The translations under genes and the position numbers were made by a program. The notes beneath the pieces were generated by a model. The model searched no databases, had not been told where the DNA came from, and saw nothing but the letters and a program-made list of their open reading frames with translations. DNA of 63,773 bases, the filler included, from Bigelowiella natans CCMP2755 (lineage: Eukaryota; Protista; Cercozoa): assembly GCA_000320545.1 (NCBI GenBank). It is 4 parts of 4 records of this genome, joined end to end, with 100 filler letters (N's around TTAATTAATTAA, not from the genome) between each part and the next. Parts side by side here need not be neighbours in the genome. Positions count along the whole stretch, not along the records: positions 1 to 28,093 come from ADNK01000983.1; 3 more parts are not named here. One strand, 5' to 3'. Shown in pieces: positions 1 to 63,773 of the stretch. The first letter of the stretch is position 1, and every line of letters starts with the position of its first letter.

Positions 1-90
1 CCACCCTAACCCTAACCCTAACCCTAACCCTAACCCTAACCCTAACCCTAATTGTAACCCTAACCCTAACCCTAACCCTAACCCTAACCC
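1..90 (-). repeat. Telomeric repeat (TTAGGG)n, read as CCCTAA on + strand; left chromosome end
   Basis: About 14 CCCTAA units from base 1, with one variant interruption (attgtaa) near 51-57. Confidence 0.97.
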
Positions 91-900
91 CTGCTCTTGC
101 ACGCTGGCATTGGACCTCGTTCAACTTTTCACTGCCCTGCTGGTCCACCTGGCCATTGACAATCAAGTGCACGAAGCACTCTGTTTTTGCAGCTTCTCAC
201 TGTCATCTTCATGGCTTGCTGGGTTGGCCTCAATTTCACGTCACGACGTTTGCTCAAAATTGTCTCCTTGCGATGCGTTTCACTGCCATCCACTTCAAGG
301 TTCTGTGCAGATTCTGCGCAACCAAAGCTTGCTTGACAAGTTTTTGTCGCAGAAACGCTGTGCACATGCAACACACGACGTTTTGTTTTTTTTCACTTTT
401 CATTGGTGCGCACGTGCATTGTTCTGTGTTGGCAAGTGATCTCCGCCTGCTGTGTCTCAATTTGTTTTTTCGCAATTGCGACTTTTGGCGTCGTTGTCTG
501 ACGTCATTGGGCCAGCTGTGGTTTGATTTTCATCGTTTTCAGTTTTCAACAAAATTGTGAACATTGTTGCAATTTCCAGAATTTGTTGCTTGGACAATCA
601 GTTTTTCCAGGCTTTCACGCAGTTTTGTTTTTGTTGTCAAAATCATGTTGCAGCAAAGCGCTTTGGTGCAATGATTTTGTGCAAAATTAGATCAAGTCAT
701 CATCGCCAGTGCAGCAATTGCTTGTAGGAAATCGACATCATCATGGTGGAAAATATGCTCAATTCAAGCAAGTGCATTGCAGTGACATGATGAATTGATG
801 TTCTCTCTTTCAGGCTCTGGCATGCATGGCATGCACACTCAAATGATGTCGGGTAGCACTTGTGGAAGCACATCATCGCTACTGTGTCGATCTCATGGCA
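91..900. other. Subtelomeric TpA-depleted block
   Basis: No TA dinucleotide found by eye from 91 to 687 (first TA at 688) despite T/A-rich sequence. Confidence 0.85.
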
Positions 901-977
901 CAAAACTAATCATGTGCAAACTCCCTTCACAGGATTCAAACGCTCTCTGAAGCTACTTTGACATTACACTTTAAATG

Positions 978-2981
978 TCAGACAACATCGTAGAACAATA
1001 TCAAAACGAATCTTGTTCCCTTAGTGATGGTTGTCACTCCGTGATAGATGCCATGCCCTTCATGCATCTGTATGAGAACGACGCGGAATAAGTACGACAG
1101 CAATCTGAGCTTTTTCAACAACTGGAATCGCTGTAAATTGATTGGTCATACTACTATGATACTGCAGCTGAGGTGTCTCTAATGGAAGGTTACAAGGCAT
1201 CAACTTTACCAGGGCATCGCCTTGACTTATATTGACAGTTCTCCTTCGAAGTATTTCTATATTAATTGCATTTTTTAATTTATTTCATTAAATTCTACAA
1301 TAAAGAGTATTGAGAGACAGAGCCAACCTTTGCTATGATGATCGAAATCTAACTTAACTGAAGACATCATTTTCCTAGGGCCGACATTATCCTCTTTTTT
1401 GATTTGATGACAACAGAGCAGCGAGTAGTGGTGGAGGTAGCAGAAAATTAAAGATAACAGATACACAGATGCATCATAGGAAAAAAGTTGGTTGTTTGTA
1501 TGTGCGTGGGTGTATGTGAAGAAAGAGAGACAGTAAGAGAAAGAGAAAGAGATAACGAAGAAGGAGAAGAAGACAGCAGCAACGGAAAGAAGGAAAACTA
1601 ATTTAATGCAGAGGGTAAAAAATGCCAACTTCAAAGTTATGATAGCAAACATTAAATAAAATGAATCGTGTTGAAAAAGGGAACAATGAGCATATGTATT
1701 TGTTAATTGATCCTACTACCTTGGTCGTTTCCTCCTCCTATTGCCGAATTAGTGGTAGTAATCGTCGGTTTCAACCCCATTTGTTGGAGCAAAATCAGTG
1801 ATGACTGCTGGTTATCACTCACACCTATTATTATTATCAAATGTTTGGTGATGCTGCTAGATAACTCATGATCATGTAATTTCTTATTTCTATTGTTACT
1901 TACTATAACTCTTCTGCGACGATTTCGAGTCATCATTTTTGGAGTCAGTAGCAGGGAATGCTTTCTTCTTATTCTTCTTTTTGATCTCTATTTCCTCCTC
2001 CATAGCATCGACGGCATCCGAGATACGTTTGGACTCGCTCTCTTTGTACACAACAAGGCCACACCCTTCATAATCTACGTTTGCTTCGCTTAATGCCAGA
2101 TTGACCTATTATCAAGTTGAAAGACGACGAACAAACAAGGGAAGGGGGAAGAAGAAGAGCAACATTGGTGGTAGTAGCTAGTATATATCACCGTGAATCA
2201 TGATGGATATTTACGTAAAGAACTATAAACTGCAACTGCCTGTCCGAAAATGTTGTTGATAAAGATCACACACAAACACACACACACACACACATAAATA
2301 AATATTACATCAGGGTTGCATCGTCATTTTGCAAGAGTATTGTTCATACATTACATAAGTTGTGAATCATCATCATCATGCTGTGCGAGCTGGATATATT
2401 GTTCTTAATACCGATAATATTAGTATCATTTCATGCTGTATGTTCGTGTACTACATAGTCGTTGATCATATTTATGTAATTTCATAGGATCGGAGCGGTG
2501 TTTTGCTTATTTGACACAAAATAATCTGCATATTATTATTATTATTATTATTATTATTATGCGTGGTAGTACAGTGAACAGGGACGAATCACAGTGAGGT
2601 CGGAACCCAATACGACCTTCTACGCTGTACCTAGTATTAATATTATTATTTATGCACTAACAAATTATCATCATCCTCTAAATTCATTTCTTTGAAGGCA
2701 TTGATTAAGAGATAATACAACAGCAACGACAACAAAGCGAAGAGAAAGATAAATTACCTTCGAATGAAATGACCTATAAGACGAATGTGGTGATTATTCG
2801 TACTATTAGTCTTAGTACCACCATTACTGCTCAATATTCTCTTCAACATGATGTTTGCAGCAGCAGAAGCTTGAACTCTTGAATCAATTTGCTTAACTAA
2901 CCTCATAGCAAAAGAGCAGGTGTACCTGAAATAGAAGGAAGAGTGGAAGATTCATTCTTAATGACGAAGGTCATTATGCAA

Positions 2982-3022
<41 letters not shown>

Positions 3023-3436
3023 GAGAATTTGAACAGTAAATAGAGGCAGTGGATAAGAATTAGAATGATAATAAGATGGATAAGACTGCATGCAATTCTT
3101 GTCTTTCAACCATCGAAATCATGCATCAAATATAAGAATTCAATAAAATTAAAGAATAAATGTTGGAAAAGTATTCTTGTTATTATTATTATTATTAGTA
3201 GTAGTAGTAGCAGCAATACACGTCATGTTGATCTTGTGGAAAACTGTCGACAGAATCTATATCCATGTTCCATTCTTGATCTTCTTTGCATACACTACGA
3301 ACAAGCTTCTTGCATTCATGCCTAAATGAATGTAATTATGGATGGATGGATGGATGGATGGATGGACGACAATATCTATTAGTGAGGAGGACAATAATGT
3401 TGATTAATTATGACAATATGTATTCATTCCTTATGT

Positions 3437-3471
<35 letters not shown>

Positions 3472-3721
3472 ATACTGCATGGTCCAAAGATAGGTTATTA
3501 TTAGATGGAAAAAGACAAATTTTACGGAGTTAATATGCCATAGAGTCGTATTATCATCGCTGGACTACTACTATCTTCTTATTACGGAGTTAATATGCCA
3601 TGGAGTCGTATCATCGTTGGACTACTATCTTCTTCTTCTTCTTCTTCTTTATTTTTTCCTACGAAACGACAATCACCAAAAAGCAAGCTTAAAATAGTTC
3701 ATCTTCTGATAAATTTTGCTT
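978..3721 (-). CDS. 2-oxoglutarate/Fe(II)-dependent oxygenase (prolyl/lysyl-hydroxylase-like), multi-exon; 5' end uncertain, may extend to ~4190
   Basis: GT-AG exons join to HECKKLV..W..DSVDSFP (3222-3320), GHFIRR|YSVEGRIGFRPHCDSSLFT (2757-2900, 2572-2630), VNLALSEANVDYEGCGL (~2045-2105) and QGDAL|MHEGHGIYHGVTTITKGTRFVLILFY* (1210-1256, 978-1067). This gives the HxD...H iron triad and the 2OG-binding Arg. Confidence 0.85.
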
Positions 3722-3774
3722 CTATATGATATTGATTGGAAGGTAAGTTTGTTCACGTATATTCTCTCTCTCCA

Positions 3775-3819
<45 letters not shown>

Positions 3820-4456
3820 TTCTCTGGATCCCCGTGCAGTCATTTTACCACTTGATAAGAAAAAAAATTCCAGTGCCAAAAAAAACAGGCAAAGATATTA
3901 CAACTACTTCTATTTGTATGCTCAACAAGGATACTACCATCTTGCCGACTTCTTCTGTTTCTATCCATGGTCTCCTCCTCCTCCTCCTCCTCCTCCTCCT
4001 CCTCCCTCATATTCTTCTTGGTTCTTCTTTTTCTCATCTTAAGGATATGTGCTTGTGCACTGTATAGTCGAAGAATCTCCGAAATACTGCATTGTGATAA
4101 TGATGATGATGATGATGATGACGACGGTTGCAATAATGATGTGATCGGAACGACAGAAAACTCGGCTTTGACCTTTTATTATAAAAAGTAAACATGCAAT
4201 CAATTTCTAGAGGACAAACGAAGTTTATGTAGTATGCTAATATCCTATTTACTACTTGAAGAATTTTTTTTTCGTTTCACAGGAGCAGCAGCAGCAGCGA
4301 GCACATAAGTCATAATATGCACAATAAGGAATAGAGCCAAACATGTTTTGCGAGGTGATTGGACAAAAAGATAAATAAAAACAAAGAGGACAAAATTTTG
4401 CGGTTCCTAATAGTTGCAGTAGCAAGCAATAAAAAATTAAGATTATTTGTTGTTAC

Positions 4457-4715
4457 TTTCTCGAAGAAATCGGTTGTGACAGTACCCCTTATTCCTTCAA
4501 CCTATTTGGAAGCAACGATTAAGAAGAATGGGTCGCAGCAGCACAAACCATCCACAACCCCCCCCCCGTGTTGATTTGCATTGATTGATGTTTCGAAGGC
4601 AGTGTTTGCAGAAGTATTTGAAGTCATTTAAACAGTGAAACAGTCATTATACGCTAAATAACATAAATATCAGAAGCACATTGCTGCTTTATAGTCGTCA
4701 TCTGTTTGACATGTT

Positions 4716-4750
<35 letters not shown>

Positions 4751-5433
4751 TTACTACTAACTACTGCCACTACTACTACTACTACTACTACCATAAGGAT
4801 CTTCGTTTTTGGACCTGAGTATGCTCTTAAAACACGAAGTAGCAATGGCCACAATTCCTGATCATTGATTATCCGCCGCATTGAGCATCATCCAACACAA
4901 CAATCATTATTTCTAGTAAGATATATAACCACATTGTCATAATCTTTATTATTAGACCTAAAGGAACTCTCATGGCCATCACCATCATGGTCATCATCCT
5001 TATCATATTCCTATAGTTACATGATCTGTTAGCAAGCATCAACACGAACCCGGTTGTATATACAATCAGCAGTCATGATCAGGTCTGGATATGCGCTGAT
5101 GTCGCATTCGCAGTTTGTGTTCTTCTTCTTCTTCTTGTTATTATTGTCATCATCGTAGCGGTTGTCGTGTGCAGGATCATCATCCCTTTCTTTTTCTTCT
5201 TCCACTTCTTCTGCTGCCACTGCTGTATGCTTACTCTTACCCCTCGAAGAAGTACTAGTCGTGGTAGTAGTAACAAATTTCTTCGTTCTATTATAACTAC
5301 TACTTTTGTTGTAATTTTGACTGAAAAGATCTGGAAATGTTTGTGTTGCCCAATCTAATGTCTCGACTTGAACATTTCCACCACCATATGATTGAATAGT
5401 TTTCCAGTTTTTCCTGAAGTGATAGGGGGGGAG

Positions 5434-5474
<41 letters not shown>

Positions 5475-6166
5475 TCATCATCACTTAATAAAAGAGATTG
5501 GATCCGGACGTGAATAATATTATATTACATGACATTCTCGCTACATCTCGGTAGAGCACTTGGCAAATCAGTCATGACAACCTGAAGAGTGGAGAAGATA
5601 TCGTCGTGGAGGAGGAAATAATGTGTTATTATTAGTATTTTACAGTATGTGTTGTTACGATGATGGTGACGTTGCTGACTGCATACAACAGCAGCCAGAC
5701 ATTAACTTAAACGATGATGACGATGACGTCGTAGTAGGGCTAAGTACTAGTGGTAGTAGTGCTACTTTTTTTGCCCCACAAGCTGCTGCTGCGACACCAC
5801 CGATTCCTGTTCCCGACCCTAACTGAAACAAATGAGATCAAATATTATAACACATCTATACTACTACTTCAAGTGGGAGGGAGAGAGAGACGACATAAAA
5901 CAAGCATAAACAGATATGGGAGACTATTCAGAGAGTCTACTACAAGAATCACTAAGATGACAATAGAAGCTACTATTACTGCTGCTACTACTACTTCTAA
6001 AACTGCTTTGCCCTTGACGAAGTGGCGTAGTGTGAATACTATTTTGGTCATTAGAGCTCCAGCTGCCCAAACAAAATCGTTGACCTTACATTAGCAGATT
6101 TCCCATCATTAAAGAAGATAAACAGATTGATGTATACGCTTCATCCAAAGATACAAAATATAAATG

Positions 6167-6202
<36 letters not shown>

Positions 6203-6723
6203 ACGAATTCATTGAGGACTGCAGGCGGTGCAGCATTGAATTTTTGTAAATGAATGCTGCGACAACTAACATGCAATACAGTACATACCGGTGTTGGAGG
6301 TGGAGGTGGAGGTGGCGCAGTTGTCACTAGCGGGTTAGTAGTATTCTTCTTCGTATCCATTACTTGCACAGCAGGACTACTACTGCTGCTGCTACTACTT
6401 CTACTACGTGTTTCTTGTTCTTTTTTGTCGTCGTCGTCGTCGTCCTCACCACCTCTACTACGTGTTTCTTGTTCTTTTTTGTCGTCGTCGTCGTCGTCGT
6501 CCTCACCACCATTGTCTACTACATTGTATGATTTGTGGGACAAAAGCTTTCCCTGATTGATGCGGAGGACTAAAGGACTGCTGCCATCACCGCAGCAGCA
6601 CTCGAAGTGGAGAATCTCCTCGTTCCAAACGGGAAAATCCGGATACAAGAAGTGCGTTGATGAAGAGTCGGAGCAATGTCTCGTAGGAGGTTGTTGCGCA
6701 TGAGCTGATGAGGAGCCATTCAT
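4457..6723 (-). CDS. SAM-dependent protein-lysine methyltransferase (METTL21/Methyltransf_16-like), multi-exon; 3' end uncertain (possibly ~4200)
   Basis: Exons encode VWAAGAL..FVKGKAVLE|LGSGTGIGGVAAAACGAKK|VVMTDLPSALPRCSENV|..VETLDW..PDLIMTADCIYN|ELWPLLLRVL. These are motif I, post-I, LDW and the DxxY motif of the family. Confidence 0.85.
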
Positions 6724-7414
6724 CAGTAGAACGAATGGGATCTCTCCTCGTTCCTTAACTTTGCTGGTGTATAATTGATGTGAGGAACATCAGTCCTCCT
6801 TCTCCTCCCTCCTCCTCATTCGTATACTCTAGTACGATGATGATGGTGATGATGATGATGATGATGATGATGGACCAAATATGCAGGGGATTTATTCTCT
6901 ACGTCAACCTCACATTATTAATAATATCCGATTAGTAAATATGAAGGGGATTTCGTCTCTACGTCAACTTGCCATCCATATTTTCCTAAAAATCGGAGCC
7001 ATGCACAGAAGAGAAAAGAGGGTAGTAGTGCTTCGCGCCACACCCCTTTTTCTGTGGTACATGTAGTAGTGAGCATGTACGAAATATTTGTTAGGGGTGG
7101 TGGTTCTTCACACCATAATAGCTTTCACCATCATCATTGCTCTTGAGGCCTGCTGTATTCGAATAGTAAAGATTATAGATCCATGCGTTAAATAGATAGA
7201 TGTCCCTCGAAATCATCATCATCATCATCATCACATCTGGTCACCACTGCTGTATCCATGCTCATCATATTATTCATCATCACATCTTGTCACCAAATTC
7301 ATGCTCTTCATATTATTATTCTCTTTATCACCCATTGTATCCATGCTCATCATATTATTATTCTCTTTTTAATAGCAGCATTAGCAGGTCGTCATTAATA
7401 TTGTTCGTCGTCTC

Positions 7415-8490
7415 ATGGAAAAAACGGAGGAGGAGGAGGAGAAGAAGAAGAAGAAGAAGGAGAAAACAACCCAGCAGCTGCTAATGGCACTAATATCGCC
7501 ACAGCGAGGAGGAGGAGCAGAGCTGCTACCTGCAGCTGCAACAACCACCACAACTACCACCACAACTACCACCACTTTTTCTGATCATCACGCCTCTCTC
7601 CTGAAGACTCAGCTGGGATGCCATGGTGGCGGTGTAATTAATCCCTGCAAAGGATGTGGAAAACTCAAACCAAGGTAGCAACAGCAATGTTTCATAATAC
7701 AACACTAATAATGTTCGATCCCGCGAAGTCGTCATTTCTGCGCTGCTGTCGTCACGATTGGCCTTTTATCGTAGCTGTCAATCGCCATTATTTTTGCCTT
7801 TTGATTCGGGAAAATAAGAATAATTGCAACAAGTAGTTATGAAGCTTAGTAGCTCTTATTCCACAAGTCAAACATACATTCATTATCTCCGCCTCCTTCT
7901 GAGGAAGATTTACGAGCAGCTACTATTACCACACGTGTTGGTTACTCATACGATAAATACAATTTCAATAGGTGTGAGTACTCTAATAGACAATGGAAAA
8001 AGCGATCTGGAAGATCCTGCAAAAGTTGTGTTGAGAAGCAAGAGGAAAAGATGGTAAACTTGGACCTGTTCCATACAACACACACAACAATAATACACAC
8101 CAACATAATTGTGCAGCATATTACATGCACACGTGTCATCATAATTTCCCCTTAGGTATTACTATACATAACGTAATACTATGGAATATACAATTTGTTT
8201 GAAAGAGGTGTTTGTATGTGTATATTGTGCATCATCGTGAATTCCGCCCCCCCCCCCCCCCCCCACAGTTGTGTATTATGCATCATCGTGAATATATTTT
8301 CCCCATCCCCCACAGGTTAGAGAAAGTGCTTTGAGAAAGGGATCTCGGAAAAGAGCATCTAATCCTTTTCATGATTTGAACAAGCTAGCTACTGGTGTAT
8401 TGTCCATATCTGAAAAGAATAGTAAGGAGGATAAGCATATAACCGATTTCTCGAAATCTGATCTTGCAACATGTATTAAGGTATTATGTG

Positions 8491-8528
<38 letters not shown>

Positions 8529-9463
8529 CATTTATATCGTTATTTTGGATGTATTTGTAGTGTAGTAGTTGCATCATAATTTAGACAACACTCAGTTGCT
8601 CAATGATCAAGAATGGATTATTCGAATTCCTTCGTTTCATCAAAAAACATAACATTATCACTAAGTGTGCATGTTATCATCAAGACTTTTTCTTAACATG
8701 TTACATATCATTTTCCATTTATTTATCAGTTGTATGCTATAAATGATTTATTTATCAGGTCTTAGAAAGCATATCAGAGGATCCAGATCTTTACTTTTCT
8801 CCACAATTAAGGGTCATTATTTAGGGTTGTTAGCAGCAATGAATGGGCTCTACGACTACGAAAATTATTTACATTATTGATTTTATCCTCCTCCTCCTCC
8901 TCCTTTTTGCAAATTGCATTCTTATTTTGTGTCAATCTGCTGCTTTTACAACATACACCATGCCAATACAATGCATAGAACCTACGAAGAGCAGCAACAA
9001 AAATCATAGCTTTGCAGCGAAAGAAGCTTTTTGAGGTACTAGTAGTAGGTGTGCTCTTGTTGTTACCCAGTAGTAGTAGTATTGTAGCTTGCTATATTTG
9101 GTTATAATGAATAATAACATGAGAGTAGAAGAACATAAATTGTGTGTGTTAGCAAGTAGTGAGCGCTTGAGTCATCATCATCATCATCATCATCAGCATC
9201 ATCATCACAATAACCCTACGACTACCACTACTCTAAATTACACCACCACTACCACCACCACCAGCAGCAGCACTACTATCACCACCACCATCATCATCAT
9301 CATCATCATCATCATCACAGATGAGCAACCAACCAACCACCTGATGCAGCCTTCTGTTTGCATCTACACCATAGAAATACTGTTATTATTACTGCAATAA
9401 TATCTGCTATTACAACTACTTTATCTATATTTGGATGTGTATTGATGATGATCTATTCGCGTG

Positions 9464-9494
<31 letters not shown>

Positions 9495-9808
9495 GCTGCT
9501 GTTTACTACAACACCGTTCTTCTCCCTCTCTAATATAAAATAATATAACCAACTCTATTATCCAGGGAGAATCAAAAGAAGACTTCGATTCCCGGTAGTA
9601 AGTAAGTAAGTAAGTAGCAGCAAGATACAGAATCATAATTAGAACTGCAGGTATTAGTATGTTGTTGATGATGAGTACTTTTCAAAATTATGAATACATA
9701 TTGTTATTTTTTGAACACCTCGTTATTTATTTAAAATCTCCACCTGGTTCATCGTCTTCTTTTACTACAACATAAAAAACATAAAAATATTATATATTAT
9801 TATATTCA

Positions 9809-9847
<39 letters not shown>

Positions 9848-10687
9848 GTAAATTAGCTTCCATGCTACAATACTTGCCAAAACCTTTTCTTTTTGCTGTA
9901 GTTGATTTGTTGCATTGTTACGTATTTATATCTTACTACTGTTGATTTGTTGCATTGTTACGTATTTATATCTTACTACTGTTGATTTGTTGCATTATTA
10001 CGTATTTATGTCTTACTACTGTTGATTTGTTGCATTATTACGTATTTATATCTTACTACTGTTGATTTGTTGCATTATTACGTATTTATGTCTTACTACT
10101 GTTGATTTGTTGCATTGTTACGTATTTATATCTTACTACTGTTGATTTGTTGCATTATTACGTATTTATGTCTTACTACTGTTGATTTGTTGCATTGTTA
10201 CGTATTTTATATCTTACTACTGTTGATTTGTTGCATTGTTACGTATTTATGTCTTACTACTGTTGATTTGTTGCATTATTACGTATTTATGTCTTACCAC
10301 TACAAATTCTCAAGGTTGAGGAGGAGGATGCATGGGGTTTTCTTACTTCTTCTAAATACAAACCAGGAAACGACGAAAATACGAGCAAAATATGAGGAAA
10401 ATGAAAGACAAAGGTGCTGCTGCTGCTGCTGCTGATTTGATACTAATGATGTGGCTTGAATCATCGATCAATCTTGATTTTGAGCTTCTTTATTGCATAG
10501 TAATGTAGATAAAGACTCCAGTAGTAAATATTCGTCTTCGCTTTCTGCTGCTTCTATTTTGAGACAGCAGCTGGCATCGTCATCATCATCATCATCATCA
10601 TTTTCATCATCATCACTTTCATCATCACTACCCAATTGCTGTTTTGCTCATCATCCTTTTAAACATCATCATTCATAATCATCCTTC

Positions 10688-10718
<31 letters not shown>

Positions 10719-11404
10719 TCCTCCTCCCCCTCCTCCATTTAGCACTTGACAGGATGATAATAAATAAAAGGGAGTTAAGGTATTGTCAGAATTATATTTT
10801 AATAATCATGATGATGATGATGATGATGAATATGGTGATAGTGATTACATTTGTGTAAAGACGTCGTCGACAAACCAACATTTTGGTATATGATTAAGGT
10901 GATGTTGTAGTGGATTATCATCATCAGTTGGTACATGATTAAGGTGGTGATGTAGTGGATTATCATCATCAGTATATATAAATAGCACCATTTTTTGCAT
11001 GCTACATAGATCCAAGAGGCTCAAGCAACTAGAAAAAGCTCTCGGTTGTAAGATGACAACAATAACAACAACAACAATAATATTGGTCATCACTCGCTAA
11101 TGATGATCACACATAATAACAATACACAACATTATCACCATCGTCATCATCATCATCATTATTTCCCAGTTATTATTATTGTTATTGCTTTAATTTGTAG
11201 TATTCTAAGAATACTTGAGCAAGGATATAAATCTACTAATTTCTCTTTTATCGTGACTTTCTTATTCATTCAATTCTTCCTGCTGACAACACATGATACT
11301 AGATAGTAATAAAAATAATTATGATTAACACTCAGGATCAGATACACATTTGCCTCTTGTTGCGGATGGGTACTACTACTACTACTACTACTACTACATA
11401 GTTG

Positions 11405-11436
<32 letters not shown>

Positions 11437-11806
11437 CACTACTACCGTGTATAGAGATACATACCCTCAGGTAACACATGATAAGTGTAAAAAGAAGAAG
11501 AAGAAGAAGAAGAAGAAGAAGAAGACATGTTATAACTGTTCTTGTTGTTGTATCACTAGTCCTATCATCAGCTTTGAAAACAAAAGCTTAAGTTATGATT
11601 ATCATGACAACAGCATATAATATGACGGATCACCGTCACAGGAAGTAGAAGCATAGGATCGTTTACTATATATCGTTTGCTACATTCCTTCATCACATTA
11701 ATGCTACTGCTGCCTCCTTTTATTTCTCTATAGATCTGTTGATGAAACTATTCAAGTTCAATTTACTACTTTAAAGCAGCTACATCCACGTGAGCGCCAA
11801 AGCATG

Positions 11807-11845
<39 letters not shown>

Positions 11846-11856
11846 ATGTAATATGT

Positions 11857-11892
<36 letters not shown>

Positions 11893-12062
11893 GTGAAATA
11901 TGAATGATATGTGGGAATATAAGTATCATCTTCATATCTCATATGGGGATATATCTATATCTGATCATCTACTATTAATAATAAGAATAATGATAGTCTT
12001 CAAAAATAAGTTCAATAGAGACTAAGATAAAAATGATAACAACGACAATAATGAAAAGGAGA

Positions 12063-12095
<33 letters not shown>

Positions 12096-12654
12096 GTGAT
12101 GATAATAGTGCCAATGATCAAACAATACATCCTAAATAAAATGTGTACCTGTCCGGTGTGGATTGTATGTTATTATAGAACCGTCTTAGTCATCGTGTGT
12201 CTATTGTTTCAGCGTACACTGGAGGGAGGGGGGGGGAGGAAAGAAAAGACAACATATTATTAAAGACAAATGAGGATGAGAAAGAACATAGTAACGACGA
12301 CAACAACTTTAAAACAGGGGGAGAAGGAGGAGAAGAAGGAGAAAACAGCAGCAGTAGCACCAACAACAACACAAACAAAGACAAGAAGAGAAGTGGTAAA
12401 GGCACAAATCACATTGCAGCATCTCCCTCCTCCTCCTCCTCCTTTTCATTACCAAGTTGTGCTCAAAAAGCTAAAGCTGCTGCAACAACAACAACATCAA
12501 AAACAACAACTACAACTACTACTACTGCTACTTCCTCGTCCTTGTCATCACCATTCCTCAAGACAGACCCAAGATCATGTTATCTTGTAAGTAATAATTA
12601 CGCACTCACACACTCACATTCATACACATACCCTCTACTTCCTCTCCTCCCCCC

Positions 12655-12691
<37 letters not shown>

Positions 12692-13493
12692 TGTGCGTGT
12701 GCCTGACATTCCTATTATGATTGATTCTTTATGAAATTGCACTTCTCCTCCTCTCCCTCCTCCCCCTTTCTCTATCATCTAAAAATAAGTGTAAGCGGCG
12801 TTTTCGAAGGCTTCATAATTTCTATGACCAGTTTTGTCCAGAATGTGCGGCATTGAATTGGCAGTAAGTGTTTTTCATTGATACATCATCATCATCATCA
12901 TCATCATCATCACCACTATCATTTGTTACCATAGAAAAAGGCTGCAAACTAGTAATCTATCTGGAAGAGTAGCACTTGTTACTGGGGTAGAGATATAGAG
13001 TCGATTGTTCCATTGACCTCCTCCTATATTGATATTGATTGATTTTGGGAAGAATTTGGACTCCTTCATTCTTTCTATTTGTTGCATATTGCGTAGTAAT
13101 AGTATATATTGAGAATGATGACGACGACAAGTCGTGTTCCTAACAAACAGTTTGTTGCAATGCTGTTCTGCTTTATTGTTATTTAAATATTACCTTCAAA
13201 TAAATCACTATAATGTGACAATAAATATTTATGATGAAAGTAACAAATCGCGCAATATTCCGATCTCCTAAAGAAACGACATCATATACCATTGAATTGT
13301 TTGTTGCCTCTCAATGGAAGAAATTATCATTATTTCCAAGGCAATATCAAACTAGTAGATACTATTTGAATCTGCTCATTATTCCATTATTATTTGTATT
13401 TGTATGTTGTTTACTATAGGCAAGGGTGAAAATCGGGTACAGAACAGCTTTAAAACTTCTCCGGTAGTAAGCAGTAAGTAGACCATAACCATA

Positions 13494-13525
<32 letters not shown>

Positions 13526-14557
13526 CATCATAAGGTATTTCATCATTATTATTTTTATTCACAAGGATGGTGTTGTTATGGTTTCGCATTTACCTACAAG
13601 GACTTCACTATTACTACTTCTACTACTATTTCTTCTATTACTACTACTACTATTACTACTACTACTATCTAGGTGTGGTTGCTTTGTCATCGCTACTACC
13701 AGGTGTTTGATCACGTCAAACTACAATATTTAAGCACTAGTTACTTACACATTAGTATTACTTGTTATTCTTACACGCAATAATAATAACAAGTATTTTA
13801 GTATTTCTTGTGGAAAGTTTGTAGTATAATAACACCATATTATTTTGTCATTGTACAACTAGTTATAGAGGTAGTAGTACTATTAGTCTTAATGGGTCTT
13901 GAAGCTGAATAACGAAGAAGAAGATGATGAAGAAGAAAAATAATAAGGGCAATCATAATATGATGAATATCACTATCACCATTTGGTGGTTATTCTTGTT
14001 GGTGGTGATGATGATGATGGCGATCTAAGAGTACCATGATTAAGATGTGCTTCATTTCCTCCTCATTGTTTGCAGTAAAAGTAATTTACCCCCCCCCTTG
14101 CTTCACCATTTGTTGCTCTTTTCTTCCTCCTCTATTTTTATGATAAACTCGTTCCTGATGCCCCTTTTCCTCCTCTTCTCTTTATTTCTTATTTATTTAC
14201 TTAGATTTCCACAAGATGCAGCTCGTCGTTATCACAAAGAGAAAGATTTCGAAAGCTGGAAGTAGTAGATAATACTGCCATATCCCTCAACACCCACACT
14301 TCACATTTCCCCTCCCCTCCCCCCCTCTAACGCCTGCTTGCGCTGCACTGCAATTTGTTACCTCCCCTCTCAGAAATCATCTTCAGATCATTGGAATGGA
14401 CTTTAGAAATACAAGGTGACTAAGCAATCACAGTAGTGTGAAAAGAAGAAGATGAATAATTAATAGATTATCAATAAATATACTACGGTATGCATTCCTT
14501 CCTCTATGCACAGTAGTTATGTCGTAGTAGTAGTAGTAGTAATATTTTGGCGTTTGT

Positions 14558-14600
<43 letters not shown>

Positions 14601-16679
14601 GTGTGTGATATTGTAGAGCAGTAGAAGACTTTTGCAACGATTTGGATAAGGCAAGTACCAGAGAAGCTTTTAGATCGATATACTTCAAAGACGTATATAT
14701 GTTGAAGATGAAGATGGAGATGAAGAGGATGTTAGTAGTGATGATGATTCCCGTACTTCTGCTAGTACTACTTACTACTACTACCACTACTACTACTATC
14801 TACTACTACTACTACTACTACTACTTCGTTTATGAAAATTAAGATGATCTGCAACCTACCTCTGATTATTGGATTTTATCGTGATCATGATTTTTATCAC
14901 ATTCTAACACATAATATTTAATAGTAATTAATGATAATACTAAGTTTACAATAAGACGACTCTATTGCTTTGATTTTAGTGCTTTTTAAACATAATATGT
15001 TGAGAATGACAATTATTACTGCATAATTTTTAGAATGCAAGACGACTGGATATTATTATAAACAACGCCTGCCAAACCATTCGAAGACCAACAACTTACT
15101 ACAAGCATCTTATCGAACAAGAAAGGCGTTCTACTGTAGGAGTTAACCACAACAACAACAACAACAACAACAATTACAACACAAGGAAGAAGAAGAAGAA
15201 GGAGGAGAAGGAGAAGAAGGAGAACCAAAATGATGATGAGTAAGGGATAAAAATACATCACGATGAAATATTCCAACAAATGCTGTTAAGAATCAGCAAA
15301 TACACAAACACACACACACACACACACACACACTCATATGTATATATAAAGGTATAAAATATTGATATATGTGTTCGTATGATATGTGATATGTGATATC
15401 GGAAGACTTTGTTGAAAGCAAGCCAAAGGCGTCTACTACGATACAATGTCCTACTACAGCAGAAACGAACAAGAAAACAAGCAATTTTTCCAGTCACGGT
15501 ATATTATGTGAATAAAGAGAAGGATGAGGAGAAGAGAAAGAATAGAACGTTGTTCTTCTCCTTCTTCGTGTTTCCTCTGATGATTGATTGATTGTAGTAG
15601 TCTGCGGTAGCCATTCACTTGTTTTCTATGTTTGTTGTTTCCAAATGCATGTATGCATGTATGATTATTTTTACCTTGTATAATAACGTTGATACACGGT
15701 GGACGAGTAGGACGATTTGTTGACAGAATAAAGAGATGATGCTGATAGGATGACGACAGTATCTTCTTTGATGATGACAGATCATGGAAAATAATAAGAA
15801 GCTGACAGCAGCAGCAGCAGCAGCAGGAAGAGGAGGAAAACAGCAACAGCAACAGGAAGCTCCTCCTCCTCCTCCTCCTCCTCAGTCCTCGTCCTCCTCC
15901 TCCTCCTCCTCCTCCTCCTCCACCTCCTCCTCCTCCTCCTCAGGAACGCCGCCGTTAGCATACCTACTTCCTTCATACGAGATGGCACAGGTACTGCTAG
16001 TACTACTACACTATGACTGGTCCTGGTAGTAATACCAGTAGGCCAGTGATGATGATGATACTACGTTAGTATTACCATCATATCATTTAAAAGGGAGGAC
16101 TTCTGAATATTTGGGTTGATAGTAGAAGTAATAGTAGTAGTAGTAGTAATTATATAACAATTATAATAAATTATATCATCACAATTACATCAGCATCACA
16201 TCCAGCAGCTAATAATACAACATATATTATCATACTTGTATGCATACATAATAATATAGCCCACAATAATAAGCTGTTACTATTTCTTCATCTTTCTCTC
16301 CTCCCTCTTATTGATTAGATTCCTGTGGCAGAAGAAGATATCAAGTACCAGCAGCAGCAGCAGCAGCAGCTCAAGATGATCGCCTCTTCCTCCTTGTCTT
16401 CTCACGATGATGATAATGATGATGAAGAAGAAGAGTGTAGCAGTTTCTCTGCATCATCACTATTTCCAAAAGGAAAGCTAGATATCAATGACCAACAGGT
16501 AGAATTAGTAGGGGTAGTAGTAGGATGGGAGGAATGATACTGGCGCTGCTGGAATTTCAACAAACACCAATATTATGATCATGTGTGTGCATTTGCCACA
16601 TCATCCATATTTTTGTGTTAGTAACTTCTTTAAGTTTTTGTCTTGTCTTTGTTATTTTTTATTCTTAATTCAACCAATG

Positions 16680-16712
<33 letters not shown>

Positions 16713-17549
16713 GTTTCTTATAAGGTTGATCTCAGGAGGACAAACTCATGGTTGCTCAAGTTAGAACAAATTGAAACTGTGGAAGCTGCAGAGGTGTGCA
16801 TGAAGATGGGAGGGGGGGCAGGGAAAGGGGCAGGGATGGCAATAAAATGTGATGATAATTCTTCTTCTTCTTCTTCTTCTTCTTCTTCTTCTTCTTCTCA
16901 ATTTGCTGCAGCTGGTTACACGGCGTAGTTGAAACAATAAACAAACACCACCAGATAATCATAATATCATCTGTTTTCCTGCTGCATGCTACGACTGCTA
17001 CTACTGCTGCTACCAAAACTACTACGATCTTACATTGCTGGTTGTTGTGATTTGCATTGGATGTGTTAATTCGGTCTACTGAATGCATGCTGCTGCTTCC
17101 ATACCATACTACGGGTCTTTGATAGGTTTTATGTATAAATACACTCGCCCCCTTCATAATCAATTCAAAATTGAAGAGGCTGATGGCGCGGAGCCATGAA
17201 ATAGATGAAAGAAGCAAGAAGAGTAGCAGACAACATACAAACCCCAGTAGTAGTACAGGTGAGAGCTTACGAGCTTAAATGCTGAGTATTGTTATGTTTT
17301 TACTATTACGTGATGATGATATACTACTCTTTTGGTATTGGTTAGTATGGTATTAATAATGCTGGTGGCGATAACGATGATAGTAATGATAAAACAATGT
17401 CGTTAGTGATTTCATGATGATGATGATGATAATGATGATGATGATGATGATGCTTACAATACAATCTCAGTTGTTCCAAAATTTATCATAAACGTCAGCG
17501 CTATGGTAACACAAACACAGACACACGAATAAACACAAACACAGACATT

Positions 17550-17583
<34 letters not shown>

Positions 17584-18108
17584 GTACATCCCCTCCCCCT
17601 CCCCACACACACACATATATCATATTTAGTGTGTGCACTTTAAGAGAACTACTATTACGTATTCTGATGATGATTTTCTGATATGAATAACAACATATTT
17701 TGATTCGTGTTAGAACAACCTGCTCATACATCCTTAAATTGTTGTTTAAATCGTTATTTACCTATCACACTACTACCTTTGCGAAATGACGTTTGTCTTA
17801 ATTCTTGAAGCCATTATTATTTTCATATCCTTTTTTTGTTCACAAATAAATGATATAAGGAAGGGAAATTCTACAGGCATAAGACTGCTAATCATCCTCA
17901 CACAAATATGGCCAAGGTAAGTTACTTGCAATATTCGTTACGCACATGATAAGGATGATGAAGATAATCTTGATGCTGATGAAAAATATAAATAATTTAG
18001 AATGTGAATAAATAAATATGTATATTTATAATTGATGGATGGACAGAATTTCATCACATAATGATCAAATCACATTGTGGAAGTATTGATTATTATGATC
18101 GGGCATCT

Positions 18109-18150
<42 letters not shown>

Positions 18151-18521
18151 GTATCCACAGCTGCTCTTTCGATTACTATCACATATATAGTGATGAAGGT
18201 CTACTAAATGATGCAAACATCTTGCTACTCCTCTATTATTATTAGGCCGCACTGAATATGATGACAAGAACTGCAGCTTCAGGTTTGATGACGACGGGCT
18301 GCTTTTGTGTGATGATATAGTGACAGAGAGATAATGATGTACTTCATATTTCTATTATGCATAAAGCTATTCATAAATTTCAACACATAGCAATAGTAAT
18401 ATTTGTAAGAAATGATGCTGTGAAATATTATTATTACTGCAGATGATATCTGAAGAAGTGTAGTACGATACACTAGATAGAAATCAAATACCTGTGTGTC
18501 TGTCTGTGTGTGAGTGTGTAT

Positions 18522-18562
<41 letters not shown>

Positions 18563-19355
18563 TATGTGATTGTATGCTTTCTAAATATTTTGTGTTAAAA
18601 AAGGCTATGCGGAAGATTTCATATTTATGAACTCCGTCGATACAGGGTGGATTAATGATGAAAACCCGTTGGAGGTAAATCATCATCAATAACAATAACA
18701 ACGACGGCGACATATAATTTACACAGTATTATTAAGGGTAAACGATAACAATGATAAAAGATTGTAGATCAATGCGGATAAAAGTGATTGACCGTAAATG
18801 AAATCATAACTTACCACCTATCTGTACCAAACATTTCTTTCATTTTTATTTGGTTCCTTCCATGGCAAACAAAAGTAATAATATCAACTATTCATAACAT
18901 CCGGTCCTTTATGATATTTCCTGAAAATTTTACAGAAAGCCAAAAAAATTGCAGAGAAGCAGAACTTTCAGGTGTGGCAGATACATCAACCTTTATATAT
19001 TGGATTATGCTTGTAAATAATATTTTTTTTTATTATCATATTATTGCGTCATTTCTATGATACGTATTGTCAAATTTTGTTATATTCTATTCTGTATCTG
19101 TATCATTATCATCATCATCATCATCGTGGTCCTTTGTTATGCTTAGACACCAATAGATGAAGTAGATGCAGCTGCTCGCATCCTTGACCCAATAATGATT
19201 GCAAGTAAGTCGTGTTATTGAAATCATCGCTCTTTTCCTCAATATGCAACCATTCTTCTTGCCAGTTCTCAGAAATTGTGCTCATATTCACAGTCAATAA
19301 AAGAATCTACATTTATGGGAAATTTTTGAAGGATTATAAACCTACCGAGTGGTAA
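7415..19355 (+). CDS. Short-chain dehydrogenase/reductase with N-terminal CxxC..CxxC zinc ribbon, about 20 small exons; start uncertain
   Basis: Spliced reading: DLATCIK|VLESISEDPD (8460-8820); RSCYL|CKRRFRRLHNFYDQFCPECAALNWQ|KRLQTSNLSGRVALVTG|ARVKIGYRTALKLLR|CGCFVIATTR|FPQDAARRY (12570-14260); RLDIIINNACQTIRRP (15040); FPKGKLDINDQQ|VDLRRTNSW (16460-16750); INVSAM|EGKFYRHKTANHPHTNMAK (17490-17917); GWINDENP (18648); PIDEVDAAARILDPI (19150); YGKFLKDYKPTEW* (stop 19353-19355). Confidence 0.88.
9901..10297. repeat. Intronic minisatellite, about 10 x 40 bp
   Basis: Unit gttgatttgttgcatt(g/a)ttacgtattta(ta/tg)tcttactact repeats at 40-bp spacing from 9901. Confidence 0.95.
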
Positions 19356-20392
19356 GAAATACGACGTGTTTTATTAAGCCGGGCCTTGCTAATTCTCCGA
19401 TTGTTCTCGCAAATGAAAATTTTTTTACTATAAAACTGTATGCTGATAGACACATTGCATGTTTATAACATGCACCTTGCTTCCAGTATCTTGATGATGC
19501 TGCAGGAGCTACACGCAGATGGATTAGACAACCAAAACTATAGACACAGTATATATAATATATATAATATAATATATATGATATATACGTATGTCTATTG
19601 TCAAAAGTTAAATACTTGGCGGTGAAAATATCATTGCTGCACCGAATCTTTCAGCTTACAATAGAAACTATGCTGATGCTGTGAATATTATATGCCTACA
19701 TGTCACACAGATGCGCGCATGTGTGTGATTTGTGAGTAATGCAAATGTGAGATCGGCCATACAATGCATATACGAAATGTGTGCGTGATACTATAAAGAT
19801 ACATGCAGCACATATGAGACGGATGTAATGATGTCATTGAATCTTTTAAATATTGTCAACCTAGCCAGTGTACGTAGCTACGCAAAGCAGCGGCTATAGC
19901 GCTTAGGTTGTATCTATTTGTCTCTGCTGATATGTGTTCTATGCATGTGCAGTGTACGTACGCGCAGCACGACGCACGCGACACACATGCGCATGGCATT
20001 TCTATCTAATGCATGATCGAAAGACATTGTATAGTAGGTGAATGAACGCAAGTATTAATTGAGCGCTGTAGCCGCAGCATCACATATAGCTACATCAGGA
20101 TGACTGCGTGGAAAATTCAATTGATTCCACAATAACCCGTGCAAACCCGGTAATGACATCCTGTATTATTCACACTTATTCTGTACGATATCTAGAGTCG
20201 AGCCCGACAACATGTACGGCAAACACATACATGCATTCGCGTGCATTGAACGCGGCGACACGTGCGAGTGATATCCCATACGCAAAGAGCTTATTATAGG
20301 GTTAACTGCGATCGTTCGATTCTTTTGTGCATTCGCTTTGCGGGGCGAACATGTATACATGCAATTGACAATCCGCGATAAAATGAATGCAT

Positions 20393-22396
20393 CTAGACAT
20401 GTGTTGCATCAGCTTCTGGATCGTTTGTTTGAAAAGAAGGAGCGTCTTGATTATTACTGGATTCACCAGCCAGTTGAGCTAAATCCCGGATATTTGATAT
20501 TTGATCTGCTGAAATGCTTTCCACAGCGTTGTGGTAAGATACTATATTTTCCCATTTCATCTGGTCACGCACCTTTTTCCACCTAAGAAATGAGCGCCGT
20601 GTTCTTGCAACCCTGTCCATATTCGGAGTAACGACGTCGCCACTTGTTTTGGGAGGATGGTCCTTGATGTATTGTCGTACCGTGATGTTTTGGCTAACTG
20701 CAGCAGCTTGGAGAGCAGCACCAAGGGCTGCAGATTCTGCTTCTTCCAGCGAAGAAACCGGAGAATTGAACAAGTCCGCAAATATTTGCCTCCAGAGAGG
20801 GTTCCTTGATCCGCCCCCCACAAGATTTATACCATTGGCCTCATTACAACCATCATTGCTCGGAGGAGTGCCTACCATTTCTAAGTATCCTTCAAAGATA
20901 GCAAAGGTAACACCCTCAAGTGCTGCTCGATATAGTAATCCGGGTCTTTTCAACATACCAGGACGAATGCCATACAGCACACCGCTAGAAAGGGGCTCAT
21001 TTGGTGTCCTTTCTCCGTTAAGGTAGGGGATGAAAACGATGCCTTCACATCCAATCTCTTCATTTTGAGCTAATTCAGTTATCTCATCTCTGGACATACT
21101 ACCCCCCCCAAATGTCTTCCTAATCTCCTCGGGAACGGTTGCACAATTTTGTGTGCAAACAAGGGGTAAATTGGACCCAAGAGCGTCACAGAAACTGGAT
21201 ATCAGTTCGGAATGCACTGACTTCTCTGACGAACAGAAAATCGTTCCTGAGGTGCCCAAAGATGCTACATACCTCCCACTTTCAACTGCACCAGCTCCAA
21301 GGGCAGCCATCATATTATCACCAGATCCTGCAGCAACAATGACGTCTAGAGGTAGGCCTAGGCTAGTTGCAACCTCTGGTTTCAGATTTCCTACTTTCTG
21401 GTTCGGATCTTGAAGACTTTCTGGAAAATATTTTTCGAACCCAAGCTCCGCCATGAGTTTGGCATCCCATTTTTTGTTGTCAACGTCCAAGAGTCCAGTG
21501 CCACTGGCATCTCCAGCTTCCATAACAAACTTGCCCGTCAGATAAAAGTTCAAGTAGTCATGTGGAAGCATACATTTTGAAAGCCTATTGAAGTTCCCAG
21601 GTTCATGCTTCTTCATCCATAGCATTTTCGAACTCGTAAAAGCAGGGAATATAACTCGTCTAGGTGAAGTCATAGCTTCGATTTCTTCTGCTTCTTTTGA
21701 GGATGTAGTATCACACCAGAGCTTGCATGGTCGAATGACATGACCACCATCATCCACAGGAACGAACCCGTGCTGTTGTCCAGACACTGAAATAGCTTTC
21801 ACCTTATCGGAATCTAATCCATCTAAGGCATCTTTTACGGCCTCTTCTAATGCCCTTATCCAAGTTCCTACATCTTGCTCCGCACATCTAGGATCTTCGT
21901 TCGGTAGTATATCGTATGCGCGTGATCCTCGCCCAACCACTTTTTGAGTTTCCGTATCCAATACAACTACTTTCGTACTTTGCGTCCCGCAATCAATACC
22001 AATGGTAAGATGAGACGATAACTTGAAATCAGAAGAAGAAGAACGAGAAGAGGACGAAGAGATACTGCGAGGAGTAGCTCTGTAGGTGCTGATCCGTTGA
22101 GGTCGATCTAGACGTCGTCGAAACCCACGATTGCAATTAGCAACATCTGCACAAATTGCAACTTTGTAGGGAGAATTTCTTCCAAGGAATGAATTTGTAG
22201 TAGCTGTTGTTACTGTGCCTATCCCTATTGTTTTTGTTTTTAACTCTCGGGGTACGAGGTTGTCGGGCATCAGATTTATCAGAAAAATCACTGTGCAGAC
22301 AATGATAATTAACGCGCTGTTCCTGCAAATGGTCCTGATCATTTTGTGGTATATCCAATCGCCATTTCTCTCTTTTATGAAAGCTCCACCCTCCAT
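20393..22396 (-). CDS. xylB: Xylulokinase (FGGY kinase, bacterial XylB type), intronless, with ~125-aa N-terminal leader
   Basis: 667-aa ORF with IGIDCGTQSTKVVVLD, ISVSGQQHG, KLWCDT, GSGDNMMAALGAG, SLGTSGT, PYLNGERTP and VGGGSRNPLWRQIFAD. Confidence 0.93.
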   Translation of the reverse strand: MEGGAFIKERNGDWIYHKMIRTICRNSALIIIVCTVIFLINLMPDNLVPRELKTKTIGIGTVTTATTNSFLGRNSPYKVAICADVANCNRGFRRRLDRPQRISTYRATPRSISSSSSRSSSSDFKLSSHLTIGIDCGTQSTKVVVLDTETQKVVGRGSRAYDILPNEDPRCAEQDVGTWIRALEEAVKDALDGLDSDKVKAISVSGQQHGFVPVDDGGHVIRPCKLWCDTTSSKEAEEIEAMTSPRRVIFPAFTSSKMLWMKKHEPGNFNRLSKCMLPHDYLNFYLTGKFVMEAGDASGTGLLDVDNKKWDAKLMAELGFEKYFPESLQDPNQKVGNLKPEVATSLGLPLDVIVAAGSGDNMMAALGAGAVESGRYVASLGTSGTIFCSSEKSVHSELISSFCDALGSNLPLVCTQNCATVPEEIRKTFGGGSMSRDEITELAQNEEIGCEGIVFIPYLNGERTPNEPLSSGVLYGIRPGMLKRPGLLYRAALEGVTFAIFEGYLEMVGTPPSNDGCNEANGINLVGGGSRNPLWRQIFADLFNSPVSSLEEAESAALGAALQAAAVSQNITVRQYIKDHPPKTSGDVVTPNMDRVARTRRSFLRWKKVRDQMKWENIVSYHNAVESISADQISNIRDLAQLAGESSNNQDAPSFQTNDPEADATHV

Positions 22397-22880
22397 TATC
22401 CCGTTAATAAAAGCAATTTATACTAGAGAAAGGCGTGGAGACCACTGTGATCCATGCGTTTAGAGGACCTAGCTAGAAATGTCTGACAAATCAAAAGAAA
22501 ATATCTAGATATACTCACAAAATGAAGGTGGTTAATGATATGAGACAAGGCAGTTTCGCGGTGGTATTCCTAGATTAAAAAAAAAGCGGAGTATTTACAT
22601 TTTGGATCTACGACATCGTTCTACGTTGTCTTTGCATTGGAATGTAGGAGAAAACGATAAGAAATGGTGGAATAAATAATTCACAACATGCTCGTACAAG
22701 CTCTATGTGACAAGTGATGAGCACGAAGAAGGAGCGGTGTTCGTTGTCTTTTCATCTGTTAGGATAAGGAGGAGGAGGAGGAGTAGAAGGAGGTGGAGGA
22801 AGAAAATCTACTCCCGAAAATCATAATTCTATCGAAGAAGGAGAAGGAGGCAGGATAGATACTTAAAACCAGCCCCCAAG

Positions 22881-24471
22881 TTGAGGGTGCAAAGAAAAGG
22901 TTGCATCGAAGAGCGAACGAGGGATTTCAAAGAAATGAAAAGTCAACAGAAAAACGATTCATTCGAAGACTACGAAGTCGAAAGGTTTCATGTTTCAAGA
23001 ACAATTATTACCCTAATAATATCTGTGTCACTTGTCGATGGTCGTACGAGCATTTTGTATTGCTTAGAATAATACTTTCGCGCTATAACGTGGACGGTGA
23101 ACTGCAATACCTGATCAAGTGGAAGGGCTACAAAGGAGAAGACAACACTTGGGAGCCAAGCAGCAACATATCGCCAGAGCTTATTGAGGCTTTCAACAAG
23201 GTAGTTAGCTACTAGAATGTACATCTTCTACAGTCTTTCCTCCACAACAAGCTTGTAGATATCGGTAAGAAGAATAAAAGCCAACCCAACAATATAATTC
23301 AGAAAGCGAAAAATGGAGACATGAGCTCCAGTTCAGATCCTGGCTACGCCTTAGCCAGCCCAAGTGCTTCGAAAAGGAATAGGATAATTACCAGGAGTGG
23401 TATCGCATCTGCTAATGCTTCGACTACTACCGTGGCCATCAGGGGCGGCATCAATAATACAGTGAAGGAAATCAATCTTCCACAGCAGAGACAGGCGGAC
23501 CATTACCAGCAAGAAACGCAAAATAGAGTGAATACTATGACACAAGAGATCCATTCCTCCACCTCAGATGCCAACGCCACATCTGCCATAAGTGGGAAGG
23601 ACAGCTTCGGTAATATTAGTAGTATTCCTCCACCGCCTACTCCTGAATCAGGAGAAGAGGTTCAAAACCTGCGAGTTCTACTTGAAATGGCAGGATCGCA
23701 CTTCGCTGGACTAGGGCATGTGATCAAGACCCTCGCAACAATTAGCAGCAGCAGCAGCAGCAGATCTGTCGATTGTGCTGGGAATATAGTAAGTACAGAG
23801 CATTTGTAATAGCACCACCACCATTGTCAGTAGTGATAGCAATGGTAGCACGACACACATCAACAAAGAACACATTCTATTTAATATAATGAGACGAAAA
23901 CAATCAATAAATTTGATGATGATCGAAACTATTCGAATAAGATTAATAATGATTATAATAAGGGGCACTTTGAGAAAGTTATACCCAAACGGAATGACAG
24001 CAGAGGCAGCATAGTATTCCTTGATTTTAAAAGATTTTTTTGGAACATTTCACCATATACCTCTTCGTTGCTGTTTCTTCTTTGTACAATTACCAGCCTG
24101 GAGTAATAGACTCAGTGATTGTTGCTACTCTTCTTGTTCGTATCATTTGCAGCAATTAGCCAATGATCTATCGAGATTGCGTCAGGAGAATAGTGAACTA
24201 CAAGCGCGTGTTGATAAGTGCACTCGGGATTCTGAACAGGTTACTATAATATATTGCCAACGCTCCTACCGATTGATGAAGCCAGCATACTCGACGATCA
24301 CATAACTCTTTCAACTACATCTTGTATCTTAGAGAAATCTTGTGCGCGATCGCCATGGTTTTATTCTGCGCAAAGAGAGAGTTAACAAGCTGAATGGGAT
24401 GCAGAGCACGCTGACAAAACGACTTGAAGAAATAAAACAGTCCGTAAATACATACAATATTAATTATATAA

Positions 24472-24510
<39 letters not shown>

Positions 24511-25184
24511 CTAGCAAATCCACCAATGAATATACGAATGGCGGTGACGTACAGAAAAACTTTTTGCAATCTTAAACTATAAAACATTTACTCTTGTCAT
24601 GAATTATGTTTGAAATGAAAGGTTCGAGGCAAAAGTATATGCTTTGCTTCACGTAGCTACTAATAGGTTTCGAAGCGGTGAAGAGAAATTGAGGTACGTA
24701 TACGTACAACTTGTTCATGATTTGGATTTGCCAATCTTTCACTTGCTTGCATTATACTGTGTGTGTCCTCTATCGCTTTCGCCATGCATTTGCACATTTT
24801 TAGCTCCATAAATTAACAACATTCAATTCACGATAAATCGAAAAGAAAATCATGAAACCAGTTGTAGAAGTGACAGCATTCGCCGAGACTGAAAGAAAAG
24901 ATAGAACAAAAAGAAAAATGAATTCATTTAATATTGAAATCGAAAGAGAGCGGAACAATAATAGGTGTCTCATCATCTCTATCATCATGTTCTTCGTTGG
25001 TTTTCCCGTTCAACATTGTGCCGAGCCTAGGACACAGTTAAAGCGCCTTAAAGATGCTCATAGACAAAAGGAAAGAGAATTGAAGGTGACGAGGGTTGAA
25101 ATGGAGAAAGCTAAGGTGATAACGAAGGTGTTCAAGTCGCTCATGGTTGATGAAAACAACCAGCTCCGGACTGAGGTATTGTAG
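22881..25184 (+). CDS. Chromodomain protein with low-complexity middle and C-terminal coiled coil; both ends approximate
   Basis: DYEVER|ILSRYNVDGELQYLIKWKGYKGEDNTWEPSSNISPELIEAF (22968-23200) keeps the aromatic cage. Downstream exons LSRLRQENSELQARV and LKRLKDAHRQKERELKV are coiled-coil-like. Confidence 0.8.
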
Positions 25185-26291
25185 TATTTGAAAGTTAGTT
25201 AATTGTTGCATTTGTTACTAATAATACACATCCTCATTTTTGCGAATTTAAAAATCATACGAAGAAAGATCTAATGGTTAGTGTTCTACACGCATCGCCT
25301 AGATGTAGCAGGGCATGAATTATCGTTCTGCTGGTTCCGATATTGCTTGATGTAGATTCCTGAGAAGCTTTATAAAAAAACTATGATGATACCGTACGAG
25401 TCTTATAAGAATAGGTCTCCACTAGGATCTCCCCACTAAAATAATTTCTCGAAACAATAACATAGATATCGGAGTTAAAGAAGAAGATTGCCAGGATAAA
25501 TCATCAAGGTCACTAATTAATTATTAAGATACTTTGATAAACACGAGAAAGCAAAAATTTAACAAGTTTGCGTTTATAAATAGGAAAATGCGAGAGAGGT
25601 CAAGATGATAGCTTTGCTACTGTCTCCGGTACTTCATCTAAAAATCACACTGAGAAGCGAGAGAGAGATTCAGTTCAAGGTGTCATTCAGCCACCTCTGA
25701 AAAAAAGGCCGAATTGACCATTTTTGGCAACTTCACAGTTCGACATGTGCAAGTGTATAAATATCATGCATCATTGGACTGATGGCCTTCCTTGTCAACA
25801 TACTTGTACACGGATTTAAATCAAAGCTTTTACGGAAGTATTAGCTAGCACATGTACCCAACTAGCCAATGCATGCGCACGTACACATCAAGCTTCAGCC
25901 TAGAATGCTGAAAGAAAAAAGACGCAAAGCTTGCAAGATGTGGATCAGCATTAGATTTCGATCAATCGGGCTGGACTGCATCGCATGCTGCACAACGGGA
26001 TGCATGTAGCGATCAAATGACCGCGGAACCGCATGCCTGCTGAACTGCTCGCTGTCGCTGCGAGCGCATCATCTGCCCGCACAGCCGCTGCGCATGCATG
26101 TAGCTGGACACAACTAGACAATGCAGCTTTGCCAAGCTGAATCAGGATGACAATTGAAAAAATTCAACGCATTCATTGCATCGATCCGTCTCATGCTAGC
26201 ATGCATGATGGAGAATCGAATGGCGAATGATGCTTTGTGTGCGCAATCGATGAAACACTGACCTCATGCATGCAAATGGCACACAAGGCAA

Positions 26292-26706
26292 TGTCAGCGG
26301 TCTGGCCGCGCCACCCACGATCAAGGAGCTGTCGCAGCATGCGCACGTCCACTCGTGCTGCACGCTGCGCTGCGCACATGCGCATGGAAGTTCTCAGAAC
26401 TTCGGGAATCTTCGAGAAGCTTCGAGAATCTTCCAGAAGCTTCGAGAACATTCCGGAAGATTCGAGAATCTTCCAGAATCTTCGAGAGCATTCCGGAAGC
26501 TTCGAGAATCTTCCAGAGAATTCGAGAGAATTCTGGAAGATTCGAGAATCTTCGCGAATGCGCCGGAACCCAATGCGCACATGCATGCAGCGCAAGTCAC
26601 AAGTCATCAAAGAATTCAAACGCACACAGGACCGCGTGTTGACACTCAGTGACATCAGCACAGTCCCGCGCACAAAAGCTAAGCAGCTACCGCAAGCCCG
26701 CTAAAA
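26292..26706 (+). repeat. 5' LTR (~415 bp)
   Basis: Begins TGTCAGCGG and ends CCGCTAAAA, an imperfect inverted repeat (implied consensus TGTTAGCGG...CCGCTAACA). The PBS follows immediately. Confidence 0.75.
26391..26560. promoter_or_regulatory. Heat-shock-element (nTTCnnGAAn) array inside the LTR
   Basis: 17 consecutive 10-bp units all start with TTC. Thirteen are perfect TTCnnGAA, three are TTCnnGAG, and the first is degenerate. Confidence 0.8.
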
Positions 26707-26717
26707 GGTTATGAGCC
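26707..26717 (+). other. Primer-binding site GGTTATGAGCC (internal tRNA-iMet fragment type)
   Basis: GGTTATG(A/G)GCC directly after the LTR is the PBS of copia elements primed by a half initiator-Met tRNA. Confidence 0.85.
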
Positions 26718-26889
26718 TCAAGAGGACTTGCTAGAGAACCAACTCAGAAAAGAACCAAGCAACCCCCCACCCCCCTTCAGCTACATCCTTCCAGAAGAAG
26801 GAACTGAAAGCGACAACAGCATTCCCTCAGCCAATCTTCGGTCAAGCCTCCAAAGCACTGAAAAACAAAGAAAATAGGAACGAAACAAC

Positions 26890-28093
26890 ATGTCAGAAAA
26901 GCAGATAGACTCCCTACTAAAAAAACTTCACCCTCAAGTACGATGGTAGCAACTACAAGCCCTACATGTACAAGCTAATGTCTGCCTTTGAAGCAGCGGA
27001 TTTGGAATCATGCTTCAATGTCAACATAGAAATAGAAGGAAAGGTGACAGAAGTCAATGTACGCACCGACCCCGCTCACCGACGAGAAGTACTCAAGCTA
27101 TCCCCGGAGCAATTCGATATCCTCAATCCCAAACCTGAAGGAAGAGGATCACAAGAAAAGATAAACAAAAGAAAGAGAGGAAGATTCTTCCTCACTGCTA
27201 CCCTTCCTGATAAATTCTTCGATCTACTCGAAGGAAAACCCAAAGACGTAGCAGTTACCTTAGCAGCCTTGCTGGAGAAGTACGAGCCTACCAATCCTGT
27301 AGCCGTCAGGAAACTTTATTCGAAACTAAGTGATATAAACATGGGTCAGTACAATGGAGACTTCACAAAGTATCATTCTGACCTTGACTCGACGATCAGA
27401 AGACTTCGGGCACAGCACGAAGGGTACTCCGACAACCAAGCGCTTGCCACTCTACTTCGAGGACTTGTACCTAGCGAAAAATACGAGACTATAGTTACAG
27501 TCATCAACAACAAGAAAGATGTTACCTTCGACTCTGCAGTGGACATGATCCGCTCCCACATAAACTCCCGATCATTAGATGACGGGCAGAGACCTTCAAA
27601 GAAACATGCAGGACACACCAGTGCAGAACACAAATACGTGAAGATGTACGATGGCTTGGAGAAAAGGCTAAACGAACTTACAGGTCAGCTGAAGACCTAC
27701 AAGAGGAAATTCAAAAAGGGAAAGAACAGATACAACAGCGAAGCATATCAAGACAATTCCAAGAAGCAAAAGAGAGAAGACTATTTCTTGAACTTAAAGA
27801 AAAGAACAAAATGCCATTACTGTGGCAAGAAAGGACATTGGGAAAAGGAATGCAGAAACAAGATGAGAGATGAAGGCAAGCAGAACAAAGGAAAACACTA
27901 TTCTTTTATTGATCATGGCTCCCCTTCCCAAAGACCCTCTTACATTAATAAGATGGCACGCGACAATTCTTACCTGCAAACGCTGAAGTACAACCATAAG
28001 CCTTTGATCCTTCTCGACAGCGGAGCCAACAACCACTTCTTCTGCGACCGCGACTTCTTCAACGAGTTGAAACCTATTCAACCACGATACATA
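26890..28093 (+). CDS. gag-pol: Copia Gag-protease polyprotein (partial; +1 frameshift at A7 run 26919-26925)
   Basis: KYDGSNYKPY (gag N-terminal motif), UBN2-like helical core (VRKLYSKL..YSDNQALATLLRGL..YETIVTVI), CHYCGKKGHWEKEC zinc knuckle, ILLDSGANNHFF protease. Confidence 0.9.
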
Positions 28094-28193
28094 NNNNNNN
28101 NNNNNNNNNNNNNNNNNNNNNNNNNNNNNNNNNNNNNTTAATTAATTAANNNNNNNNNNNNNNNNNNNNNNNNNNNNNNNNNNNNNNNNNNNN
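28094..28193. other. Assembly gap with TTAATTAATTAA linker
   Basis: 100 bp of N with a central artificial six-frame-stop spacer. Confidence 0.98.
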
Positions 28194-28222
28194 ACATTCT
28201 GGTATTCCTTCTTTCCCCCTAA

Positions 28223-28261
<39 letters not shown>

Positions 28262-28269
28262 CTAAAAAC

Positions 28270-28668
28270 GCCCATCAATAATCTTCATCGATGAAATCGA
28301 TTCCTTGCTATCGAAGAGGGACGCGGCTCCTTCCTAATTTCCTATGTTGTTTTAATATATTGCTCTCTTCTTCCTTGCGTCCTCTCATTTGCAGGGATGT
28401 TTTTGCATCTAATACACGTTATCCTGCCCCCCCCCTTCTTCACCCCTATCTTAAAAGCCATGCCTGCTATATCCTCTGCCTTCATTTCAACCTTGCCACG
28501 TTATGTTCATTGCTCAGAATGACCACGAGGCGTCATCACGCCTAAAGACGGAGTTTCTCGTAATAAACAAGCATCGTTTGTTCTCCGATTGCATGCATAG
28601 AGTACATGTTTTCCGAGGACGCAATGATAACGATTGATGATAACGATGATGATGATGATGATGATAAC

Positions 28669-28704
<36 letters not shown>

Positions 28705-29124
28705 TGAACCGATGAAATTCCCGTCACAGAGAAGATTGTAAATTGTAAATTTGGAAGGGCGATCCATCTTATCCCCACCCCCCCCCTTCCTCCCCAAATC
28801 CAAACCCTTGCTTTCATCTAAATATTCTCTAGATACAAATGGACGGAGTTGGGTCTAAGGAAGGCGTATTTGTGCTCGCCGCGACGAACCTTCCGGACCG
28901 CTTGGTTGGTAACACCGTCTGGCGATAACAATCAATATTAACCATATCTTTAGATGCTCGCCCTCTCTCCCAACATGCCCTCTCCCACATTGATGAAGGC
29001 ATACCAACGTTCCTTTCATTTGGCTTTTATGCAATGGTGGTAACAGGATGATGCGCTGCTGCGACGTCTTACCAAGCGTTTCTACGTTCCCCTCCCATCG
29101 ATGGAGGTGTGAGTGAGACTTATG

Positions 29125-29163
<39 letters not shown>

Positions 29164-29164
29164 T

Positions 29165-29201
<37 letters not shown>

Positions 29202-30815
29202 TGCAGCATCTTCCATGTACCGCAAGTAGTAGTAGCAGCAGCCGTGCTGAAAAGAATACCCTACGTTCGAACGAAGCGACTGATATTGTGCCCATGCAGA
29301 GGGGAGGGGATGTGCGCGAATATTTGTAGTCAAAACGCCACTAGGTAGCAGTTGACTTTGAATTGTGACTGTCGCTGTCTTTCCCCCCCTCTGCGTGCGT
29401 CTCTTGTTGAAGGCTCGCAAAGCAATCGTCCAAAAAATGCTCAGAAAGCACAAGGTAGCAGCAGCAAACCAACACGTGCTTGTGGTGATAGATGCAATCC
29501 AACCAATACACGTTGCCATACTCAATTTTCCCTCGCTGGCCTTGAAGATTATGCCTTGACTCTTTTCCTTTTTGGGGGGGTGGGGATTGCGGGGAATGAA
29601 TTTAGGAACGTCATCTGCTAGGAGCGAAGGATTTAGAAAAAATAGCCCGTGCGACCGATGGGTAGCTATCTGAATGTATCCTGCACTGAGTAACGAAACT
29701 GATGGCCTATTTGCTCGAATCTCTCGCGCGTGCTCTCCCACCGATAAAATAGTCGCAAGATGATGCAATGTGGTGCGATTTGTCAGATACTCGGCGAGCG
29801 ACGTAGCTGCTGTAGTCAAAGATGCGGTAGTAGTTTCAGTGTAGGAATGCAAATGATGTTCGTTCGCCGTTTTTCCTCTTCACCCCTCGAAATAATGGCG
29901 TTTTTCCTTCTGCAGGCAATGGGGCCTATCAGAGACATCGATCCGAGCGTGTAATTATGTGATATATTTTACATATATTTCTACATGTAAATATACATAT
30001 GTGTATGTGTTATATATGCATATATTTCATGTATCGTGTTGTATGTTTTTGTTCTTATTCTCCTGACAGTATTGCTGATATTGGGGCAGATTGCGTACAC
30101 TACCACCGAAGAAGATTCCCCCAATCAAGGTCTGCCTGTAGAGCTTACTCAGTAACAGCAGCAGTACACGCGCCGGTCAGCTGCCTGAATGCACGCGGTC
30201 TCTAATTGTCATTTCCGCGACAATCCTCTCAATGTTTAGATCAAGCACTTCATGGAGGCAATCAGCTCTATCGAGAAATCGGTACTACTGTGTTGTTGGC
30301 TGGATGCTGAATCATCGACGATATAGCTAGTCGAGGCATGCGATTGTGCTCGGTCCCTGTGTGATGTGCCCACTTGATGGGATTGTTTTGTATGAAGTAT
30401 GAATTTCCCTTTCGTCGTTCATGCTGTTTCGATTCGTCATCTTCTATCGCTTTTGCGATGCAGGTGTCGGAGGCGTCTCTAGAAAAGTACAAGGTAATTC
30501 TTCCCATCACCCCAGTTGGCCGGATTTTGCCCGCACAAAACAACAGCCTAAAACGTACAATGCGTTCTGTTTTGTGTTAAGCAAGACTGCATTTTCTGCA
30601 TCTTTAACCCATCCATGTTGTCGTCTTCATTAGCAGAAATGCGCGACCATTTTTTATTGTTATATTCTGGTTATTACTTCTCATCATACTCTACGTGGTA
30701 GAAATGGGCGCAGAAAAACGATGGCGTGGGAATCGAAGAGTCGAAGCACTCACGAGCTGCTGCTCCAATAGAAAGAAGAAAATCTCGGATTTTAGCATCC
30801 TTAGGCCTGTGTTGA
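28270..30815 (+). CDS. Meiotic-clade AAA+ ATPase (spastin/fidgetin/katanin-like), 3' part; 5' part lost in the gap
   Basis: PSIIFIDEIDSLLSK (Walker B), NDHEASSRLKTEFL|IQMDGV, TNVPF..DDALLRRLTKRFYVPLP (second region of homology), YSASDVAAVVKDA|AMGPIRD, VSEASLEKYK|KWAQKN..LGLC*. Confidence 0.9.
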
Positions 30816-31487
30816 CTGGGAAAGCTAGGACATCATTGGGGATGTTGTGGATGAATGTCATTATCAGCATTGCACATCCACAGTGCACTACCATTTTCCT
30901 GACTGCATTTTCGTGCTCAGTCCTAGAGTCTCCAGACACTCGCTAGCTCGTCCGTCTGCATGCATGACAAGATGAACGTGCGGGTGTGCAACATGTGCAC
31001 AATCACGTTGCACAGCATTGATGTTGCACGCAGCACAGGCAGTTCATTGCTAGTTTGACAGTGCACATCTGGACATCGTGTCCATTGCTAGATTGTCATT
31101 CTAGCCTTTTGTGAATGAAACCTTTTGGTCAACAACTGCCATCGGAATCAGTCAATCTGGCGATGTCTAGCGATGCGCTCACTTGTGACATCAAGCAACC
31201 AGCCTAGCAGCGCTAGAGCGTCCCTGTCATCCCGTGGCCAGCGCACGTCTAGACGTCTAGACGTGTTGGACCGGGGAGCAAGTTGAAAGTGTCCTCTGCA
31301 TGAGAGCGCTGCTGTGAAGAACAATGAATGAAGCATTGTTGCAAAACTGCAAAACTACATGCGCATAAGCGCCAGAACCACATGGCTAGATGGGAGACAG
31401 GCGTGTGCATGCAGCAGCGCCTGGCGAGGTCTTGCCAGTACGAGTGAAAGTGAGTTTTGAGTGTTGAGCGCAAAAGAGAAGAATCTC

Positions 31488-32170
31488 ATGGCGTCTTTGT
31501 CCTGCGACAACGAAATAATTCGCATTAGATCTAGTAAATAAATTATCATCTGAAACTTCGCCGAGATCCCATGGAGTAGGGTTAAGACAGCAGAGCGAGC
31601 CGCAAGAAGGGAGGGCGGGGGGATCCATTCACTCAGCCCCCTCGTTCCCTCCATTCAAAGGTGTGGGCGCAGATTTCGACGCTCCTCGCGCTGTGGACAA
31701 TCGGGGCAGACGCCGCCAGGGAAAACCCCATTGGCGACAGCGCGCTGTTGTGCCAGGTGTTGATTGTTGGTTTGGGGTCGGTGGCGAGGGCGTTCTTCCC
31801 ACCGGAATGGGGGTCTTGCACGGTCGTTACGGATTCATTTTGCGCGGCCAATCGAAGAATTTGAATATGTGGGCGGCCTCTGGCAAAATTCCATTGATAG
31901 ATGTCATCTGCTGCGTTGGGTTTCTCATCGATAACGTGTTCTTTGTTTGTGTAAGCAATGCGGCACTGGCTTTCGTTTTGAGTCATATCTCAAGGCGCAT
32001 AAGTGCCGTAGCAAAACGGTGCGGGAGATCCAGTGCCCCCGCGTAAGGAGCGCTAGATACTAATTGTGAATCCGAATCATGAGTTTTTGAGAAAATGCAG
32101 AGGATGTATGTCCTCTGGCGATTTGGGCCGATGTTTAACGATTTGCACTTCCGGAAAACACACACACACG

Positions 32171-32231
<61 letters not shown>

Positions 32232-32867
32232 CTAAAAACGCAATCGCGTGCAATGGTGAACGCATAGACCGCTATTTTTCGGGCTCATTTCTCTCAGAAA
32301 CACCCATATAGTTTTTCTCCTGGCCTGGCATCGTATCGGCCTTCTTCCCATAGATGATGTGCTGACTCGTATAATCCTATATTGCTGTGTCCTTTTCTCC
32401 GTCTTCTCCAGTGCCCGAAGCGATTCGCATATAAGAGGCTGTACGTGGAGCATCTGTCCTCGCACAAAGCAAAGCGGCCACATACATGCTCTTGTGGGAA
32501 AAGGTGGGTGTGTGGATATGTGAAATGCGTCTCTCGGAACATGCTGCCCAATCACCGATCACTAGTCTCTTCACATGTGTTGCGTCCTTGCGCGATGAGC
32601 CGATGTCTTGAGGATCCATCAATAAGTCCTTTGAACACCAACTCTGGTCCCGCCTCTCGAATCACACTTGCGAGATGCAAGCCAGCTCAATCAGCAGTCC
32701 TACATTCACAGCCGAACGATGACATGTCTAGGCCACACTTGGCTGCACACGAATGTTATGTACGCCCATGTTTTAACCAACAAAACAATATATCGGTAGT
32801 TTCAAGTTGGCTCGCCATTTCGACCTGCATCAAATACGGTAAGCAACGCTATTAAGCACACCTCCCT

Positions 32868-32912
<45 letters not shown>

Positions 32913-32939
32913 CTTCATCTCTCGGCCGCACACACACAT

Positions 32940-32972
<33 letters not shown>

Positions 32973-33161
32973 GATAGCATTAGTCGGAAATACTACATCG
33001 TGCATCTTCTGTAAAGAATGGGTATATGAACGTGTATTCGTGGTCGCAAACTTGATAATTGAACTCATATTCGGTCTATCGTTGTTGGCACTATTCGTTG
33101 CTACAGGTGCAAGTCAATCAAGGCCTACAAGTGCCGCTTTTGTCCGGTAAACGAATTAGAA

Positions 33162-33208
<47 letters not shown>

Positions 33209-33251
33209 GATGTGTGTCTCCTTCATCAGCATTCATTATAACTGCCTCCGG

Positions 33252-33284
<33 letters not shown>

Positions 33285-33521
33285 TTGTATAATATCATCT
33301 GTGCGCGCATTATGCTAAAATAATTCTTAGTGTAAATAATTCAACGAAGGTTTTGGCGCTTGGTTTGACAAATGCCATCGATATTCTCTCTGATAATATT
33401 TTGCTTGCGTGCAATGCTGCTGGTGCTGCTGCAGGCTACGTTTTCGCTGAAAAATCCTGATTTGGTTCGCCATGAGCGAGCGAAACACACGGTCGGTGCT
33501 CTGCACGCACAACACATCAAA

Positions 33522-33591
<70 letters not shown>

Positions 33592-34106
33592 GTAAATGTA
33601 TATATGACTAAAAGAATTCAACTTACATTATAGATAAGGAGAGCAGGGGGGGGGGGGGGGGGGGGGAAACAAAAAGGGGAAAGGAAAAACATCAGCTGGG
33701 CAATACCCGGACTCCCCGGCGAACCCGTGCCCAACGTGGGATCGAAAATTCCCCCACGACGGAAATCTCCGGCGGCATCTACGCACTGTCCATACAGGGG
33801 AGAAGCCATTTCGCTGCCCTTCATGCGACAGGTGGTACATAGAGAAAGCACGGCGACGATGCATGCGTTTCCAAAGATGATGAGGAAACTTCCCATTGAT
33901 AATGGCGCTGGTTGTTTTGTATTGAAGAGCGTTTTCGCGGTCGGATTACTGCCGGGCGCACATGCAGGATGCCCATCGGATTGAGCATGGCGACCCTATC
34001 AATGAGAATCAAAGGTAATGCATGAGTTTTCGGCGGCTCGCCTGTGCTCCGCGCTGAGTCGCACACGCTTAGAACAACCATCCTTTGTGACTTTTGGCGA
34101 GAGGCG

Positions 34107-34177
<71 letters not shown>

Positions 34178-34480
34178 GCGTTGCGTGTGTTGTGTGTGAT
34201 TGAATACATACGAACATGAAACACAGTAGTATTCGAGGTTCCCTTGTATCTGATAGCGGTGTGTGATCTAACAAGGGAGGAAGTTGTCGAGAGTGGCAGC
34301 AGCAACTCAAATAGCGACGACGACGACGATCTCCCTCTCAAACATCCTCTCAAACGCCGCAGGCGGCACGATGACAACACGAATGCAATGCAGCAACAAG
34401 CGTTTAAGCATGATGAGCACTTGGCCAATAGAATGACTCTAACCCAGTTGCCTCAAGGGACATCGGAAGTTTTTGTTTGA
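31488..34480 (+). CDS. C2H2 zinc-finger protein, multi-exon; start uncertain
   Basis: CPKRFAYKRLYVEHLSSHKAKRPHTCSCGKR (32412-32503), FKLARHFDLH (32800), AYKCRFC (33122), HLRTVHTGEKPFRCPSCDR|AFSRSDYCRAHMQDAH (33776-33976) with a canonical TGEKPF linker. Confidence 0.85.
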
Positions 34481-35623
34481 AGAACCAAATGGCATCGTTG
34501 GGACCATGTCGCTGCAGTGTTGCGACATCGATGTCGTGCCAGACATGCGCACATGTCGAGACGCCATGTAACTACGCTCATCAACCGCATCAATGATCAA
34601 ATCACAACCGAATTCAACATTACATGCAGCATGTGTCGCAATGTTGTGTGTACGTGCATGATGTGAGATGTTGCCCATCACACGCAATGATGATGTCATC
34701 ATGTGCGCACGCTAGCACGTGCAGTGCATGCTCTTGCATGTCTGTAGGTGTCTAGATGTGTGTAGCTACTTGCTGGAGGAACTCAATTGCAATCAAACAT
34801 GGCGCTCTGTTCGCAACGATGGCCATGCAGTGTCAGCAAGTTCGTCCATGCGCAGTGCATCGCAGCGCTCATCACCGTGAATCGGATCTCAACGTGCCAC
34901 CACATGCTAGCATGCGTGCACACATGGACACACATGTCCCTACACGTGTAAGCCGTCTACGACATGCATGTGTACATCACGTAATTCACATGTACCTATA
35001 GCTACACATGTGCCAAAGTGAACAGAGCATGTGTGCTTTTTAGGTGCATGTGGTGTGCATGGGTACATGTGTTCCTTACGCGTACACGTATGTGGACACA
35101 TATGTCCCTATATGCAGACGTACATCTTCTTCATTCTACATTAAATGATACGACCACACTACAGAAGCCATTCATCATACGCGCGTGTCAATCAACTACG
35201 CAGATCATGCTACTTACCATGTTGTAACGATGATTGACGCATGTTGCTGTTCACAGATGTGCTCATGCAAAGCACGCAGCAAATAGATAGACTGATTATA
35301 AACAAGATATACAACAGCGCATGACTAAAATATACATATATTTTTTGCCTAACTAAAATCGAGAAGTAGAACTGCTACATAAAGTACTATATTTGCCAGG
35401 TTTCACTTTTGAAGTCCAGTGCTCTAAAGATATGGAAGAAATGAAGGATAGTAGGACAGTTGCGGCCTTGCGCTGAGGATTGACGACGACAACCCTGAAT
35501 ATTCGCACTCGTCATTCTGTGCCCCCCCTCACCCTTCTCTATCCATATCATGGTGTCTTCAACACCCATCGTATTTCGTGCCCGGCATCACTTCACTTCA
35601 TCCTCTACAATGTTACCAGCTCA

Positions 35624-36795
35624 TCAGTTTACGGATAAAGAGACGTTTACACTGGTCGATGCGACTTCAGTAACGACGTCCTCGATGTCATCCATGACAT
35701 CAACAACGCTGTCAGCCAGTCCAAACAGCACCTTCATAGCTTTATCTGAGGCCTCCTCAGCCTCATCAACAGCCGTGTCGATGGCATCGTCCATGGCCTT
35801 CACAGTGGCCTGTGCGCGCTCAACAATCTCCTGTTTCGCGGTTTCCTTTGCAGCGACGACGACGCGGGACAGGTTACGCGCGGCCTGATTTTTGAGTTTG
35901 TTAGATCGGTGCGTGTGAGACTTCTTTCAAATATCACTATGATGTGATGTGTGTTAAAGGGTGTCTCGGAAACACGACAATCGCCTTATTTGCAAGACGA
36001 AAAACATCAAGACGAAACTTGGGGAAAACTTGGGAATATATTAAGGCTCGAACCTCTTTCAGTTGTCGCTTTGCCTCTTCTTTGTTCTGCTTGGCTTCCT
36101 TAACTGCGAGGCAAATAGTCTTATTCATCGCGCGTAAGCCTTTATCGGCTTCGATGAAGAGTTCCGGTTTCATGCGGTACTTCTTCATTCCCTCCATTTT
36201 CTCAACTTGGAAGTACTGCAGCAGAACACAAGGCGACACGTTCATCATGTATACGATGACGATGGCAATGGCAATGACGATGACAATGATGATGAATATT
36301 TTGTTCACAGATGCTTACAGAGCAGACCACTGTGGTGTGTTATTCATAATAGTGAAACCGAAGAGGACCCAATCCCAACCCGACCCCATCATCTCGTCAA
36401 TGGTCATGTAGCACTACTACCTCACAGTCACCAAGTGTGTCTGTTAGCTTGACGCGCTTCTTCCCTTGAACTGCGCTGATGTATTGATGATCTCTACCAG
36501 TATCTGTATCAATCAACAAGTAGGAATCAAGTTGTTGTCTGCTTGTTTTTGTCTTATCGATGCCTTCCTTGAAGTAAGAACTAAATTGTTGTTTGCTTAT
36601 ATTATCACCTTCCCCGAAGTGATGGTTCGATTTGAGAGCAACCCCGTCACGCTTATTGTGATAGGCAATATTTTCAAAAGGCGACAACGAAATTGAAGAA
36701 CAGGCAGCAGCATCACCAACCCACCATGATTACACACCAACACGAAATTGCATTCTCTCAGGGACACACATATGATAAAATATATAAAATTATAA

Positions 36796-36831
<36 letters not shown>

Positions 36832-37693
36832 TCCTTTTTTTAAATTTTTTTGGTATTGCATTAATGATGTACATAAGCGATGATTCGGAAATGTTCTTTC
36901 GGCCCAGCGGTCTCCTCACTGTCGAGACGACGGTTTTTCTTGTTGACGGAAAGGTAGTCATTTCTAAAGTTCATCAACGTCACGCTGCAGTCCTCCTCGT
37001 TTCTGACAACCTGAACGAACATGTACGTTCAATCGATTATCTTACTTTCAAAGACCAATTTCAAACTATGCTGAGAGGGATTAGGGTGAAACACGATGGT
37101 AAGATCGGGGGAAGCTAGGAGAGGAAGCTCGCCGCTTGGCGTGGTAATAGTAATAGTATCAGTAGTAGTACTAGTAGCATCTCGATGAACTTCTGTGGTT
37201 TTTGCTGCATTGTGGAGTTGTACCTTGAAAATATCTGCTCTCCCCTTTTTATCTATATGCGCTACTCGGCCGTTGGGTCTGATCTTGAGATAGGAGCCAT
37301 GAAATGTCCTGATTAGGCAGCATGACTATTCAGAACAGTCACAGGAAGGACGATTGAAAAGAAATGGAGTGTTAGCGAAAGAACAGTTCGTGGGAATGCA
37401 TGTCCTCACTTGATCTTCATAAACTGCGGTAGCTCAACGAGTTGGTCTTCCTTCTTCTTGTCCACGTCCCCCTCTTGCCCAGTGACTGTCTTCACAGCGT
37501 CTTTCACGTCTTCTTCCTTCACAGGTACGTTCTTTACAGCGTCTTGCACGCCTTCATCCTTCCCAGCTAGGCCCTTCATGGCATCTTTCACGTTACCATC
37601 CTGTCCAGTAACTTTCTTTACAGCTTCTTGAACGTCATCCATTGCGTCTCCCACCGCATCCTTTAGCTTATCGAAGTTGAAGAAATCTCCCAT
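35624..37693 (-). CDS. Hypothetical protein with N-terminal ~14-aa V(K/Q)DAVKxVTG repeats (LEA-like) and a helical acidic C-terminus
   Basis: The 37406-37693 ORF ends at a gtgag donor. Further exons at ~37224-37290, 36547-36690, 36054-36210 and 35624-35890 are coding-like. Confidence 0.55.
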
Positions 37694-38520
37694 GTCTCGT
37701 CAGTTCTGAAGAGATCCATTCATCCGTTAGTTCATTGTAGCGTGTAAACGAAAAGGTAAGCCCCATTACACCTCTCTAATAGCTCTACGAAAGGGGTTCC
37801 CCCTTCCCACTGTACCTTGTAGTTGTCTTCCGAAGAGTGGTCTCCTTTGGATTGTGTTTGCGTGCGTGTGCTTCCTTGATGTGTATTGAGTGTGCTAAGT
37901 GTGTTCCTTGAAAGGAGAAAATGGGATAAATGCAGGATATTTTTACTATGAATTTGCCTAACAAAGTTGTCGTTTGGTAAAAAAGATAACCAGGTGGCCG
38001 AGGAGGGGTATCTCTGATCTTGAAGATATTATTTCGTACCATCCAATTTCCTGGCATTCTGCTCCAATATGGCGAATGTTCTGGATAATTCCCCTTCGAT
38101 CTCAAGACAATTAATACGTTCGTTGGTAGTTCTTCCCTTCCAATTTTGTTCTTGGGGTAGTTTGTTGCTGATTGATTAGAAGTGTTTTTCTGAGGTAAAA
38201 TCGCCTATCAGCTACGCATTGTCTGCACCCAAAAGAGGAGTTTTCACCCCAAAAATTCCGGAAAACTTTGGTTTAATAATAGCGAGATCTGGAAGACTCG
38301 GGTGACAGCTACGAAAAAGACTCTCGCTTACGTGCTTGTAAATTCTTTTTTTGAGACGATGGGAAGTCACCCGACGAAAATACCAAAAAATCGTGCACCG
38401 CTCTCCTGAAAACAGCAAGCCGTGCGATGTTTAAAATGCGACATTGATTTCTCTTAGTCGCATGCAAATTTCAAAAAAGTGGAAGTTAGTCGGAATCCGT
38501 CCAACACTACCCCAGTTGCC

Positions 38521-39635
38521 ATGCTGGCCATTGGGATGGCCGTCGCTCTCCTCTCCATACCTTCCAAGAGGAGGAGGCGGCGCACTTGGGAAGAGGTTTC
38601 CTCTCATAGGCGTCATCACACTGGCGGCTGCATCGGAAGCAGTTTAGCCTGCTCAGGACCCATCTCCTCTGCTTCAGGACGTGCACGGCCTCTCTCGGGC
38701 CCGACACGAGTATTACGGAAGACCATGTTGCACAGTCACTTTCACCATTCAGCAAGATTACGGGGAGGAGAGAATCCTCATGGTACTATTACTAGCGTGT
38801 GTATAGCCCCCTGCATGAATCTTCATGTCGACCTGAAAGTATTCCACCAAACTCCTGATCCTCTCCTCCCTCATTTGCTGCTACAGGCAAAGACCCACCA
38901 GCTGCTGACACTCTCCAACTTGCAAACCTCTCCTTGCTTGAAGAAGATAGAGGCTTGGACAAGTTCTCAGATCTCCAAGCAGGCATGGGAACAGGAGGAG
39001 AAGGGATGGGACGGCAAGAAGGCAACGACAACGACGGCGATGACAGAGAAGTCTTGTGGCGATACAAGTTAATAAGATCAATAGGGGAGGAATGCATCCA
39101 AGAATCTGAGCTTAAAGAGCTACTCCGATCTAGATTCTCAAAGAGAAGGGTCAACCATAGCAGCCTCACCCCCCCCTCCTTCTCCCCTGGCCACGGTATG
39201 AGACCAGGAACTGCTGGCGATCTCGGCATCAATGCCAACGATTCTGTGAGTGGAAAACTGACCCTAACAGTAACGATATATGATGACAATGCGCGTGTAC
39301 CGCAACGAACTATCAGGTCGGAGCAGGGGGTGGGCAGAGGATTCGATGCTACGACGGGTTTGAGCCCTCGGGAAGGATGCATATTGCACAGGGAGTGCAG
39401 AAGGTGCTGGCAGTGAACAGGTGGTGGCGCTTTGTACATACACATCTCATATGCATACAATCATGATAAATATGGTCCAGCAGATCAGTTTTGTGAATAA
39501 TCAGCTTCGCTACTGATCATCATCATCATCATAATCATCATCATCATAATTATCATCATCATATCTCCTCTGATGGTACCTCTCCAGGCTGACGGCTGCA
39601 GGCTGCTCTTTTACCTTTTGGATTGCGGACTGGTG

Positions 39636-39710
<75 letters not shown>

Positions 39711-39775
39711 TTGGATGTGTTGATGAGTGATTTTGGAGGAGCGCGGGAGAAGGTAGCAGCGGAGCTCGTATGACC

Positions 39776-39808
<33 letters not shown>

Positions 39809-39921
39809 TCGTGTTGTTGCAGGTTCGCCCAGCTGAATAATAAACTTGGCGGCGATTTGAAAAAGGTTTGCTGGTGAGGATGGGGATGTTGATGGAGATG
39901 TTGCTGTTAATATAGCGATGG

Positions 39922-39958
<37 letters not shown>

Positions 39959-40431
39959 CGTTTGGTGTATTTCCCATCACATTTGTAACTGTTTGTCTTG
40001 TTGGCGTATTCATAAACCTACCCTCCCCCTGCGTTCGATTGTTTCCGGACAGATCCAAACAGTAGGGCGCTACTTCATCGAAGTTTGGAAGTAATGATGA
40101 CAACAAACACGGAAGAGAGAACATACGTGAAATGCGCATGGATGCGCGCGCGCGCGCGCGTGTGTGTTTATGTGTGTGGATGGGTGTACCACATGCATGA
40201 GCTGCTGATGACTCCTTATCCTAATCCTCCTCCTCCTCCTCCTCCCCTCCCCTCCTCCTCCTCTTCCTCCTCCCCACCTATCACTACCACTACCACTACT
40301 GCTACCACTACTATCATTCTCCTAAATCAGATCCTTAGGAATGGACCTCACAAACGTCACCTTCTTGTGGGCATCAACGGAAATTAATAAAAATCCGGAC
40401 AAATACTGGTTCACGAGCAACACACACAAAC

Positions 40432-40466
<35 letters not shown>

Positions 40467-41138
40467 CACAAACACGAATATGAATGTTATATATAAAACA
40501 CACGTATATAGATGTGTATATATGAATATTATACTACTGTTATTGATCTCAGGTCACTAGTGATGGATATCGCGCGGCACACGTCACTCGCGAGAATCAA
40601 CCGCTGCCAGACAATTATGGGGTAGTAGTAGTAGTAGTTGTTGTAGTAGTAATAGGAGGAGGAGGAGGAGGAGGAGGAGGAGGAGGAGGAGGAGGAGTTG
40701 TAGTAGTAGGAGTAGTGACGCCCTTTCATTATCATTATCTTTTGAAAAATAAGTGTGTGTAAGTGTGAATGTGTATTTTGTCTCCTCCCCTCTCCCTCCC
40801 CCCCTTCCCCTCTCTCTATAAATCTCTGCAAAGCCATCGTTGAAAATCTCCTCTCCACCTCCCTATTATATCAGAAGGAACCAATCAGCCGAATCACTTC
40901 CTGCCTCAGGCGTCATGTAATATACTAACATACGGCTACTACTACTTTCACATCAAAAAAGCAACACTCAGAGGGAAATCGTGCGAAATGCTATATCGAG
41001 AGGGAATATCGATGATTTGTCGTCCTAAAAGTAGATCAGCATCGTATGAATCACTGCGCGCACATGCATGTAGTGTTGGAGGATGATCCATGTTTTTATC
41101 TCAAGAGGAGATGTTATAAAAATGAATCTCCCCGTGGA

Positions 41139-41178
<40 letters not shown>

Positions 41179-43094
41179 CGTGTTTGTGCGTGTACTTTAA
41201 ATACCCTCTTGCAGGTATTCTTGCATGCAGTGCGCCGACATATTCTTCCTCCGGTCTGATTTACACATCGAAATCCGAAACAACACACTGAAGATACAAC
41301 ATGCACGATCATCATCATCATCATCATCACCGTCATCATCATTCATTGTCCACCGCAATGCCGTCGCCGTTGTTATCCTTAGAGCGGAGATTTGCCAGTT
41401 GGGTATGGATCAGAGAAAAGTGAACATGCTTGCGAGGGAGTATGCTGAGGAGGTCGCCCCACGCCACCGCACCAAAACCGCACTTTATCAACCCACCGAT
41501 ACATGGGAGGGGGGAGGCAAGTAGCTGCTGCTGCAGCAGCAGCAATGCTCCGAGAACTTCGCATTGACTCTTCGCGAGAGCGCTCATGAGTCCTGTTCCT
41601 ACCGAGAAAGGATGCAATTCTTCCCCGGAGCTTGCAGGGAGTGGGTGATAGCAATTGGGGACGTCTCGGTTCATAACCGAATGCAATTTTCTTTCATTCC
41701 TCTATACATCAGCCGTGCCATAATGCTATAAAACGTGTGTGCTCTGTACGCGATGTTGATTAGAAGGGCAGGCGGCGACTCGTGAAGCCCATCATCCTCT
41801 CTCATCGAATGCTGCCTGGCTTGAGGCAAGGGCAGGTACGTGTGCTGCATATATCAGAGAGCATCCGTAGGAAATACTCTAAATATGTGGGTGAAAATAC
41901 AAATGTATTTATGTAGATGTCTATGCACATGTGTGTATGTGTATTATGTGTGTGTGTGTGTGTGTGTGTTAGACTTCTTCGGTCACCCAACTGTACATAA
42001 TAATCGCACCATTAAGCATATTGATGTAGCGAGTACATCGGGCCAAGCTCTGTATTCCGCCATAGCGAACCTAGAGACACGCAAGAGAACAGCCCCTTAG
42101 ATATTTGCCTGCTGTGCGACACAGAAACAACAACAACAACAACTCGCATAGCGTGGAAGGCAACCTCTCACACCGCCTCCTTTACCACGCACATCAGGAG
42201 AAGATGTCTAAATCGGACCCTGAATCAGCGATTTTCATGGAAGACACACAGGCAGATGTGAATGCGAAGATTAAGAGAGCTTACTGCCCTCCTCAGTGAG
42301 TTCTTCTTTTCCGTTGGAGGAGGGAGGGTAGGGGGGAGGGGGGTGTTAGATACCTGATGCTGTAATAGTCACCCAGTACCACGAATATGTCGCCTTGATT
42401 TTGGAAGTGATGTATATAAATAAATATATATATATATATATATATATACGTATTGATATTAATGCAATATAAGATATGTGACCTTCGCCTTCCACTTCTC
42501 CTCCCTCCTCCCTCCTCCCTCCTCTCTCCTCCATATCTGCAGGATAATCGAGGGAAATCCCGTGCTCGAGTATGCGCGCTACTTGGTGCTTCCAAGGATA
42601 CAGAGGCTGAACATCACCCGACGGTTACAGGATGGGGGAAATACCACGTACGACATCTCATTGTTTATCGTCATCAACATCATCATCACCATCGTCATTA
42701 TGATAGTTACCGTGGCTGGGAGGCCTTGCGCGAAGACTACCAAGCAGGTACATATCAAGGGCCCGACGAACGCATCGTCACCCCGCTTGCTTGTTGCAAT
42801 ACCACAACCTTCACACACGCGTGCGCGCGCGCGCACACACACACATACACACTTGCCTTCTTTTGACAACTGTCAATCTTTATAATGCCGTGACGACGAG
42901 TCTCTGAATACAAGTACTTAACTACGCACGCAGGGAGGCTCCATCCGGGCGATCTGAAACCCGCCGTCGCCTCAGCGCTGAATGAGATCCTCGAGCCTGT
43001 CAGGCGGCACTTCAAGGAGAACGAAGAGGCCCGCGACCTACTCGCCAGGGTTAAGAAATATAGACGAGGAGGCGGCAGCACTAGTAAGAAATGA
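38521..43094 (+). CDS. TyrRS: Tyrosyl-tRNA synthetase (eukaryote/archaeal cytosolic type) with long N-terminal leader; start uncertain
   Basis: [27 protein letters not shown] (HIGH-like), FWIADW|[70 protein letters not shown] (KMSKS), [26 protein letters not shown]. Confidence 0.95.
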
Positions 43095-43822
43095 GAGTCG
43101 TTGTAGGATGCTTGTTATGATGACCGAAGCATCACGACATTTATACATTATGTGCTTATGCATTCGTACCCTTTTCCTCGATGGAAACATGTTGTTAGAG
43201 TTTTGGTGCTGCTTGCGATGTGCGTTGCAATGACTGACTGGCGACCATTGCCGCTACTTCGCTAGTAGCTATGAAACAGCAACACGGTCATGGGGCTGTA
43301 GTGCGATTATGCGTACGAATCGAAGCCGGTTTATTGTCGTGGCCATGCAAGCTAGGTATGTGTAGCTTATGCGCCAGCTTGTGTGTACGTGTGGACGGCG
43401 ACATGTTGATGCAGCATACGCCATGCTATTATGTACGTCTGTGATGGCCCGGCAGCCTGAGCAATGATGACACCTAGACATTGCATTTTCTCCACACATT
43501 GCACATGCGTGCACACTAGCTAAGTCACATAGATTGAGTGCATGTGATGAGCAACATGCAGTATGTACGTAGCACTCGACTCACATCTAGACATCACAAT
43601 GTGTGCAAGGTGCTTGTTCATGGAACCTACAATCACACATGCTTGGCTAAACTGTTCAGAAACATCCACGCAGCATGCATGCGTCGTCGTTGATATATTT
43701 GTCATTTTGTGATGCCTTATTTGGGTTGGAGTGATAAATTGCCAGATGATAAGCATGTCTTATTGTAACTCATTAGTGGATATGCATCAAATCACCGCCG
43801 CTATATTTCCTCAACATGATAG

Positions 43823-44606
43823 TTAAACACTGGTGCGAGGCGGTCTACTATGCTTACTACTCAATTCCAACAGAACCTCGGAAGTCGTCCGTGTTCTGCA
43901 GTACCCTGAAAAGGCAGAGAGCGCATTTATGTGCCTCTCGTGGGACTCTGTGGCGCAGGCATCCTCGATGCATTCCATGTAGAATCCCCTGTCAGCGCCA
44001 TCACGAATAGCCATATCGATACACTGATCCGTGAGGAAACCGCTCACGAGAACGGTCTCTATACCGATGTTTCGAAGAACGTACTCGATCATGGTTGAGT
44101 TGAAAACCCCAGAGGACGTCTTAGGGAGGACAATCTCGTCGATGGATGGCTCGATCGGGGCGATGACCTGTGGCAGATTTAGTAGGAAAGAGAAGCTGTA
44201 CAAGCGGGCAGAAACACTACGTAAGATGATTCGGTGACCTGAGCCTCCCACGAACCTCGAGGGACATTGAATCCAGATATCTTGTAGTCAAGGCTTCTAT
44301 CGCGACCATCCAGAGTCAGGTTTTCGATCACAGTGAACAGCACTTCAACTCCAGTACGCCGGCACTCGCGCTGCATGCATGCTGGTTTAGCGGCCATTAT
44401 CAGTTGGGCTATCTGTTCATCAGACTCTCTTACGAAAGGAAACCTATATTCGGAATGACGATGTTCTCTGCCCGGTTCCAAAACCAAGGCCTCCGCGTTC
44501 TCTCCTCATCGTTGAAAGTAAGATTCTGGACATCGATTATCAGTAGGGCCGTCTTTCGCGGATCGAGTGAGCGATTCCGGGAATACCTTACCGTGTTTAC
44601 ATTCAT
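43823..44606 (-). CDS. Isochorismatase-like cysteine hydrolase (amidase family)
   Basis: TALLIIDVQN, DGRDRSLDYKISGF, DEIVLPKTSSGVFNST and GFLTDQCI..AIRDGADRGF..IEDACAT give the D-K-C catalytic triad; 2-3 introns. Confidence 0.9.
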
Positions 44607-45334
44607 GTTAACGCTAGGGCAAGATGATATATAGACGAGTACGTTGAGAACTTGCGAGTCAGAACCGATATTCCCGTCTTCATCATCCTCGCTCCCTCCG
44701 CAGCTTGTCTAACAATCACACTGTAATCACACTCCGAAAGCACGTTTGTGTTTCGGGTGCCGTTGGATGGAAAACCAAGATGGCGTGGAATAGTGGTGCG
44801 AACTCAGGAATTTTTTCCATGCCGAACAGCAGTGATCGCCAACAAGATCATTGCTAACATCGAAAGTAGGTCTATAAAGGGCGGCGATTACAAGAGATGA
44901 CGACGGCCTTGAGAATTGAGAGGAGGGAGAGAGAGCACAGACAGAATCTGCTAAAATTCAACAAGCCGAAGACGCTGTCCCAAAAAAAAAGGATTCTAGA
45001 TTTCTAGATTTTTGTCGATATTTTTGTAGTCGCAAAGGCAAGACGGATGGCAGTCAGGAGAGTTTTCGCAAAAAATGAGAACATGCTCAAATCTCAAGTC
45101 GCCAAGGAAAAACAGGAGGTATTTCACGTGTTTCATAAATATGGGCATGCAAGCAACATGAAAACACTCGCAATCAAGCTGTACTCCGGCATTGAGAAAA
45201 GGAATATCTCGGAAAAACATAAAAAAAGTGGAGTTATTTTAATAGTGCGACTTGCATATTTTTAGTCGCAAGACAGGAAAACGGGTGCTCAGCGGAACGA
45301 AGTGCCCTCGAGCACCGTTCCGCAAAACTCAAAC

Positions 45335-46531
45335 ATGTCTCAAGGAGAATCTAAAGCTACTATGAAGGTCATCGTGCTGAAATCTGTTCCTTCCTCCTCC
45401 TTTTGAACCATGCTATGTTTCTCAGTACAATGTTCTCGGCAGCACCGGGCTGAAAGTGAGCGAGCTCTGCCTTGGCACGATGACATTTCAACAAGTAGCG
45501 ATAAAAAGGCCTTTGGATGGATGCCCCCTGTCGATGAGAAGGGTTCTCATGATTTTTTGGACCAGTTTATTGCTGCTGGAGGCAACTTCATTGACACTGC
45601 CGATGCTTATGCTTCGAGTGAGGAAGTCATTGGGAGATGGATTAGCAAACGCAGTGAGAAGGATCCAACATTTCGTGATGACCTCGTGATAGCTACGAAA
45701 GTATTTTTTGGTTCGGGAAAGAACACCAACGGGCTAAATCGTCCACATGTGTTCAAGGCAATTGATAAGAGCCTCAAGCGTCTGCAAATCGACTACATCG
45801 ACCTCTACCAAGTTCACACCTACGACTACACTGTGAGCGTTCGAGAGGTAATGACAACCATGAAGATTCTCATCGAAAGGGGTAAAATATCGCACTGGGG
45901 AGTGTCAAATTGGAAGGCATCTCAAATTATGGTAGAACTTTGTTTGAATTTTCCAATTGGATCCTGTCTAATCGTGGCACACGCAATGATGCTTGCGCAA
46001 TTCTCATCGTAGGAATGCATGTGGCTATCAAGTCAGTATGGTCTTCCAGCTCCCGTTTGTCTTCAGCACAACTATTCACTCCTCTCACGTAACCTTGAAT
46101 TCGAGATTTTGCCGCTGGCCAAGCGATTCAATTTGTCTGTGATCTCCTGGAGTCCTCTCCAGGGTGGGTGGCTCACAGGAAAGTACAAGAAAAGCGAGAA
46201 ACCTGACTCCAATTCTAGGGTTGGCGCCGCTGAAGGGAAGTGGAAAATGACGTCATATTCAGAGCACGACAACGATCTCACTTGGAACACTCTTGCGGAG
46301 TTAGAAAAGATTGCCAAAGAGTGTAATGTGTCCCAGTGCGCGGTTGCATTGCGATGGAACCTTCAGTCAGAGGGCATTACGTGCCCTATCATCGGCGTGA
46401 AGAAACCAAAACACTTCGAGCAAGCTCTTGAAACTGTCGCATTCGAACTGAGTAAAGACCAAATGGATAGGCTAAACAAAGCTAGCACTCCGAAAATTCC
46501 TTATCCTCATGAGTTCCCTTGTAAGAAATAA
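45335..46531 (+). CDS. Aldo-keto reductase (Tas/aryl-alcohol-dehydrogenase-like); apparent frameshift near 45488
   Basis: LGSTGLKVSELCLGTMTF, GGNFIDTADAY, LVIATK, SLKRLQIDYIDLYQVH, WGVSNW, QHNYSLLSR, WSPLQGGWLTGKY, CPIIG. Confidence 0.92.
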
Positions 46532-47276
46532 ACAGAGTGGACGAGTACATCTTCCAGACGGCGCCACACATGGCGCAAGAGCTGGATCTCGATTCTAAGG
46601 ACTTTTATTAGTACCTTTGATAGGAATGATAGGTAAAGCTAAATAATTTTGACAGAAAGTCTCCTCAACTTGCTATATATAGTTATATATCATAACGAAA
46701 AGTGTCATTGCTTACACTACTTGCAAGTCATGTGCTAATTGCGTTCAAGGCCACCATGATGTCTACTTTGGCTCATTGCTCATCAACACATGACATTGCA
46801 AGCATGTTTTAGAATGATGCATGCAGCATTTTAGCATTGCATGGTTATCTAGCTCCCCCACGTACTGAACAAACACCACGGAAATATATTCGGACATCGT
46901 GCATGTACCGTCTGCTTATTCTAATTAGTCGATCAAATATGCGCAGCAAGCGGACACCCCGACAAATAACAGCAGCGTGGCTAGGTGTGCAGCGCAGTGA
47001 GCTAGCAAATATACAAGCGCAGACGTACAGGCTCTTTAGATCTGCGGTCGCATTATCAGTCATTGCGACTCTCTCTTGTAATGTGACACCGCACGATGCC
47101 AATCTAGCAACGTTCTTTGTTTGGTGCATGGGACGCACACTTCAATGATGAAGACCACTACACACTCATGATTTCCAGACATTCGTGGATGATCATGTAG
47201 TCTTGCTGTGGTTGAAATTCTTCCATTTCTCAGACAATGATGCAGAGTTGTTGTCATAGACAACGTAACACAATAC

Positions 47277-47313
<37 letters not shown>

Positions 47314-47655
47314 ATGAACTACATTTTTAAAATTGATGTGTGGGCCCCACCAAACAAACGAAACGAAAACACTACCACAACAGGCGACAATTACATGCTA
47401 GCATGCTACTTCTGCTAGCTAGCTAGGCACACAGAGCTCGACATATTGTCATAGTGGGAACAACAAAAAAATAGATGATGAGATTCGTGGTACAAGCTGT
47501 TACAAACTCTGTTATATACTACTTAAGCCAAATTTGAAAATAAACTATGTGCGTGATGACTATATAGACTAGCTGCTGTGGCAGCTCAACCCGTGTCAAA
47601 GAACTAAACGACGCACGGAAGTATGGAGGGATATCATGAACATTGCCGGTAATCA

Positions 47656-48869
47656 TTACCGTTTGCCTTTTTTCTTTTTCTTCTTCGACTTAGTATCTTT
47701 CTCCTCAACCTTGGGCTGCTCAGCCTCTGCAGCTTGTGCCTTGCGCGCTTCCAGCTCCTCTGTTTGGTTGAACGCGTTGATGATGTCTGTCATGCGGTGC
47801 TTTCGAAAGCTCTTGTAGTTGGACGAGATGAGAAGGTCTCCGCCGAAGCATAGACTTATGACGCCGCTGGTATTCCCAACCAGTTTATCAAGGCACTTAC
47901 CCCGGTTGATATCGAACATGCGTACGGAACAATCGTCAGCCCCCGTAAAGAAGCGATCTTTCTCGAAAAGGATAGTGTTGATGACGTCTGTGTGGCCGTT
48001 GCCTACCCCGTGGTCAAACAAGTGCTGATCGGTTTTACGGAGGTCCCAGGATCGCAGCCCGCCAATTCCGTGCGCAGTGACGAGTATGTTCCCTTCCTCG
48101 TGCAGCTTCATCGTCCGAACAGGGGAGTTCTTTTCGCAGACGAAGCGCTTGGCGCTTTTCCCGCGAAGGTCAAGCTGGCATATACCAGAATCCCAGGAGC
48201 CTACAATAAGTGAGTTCTCGTCGCGAACGACCATAGCTGATAATGGGCACTTGGTAGCTATCCAAGAATGCACGATTCGGTTATATTCCATGTTGCGGAC
48301 GAGCAGGAAGCCATCGTAGCCGATGTGAACCAGGGAGTTGTTGAGCTTCTTAATACCCGCGACACGGCCCTTGTGATCAGCCTCGAAGGAGAGACACTTG
48401 CTCGATCCCCGGTGGAACATAGAGATGCCGCCATTCGTGTCCCCGAAATAAAAGTGGTCCTGATAGCGTAGAAATAGTACATGTCAGAATGCATGCATTT
48501 GCTGGAAAAGTACCTGCCTCCGAGAGCTATAATCAGAAGAAAGAAGTTTGAACTTACTCTATCGGTGTCCATGCATGTGGGCGCGATGGAGTGAGCTTTG
48601 TGTATCAGCTTCATCCGTTGGACCTCCTTCACAGCACCGGTGTCGAACTTCGCCTGTTCAAGATTCCAACTAACAAGCAAGCCCTTGTGTGTGCCGTAGT
48701 GGAGGAGCTCCCCGTCGTGGTGGGCCATAATCAAGCTCTCGCCTTTCTCTACACGGGAGAGCAATCGGCCATATTTGTAGAAATTATCATTCTTCTTCGT
48801 CTCGAAGAGTTGGACGTTCTTCTCCAGAGCGTTCGGCGCCAGTGCCGTTGCCGCCGTCGCCGTCGCCAT
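47656..48869 (-). CDS. WD40-repeat protein with Lys-rich tail, one intron (~48460-48557)
   Basis: LIVGSWDSGICQLD, LRSWDL, GHTDVINTI..FFTGADDCSVRMFD; ends KSKKKKKKGKR. Confidence 0.88.
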
Positions 48870-50065
48870 ACTTATATTTCGTGAGAGACTTCTAAAATAA
48901 ACAAAATCTCTTCAGTGATTTTATGACAACATAATGGGAATAGATAGAGAAGAGGGGCTGTAAAAGTTGAAAGTTACTACTGGAGACATTGTGAACATTT
49001 GTGGTAGAATCGATTGATATTTCATTTCCATTTGCAAGACATTGTCTTCGGTCCCAAAGCTTCCCTTAATTTTTTGCTAAACCCAACGCACACACTCTTC
49101 CCACTCCCCCGCATGTAAACATCTTTCCATACCAATCTGGTGGATAGTTTCTAATGGGTGTGGGGACCCGACCAGATTCAGATGTGTTGTTCAAACTAGC
49201 TCTAAAATTCCCCTCGTATTTTCTAATGCGACAATGATAGTTTGGAATTTATACAGAGGGAAATGTGCTCCCTTCCTGGAAGTTCTGTCGGTTTTCCTTC
49301 CCAAAACGCTTTCCCGCCACTTTGACGGCGTTCCCATATTTCACATGGAGTCACCTGTGAAAGCTTACAACGACATCAACACATTTGCTGAAAATTAAGA
49401 TGGAGGTGGCTGAAATTTCAGAGGACTGGATTGTGCTCGTACATAACCATGTGACTGGGAAACAAGCGCAATATTTACACGCTATGACATCCAAAAAAGT
49501 TTAAAACACAGCGGAATTCTTCAAAACATCAATCCATTTGAGGAATTTATCCGTCAAAGTGCGTTCGGTTATTAATATTCGTGATCGTTCCAATCTTAAT
49601 ACTGCGGTTAGAGCATTGTTTCCCTCGTATTTTCACCTTAAGGGAGCCCGTTAAAAAACTCGACTCAATTGATTTTCTTAGGAGTGTGTATAATTTGATT
49701 GTCGCTCACATGAAAATGCCATACATTTTTGTCCCTGTCGTAGATCTAACTGAAACTTTTTGGCAACAGCTACGCTCGTCACGGGTGGGGGGGCGTCGTC
49801 CTCTCCGCTCCGAGCCTACGAACGATGGACAACGATAGGTTATTGAGAGCAATGAACGCCCAGTATAGATGGATGAAAGACGTTTACGAACGTGTTTCGG
49901 AGGTTTGTGACGAGGAAGCGGTGAGAGCAAAGGAGCATCGTAGGTACAGCCTCTTTGAATGACCTTTCTCAGCTTCTTTATCCTTTTTAATCCTCGTCGC
50001 AAATACTCATCCATCCGATAACAAAACCATGTGATTTTCACAGCTTAATACACCAAGACGACGGA

Positions 50066-51289
50066 ATGTCGGGGGAAGGGGATTCCACCACTGTCCAAGA
50101 GTTAATAGATTGTTTGGCGGATTTGGACCCTCTAACATCTCCAAGTTCAAGCAACCTCTCCTCGTCCTCCGTCCTTCCGGTTCGTGACCGAAAGATAAGG
50201 CGACGTACGGAGAATCATATTTCTGGGGAGGGCGGGCGCCTCATGCCTGCAGGAGCGGAAAACCGTGCAATGTCGAAAAAGCAAACAGCTCCTTCGATCG
50301 CATTAGCCAACTGGAAAAGGCAGAAGGAATCTGAGAATAGCCAACACGGCTCTGTTGGATTCGTGAAACCGCGACGATCAGTTGCAGAATTGACTAGGAT
50401 GGTATTGGCTTTGGAAGACTCTCTCAATCGTGAGCAGCGCAGCAATGAGACTCCCACAGATGAAAAAGTGGACGCGAAAGGCGAAAGCAGCACAAAAGAG
50501 AGGCAGCAGCCGCCTCTACCAAAACATAGTGAGGCTACTGGTGAATCTCCCATGTCATCAGAGAGTCTCGGAATCAAATATACGGTCAAATACTAAAAAA
50601 TTGTGGTTATAAGTCTTTCCATATTTTTATAGCAGGATCTTTCGCATGTATCTACATACTTAGTCGTAACGTGCTGCCTGAACTCACATTGCGCACCACA
50701 GGTTGAGAAGCTACGGAATCTCCATCTGCACGCCCGTGTACCAAGCACCCTCAACATCGAGATCCTCCTTAAGGTAGTAATCACGGCGAAGAGTGATTAA
50801 TTCGTCCAATGATTCCTAGTTTCTAAAATCTACTTACCGTGCTCGTACTGTAGGCTGGCGATATGGTGGAGAAGATTCGATCAACGTGGCGTGATTCCAA
50901 CTTAATTGGACCTGAAAGCGATGGAGGGAAGAAGGACAGGCCACGTTTTGTTACCGCTCTTTCTGAAGCGAATATCCATCAAACACGGTAGGTAGCATTG
51001 GTGGATGTAAACAGCAGCTTTTCTATTGTCATATCACCAATTATAAACATGTGTGTGTGTGTGTGTGTATACACTTATATCTCATGAAATGAATACTTTT
51101 ATTATTTTCACTCTGTGTGTGTTGATGATGGGCAAGATCGCTGGTATTTCGAAGTGACCGATTCGTGAAGAAAATTGGCGAGTCTGACGCCGATATTAAA
51201 GTGACTGTTAGCGACAATCTCAAGAGGTACCTCGCGAAATAAAAAATAGGCGAGAGGCTAATATGTCAGGGATTTGTGACGAATAGAGT

Positions 51290-51368
<79 letters not shown>

Positions 51369-52461
51369 CCTAATTTCCCCCCCAGAGTCTACATGGAGGG
51401 CACGGCAACAATCAATACTAGCTTCTTTCGACACAACCCTGAATGGAAGGTACGCGGCGAATGGTGCAAATTTGAACGTAAAATGACATACTCACCGAAG
51501 ATCATTGGATTGCTGGAGATGACCTTTTGCATGCTACTGGGAAAGACGCAAAGCACAATGATCAACAGTATCGGCGAATGCAGTGCAGTCAGAATGTCTG
51601 AACATAATGTTCGTGGAAGAGAAAGTGAAGCAAAACACTTTTACGTGCCTCACTATAGTCCCCTCTCTCCCCACGTCCATACAGGTTGACGGGTGGTATC
51701 ACCTGAGAGCTGGGTCTTCGAATCAAGTGATGCGAAAGGTGATGATGTGCTGTATGCTTTTTTTATTTTTACCTTCTCGAAAAAATATTTCTCAAACATA
51801 GATATCGTCTGCTACCTGTGCCATTTGATTCTTTGTCCAATAGATTGTTGGACAAATCAAGATCAGAGCGGAGCTTACGGTGCCCGAGGGCTGTGACCAC
51901 CCACCAACACTAAAAAAAAATCCTTTCCAATCGCCGCCTCTGCAAGAAATGGCGGAGAATCTCAGGCGGACAACATCGAATTACAGCGAGCCTATGCCGA
52001 TGACGATGGCGATGAAACTACTCTCCGTTGTGTGTGAGGAGGACAGCAAAGAAGCAACGCCTCTAGTGAATGCTGCGCCGCAGATAGATGGCGACGCAGA
52101 GCAGCACGATGGTAAAATTGAAGACAGATCATCGTCCCGAGTTATAGACGAATGGGATGAGGGCAGCTTAGACACTCTCAATCGATTGATTGACACTGAA
52201 ATCTGGCAAGAGGGCGAAAATTGGCGACGACGCCGTTATCGAATCCCTCTTTCACTAGGAAAAGAAGGAGACCTTAGACCTTCGCCTTCGTCGGGGAAGA
52301 ATGAAGGATGGCGCCCCCACCAGTGCTTAAGTGTGGAAGCATCAGATCGCTTTGAGGAAAATGTCAATGCCCATGTGGTTTTTGCCCAAATGGCCACACT
52401 CTCTGAACAGCTTCGCTCTAGAGCTTCAGATCGCTCTAGAGCTTCACAGTGCACAGAGTGA
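50066..52461 (+). CDS. Hypothetical multi-exon protein with a probable C2 domain
   Basis: Exons DIKVTVSDNLK|VYMEGTATINTSFF|VDGWYHLR|IVGQIKIRAEL resemble the C-terminal strands of a C2 domain. Long flanking ORFs lie at 50066 and 51880. Confidence 0.55.
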
Positions 52462-53079
52462 CAGACATAGCACTGTCATTAGACAATGGCTTTCTAGCTT
52501 TCTGTGGTGTGCCAATCTAGCGATGCAACGTCATTTCTGTGCATTGGAATGATGACGTGAGCAGTGGATGACATGCTCAAAACGTCCGCTAGTTAGCATG
52601 AAAATGTCTGTGCACGTTTTGCACACGCAAATGATCACTCATGCGTGCATGCGTGCGCACGTGGCGTCAAAGCAAGCATCACAGCACTGGAGCACGTGCA
52701 TGATCGCACAATGTGAATCATTGATCGACGACTGATGATGGAGATGCGATGCACATGATCCGCACTAGCGCAGTGCCTGACAGCAATGCGTTGTCACATG
52801 CCAACAAACACGATCCGGTTGCCAGCGCGTCGTGGCACGTCACTTGCATCATTGATGATGAGCACGTGCTAGCGTGGCAAACATGCATGCCATGTGAGAG
52901 ACGACTGCACGATGTCCATGGTGATTGTGAAACTTTTCTCCTAAAATATCAGTTGATTTATGACATACGACAAAAAATATATTACTATTATGAATAAAAA
53001 CGGCTTGAATTGTCAATTCTGTGATAAACATTTCCCGAGATTTTGATCTGACTTAACATTCCTCAATGGTTCCTTGAGC

Positions 53080-54264
53080 ATGCATTCGAATGGGTCCTCT
53101 GGTCAAGAAGAATCTAAGGGTTGTGGTGGTAGTGGCGGTGGTGGAGATCGAGAGCCTGCAAATACGAAGAACAGCTCGAGTTCCGATGGTGGATTGGGTA
53201 TAGCTCAAGAGGAGATGGTAGTACCTTTTTGAAAATGGACGCTGATGGAATTTGTTAGAGCGAAAGTTGTTGCTTCAGGGCCAACGCAGATGACTGCTGC
53301 ACGTGCCTCTTTATTCTTGGGTTCTCTATGAAGATCTTCGAGAGTATTTTATGTTCTCTATGAAGATCTTCGAGAGTATTTTATGTTTACCTCTTGTGCC
53401 GATGATAAGGTAGTCTTCACTTCTCAGAAGCAAAAGATGGAGGAGAATTCACAGCAGCAAAGCAATAAAGAGGAGGGCAAAGATGACACTATCGAGTTCA
53501 GAAAGAATGAGCTCGTCCGGTACAAGGAGAAAGAAACAGTCACTTTAGTCGGGGTGCACCCTGATCCAGAGGTTATTCACACTCTAGTTTTCCATATGTT
53601 AAATAGACTGGCCCTTATACCTCGACACACACCTCTGCTGCGCTTCTTTTTCCCTATCATTGTCGCCTCTACTCTCCAACATCTCGCTGAAATCTGCAAT
53701 AACAAACACAACGTGGCGTCAGGAAACATACTATACGATACGTCGCGAGGACGGCGTCGAGGTGAACACCGTGAGGAAGCATATCCGGAGGTTGGCAACA
53801 GCATACTTTCGCCGATAGTCAATATCTCCTACGCCGACGCCATCACGTGTCATCGTCCTTACCATCGTCAATCTCGCTGTGCGCTACAACTCGATAACCT
53901 CACCCATCAACATTATGGAATCGCTGTCAATACCTCCGACCGAACAATACAGCCATAACAATACCTCACGTTCCACACTAGTGTATATTTATCAACAACA
54001 CCGTATGGGGGGGGGGGGGGGGGGGGGGGGGTGTTGTGGTTGTGTCCAGGAATGATCAGACTCAACCTTGAACGATAAATGATGTACAGGCTGCGAAAAG
54101 GTGAGAACAAGGATGAGTGGACTTGCAGCATGTGCACGTTCATCAACGATGGAGGATCGTTATGCAAAGCCTGTAATAATCCAAGACCGTGGACATGCAA
54201 AGCATGCACATTCATTAACACAAAGGCCGGCAAGTCCTGTGAGGTCTGCGGCACCCGACGTTAG
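53080..54264 (+). CDS. Protein with two C-terminal RanBP2-type zinc fingers and a central SH3/Tudor-like segment
   Basis: WTCSMCTFIN..CKAC and WTCKACTFIN..CEVCGTRR fit W-x-C-x2-C-x3-N-x5/6-C-x2-C. Middle exons read VTLVGVHPDPE|..YYTIRREDGVEVNT. Confidence 0.8.
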
Positions 54265-55066
54265 CAAACAGTGTGGTCACTATACCATGCCAACCCAGCT
54301 GGCCAGCTGTGTGAAGGGAACGGCAAATGCGCATGGATTCAGCCTGTCTTGCTGGCTAGCTCCTAGCTGTGCCTGTATGAGACGGATGTGATGAAGCGAT
54401 TAAATTCTTTCAATAGTCATCTTATCTAATGTAGCTTAGCTATGCAAAGCGCGGCTATGTAGCACCTCTGTGCATGCACGTTTTGTTCTGCACGGCTAGT
54501 GCAGACAATCTATAATAGACATGCATGCACGCCTCGAATGTACCTCTAGACCTCCTACTTCTCTGCTACCATGCATAATCCAGTCTAGTACGTAGGAATA
54601 TCTAGACTCCTGTTTTCATTGAGCGCATCTCACCAGTCTAGCTTGCAGCGCCAGAACGCAATGTTTAACGTGGCCAGCTGCTAGCCAGATTCTCCAGATA
54701 GATGCCGAAGCAAATCTAGAAATCATCGTTGTGCTAACATGTGTGCATGATCGACAATGTGCATGGGCATCACGCGTATCAGAGCGCGCTAGCGCGTGTC
54801 ATCTGGTGGCATGCAGTGTGCGTGTTCGTTCATTGTTGTTCGTGGTGCATGAGCTGGCAGACGTCTAGACGTGTACGATGCTGCACACACTTACTTGCAA
54901 TGCTAGAATTCCTCCTGTGCACATGTCCTGCTACATGCATCCCATCTAGCTATGTATGTACACACAGCAGCAGTGACGCCATTCTAGCATTGTGATTACA
55001 CTAGTACATCACATTTGTCCCGAATGAGTTTTGAGTTTACATTGCCAGTAGCTTGATTCCTTTTCA

Positions 55067-56094
55067 TCATCGATATAAGTGCATGACTCTTCCTCTAGCC
55101 CTTTGACGTTTTCCCCTTCCACGCCTTCCTCCTATTCTCCCCCTCCCACCTCGTCCACGACCCCGACCTCCTTCATTAAAACGACGACCTAGCGGGGAGG
55201 GAAGTAAGTGCTTGTGTCTCTATTGAATACTCAATATGCGTATATCATCTCAGAGTTCATTGAGAAATAACAGGAATTTTGACTTACCACCACCACCACG
55301 CCCGCCCCGGCCAATATTCCCTGAGAATTTGAGGAAACGATGAAAGAAACAGCGCAAAAGATCAGCGTAAATGAGAACGATGAGAAGAGGACACGATCGT
55401 CATCCTCGCGGGATTAAGAATATCGACGTGCTCTCACATGCATATATTGCTGGGGGCAATTCTCCACAGGCATCATCATCTCACTTTTATGGGATTTGCC
55501 TGTGCTCGCAGTGACGGCAGGTTTGAAGGAGCGCCGTAGCATGTGGTCCTAGTTTTTATTTGATTGTTTCAAGGGGAAAGGAAGCTTCGTTTATGATATT
55601 GATGACAAATAATGGTGACGATGGTGACGATGGTGATGATCATGATGGCATGATGAGGAGAGGCACTATTACGCATATTTTGGCGATGTTTTTGCAGTCA
55701 TCGATGCCGCTATGGTGGCGTCCCTCGTGCTGTCAAAATACATCATAATTAAACACTTACAAGGACACACCCTCGCGCGCGCGCGCGTATAATATAGAAG
55801 ACTGTCCTCAGCTCCCCACTTTCCTCCCCCCCCTCCCCCTCCTCCTTATTCCATCTGTTTACAGCCCGCAAAGAGAAGACACCTTTATTTCAAGATCCTG
55901 CAGCATTTCCATCATCCTACGCGCGAGCATGAAATCATTGTGGAGTTCAACGATAAAGAAGAAAGAAGAAGATGAGACGATTTAGAGGGATGGCAGCAGC
56001 GGGATGTACTACTCAGAAACATATCTCTATCAGCAGTGTGTTTTTGCGTTGTTTTGCGAAATCTGTAAGCGTTTTGTAGTCATTGAATATACTT

Positions 56095-56149
<55 letters not shown>

Positions 56150-56828
56150 CCTTTCCCCTCCCTCTTCTTCATAGCAGCATTCAAACAAAGCGCCGTTGGG
56201 CATTCAAGGAAAACTCTTTGAAATATTTCCGATGGACGATTATGCAAGCTCTGTGGCGTGAGGATGATGATGATGATGGTTGTGGTGGTGGTGATGACCC
56301 ATTAGCTCTCTTCTTTGCAAAGTCGCTGTACCAGAACTTCACATTCGCCCACTGACACGACGATGAAAAAATAGTAGAAACAAATTATGAAACATACACA
56401 CACACATGTATATAATGCACACAAATATACTTATATTACCGCATAATATTACAATGCTTATATGTGTGTTTGTGTGTATGTGTGTGTGTGTGTGTGCTCA
56501 TTCCCATTCCTATGCAACTACCATCCCCCCCCGCCATCTTTTCTCTCGACGATTACTTCTCATTACCCTCTTCAGATAGCGAGGGACCTTAAGATTCGAT
56601 AGCTTGCATTGCCTACCCGCAATCAATCAAGCAAACAAAATCAATACAAGTAAAATCCATCAAGCATTCAACGCACTCCCAAGCTCTCGTTATCGGCAGC
56701 ATATGCTCTCTTCTCACCACAGCCTTCGTCATTCCCTATACTGATCGTCGAGTACCTTGGCAGCATGCTCCTCAGATCCCAGTCCCCGCAGGTGCATATG
56801 ATGCAGGTTCTCCTTCGTCTATCAGGGA
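55067..56828 (-). CDS. ERI1-family DEDDh 3'-5' exoribonuclease with RGG tail, 3' part; 5' part in or beyond the gap
   Basis: CTCGDWDLRSMLP (56755-56800), WANVKFWY (56330-56352), MMEMLQDLEIK, GRHHSGIDDCKNIAKI (55675-55723), and a terminal GGRGRGRGGRGRIGGRRGRG exon. Confidence 0.85.
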
Positions 56829-56928
56829 NNNNNNNNNNNNNNNNNNNNNNNNNNNNNNNNNNNNNNNNNNNNTTAATTAATTAANNNNNNNNNNNNNNNN
56901 NNNNNNNNNNNNNNNNNNNNNNNNNNNN
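56829..56928. other. Assembly gap with TTAATTAATTAA linker
   Basis: 100 bp of N with the same spacer. Confidence 0.98.
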
Positions 56929-59294
56929 GCTTGTAAGGTAGAGTCTTTGTAGTTACTTTTCTTCTTCTGGTGCCTTGTAGCATGATGGTTAGTTTTCTCT
57001 GTATGATATAGGGAACAAGAAATCACAGTGTTTCTTGTTGCTAGGTCCTGGTAGAGCCTTAGTAAGTATATGAGAAGACTTATATCACACAAAATGATGA
57101 AGTTGAAACAACTTAATATGTATTAGACAGATGATCACCGGATTTCAAATCATATGTGCCTTTTTCTGTCGTAGCCCCCCTCCCCCGTTCATGTTGACTA
57201 TCATGATGGTAAAATCGTCCAGATATGGCCATACCTGTTATAGTAAATCAAAGCCCTCTTCTTGTGCACTATACTGAGTCAGTCAGTCAGTCAGTTGTCA
57301 TTTAACTCATTTCTATAATCAGGGCAACCATCCAGAAAGTCAATAAGAAAGACAGCAATTACATGGTGAAGAAGTTGGGCCGTAACGCCAGCATAGGATT
57401 CGCAGCCTCTAGTGAGTAGAAGTAGCATTTGTAGTAGTAGTAGTTGCAGTTGTCGTCCTAGTCTTCCAATGTCCACATCCCTTGTTTGACGTTGTAGATC
57501 GCATAGAGAACACATTGACTTTGATGATTAGCGTAAATTCTATCACCTCAAAACCCCTTGCCCCCCACCCCCCTTTTCGCAACGATCTAGTCTGCAGTGA
57601 CTGCTGCTCCAACTCGATTCGAGTGATCAAGACCGTGAAGCAAACCTCCACAGTCCCCATCACGTACACCGCAGCAGCAAAGCAGGTGAATGACAACACT
57701 GAATGCACGTCCACATCACCTCATTGCTTCTGTGGAGTATGATGCACTCTCGTGATCTATATATCTACGAGAGACTCTTGTCCCCCCCCCGCCCCGCCCG
57801 AAATGGCGTGCTGTGACTGACGTATCGATGATTCATCGTGTCGGCGCGCGAACAATGAACAGGTGATAGATAAGGATGGGGTCATGGGTCTGCTCGGACG
57901 TGGGCTGAAGACGAGAATCATGGCAAACGGTATGCAAGGCATCATGTTTAAGGTTCTCTGGAAGTTGTTCGAAGACAAACTCAATGCGAAGTAGACCGAT
58001 CTTGGCACGAGGATGATCTCATAGCATGCAGTATGACTGGCTGCTGTCCTGCTAGCGACGCGGCGCACATGATCAAAAGCTCGGAGGTAAGATAGGAGCC
58101 CTGAAAACTAGCGTCAGATTGTGACCCTCAGCATAAGCAGCACATTGCGTAGTTGTAGCATCATCGACAGACATTATGTCATTAATAATAGCCTTACTAT
58201 GCTAGACGTGCATGCTGTGGGCGCTGCAGAGAGCCAGAGAACATTGAACATTTGTGACAGCATTGGCCGGGTTATCTAGCTCGCTAGCTTGCTCGCTGCT
58301 CTGGTGCTAGCGCTAGTGCACACTATCACACACTGCTGGACTAGTCTAGTAGTGCAAGATGGATTTGCAGTGTTGCAACATCATCCCAACATTGTGCATT
58401 CTGACAATGGCTAGATGGCCGATAGGGCGTTCATTCAGTCATCGCACTACAGCACGCTAGCTGCAACACAGCTAGACAGCGTTGTCACAATTTGTTGACA
58501 TAGCTAGCTAGCGTTGTCACAATTTGTTGACATAGCTAGCTAGCAATGCACCGACCGAACAGCTAGCGAGCAGCGACTGCTGCATTGCATGACGGTGGTC
58601 CACCATTGAATCCCTGTCCATGGCTCTGGAGCTGCACGTTGTGCGCTCCGTTGCTTGGAAAGGCAACAAGTGCAACAGCAACAGGCTTGTGCGGTCAAAG
58701 CGAGTCGTGGTTTGTTGAGAGTGTTGAATTCTAGTTTGATCATTTTGGTCAAACGTTCGACCACATCTAGACATGCACCAAATGATTGATTGATTGACTG
58801 ACCAATGTAGTCCATCATCATTGTTGATTGTTCATTGTTCTGACAGACCTTCCGAGTGAAGGCATGTCAGCTTGTGCTCTGGTCTTGCACGCGGGTATTT
58901 TGCATCACGACATTCTGCATTTTGGGAGTGCGACAATCCCCGCCTTGTCGTAGGTTGCTTTCGGCTGTATTGCTGCAAGTGAAGACGTAAGATGCTCGTC
59001 CCCGGTTTTCCCCGAAAACTCGTCCCACTGGACGGTCATTCAAGGTCTAAATCACAGGCCGTCCCACGCCAAACCAGGTTTCCTCTTGCGGTTCTCTGGT
59101 TTTGCTGGCACTCCTTCCAATGTGGCGAAAACAGAAGGAATTCACCTGCTACGACATGGAGTTAGAACCTTTTTGCAGCAAGAAACCAGTCTTGTTTTGC
59201 GAGATTTTCCTGTCGCCGAGTCAAAATTCCTTCTCAACCGCACTAGGACCATCCCCAGGACCCCAGCCTACGCGCAATTGACTGACATTTGACC

Positions 59295-60437
59295 ATGGCA
59301 AGCACGAAGCCCCTGACGATTTGCATGATTGGAGCGACAGGAGTCGGTAAGAGCTCCGCCGCCAATTGCATCGCGAACTTGAAGAAGGAATCCAGAAATG
59401 CATTCGAAGCCAGTCCGGAAATCAAAAGCTGCACATATCAAACCACCATTAAAAAGTGTCGATGGTTTGACGACAAGCGAAGCATGTTTCTAGTGGATAC
59501 CCCTGGTCTTGGAGATTCTGAAGGACGGGATTCGCGCCACATTGCAGAGATGGCAAAGGCTCTCAAGAAGCACGGAGAAGTCCACCTATTCATAATCGTG
59601 TTCAACGGAGAGGATGCTCGCATGAATGAGCACACCAAAGGAATGATCGGCATATTTTCGGAGATGTTTGGATCAGAATTCTTGCAAAATGCAGCGCTAC
59701 TTTTTACCCACTGGCCAATGGATAAGTACTCAATTAAACGCCGTAAACGTTCCGGGTTAACTAGGGAGAATCGTCATTATGAGTTCAATAAAAAGTTTCA
59801 AGAAATCTTTGGTAACACATCTGACTTGCCATCGTTCTACTTGGATTGCGAGTACGACAGAGATGACGAAGACGAGGCGCGTCCATACAGAAATGAGATC
59901 CTCAAGGTGAAGAAGCTCGCGGAGCAAATGGACCCCTTTGCCTGCTTGGACGTCAAAGATGTTCTCTCCTTGAAGGACCGAGCGGACAAGCTTGCCGAAG
60001 AATTACAGAACAAACTGAAGATATCAGAGGACAATGCTGTCAAATCTGCGAAGAAACATAAGAAGAAGATGGAGGAGGCAAAGAGAGCTAGACGGCTAGC
60101 CCTAAAGAAAGCGGAAGAGGAGAAACAGGCTGCCTTAAAGAAGGCTGAAATGGAGAAAAAAGCTGCCTTAGAGAAAGCCCAGAAGGAGAGGGAGCTTGCA
60201 ATGAAGAAACAGGAAGAGGAATATAAAAGAAAGCTAGAGCAGGAAAGAAGGGCCTCATCTTGCAATGGTGTGAATCCTATGCTATTAATGGCAATGATGG
60301 GACGTGGAGGAATTGGTGGAAATAATGGTGGTGGATTTGGTGGAAGTAATGGAGGGACATTTGGGGGTCCACGTGCAAAAGATGGAAGTCTTGACATGAG
60401 GTACAAAGTGAATTGGGGGCGTAACAAGTATGGCTAA
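59295..60437 (+). CDS. AIG1/GIMAP-type GTPase with coiled coil and Gly-rich tail, intronless
   Basis: ICMIGATGVGKSSAAN (G1), SCT (G2), LVDTPGLGDS (G3), VHLFIIVFN, LLFTHW (G4), then a K/E/A-rich coiled coil. Confidence 0.9.
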   Translation: MASTKPLTICMIGATGVGKSSAANCIANLKKESRNAFEASPEIKSCTYQTTIKKCRWFDDKRSMFLVDTPGLGDSEGRDSRHIAEMAKALKKHGEVHLFIIVFNGEDARMNEHTKGMIGIFSEMFGSEFLQNAALLFTHWPMDKYSIKRRKRSGLTRENRHYEFNKKFQEIFGNTSDLPSFYLDCEYDRDDEDEARPYRNEILKVKKLAEQMDPFACLDVKDVLSLKDRADKLAEELQNKLKISEDNAVKSAKKHKKKMEEAKRARRLALKKAEEEKQAALKKAEMEKKAALEKAQKERELAMKKQEEEYKRKLEQERRASSCNGVNPMLLMAMMGRGGIGGNNGGGFGGSNGGTFGGPRAKDGSLDMRYKVNWGRNKYG

Positions 60438-61150
60438 GATCAGCAATTTTGCAAAGCAAATATGATATGGCCTCGTGATGCATTTTGCGAAACGCTTAAT
60501 TCCATTTGCCAACTTCGACATTGCTCTTGCAATGTTTTAGAACAACATCGGTGCATGTGTTGTTTGATAAACGCACAACTCTGATCCAGTGCGATGGTGC
60601 TATCGATCTGACTGACGCCACCGGAGCTAGCTGTGCAGTTGAGAAGGATCACATTGCAGACATGCTAGCATGGCAATGCCCAGCGTTGCAAATTCAACCC
60701 GCATGGCATTCGAACTTGCAGCGTCAATTGAATGATCGTGATCAATCAAGGCGACCACAAATCATGCAGCGTCAATTGACCATGCAATCAGATACATCTG
60801 AAATCCTGCACGTTCATTGACCACACCTGGTGTTCCTTGCATGCCATGTAGCCATGCGTGCTCGATTGTGCCTCCACGGCAGCGTGCTAGCGTGGGGGAC
60901 CCCATTCTGAGCATTCACGTCAATGGAGACAATCACAAATTGTCCATTGTGTCCAATTGCCCATGCATCGCATGCTGCTAGCTAGCTAGGCAGGCAACTC
61001 ATTCTAGACAACAGCTGAGATGCACGCACTGGTGCATGCTCTAGATGGTGATGCATGATGGACATGCTAGCATGTGCCGAGAAGTAGCGGAAACGAAGCA
61101 ATTCATGCTGTTCACGACGATGACCTAACCATGCTACGACACATCGGTTG

Positions 61151-61946
61151 CTACGTCCAGAGCAGAATGTGGCCGCTTTTACAGCCAACGACAACCTCAC
61201 CACCACCGGACAGAGTTCCTCCTTGAGGCCCGAGCGTGACTACTGCTGAGATCCCCCCCCCCGTCAAGGTTTGCGTCACAAGTTTCTCGCGTCTCTCCTC
61301 GAGCAGATTTCGCCGGCTGCTGCGACTGGAATTCTTCAGATCAAGATGAAGTCTATTAGAGGAAGACGATGAAAATGTCTTGCGACGAAGGCCAGGCAGA
61401 AATCTCAATCGCCGCGAGCGCCCACGGCCCTGCAAATCCCAGATGCGGACGACGTTGCCGCTAGCACTGACAACCTTGATTATAACGGCGGAGGAAGGAG
61501 GAGGAAGAGGAGAGGAAATCGGTGTGGTTTTCAGTTAAGGGGTGAAGTTTTTCCCACTCTTCCAGCTTGTTGAAGGAGAAATAAGAGCGTCATCATAATT
61601 CAATATATAACATCCCGTTGGCGTGTAAATTTTACATTCTTCCATTAGTACAAAGTGAAAAGAACAGCTGAACTCCCCCCCCACCCCCCTCCAACTAACA
61701 AAATCGCTTTACCCTTTTGCCGTCTGGAGCGACATCGAGGCATTTGGGGTCGTCTCTGTTTGGATATGACATCCCCATAGATAGAGCAGCAGCTGTGCTC
61801 CTAGCACCTTTGCCCCCACCTCCACCACCGAACTTCGTGAAGGATTTGTATTGTAATGTTTTCGTCGCCTTCCTATCGTAGCTGCATAGATGTAGGAAGA
61901 GGAGGAGGGGGAGGAGGAGGGGAGATAACAACAAGAGAATCACAAA

Positions 61947-61988
<42 letters not shown>

Positions 61989-62002
61989 CTCTCTCTCTCC
62001 CT

Positions 62003-62037
<35 letters not shown>

Positions 62038-62520
62038 TTTCATGTTCTTGATGTTTTGTAACGTACAAGTGACGGTATCTCTCCTGCTGCTGGTGGTGGT
62101 GGTGCGACGTCCCAGAGAGGAGGCGCCTCCTCAGGTGAGGGAGCTTGGCCTTTTGGCTTTTCTGTCGTAGCGTGCACAGCAATTCTCCCTTCTCCAAATT
62201 GTATGCTGCAATCCCTCCCTACCGATGTGAGGAATGGTGACGATGATGATGATGATGACGATGATGATGATCATGGTTTGAGAAGCAACGATAGTAGTTT
62301 TGATGCCGATGCTACAAATAAACATATACTATACATTCTCCAGGGAGGGATTTGTAAGTTCGCCTCCGGAGCGACTACACGGGATGGTATTCAGCAAATT
62401 AGATGCGCACACACGCACACATACACACATACACACGCGCACGCACCCCATTGCCTCCAACGGCAAGCCACAAGCATGCTTGCCGCGACGAAGAGTCCAC
62501 AGCCGCACCACTTGACCTGT
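61151..62520 (-). CDS. WD40-repeat protein, 3' part (5' end in gap)
   Basis: VRLWTL, CLDVAPDGKR|VVSASGNVVRIWDL, VVVGCKSGHILLWT*. Confidence 0.7.
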
Positions 62521-62614
62521 AAGAAGATGCGCTTAATGAATCATGCACAATGCATAGGAATATAATACAAAATATAATACAAAATACACGCACACACACA
62601 CACACACACACACA

Positions 62615-62714
62615 NNNNNNNNNNNNNNNNNNNNNNNNNNNNNNNNNNNNNNNNNNNNTTAATTAATTAANNNNNNNNNNNNNNNNNNNNNNNNNNNNNN
62701 NNNNNNNNNNNNNN
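62615..62714. other. Assembly gap with TTAATTAATTAA linker
   Basis: 100 bp of N with the same spacer. Confidence 0.98.
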
Positions 62715-62730
62715 TTTTGGTATGATTACA

Positions 62731-62922
62731 GAGCGCCGACGCCTTCTTTTGCCACGGTCTTTGAGAAGCAATCTATCATTCCCCGGTACTGAGATGTACA
62801 CAGCAGCCACCACCACAACCATCATAAACATTATGGCCGACATCAACGTCGTCAAGGTCGTGCGCTGCGCGCAAAATCGCTCCAACGGAATACAGAGACT
62901 ACACGATTCTTCTCATGCAGAT

Positions 62923-62966
<44 letters not shown>

Positions 62967-63255
62967 CATGGAAAGGCACCTGAGGCCGAGTGATAGAGTC
63001 GGCTTGAATTCGCGTCTTGACCGTATCGAGAGGGTACCGGGCTGACCATAAGCTGGCGGGAAAGAGGAAGAAGAGAAGAGGAGAAGAAGATGCAAGAAGA
63101 AGATGCACGTTGTAAGATCAGGAATCAATCGCTCTCCTCGCGGAGGATGAGTTCCAAAAGTGGCGTTATATTCGGAGAGAGGCGACTGCAAGCTATCGAA
63201 AGGAGTTAGAGCATTACGCGACTCCTGCCACCGAGCCAGCCGAGAGCGTTTGCAC
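62731..63255 (-). CDS. Mitochondrial carrier family (SLC25) protein, internal exons
   Basis: QTLSAGSVAGVA|..YPLDTVKTRIQAD..PQ|YRGMIDCFSKTVAKEGVGAL contains the Px[DE]xx[KR]xR signature and the EG motif. Confidence 0.88.
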
Positions 63256-63360
63256 CTTGGTGGTGGTGGTGGTGATGATGGTGATGATGAGGATGAGGAT
63301 GATGAGGATGAGGATGATGAGGATGATGATTATTCATGTTGTTGTTTTTGTAGATTGAGA

Positions 63361-63399
<39 letters not shown>

Positions 63400-63773
63400 T
63401 AGATGCTCGTAGGGAAAGATCTTTCCCTCAATCCACACGTGGAGTGCTGTGGAGAGTCAAATTAGGGTGAATTCCGCATATTTCAAAAAAAAGAGGTTAA
63501 CGTTCACTACGGAAGAAAACACACATCCCCAACTTATTGGGGGGGTCTGCTCCATTTCTAGTCGCTGCAAACACGAAGACCGATGTAATCAACCTATCAC
63601 CGCTTTAACACTCCCTCCACAGCCCGCCTTCATGCCTACAAATCCCTTTGTCATCTTTCGAACTAGTTCTTATGTCCACATACCCTGGAATTCAATCCAT
63701 ATGTTGATCTGAAGCGACGTACACGGTGCCTGTCATGGACTTATGTGGTACACGGTGCTATGTGCCACCTCTC

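Follow-up and report, generated by a model that had tools for sequence, protein, structure and literature searches.

A phased array of heat-shock-element units in the LTR of a young Ty1/copia family of the rhizarian alga Bigelowiella natans: a candidate HSF-binding enhancer

A Ty1/copia retrotransposon in the genome of the rhizarian alga Bigelowiella natans CCMP2755 carries in its LTR an array of 16 exactly phased 10-bp units of the form nTTCnnGAAn, with the canonical 2-bp gap between triplets. On the evidence assembled below, this array is probably an HSF-binding enhancer or promoter, built by a copia lineage that amplified a short heat-shock element (HSE). We infer HSF binding, which is the best-supported reading of the motif, together with heat induction, a position of the array upstream of the transcription start, and an effect of array length on output.

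The array lies in a stretch of 63,773 nucleotides, filler included (hereafter ‘the window’), made up of four parts of four records of NCBI GenBank assembly GCA_000320545.1 joined end to end; positions 1 to 28,093 come from ADNK01000983.1 (contig C2754), and coordinates without a contig name count along the whole window (Table 1). The contig starts with 14.7 copies of the telomeric repeat CCCTAA (3-90), so that this part of the window represents a chromosome end, and the first ∼20 kb are unusually rich in di- and trinucleotide microsatellites, in addition to a 40-bp minisatellite of 10 copies (9901-10301). An intronless ORF of 667 aa on the minus strand (20393-22396) encodes an FGGY-family sugar kinase (Pfam FGGY_N and FGGY_C), and a short plus-strand ORF near it (22901-23215) has chromodomain-like sequence at its end.

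Table 1. Coordinates of the retrotransposon, its LTR and its transcripts in the window.
Feature	Position	Strand	Basis
Target-site duplication GGCAA, left copy, 5 bp	26287-26291	.	Repeated after the 3′ LTR, C2753:3847-3851
5′ LTR, Ty1/copia subfamily A, 415 bp, TGTCAGC...GCTAAAA	26292-26706	+	Copy alignment, genome search
Conserved LTR segment 5′ of the array	26292-26399	+	Cross-copy comparison
GAA/TTC/GAA triplets, one base off the main-array phase	26387-26399	.	Sequence read directly
HSE array, 16 phased units	26400-26559	.	Direct reading and Tandem Repeats Finder
Sense poly(A) site, R/U5 border (weak)	26629	+	One RNA contig, run X5, continues into 23 A
Primer-binding site, complementary to the anticodon stem-loop part of a tRNA-Met	26707-26722	+	Complementarity 15/16
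Five antisense introns across gag: 26858-27070, 27135-27258, 27326-27382, 27471-27525, 27594-27973	26858-27973	-	RNA joints
Start of gag-pol polyprotein frame, cut by contig end	26966-28093	+	Open frame

The 16 units provide 32 alternating pentamer slots at 5-bp spacing, occupied by 16 TTC, 13 GAA and three GAG triplets; 29 of the 32 triplets are perfect, and the longest unbroken perfect stretch in the window array spans 17 pentamers. Counted by unit, TTC is present in 16/16, GA in 16/16 and the final A in 13/16 (G in three), with positions 2-4 and 7-8 invariant, positions 1, 5, 6 and 10 variable, and 13 distinct unit types among the 16. Tandem Repeats Finder reports a period of 10 with 16.5 copies at 26396-26559, together with higher-order periodicity at 20 bp and at 40 bp (89% match at 40 bp). 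The original prediction, made from the sequence alone, had counted 17 units in exact phase; 16 are exact, and the seventeenth (26390-26399), like the GAA that precedes it (26387-26389), is out of register by one base, which is why we count 16 rather than 17. The start of the array, previously placed at 26391, is corrected to 26390/26400. The proposed HSE-type motif itself stands, as the array fits the HSE consensus of at least three adjoining, alternating nGAAn/nTTCn pentamers and variation among the window units is concentrated on the n positions.

An array of this kind is far beyond chance. A scan of the other 26.2 kb of contig C2754 found no perfect three-pentamer HSE, and a search of the genome (91.4 Mb in 3736 contigs) with a seven-pentamer pattern of 33 positions returned 466 matches, against 0 for the reversed control.

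If the triplets are the part of the unit that matters, changes should fall preferentially elsewhere. Mutational steps were counted on a minimum spanning tree of distinct unit types and tested with a binomial against the expected 40%. In subfamily A, which includes the window element, 13 steps fell on the four n positions and 2 on the six core positions (p = 2.8e-4), and with four lineages pooled the counts were 24 and 9 (p = 1.4e-4); these values are to be read with the caveat that the 20/40-bp block duplication makes the unit pattern partly inherited and the units, therefore, not independent. The GAA and TTC positions do not vary as freely as the spacers, an outcome that would have told against the original prediction; the steps cluster on the n positions. 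Across 70 units from the four lineages, positions 3, 4 and 8 are invariant (70/70) and position 7 is altered twice, the frequent core changes being confined to the symmetric outer bases (TTC to CTC at position 2 and GAA to GAG at position 9). These outer bases are the least constrained HSE positions in HSE consensus studies. The core bases are able to mutate, as private C-to-T changes at TTCG (TTC to TTT, a CpG) occur in single dead copies; a comparison of private with shared mutations, used as a neutral control, yielded only three usable events, one at an n position and two in the core. Conservation of phase and length steps of 10 bp are, for their part, expected of any 10-bp minisatellite.

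The element that carries the array can be assigned with some detail. LTR borders were set by alignment of 30 copies. An LTR 100% identical to that in the window lies at the start of the adjoining contig (C2753:3432-3846) and is followed by GGCAA, so the element has been split by an assembly gap; matching 5-bp target duplications were found for seven elements, namely this one and six other full-length copies. The full-length copy on C2038 has an ORF of 1455 aa, with Pfam matches to Retrotran_gag_2 (80-198), Pol_BBD (349-432), rve (583-678; 28.8 bits, under the Pfam cut-off of 32.6) and RVT_2 (933-1183), in that order. This succession of gag, Pol beta-barrel, integrase core and RVT_2, that is, gag-PR-INT-RT with the integrase ahead of the RT, identifies the element as Ty1/copia. 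The primer-binding site is complementary, at 15 of 16 bases, to approximately nt 25-40 of the tRNA-Met(CAT) genes at C1772 and C2965, which by their look we take to be of the initiator type; half-tRNA priming, as with this site, is the mode of Drosophila copia. A G-rich polypurine tract lies immediately 5′ of every 3′ LTR. Domain order, target duplications and the tRNA-Met primer site thus bear out the copia LTR of the original prediction, as the identity of the organism does its protist host. An HSF ORF of this genome is identical to a B. natans protein (JGI Bigna1 model and MMETSP/EukProt entries), a match that overrides the diatom origin to which the telomere type and the paucity of introns might have pointed. 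An apparent gag frameshift at an A-run (26914-26920), where RNA contigs are one A shorter, was rejected: C2038 has the same run with an ORF that is intact when read from the ATG that follows, and the RNA contigs with one A fewer derive from another variant than the window copy.

Conservation within the LTR is highest 5′ of the array, where the conserved segment is identical between subfamilies A and B at 108/108 positions, between the window and an environmental contig (described below) at 104/108, and in the divergent 19-unit lineage L064 at 93/108 (86%), as against 84-89% for the 147 bp 3′ of the array in the same comparisons. Subfamily A harbors, in addition, a further HSE-type array, in which one 10-bp unit is repeated four times to give 8 perfect pentamers (L035 (C2753) 3005-3042 and L036 5810-5847). 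It is located 3′ of the pol stop, in a non-coding stretch of ∼1.07 kb that extends to the 3′ LTR; the window element’s own copy is the one at C2753:3005-3042, and the array is absent from the one subfamily B copy examined. Within this internal array and nearby, a palindromic 8-mer, TTCCAGAA (complement TTCTGGAA), is repeated in subfamily A.

A genome-wide census, based on two anchor patterns flanking the array, identified at least 75 LTRs. Twenty-four have 16 units (subfamily A, with LTR starts ∼6.1 kb apart) and 32 have about 10 units (subfamily B, with LTR starts 6.7 kb apart and one 11-bp unit that breaks the phase), while rarer variants of 8, 10, 11, 14, 17, 19 and 20 units are represented by one or two LTRs each. 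The comparison of array length across genomic copies that the original prediction called for therefore gives a range of 8-20 units. Multiplying per-LTR seven-pentamer counts by the census reproduces the 466 genome matches, from which it follows that host genes are without runs of such length: essentially all genomic runs of seven or more pentamers reside in one transposable-element family.

The family is very young, given that LTR pairs differ by 0 or 1 substitutions in seven subfamily A elements and by 0 in one subfamily B element; copies with intact frames of ∼1455-1489 codons are present, and the family is probably active. The LTRs of a subfamily B element (L037; C319, 521-7620) are identical and its frame intact, with mismatched 5-mers flanking its ends, and it may be a recombinant of two insertions. 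Array length changes fast, as indicated by one element whose two LTRs have 14 and 16 units, a 20-bp (two-unit) deletion being their sole difference. Beyond the cultured strain, an environmental relative (L084; metagenome contig Ga0073954_10008093, 49-342) has a related 3′ LTR in which the array comprises four units, followed by 760 bp of unrelated flank; wild populations thus contain the family in a form with far fewer units. Degenerate units are more frequent in the older 19-unit lineages than in the 16-unit lineage that is amplifying at present.

RNA from the family is abundant. At least half of the element’s sampled words are present in 14 sequencing runs, including eight probable B. natans RNA runs from three studies, and three marine metatranscriptomes contain 25-42% of its words. 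DNA runs X7 and X8, which derive from two other organisms, contain 75-78%. Contigs of three B. natans RNA runs and of one metatranscriptome were mapped on 25300-28093; summed contig depth on the element amounts to 10^3-10^5 in the three RNA runs, contig-derived depth being a poor measure of expression, and is zero in the mapped runs over the flank directly 5′ of the LTR (∼430 bp; bins 25864-26239). An expressed host gene (25394-25863, with a 75-nt GT..AG intron at 25507-25581) ends ∼430 bp 5′ of the LTR, and because it is both covered and spliced, the libraries represent RNA. The family is clearly not silent in apparently ordinary cultures, so that any induction would come on top of a high basal level; a literature search for a heat-stress study of B. 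natans found none.

Neither the ends of contigs nor changes of depth within the LTR revealed a transcription start, contigs being unsuited to this. The poly(A) site, seen in a single contig, lies 70 bp 3′ of the array, and the array could be located in U3 or in R, the latter being considered because the most conserved part of the LTR is 5′ of the array. RNA contigs from runs X5, X6 and X10 join the LTR end (26706/26707) to several different flanks, two of which resemble the sequence beside the C460 and C392 copies. Such transcripts, arising by read-through or by read-out initiated in the LTR, are compatible with the influence on neighbouring genes suggested in the original prediction.

The family also yields spliced antisense RNA, as shown by canonical minus-strand introns: the gag joints have CT..AC ends on the plus strand, reading GT...polypyrimidine tract...AG on the minus strand. 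All three B. natans culture RNA runs contain these joints, three of which recur in one marine metatranscriptome, and they constitute a sizeable share of local depth. Antisense exons 4 and 5, translated singly, have stops in all frames, which makes a coding role for this RNA improbable. The array has the same reading on either strand, and one may therefore speculate that antisense transcription is driven from the internal array or from that of the 3′ LTR.

Several of these observations would also be expected if the array were an HSE-derived minisatellite of neutral length, in which only an ancestor of ∼4 units is, or once was, functional and the promoter is effectively constitutive. Lengths vary freely among copies (8, 10, 11, 14, 16, 17, 19 and 20 units), within one element between otherwise identical LTRs, and down to the four units of the wild contig; in the commonest subfamily, B, the array is shorter and its phase broken; ordinary cultures contain much RNA of the family; and the 20/40-bp higher-order structure reflects recent block duplication. 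Neutral expansion fits less well with the occurrence of 13 unit types in 16 whose changes fall nearly all at n positions, from which it follows that the core was kept while the spacers diverged within the expanded array, and with the greater degeneracy of the older 19-unit lineages relative to the amplifying 16-unit lineage. We regard neutrality of length as unlikely.

For the array to act as proposed, the host should possess a matching factor and use the motif at its own genes. At least two HSF-type loci are present in the genome, and a 289-aa host HSF matches the solved DNA-binding domains of human HSF1/2/4 with E values of ∼1e-21 to 1e-19, its recognition helix being identical to theirs at 11 of 12 residues. 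Four paralogous intronless sHSP genes share an HSE block of 4-6 units ∼285 bp upstream of the ATG, which is kept in the most diverged paralogue despite its diverged flanking promoter; a second GAA-rich block lies closer to the gene at these loci (L055, L056, L058 and L059; C1679, C1597, C688 and C977). In relaxed scans, two cytosolic HSP70 paralogues have four-unit HSE-like sites at -237/-254 and -407/-423, compared with a background of 0 in contig C2754 for four units with at most one mismatch. A strict scan of 1.2-1.5 kb upstream of eight HSP70-family and two HSP90 loci found no perfect three-unit HSEs, and neither the two HSP90 genes nor the ER, mitochondrial and remaining HSP70s have a convincing HSE. 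Judged by these promoter sequences, the host employs the HSE motif at sHSP and HSP70 promoters.

The presence of two HSF-type loci, along with the repetition of the palindromic 8-mer in and near the internal array of subfamily A, could alternatively point to another factor that recognizes TTCnnGAA palindromes, or to a second HSF-type protein acting outside the heat-shock response. To our knowledge, no other eukaryotic factor family prefers long alternating inverted GAA triplets with 2-bp spacing, and the same pattern is found at the host sHSP promoters; it appears very unlikely. Finally, that the array is a structural element, forming RNA hairpins or cruciform DNA for packaging, strand transfer, 3′ end formation or small RNAs, is highly improbable despite the stable predicted RNA fold of 26380-26575 (-88.4 kcal/mol, z = -5.9 vs. 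shuffles), the 73% self-match of the array on the opposite strand and the presence of both sense and antisense RNAs, since self-complementarity is an automatic consequence of the HSE pattern, a hairpin would favour covariation of positions 1/10 and 5/6 whereas the n positions vary independently, and the same motif forms short, non-hairpin HSEs at host sHSP promoters.

Under the favoured explanation, that of an HSF-binding enhancer or promoter, a Ty1/copia family that is young, intact and transcribed would have amplified a canonical HSE block in tandem within its LTR. Host HSF trimers, about 10 of which could be accommodated by the 32 slots, would bind the alternating nGAAn/nTTCn pentamers cooperatively. 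Transcription from the LTR would thereby gain an enhancer or promoter element that works in either orientation, providing strong basal expression that proteotoxic or heat stress would raise further. Slippage or unequal exchange would alter the length of the array by 10 bp at a time, from four units, as in the wild relative, to 8-20, with active lineages retaining the TC and GA contact bases as the spacer bases drift. Longer is not clearly better, since subfamily B, which with 32 LTRs outnumbers the others, has arrays of only about 10 units whose phase is broken by 1 bp.

Tandem GAA-type pentamers bound by HSF are known from human satellite III, whose arrays are bound by HSF1 in nuclear stress bodies and transcribed; these are megabase direct repeats, rather than alternating inverted pentamers, and do not constitute the promoter of a mobile element. 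Closer in kind are ONSEN (ATCOPIA78), with five HSE-like cores within 49 bp (PMC13602373), and other heat-responsive COPIA families of Brassicaceae, which are likewise Ty1/copia elements with HSE-type motifs in their LTRs; ONSEN owes part of its heat responsiveness to these motifs (PMC13602373, PMC8376061). In comparison with ONSEN, the B. natans LTR has 32 slots in a 160-bp tandem array, approximately six times the motif count, evolves via duplication of units, resides in a rhizarian alga, and is known here from sequence and the presence of RNA. Independent evolution of the array is a reasonable presumption, because the LTR is probably too remote from those of plants for homology to ONSEN.

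HSEs have also entered elements of other types. Ty3/Mdg4 LTR elements of the flatworm Macrostomum lignano have one to four HSE motifs 5′ of mapped start sites, mutation of which showed them to be necessary for >250-fold heat induction, and their acquisition was described by the authors as convergent with that in plants (PMC12801592). The B. natans family resembles them in the independent acquisition of canonical HSEs in LTRs, and differs in its superfamily and in its contiguous, much longer array. Caenorhabditis Helitrons have spread HSEs and hold a large share of those in the genome (PMC6927752), much as the B. natans family holds nearly all runs of seven or more pentamers, though Helitrons are DNA transposons and their HSEs are dispersed, in contrast to an LTR array. 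Among protists, DIRS-1 of Dictyostelium discoideum is a retrotransposon with heat-shock-triggered transcription that includes an antisense transcript (PMC3950715); the B. natans family likewise has an antisense transcript, while DIRS-1 is a tyrosine-recombinase element with inverted repeats, for which a long phased HSE array is not described (PMC3950715). Heat-activated copia elements occur in Symbiodinium, where the paper does not report an HSE (PMC5776459). Since convergent capture of HSEs by LTR elements has been published for plants and flatworms (PMC12801592), the concept has precedents. The novelty of the present case lies in its host lineage (Rhizaria) and in its architecture, a long tandem array of phased units that occurs naturally in graded lengths.

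A more far-reaching proposal, which we consider distinctly unlikely, is that the array is a self-expanding HSF super-site, making this family the genome’s main HSF-binding sequence and at once a bidirectional stress enhancer and an HSF sink. Its attraction is arithmetic: at least 75 LTRs with 20-32 pentamers each would amount to ∼2000, vs. 4-6 per host stress promoter. Were it true, the enhancer would drive sense genomic RNA, spliced antisense RNA and read-out into neighbouring genes, the sink would set the amount of free HSF that reaches host heat-shock genes, and copy number and array length of the element would tune the alga’s heat-shock threshold.

Should heat not induce the family, the lesson would be that control by stress cannot be read from a motif array, however perfect. 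If the array does function through HSF, it would add Rhizaria, a supergroup in which transposable elements have hardly been studied, to the lineages whose LTR elements have captured HSEs. Arrays of 4, 8, 10, 14, 16 and 19-20 units offer a natural dosage series in which HSF occupancy and output could be related to the number of contiguous pentamers, and the system allows one to ask whether a single transposable-element family dominates a genome’s HSF-binding capacity. The family occurs in ocean metatranscriptomes and its host, a marine alga, grows in culture, so that mobilisation driven by temperature would bear on how genomes change as the seas warm.

Follow-up and report, generated by a model that had tools for sequence, protein, structure and literature searches.

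Mutation accumulation (MA) in Bigelowiella natans has revealed a TpA→TpG/CpA hypermutation (Mettrop et al., 10.64898/2026.01.13.699255). Two integrated viral regions hold 231 of the 302 point mutations, all but a few of them TpA→TpG or CpA, and the mutation rate in these regions is ~1000 times the background in some MA lines only (10.64898/2026.01.13.699255). [quoted passage not shown] The terms CTAG, TAG, UTR and downstream are absent from its text. The core mechanism, A-to-G mutation at TpA in B. natans, is already public in this 2026 preprint, and the mutator proposed in the original prediction thus exists, though not as a new system. It is the only natural DNA process of such a kind that we found described.

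Adenine deaminases of the TadA, ADAT2 and ADAR families and the base editors resemble the process proposed here in that they convert A to G via inosine and favour a 5′ pyrimidine. The natural substrates of TadA and ADAR are RNA. Activity on DNA has been described for amphioxus ADAT2, as cited in the preprint (10.64898/2026.01.13.699255), and TadA-derived editors favour YA, with one variant preferring YAY over YAR (PMC12528748). Among the B. natans mutations, the 5′ T and the deficit of 3′ G fit a preference for a 5′ pyrimidine with a disfavoured 3′ purine, and three CAT→CGT changes fit YA, whereas TAA is a good and frequent target that misfits a strict YAY>YAR preference; a deaminase is a hypothesis in the preprint as well as here. 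Fungal RIP and 5mC decay are likewise context-specific, region-restricted transition hypermutations with a dinucleotide footprint, but they convert C to T with a gain of TpA. RIP requires duplicated sequence and a sexual cycle. It is ruled out for the locus described below, which has lost TpA and is single copy, and the opposite direction of change had been recognised correctly in the original prediction. Base J of kinetoplastids is not known to act as a TpA mutator. Base J and 5hmU, like the CTAG motif of the islands below, are a DNA-level feature concentrated at transcription ends (PMC4150806); the likeness is only an analogy, any modified base in chlorarachniophytes being hypothetical.

The window is the whole stretch of 63,773 nucleotides of B. 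natans DNA, filler included, and the analysis covered one 28.6-kb piece of it (28194–56828), with the following features (o/e, observed/expected; islands and the multi-copy element have no strand).

28194–30890, + strand: multi-exon AAA-ATPase gene, truncated on its 5′ side where the piece begins (exon match, splice joints, RNA)
30892–31355: I1, TA-erased, CTAG-rich, single-copy 3′ flank (composition, depth, database searches)
30923–31260: ten CTAG sites of I1, at 30923, 30943, 31050, 31088, 31101, 31167, 31204, 31213, 31249 and 31257
31369–31510: short multi-copy element, right border of I1 (depth 2000–6800 versus 77–80 for single copy)
31609–34440 (right end approximate), + strand: multi-exon gene with a C2H2-like zinc-finger exon (RNA, GT..AG joint)
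34480–35300: I2, 3′ flank between convergent genes, CA/TG-rich and CC-poor, TA o/e 0.72
43230–43760: I3, 3′ flank of a tyrosyl-tRNA synthetase gene (+) and an isochorismatase-like gene (−), TA o/e 0.86
46720–47260: I4, 3′ flank of an aldo-keto reductase gene (+) and a WD40 gene (−), TA o/e 0.66
52400–52935: I5, second strongly erased island, at and past the end of a + strand gene, TA o/e 0.30
54270–55000: I6, 3′ flank with 14 CTAG, TA undepleted (o/e 0.97)

I1 is 464 bp long with a GC content of 50%. Our recount agrees with the original prediction that it contains ten TA dinucleotides, all within CTAG, the other 15 NTAN contexts being empty. Its dinucleotide o/e values are 0.35 for TA, 1.67 for CA/TG, 0.50 for CC/GG and 1.40 for GC. 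The gap free of TA outside CTAG extends over 467 bp (30889–31356), the runner-up in the piece being 348 bp (52594–52942). In order-1 and order-3 Markov simulations of the piece, with 200 runs per model, the longest such gap had a mean of 144 and 156 bp and a maximum of 244 and 269 bp, respectively. Since the gap at I1 exceeds the maximum of all simulations, its TA erasure is confirmed as real. CTAG occurs 10 times versus 0.72 in dinucleotide shuffles, above 2000 of 2000 shuffles. Of two other four-letter words described as abundant, TGCA is above expectation (11 versus 7.2) but CATG is not (4 versus 4.8). I1 (0.35/1.67) and I5 (0.30/1.88) both pass the preprint cut-offs of TpA Rho ≤0.43 and CpA+TpG ≥1.52, which were defined on 1-kb windows whereas I1 and I5 are ~0.5 kb each; the remaining four islands miss the TpA cut-off. 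ACGT is found 13 times in I1 and I5 versus 3.6 in shuffles, an excess that is unexplained by TA erosion alone, and CGAG/CTCG is depleted. In Table S6 of the preprint the mean TpA frequency over 324 predicted CDS is 0.0018, far under the 0.022 of I1, so that certain genome regions are without CTAG too.

I1 gave zero matches to Rfam, Pfam and phages. A structured non-coding RNA is ruled out by the absent Rfam match together with an RNA folding z of only −1.5, and searches for a coding remnant gave nothing. Short tandem duplications bearing CTAG occur inside and outside I1: a 22-nt perfect palindrome (31244–31265) contains an 8-nt repeat (31246–31263), another 8-nt repeat lies at 44994–45010 and an 18-nt repeat at 52416–52445, and at 47415–47426 CTAG stands three times consecutively.

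The gene upstream of I1 probably encodes an AAA-ATPase of the spastin/katanin type; its exon 28833–28904 matches AAA ATPases (E 1.5e-5). Reads were mapped across 29220–32150 for copy number, mRNA ends and splicing. The main AAA-ATPase mRNA stops at ~30890, and ordinary TA is still present in its 3′ UTR, the last at 30889. Past the mRNA end, at the left edge of I1, depth falls from 25 to ~1 in raw reads and from 221 (the RNA contig 30700–30890) to 9–16 in contigs; by these shallow data I1 is transcriptionally silent or weak. The claim that untranscribed DNA is the target is to this extent supported for I1, which begins where the mRNA ends. I1 is single copy at 80% likeness: a 1186-nt DNA contig, identical across 30234–31419, has an ordinary depth of 77.

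The element at the right border is present in ~25–85 copies by depth. The copy at 31369–31510 has 8 extra letters at 31382, where CTAG is flanked by two ATGG; the insert is missing from 1911 of the 1995 depth of repeat copies, most of which have one ATGG. This arrangement resembles the footprint of a transposon or an insertion that duplicated 4 nt, and the element has no exact match among the viral contigs. RNA contigs of the downstream gene begin at 31609, with a GT..AG joint at 31754–31954 and a CxxC..HxxxH pattern in the ORF 32382–32855, a short exon with no Pfam match. None of the genes identified within 28194–56828 is a deaminase, and the candidate Bn78255 is encoded elsewhere.

The same composition had been predicted to recur elsewhere in the piece, which holds for I5 but not for I2, I3, I4 and I6. 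Ten TA are left in I5 (seven CTAG, two TTAG and one ATAG), and all ten have a 3′ G. The TA o/e of the controls is 0.54 in coding exons, 0.60 in promoters and 0.83 in introns; introns therefore keep their TA, as had been stated. I1 and I5 are below all three, whereas the other four (0.66–0.97) are not below exons or promoters. Truly TA-erased islands in the piece are thus two of six. I2, I3, I4 and I6 all have a CA/TG excess and a CC deficit, and three of them a CTAG excess, that of I2 being not significant. In I3 the CTAG sites are clustered past the mRNA ends (43682–43757), and in I4 the WD40 mRNAs terminate at 47201–47319 with five CTAG inside their UTR. All six islands sit behind gene ends, while none of the three divergent promoter regions looks similar. 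The islands are mutually unalike, the 15 pairwise scores falling within the range of the shuffles or on its border even with cheap transitions. Together with the single-copy depth of I1 this rules out a single low-TA repeat family, in agreement with the original prediction.

Across the piece, CTAG is found at 12.0 per kb in the flanks, 1.3 in promoters, 1.5 in exons and 1.5 in introns. When regions were set by gene ends rather than by composition, the 600 bp behind nine stop codons (three of the nine positions approximate) contained 8.9 CTAG per kb versus 1.7 elsewhere (p 7e-13). CTAG in the flanks is enriched 4–5-fold, beyond mere sparing.

How the known mutator treats a TpA followed by G can be read from Table S2 of the preprint, which gives one flanking base per side and was counted by hand. 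Folded to the A strand, the base 3′ of the mutated A in the 235 TpA hits is A in 74, C in 57, T in 81 and G in 23. TAG against TAC (23 versus 57, p 1.8e-4) corresponds to a ~2.5-fold penalty, not normalised to viral-region composition, and bears out the predicted protection by a 3′ G. On scaffold 10 the TAG hits are uneven by strand (3 of 91 on top versus 17 of 115 on bottom, p 0.008). On the same scaffold, mutations 450383 and 450385 lie two bases apart in one line, which suggests a processive event. In the large viral region there are four A:T→G:C mutations outside TpA versus 0.017 expected, all four at ApT and three at CAT. Outside both viral regions, A:T→G:C mutations are at TpA in 9 of 17 cases (p 0.005), none at TAG and two on scaffolds free of virus-like ORFs; the mutator therefore leaks past the large insertions. 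The sole MA mutation on scaffold_80 is G>A. Within I1 itself no difference was found across four sequencing runs; transcripts of the reachable strains are 99–100% identical, too alike to polarise substitutions, and halt at the island edges, and metagenome scans for other strains gave nothing or one transcript.

Most MA de novo insertions and multi-base changes write ACA or TGT (ACA, GACA, CAACA, ACACA, TGGC→AACA). They suggest a second, unremarked signature, as would arise if breaks were repaired mutagenically or pieces resembling LTR ends were captured.

The original prediction explained the composition of the islands by a TpA mutator that spares CTAG. An equilibrium model that combined the MA background with a TA mutator to which CTAG is immune reproduces the high CA/TG, CATG and TGCA and the low CC, but leaves CTAG at 0.2–0.5 of expectation versus 3–4 observed and yields a GC content of 36%. 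It fails as a full account: with CTAG this low under full immunity, sparing is unable to lift the motif above expectation. A general enrichment of palindromes by fold-back copying was rejected, as only CTAG, ACGT and CATG are clearly up among the 16 palindromic 4-mers.

A different origin of the CTAG excess is indicated by one 24-kb locus of Amorphochlora that carries the WD40 orthologue and a neighbouring PB1 gene. The regions behind these two genes contain 18.2 CTAG per kb (33 versus 9.6 in shuffles) with a TA o/e of 1.43, while the introns contain 2.3 per kb. A CTAG-rich flank can therefore exist without TA loss, contrary to the idea that TA loss alone made the pattern. Since TA is intact there, this type of flank probably predates the erosion, as judged from two flanks that are non-orthologous to I1 and serve as a proxy for its ancestor. 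The Amorphochlora flanks (14250–14510 and 14890–15045 of L001) consist of degenerate 8–11-nt CTAG/GTAC-rich units amid (AT)n tracts. In other chlorarachniophytes the 3′ UTRs contain three CTAG in 640 nt versus eight in 5047 nt of CDS, the UTRs being short and weakly informative. The 3′ UTR of the Partenskyella WD40 gene (1593–1767 of L005) is strongly purine-pyrimidine alternating, with nine CATG in 175 nt and TA intact, so that part of the island composition is common to the class.

The Amorphochlora flanks were eroded in silico and compared with I1 and I5. With CTAG immune, the model and observed values are 0.49 and 0.50 for GC content, 0.29 and 0.33 for TA, 1.95 and 1.79 for CA, 0.51 and 0.39 for CC, 0.74 and 0.83 for AA, 4.6 and 4.2 for CTAG, and 5.8 and 5.4 for TGCA, and the 3-mer correlation r shifts from −0.21 to 0.91. 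With only a penalty of 0.4 for a 3′ G, no more than 0.4 is left of CTAG, and CCAG reaches 2.4 where 0.9 is observed. The measured penalty by itself loses CTAG and is ruled out as the sparing rule; CTAG must be shielded beyond the half-site effect. For eroded introns and promoters r is likewise high, at 0.82–0.86, but CTAG is 0.1–0.5, so that the fit in r comes mostly from TA loss and the CTAG level alone discriminates. Not reproduced are the GC dinucleotide (observed 1.49 versus 1.17 in the model) and ACGT (3.2 versus 1.0). When a weak CAT→CGT route was added, ACGT rose and the overall fit was unimproved; secondary CAT, CA or AT routes were rejected on this ground.

We propose a two-layer explanation, a CTAG-rich 3′ flank eroded by a TpA mutator with CTAG blocked, to which we assign a probability of roughly 0.55. 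In the first layer, chlorarachniophyte genes, as seen in B. natans and for two genes of Amorphochlora, would be trailed by a CTAG-rich 3′ flank. In the second, an A:T→G:C mutator would hit TpA on both strands and turn TA into TG or CA, reaching some flanks with little transcription, over the interval between the mRNA end and the promoter that follows. The mutator is most likely a TadA/ADAT-type adenine deaminase that makes inosine. A G 3′ of the target A would slow it ~2.5-fold, as estimated from the published mutations, and CTAG as a whole palindrome would be almost immune, most likely because the site is modified on a base or occupied by a protein. Erosion would vary by flank: complete in I1 and I5, it would be partial or slight in I2, I3, I4 and I6. 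The viral hypermutation shares with I1 the species, the change on both strands, the low-TpA/high-CpA+TpG footprint and the candidate chemistry, A deamination by the ADAT2-like Bn78255, and we infer that the same mutator made I1. Host gene ends are probably among its targets too, with CTAG spared.

A more specific version of this proposal is that a CTAG-specific modification or binding protein marks chlorarachniophyte gene ends and shields CTAG from the adenine deaminase in weakly transcribed DNA. We regard it as conceivable but doubtful. If true, a mutator would be paired with a mark that protects its sites, in loose analogy to restriction-modification, and the boundaries of transcription units would be defined as well.

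Whether an enzyme is blocked at CTAG or the motif is retained afterwards separates the two-layer explanation from the first alternative, in which the mutator erased TA and purifying selection kept CTAG as a cis-element, such as a termination, boundary or nucleosome signal. The confinement of the motif to 3′ flanks in two genera, its under-representation in introns and exons and its skewed neighbours (T/G before, A/C after) would suit such an element, although TA erosion beside CTAG would yield the same skew. A process that removes all other TA would have to be withstood by every one of ten scattered and redundant copies, and the 3′-G effect is visible already under the minimal selection of the MA lines. 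Since each of ten redundant sites could be only weakly selected, a block at the mutation step is favoured, and we consider selection unlikely.

It is quite unlikely, too, that I1 is a decayed transposon or viral fragment struck by the known anti-foreign mutator, as an ordinary case of the preprint. The link of low-TpA sequence with viral and transposon origin in that study (10.64898/2026.01.13.699255) and the multi-copy element adjoining I1 point in this direction, and heavily mutated remnants would escape recognition. Yet I1 is single copy, shows no similarity to the other islands and has no match in the databases searched; its left edge is an mRNA end, and the location behind gene ends is shared by all six islands and none of the promoter regions. 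The preprint frames the target as foreign DNA and deals with viral insertions, with predicted CDS and with 1-kb windows clustered in groups of three or more; different from these, I1 is 0.46 kb of single-copy DNA behind a host mRNA end, with CTAG kept and no current mutation seen.

Still less probable is a regeneration of CTAG during TA loss, by 5mC decay of CCAG/CTGG to CTAG or by short insertions and duplications, or a T lesion read as C in place of A deamination. For regeneration, the flanks of both species are low in CC/GG and those of Amorphochlora have half the CCA (14 versus 29), one CTAG has been gained or lost as an 8-nt indel in the repeat copy at 31382, and 8-nt CTAG tandem duplications exist at 31246–31263 and 44994–45009. 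However, CCAG is undepleted in the B. natans flanks (26 versus 19), the MA list has neither a CCA hotspot nor a CTAG insertion, and in the simulation TA erosion by itself lowers CC. As for an oxidised or hypermodified thymine, like 5hmU or base J, A→G and T→C are indistinguishable by sequence alone, and Pol II termination sites of kinetoplastids carry base J (PMC4150806), but we found no literature on thymine modification or nuclear 5mC in Bigelowiella, nor a B. natans methylome. Very improbable is an I1 made by no TpA mutator but by selection on DNA or RNA structure or by ACA/TGT-rich micro-insertions, for although MA indels are mostly of this kind and intergenic in 17 of 21 cases (preprint Table S2) and the Partenskyella UTR is CATG-rich with its TA intact, insertions supply CA/TG yet leave TA in place, ACA, AACA and CAACA show no excess over shuffles (which rules out an ACA-insertion origin), the fold z is low, and a mutator of exactly matching signature is documented in B. 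natans.

What appears to be new, on the two-layer explanation, is the exemption of CTAG, the location in host 3′ flanks and a CTAG mark common to two genera. The sequence rule, by which a 3′ G slows the mutator and CTAG nearly stops it, could be used for screening candidate deaminases. The location rule, single-copy DNA behind mRNA ends, would imply a mutator of untranscribed chromatin, not a purely anti-viral one, and the surplus of CTAG downstream of genes, common to two genera, hints at a 3′-end mark not described before.

Some further observations concern the genes of the piece. The exon 37406–37693 (−) contains four 42-nt repeats, encoding a lysine/aspartate-rich unit of 14 residues with no confident Pfam match, and belongs to a multi-exon gene that extends to ~35700. 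The WD40 and isochorismatase-like proteins cluster with JGI Bigna1 models of scaffold 80; proteins of the window are 99–100% identical to clusters containing Bigna1 143660 (aug1.80) and 50459, and the transcripts are 99–100% identical, which identifies the window as nuclear DNA of B. natans. Two low-TpA models of Table S6 (aug1.80_g18347-8) lie on the shared scaffold, ~20 gene models from the WD40 gene. The next relatives of the two proteins are in B. longifila, Lotharella, Gymnochlora, Partenskyella and Amorphochlora. The isochorismatase-like gene (43823–44251) and the aldo-keto reductase gene (45410–46531) are arranged head to head, and after the chlorarachniophyte hits their next relatives (60–75% and ~50% identity, respectively) are mostly bacterial; both are possible old horizontal transfers.
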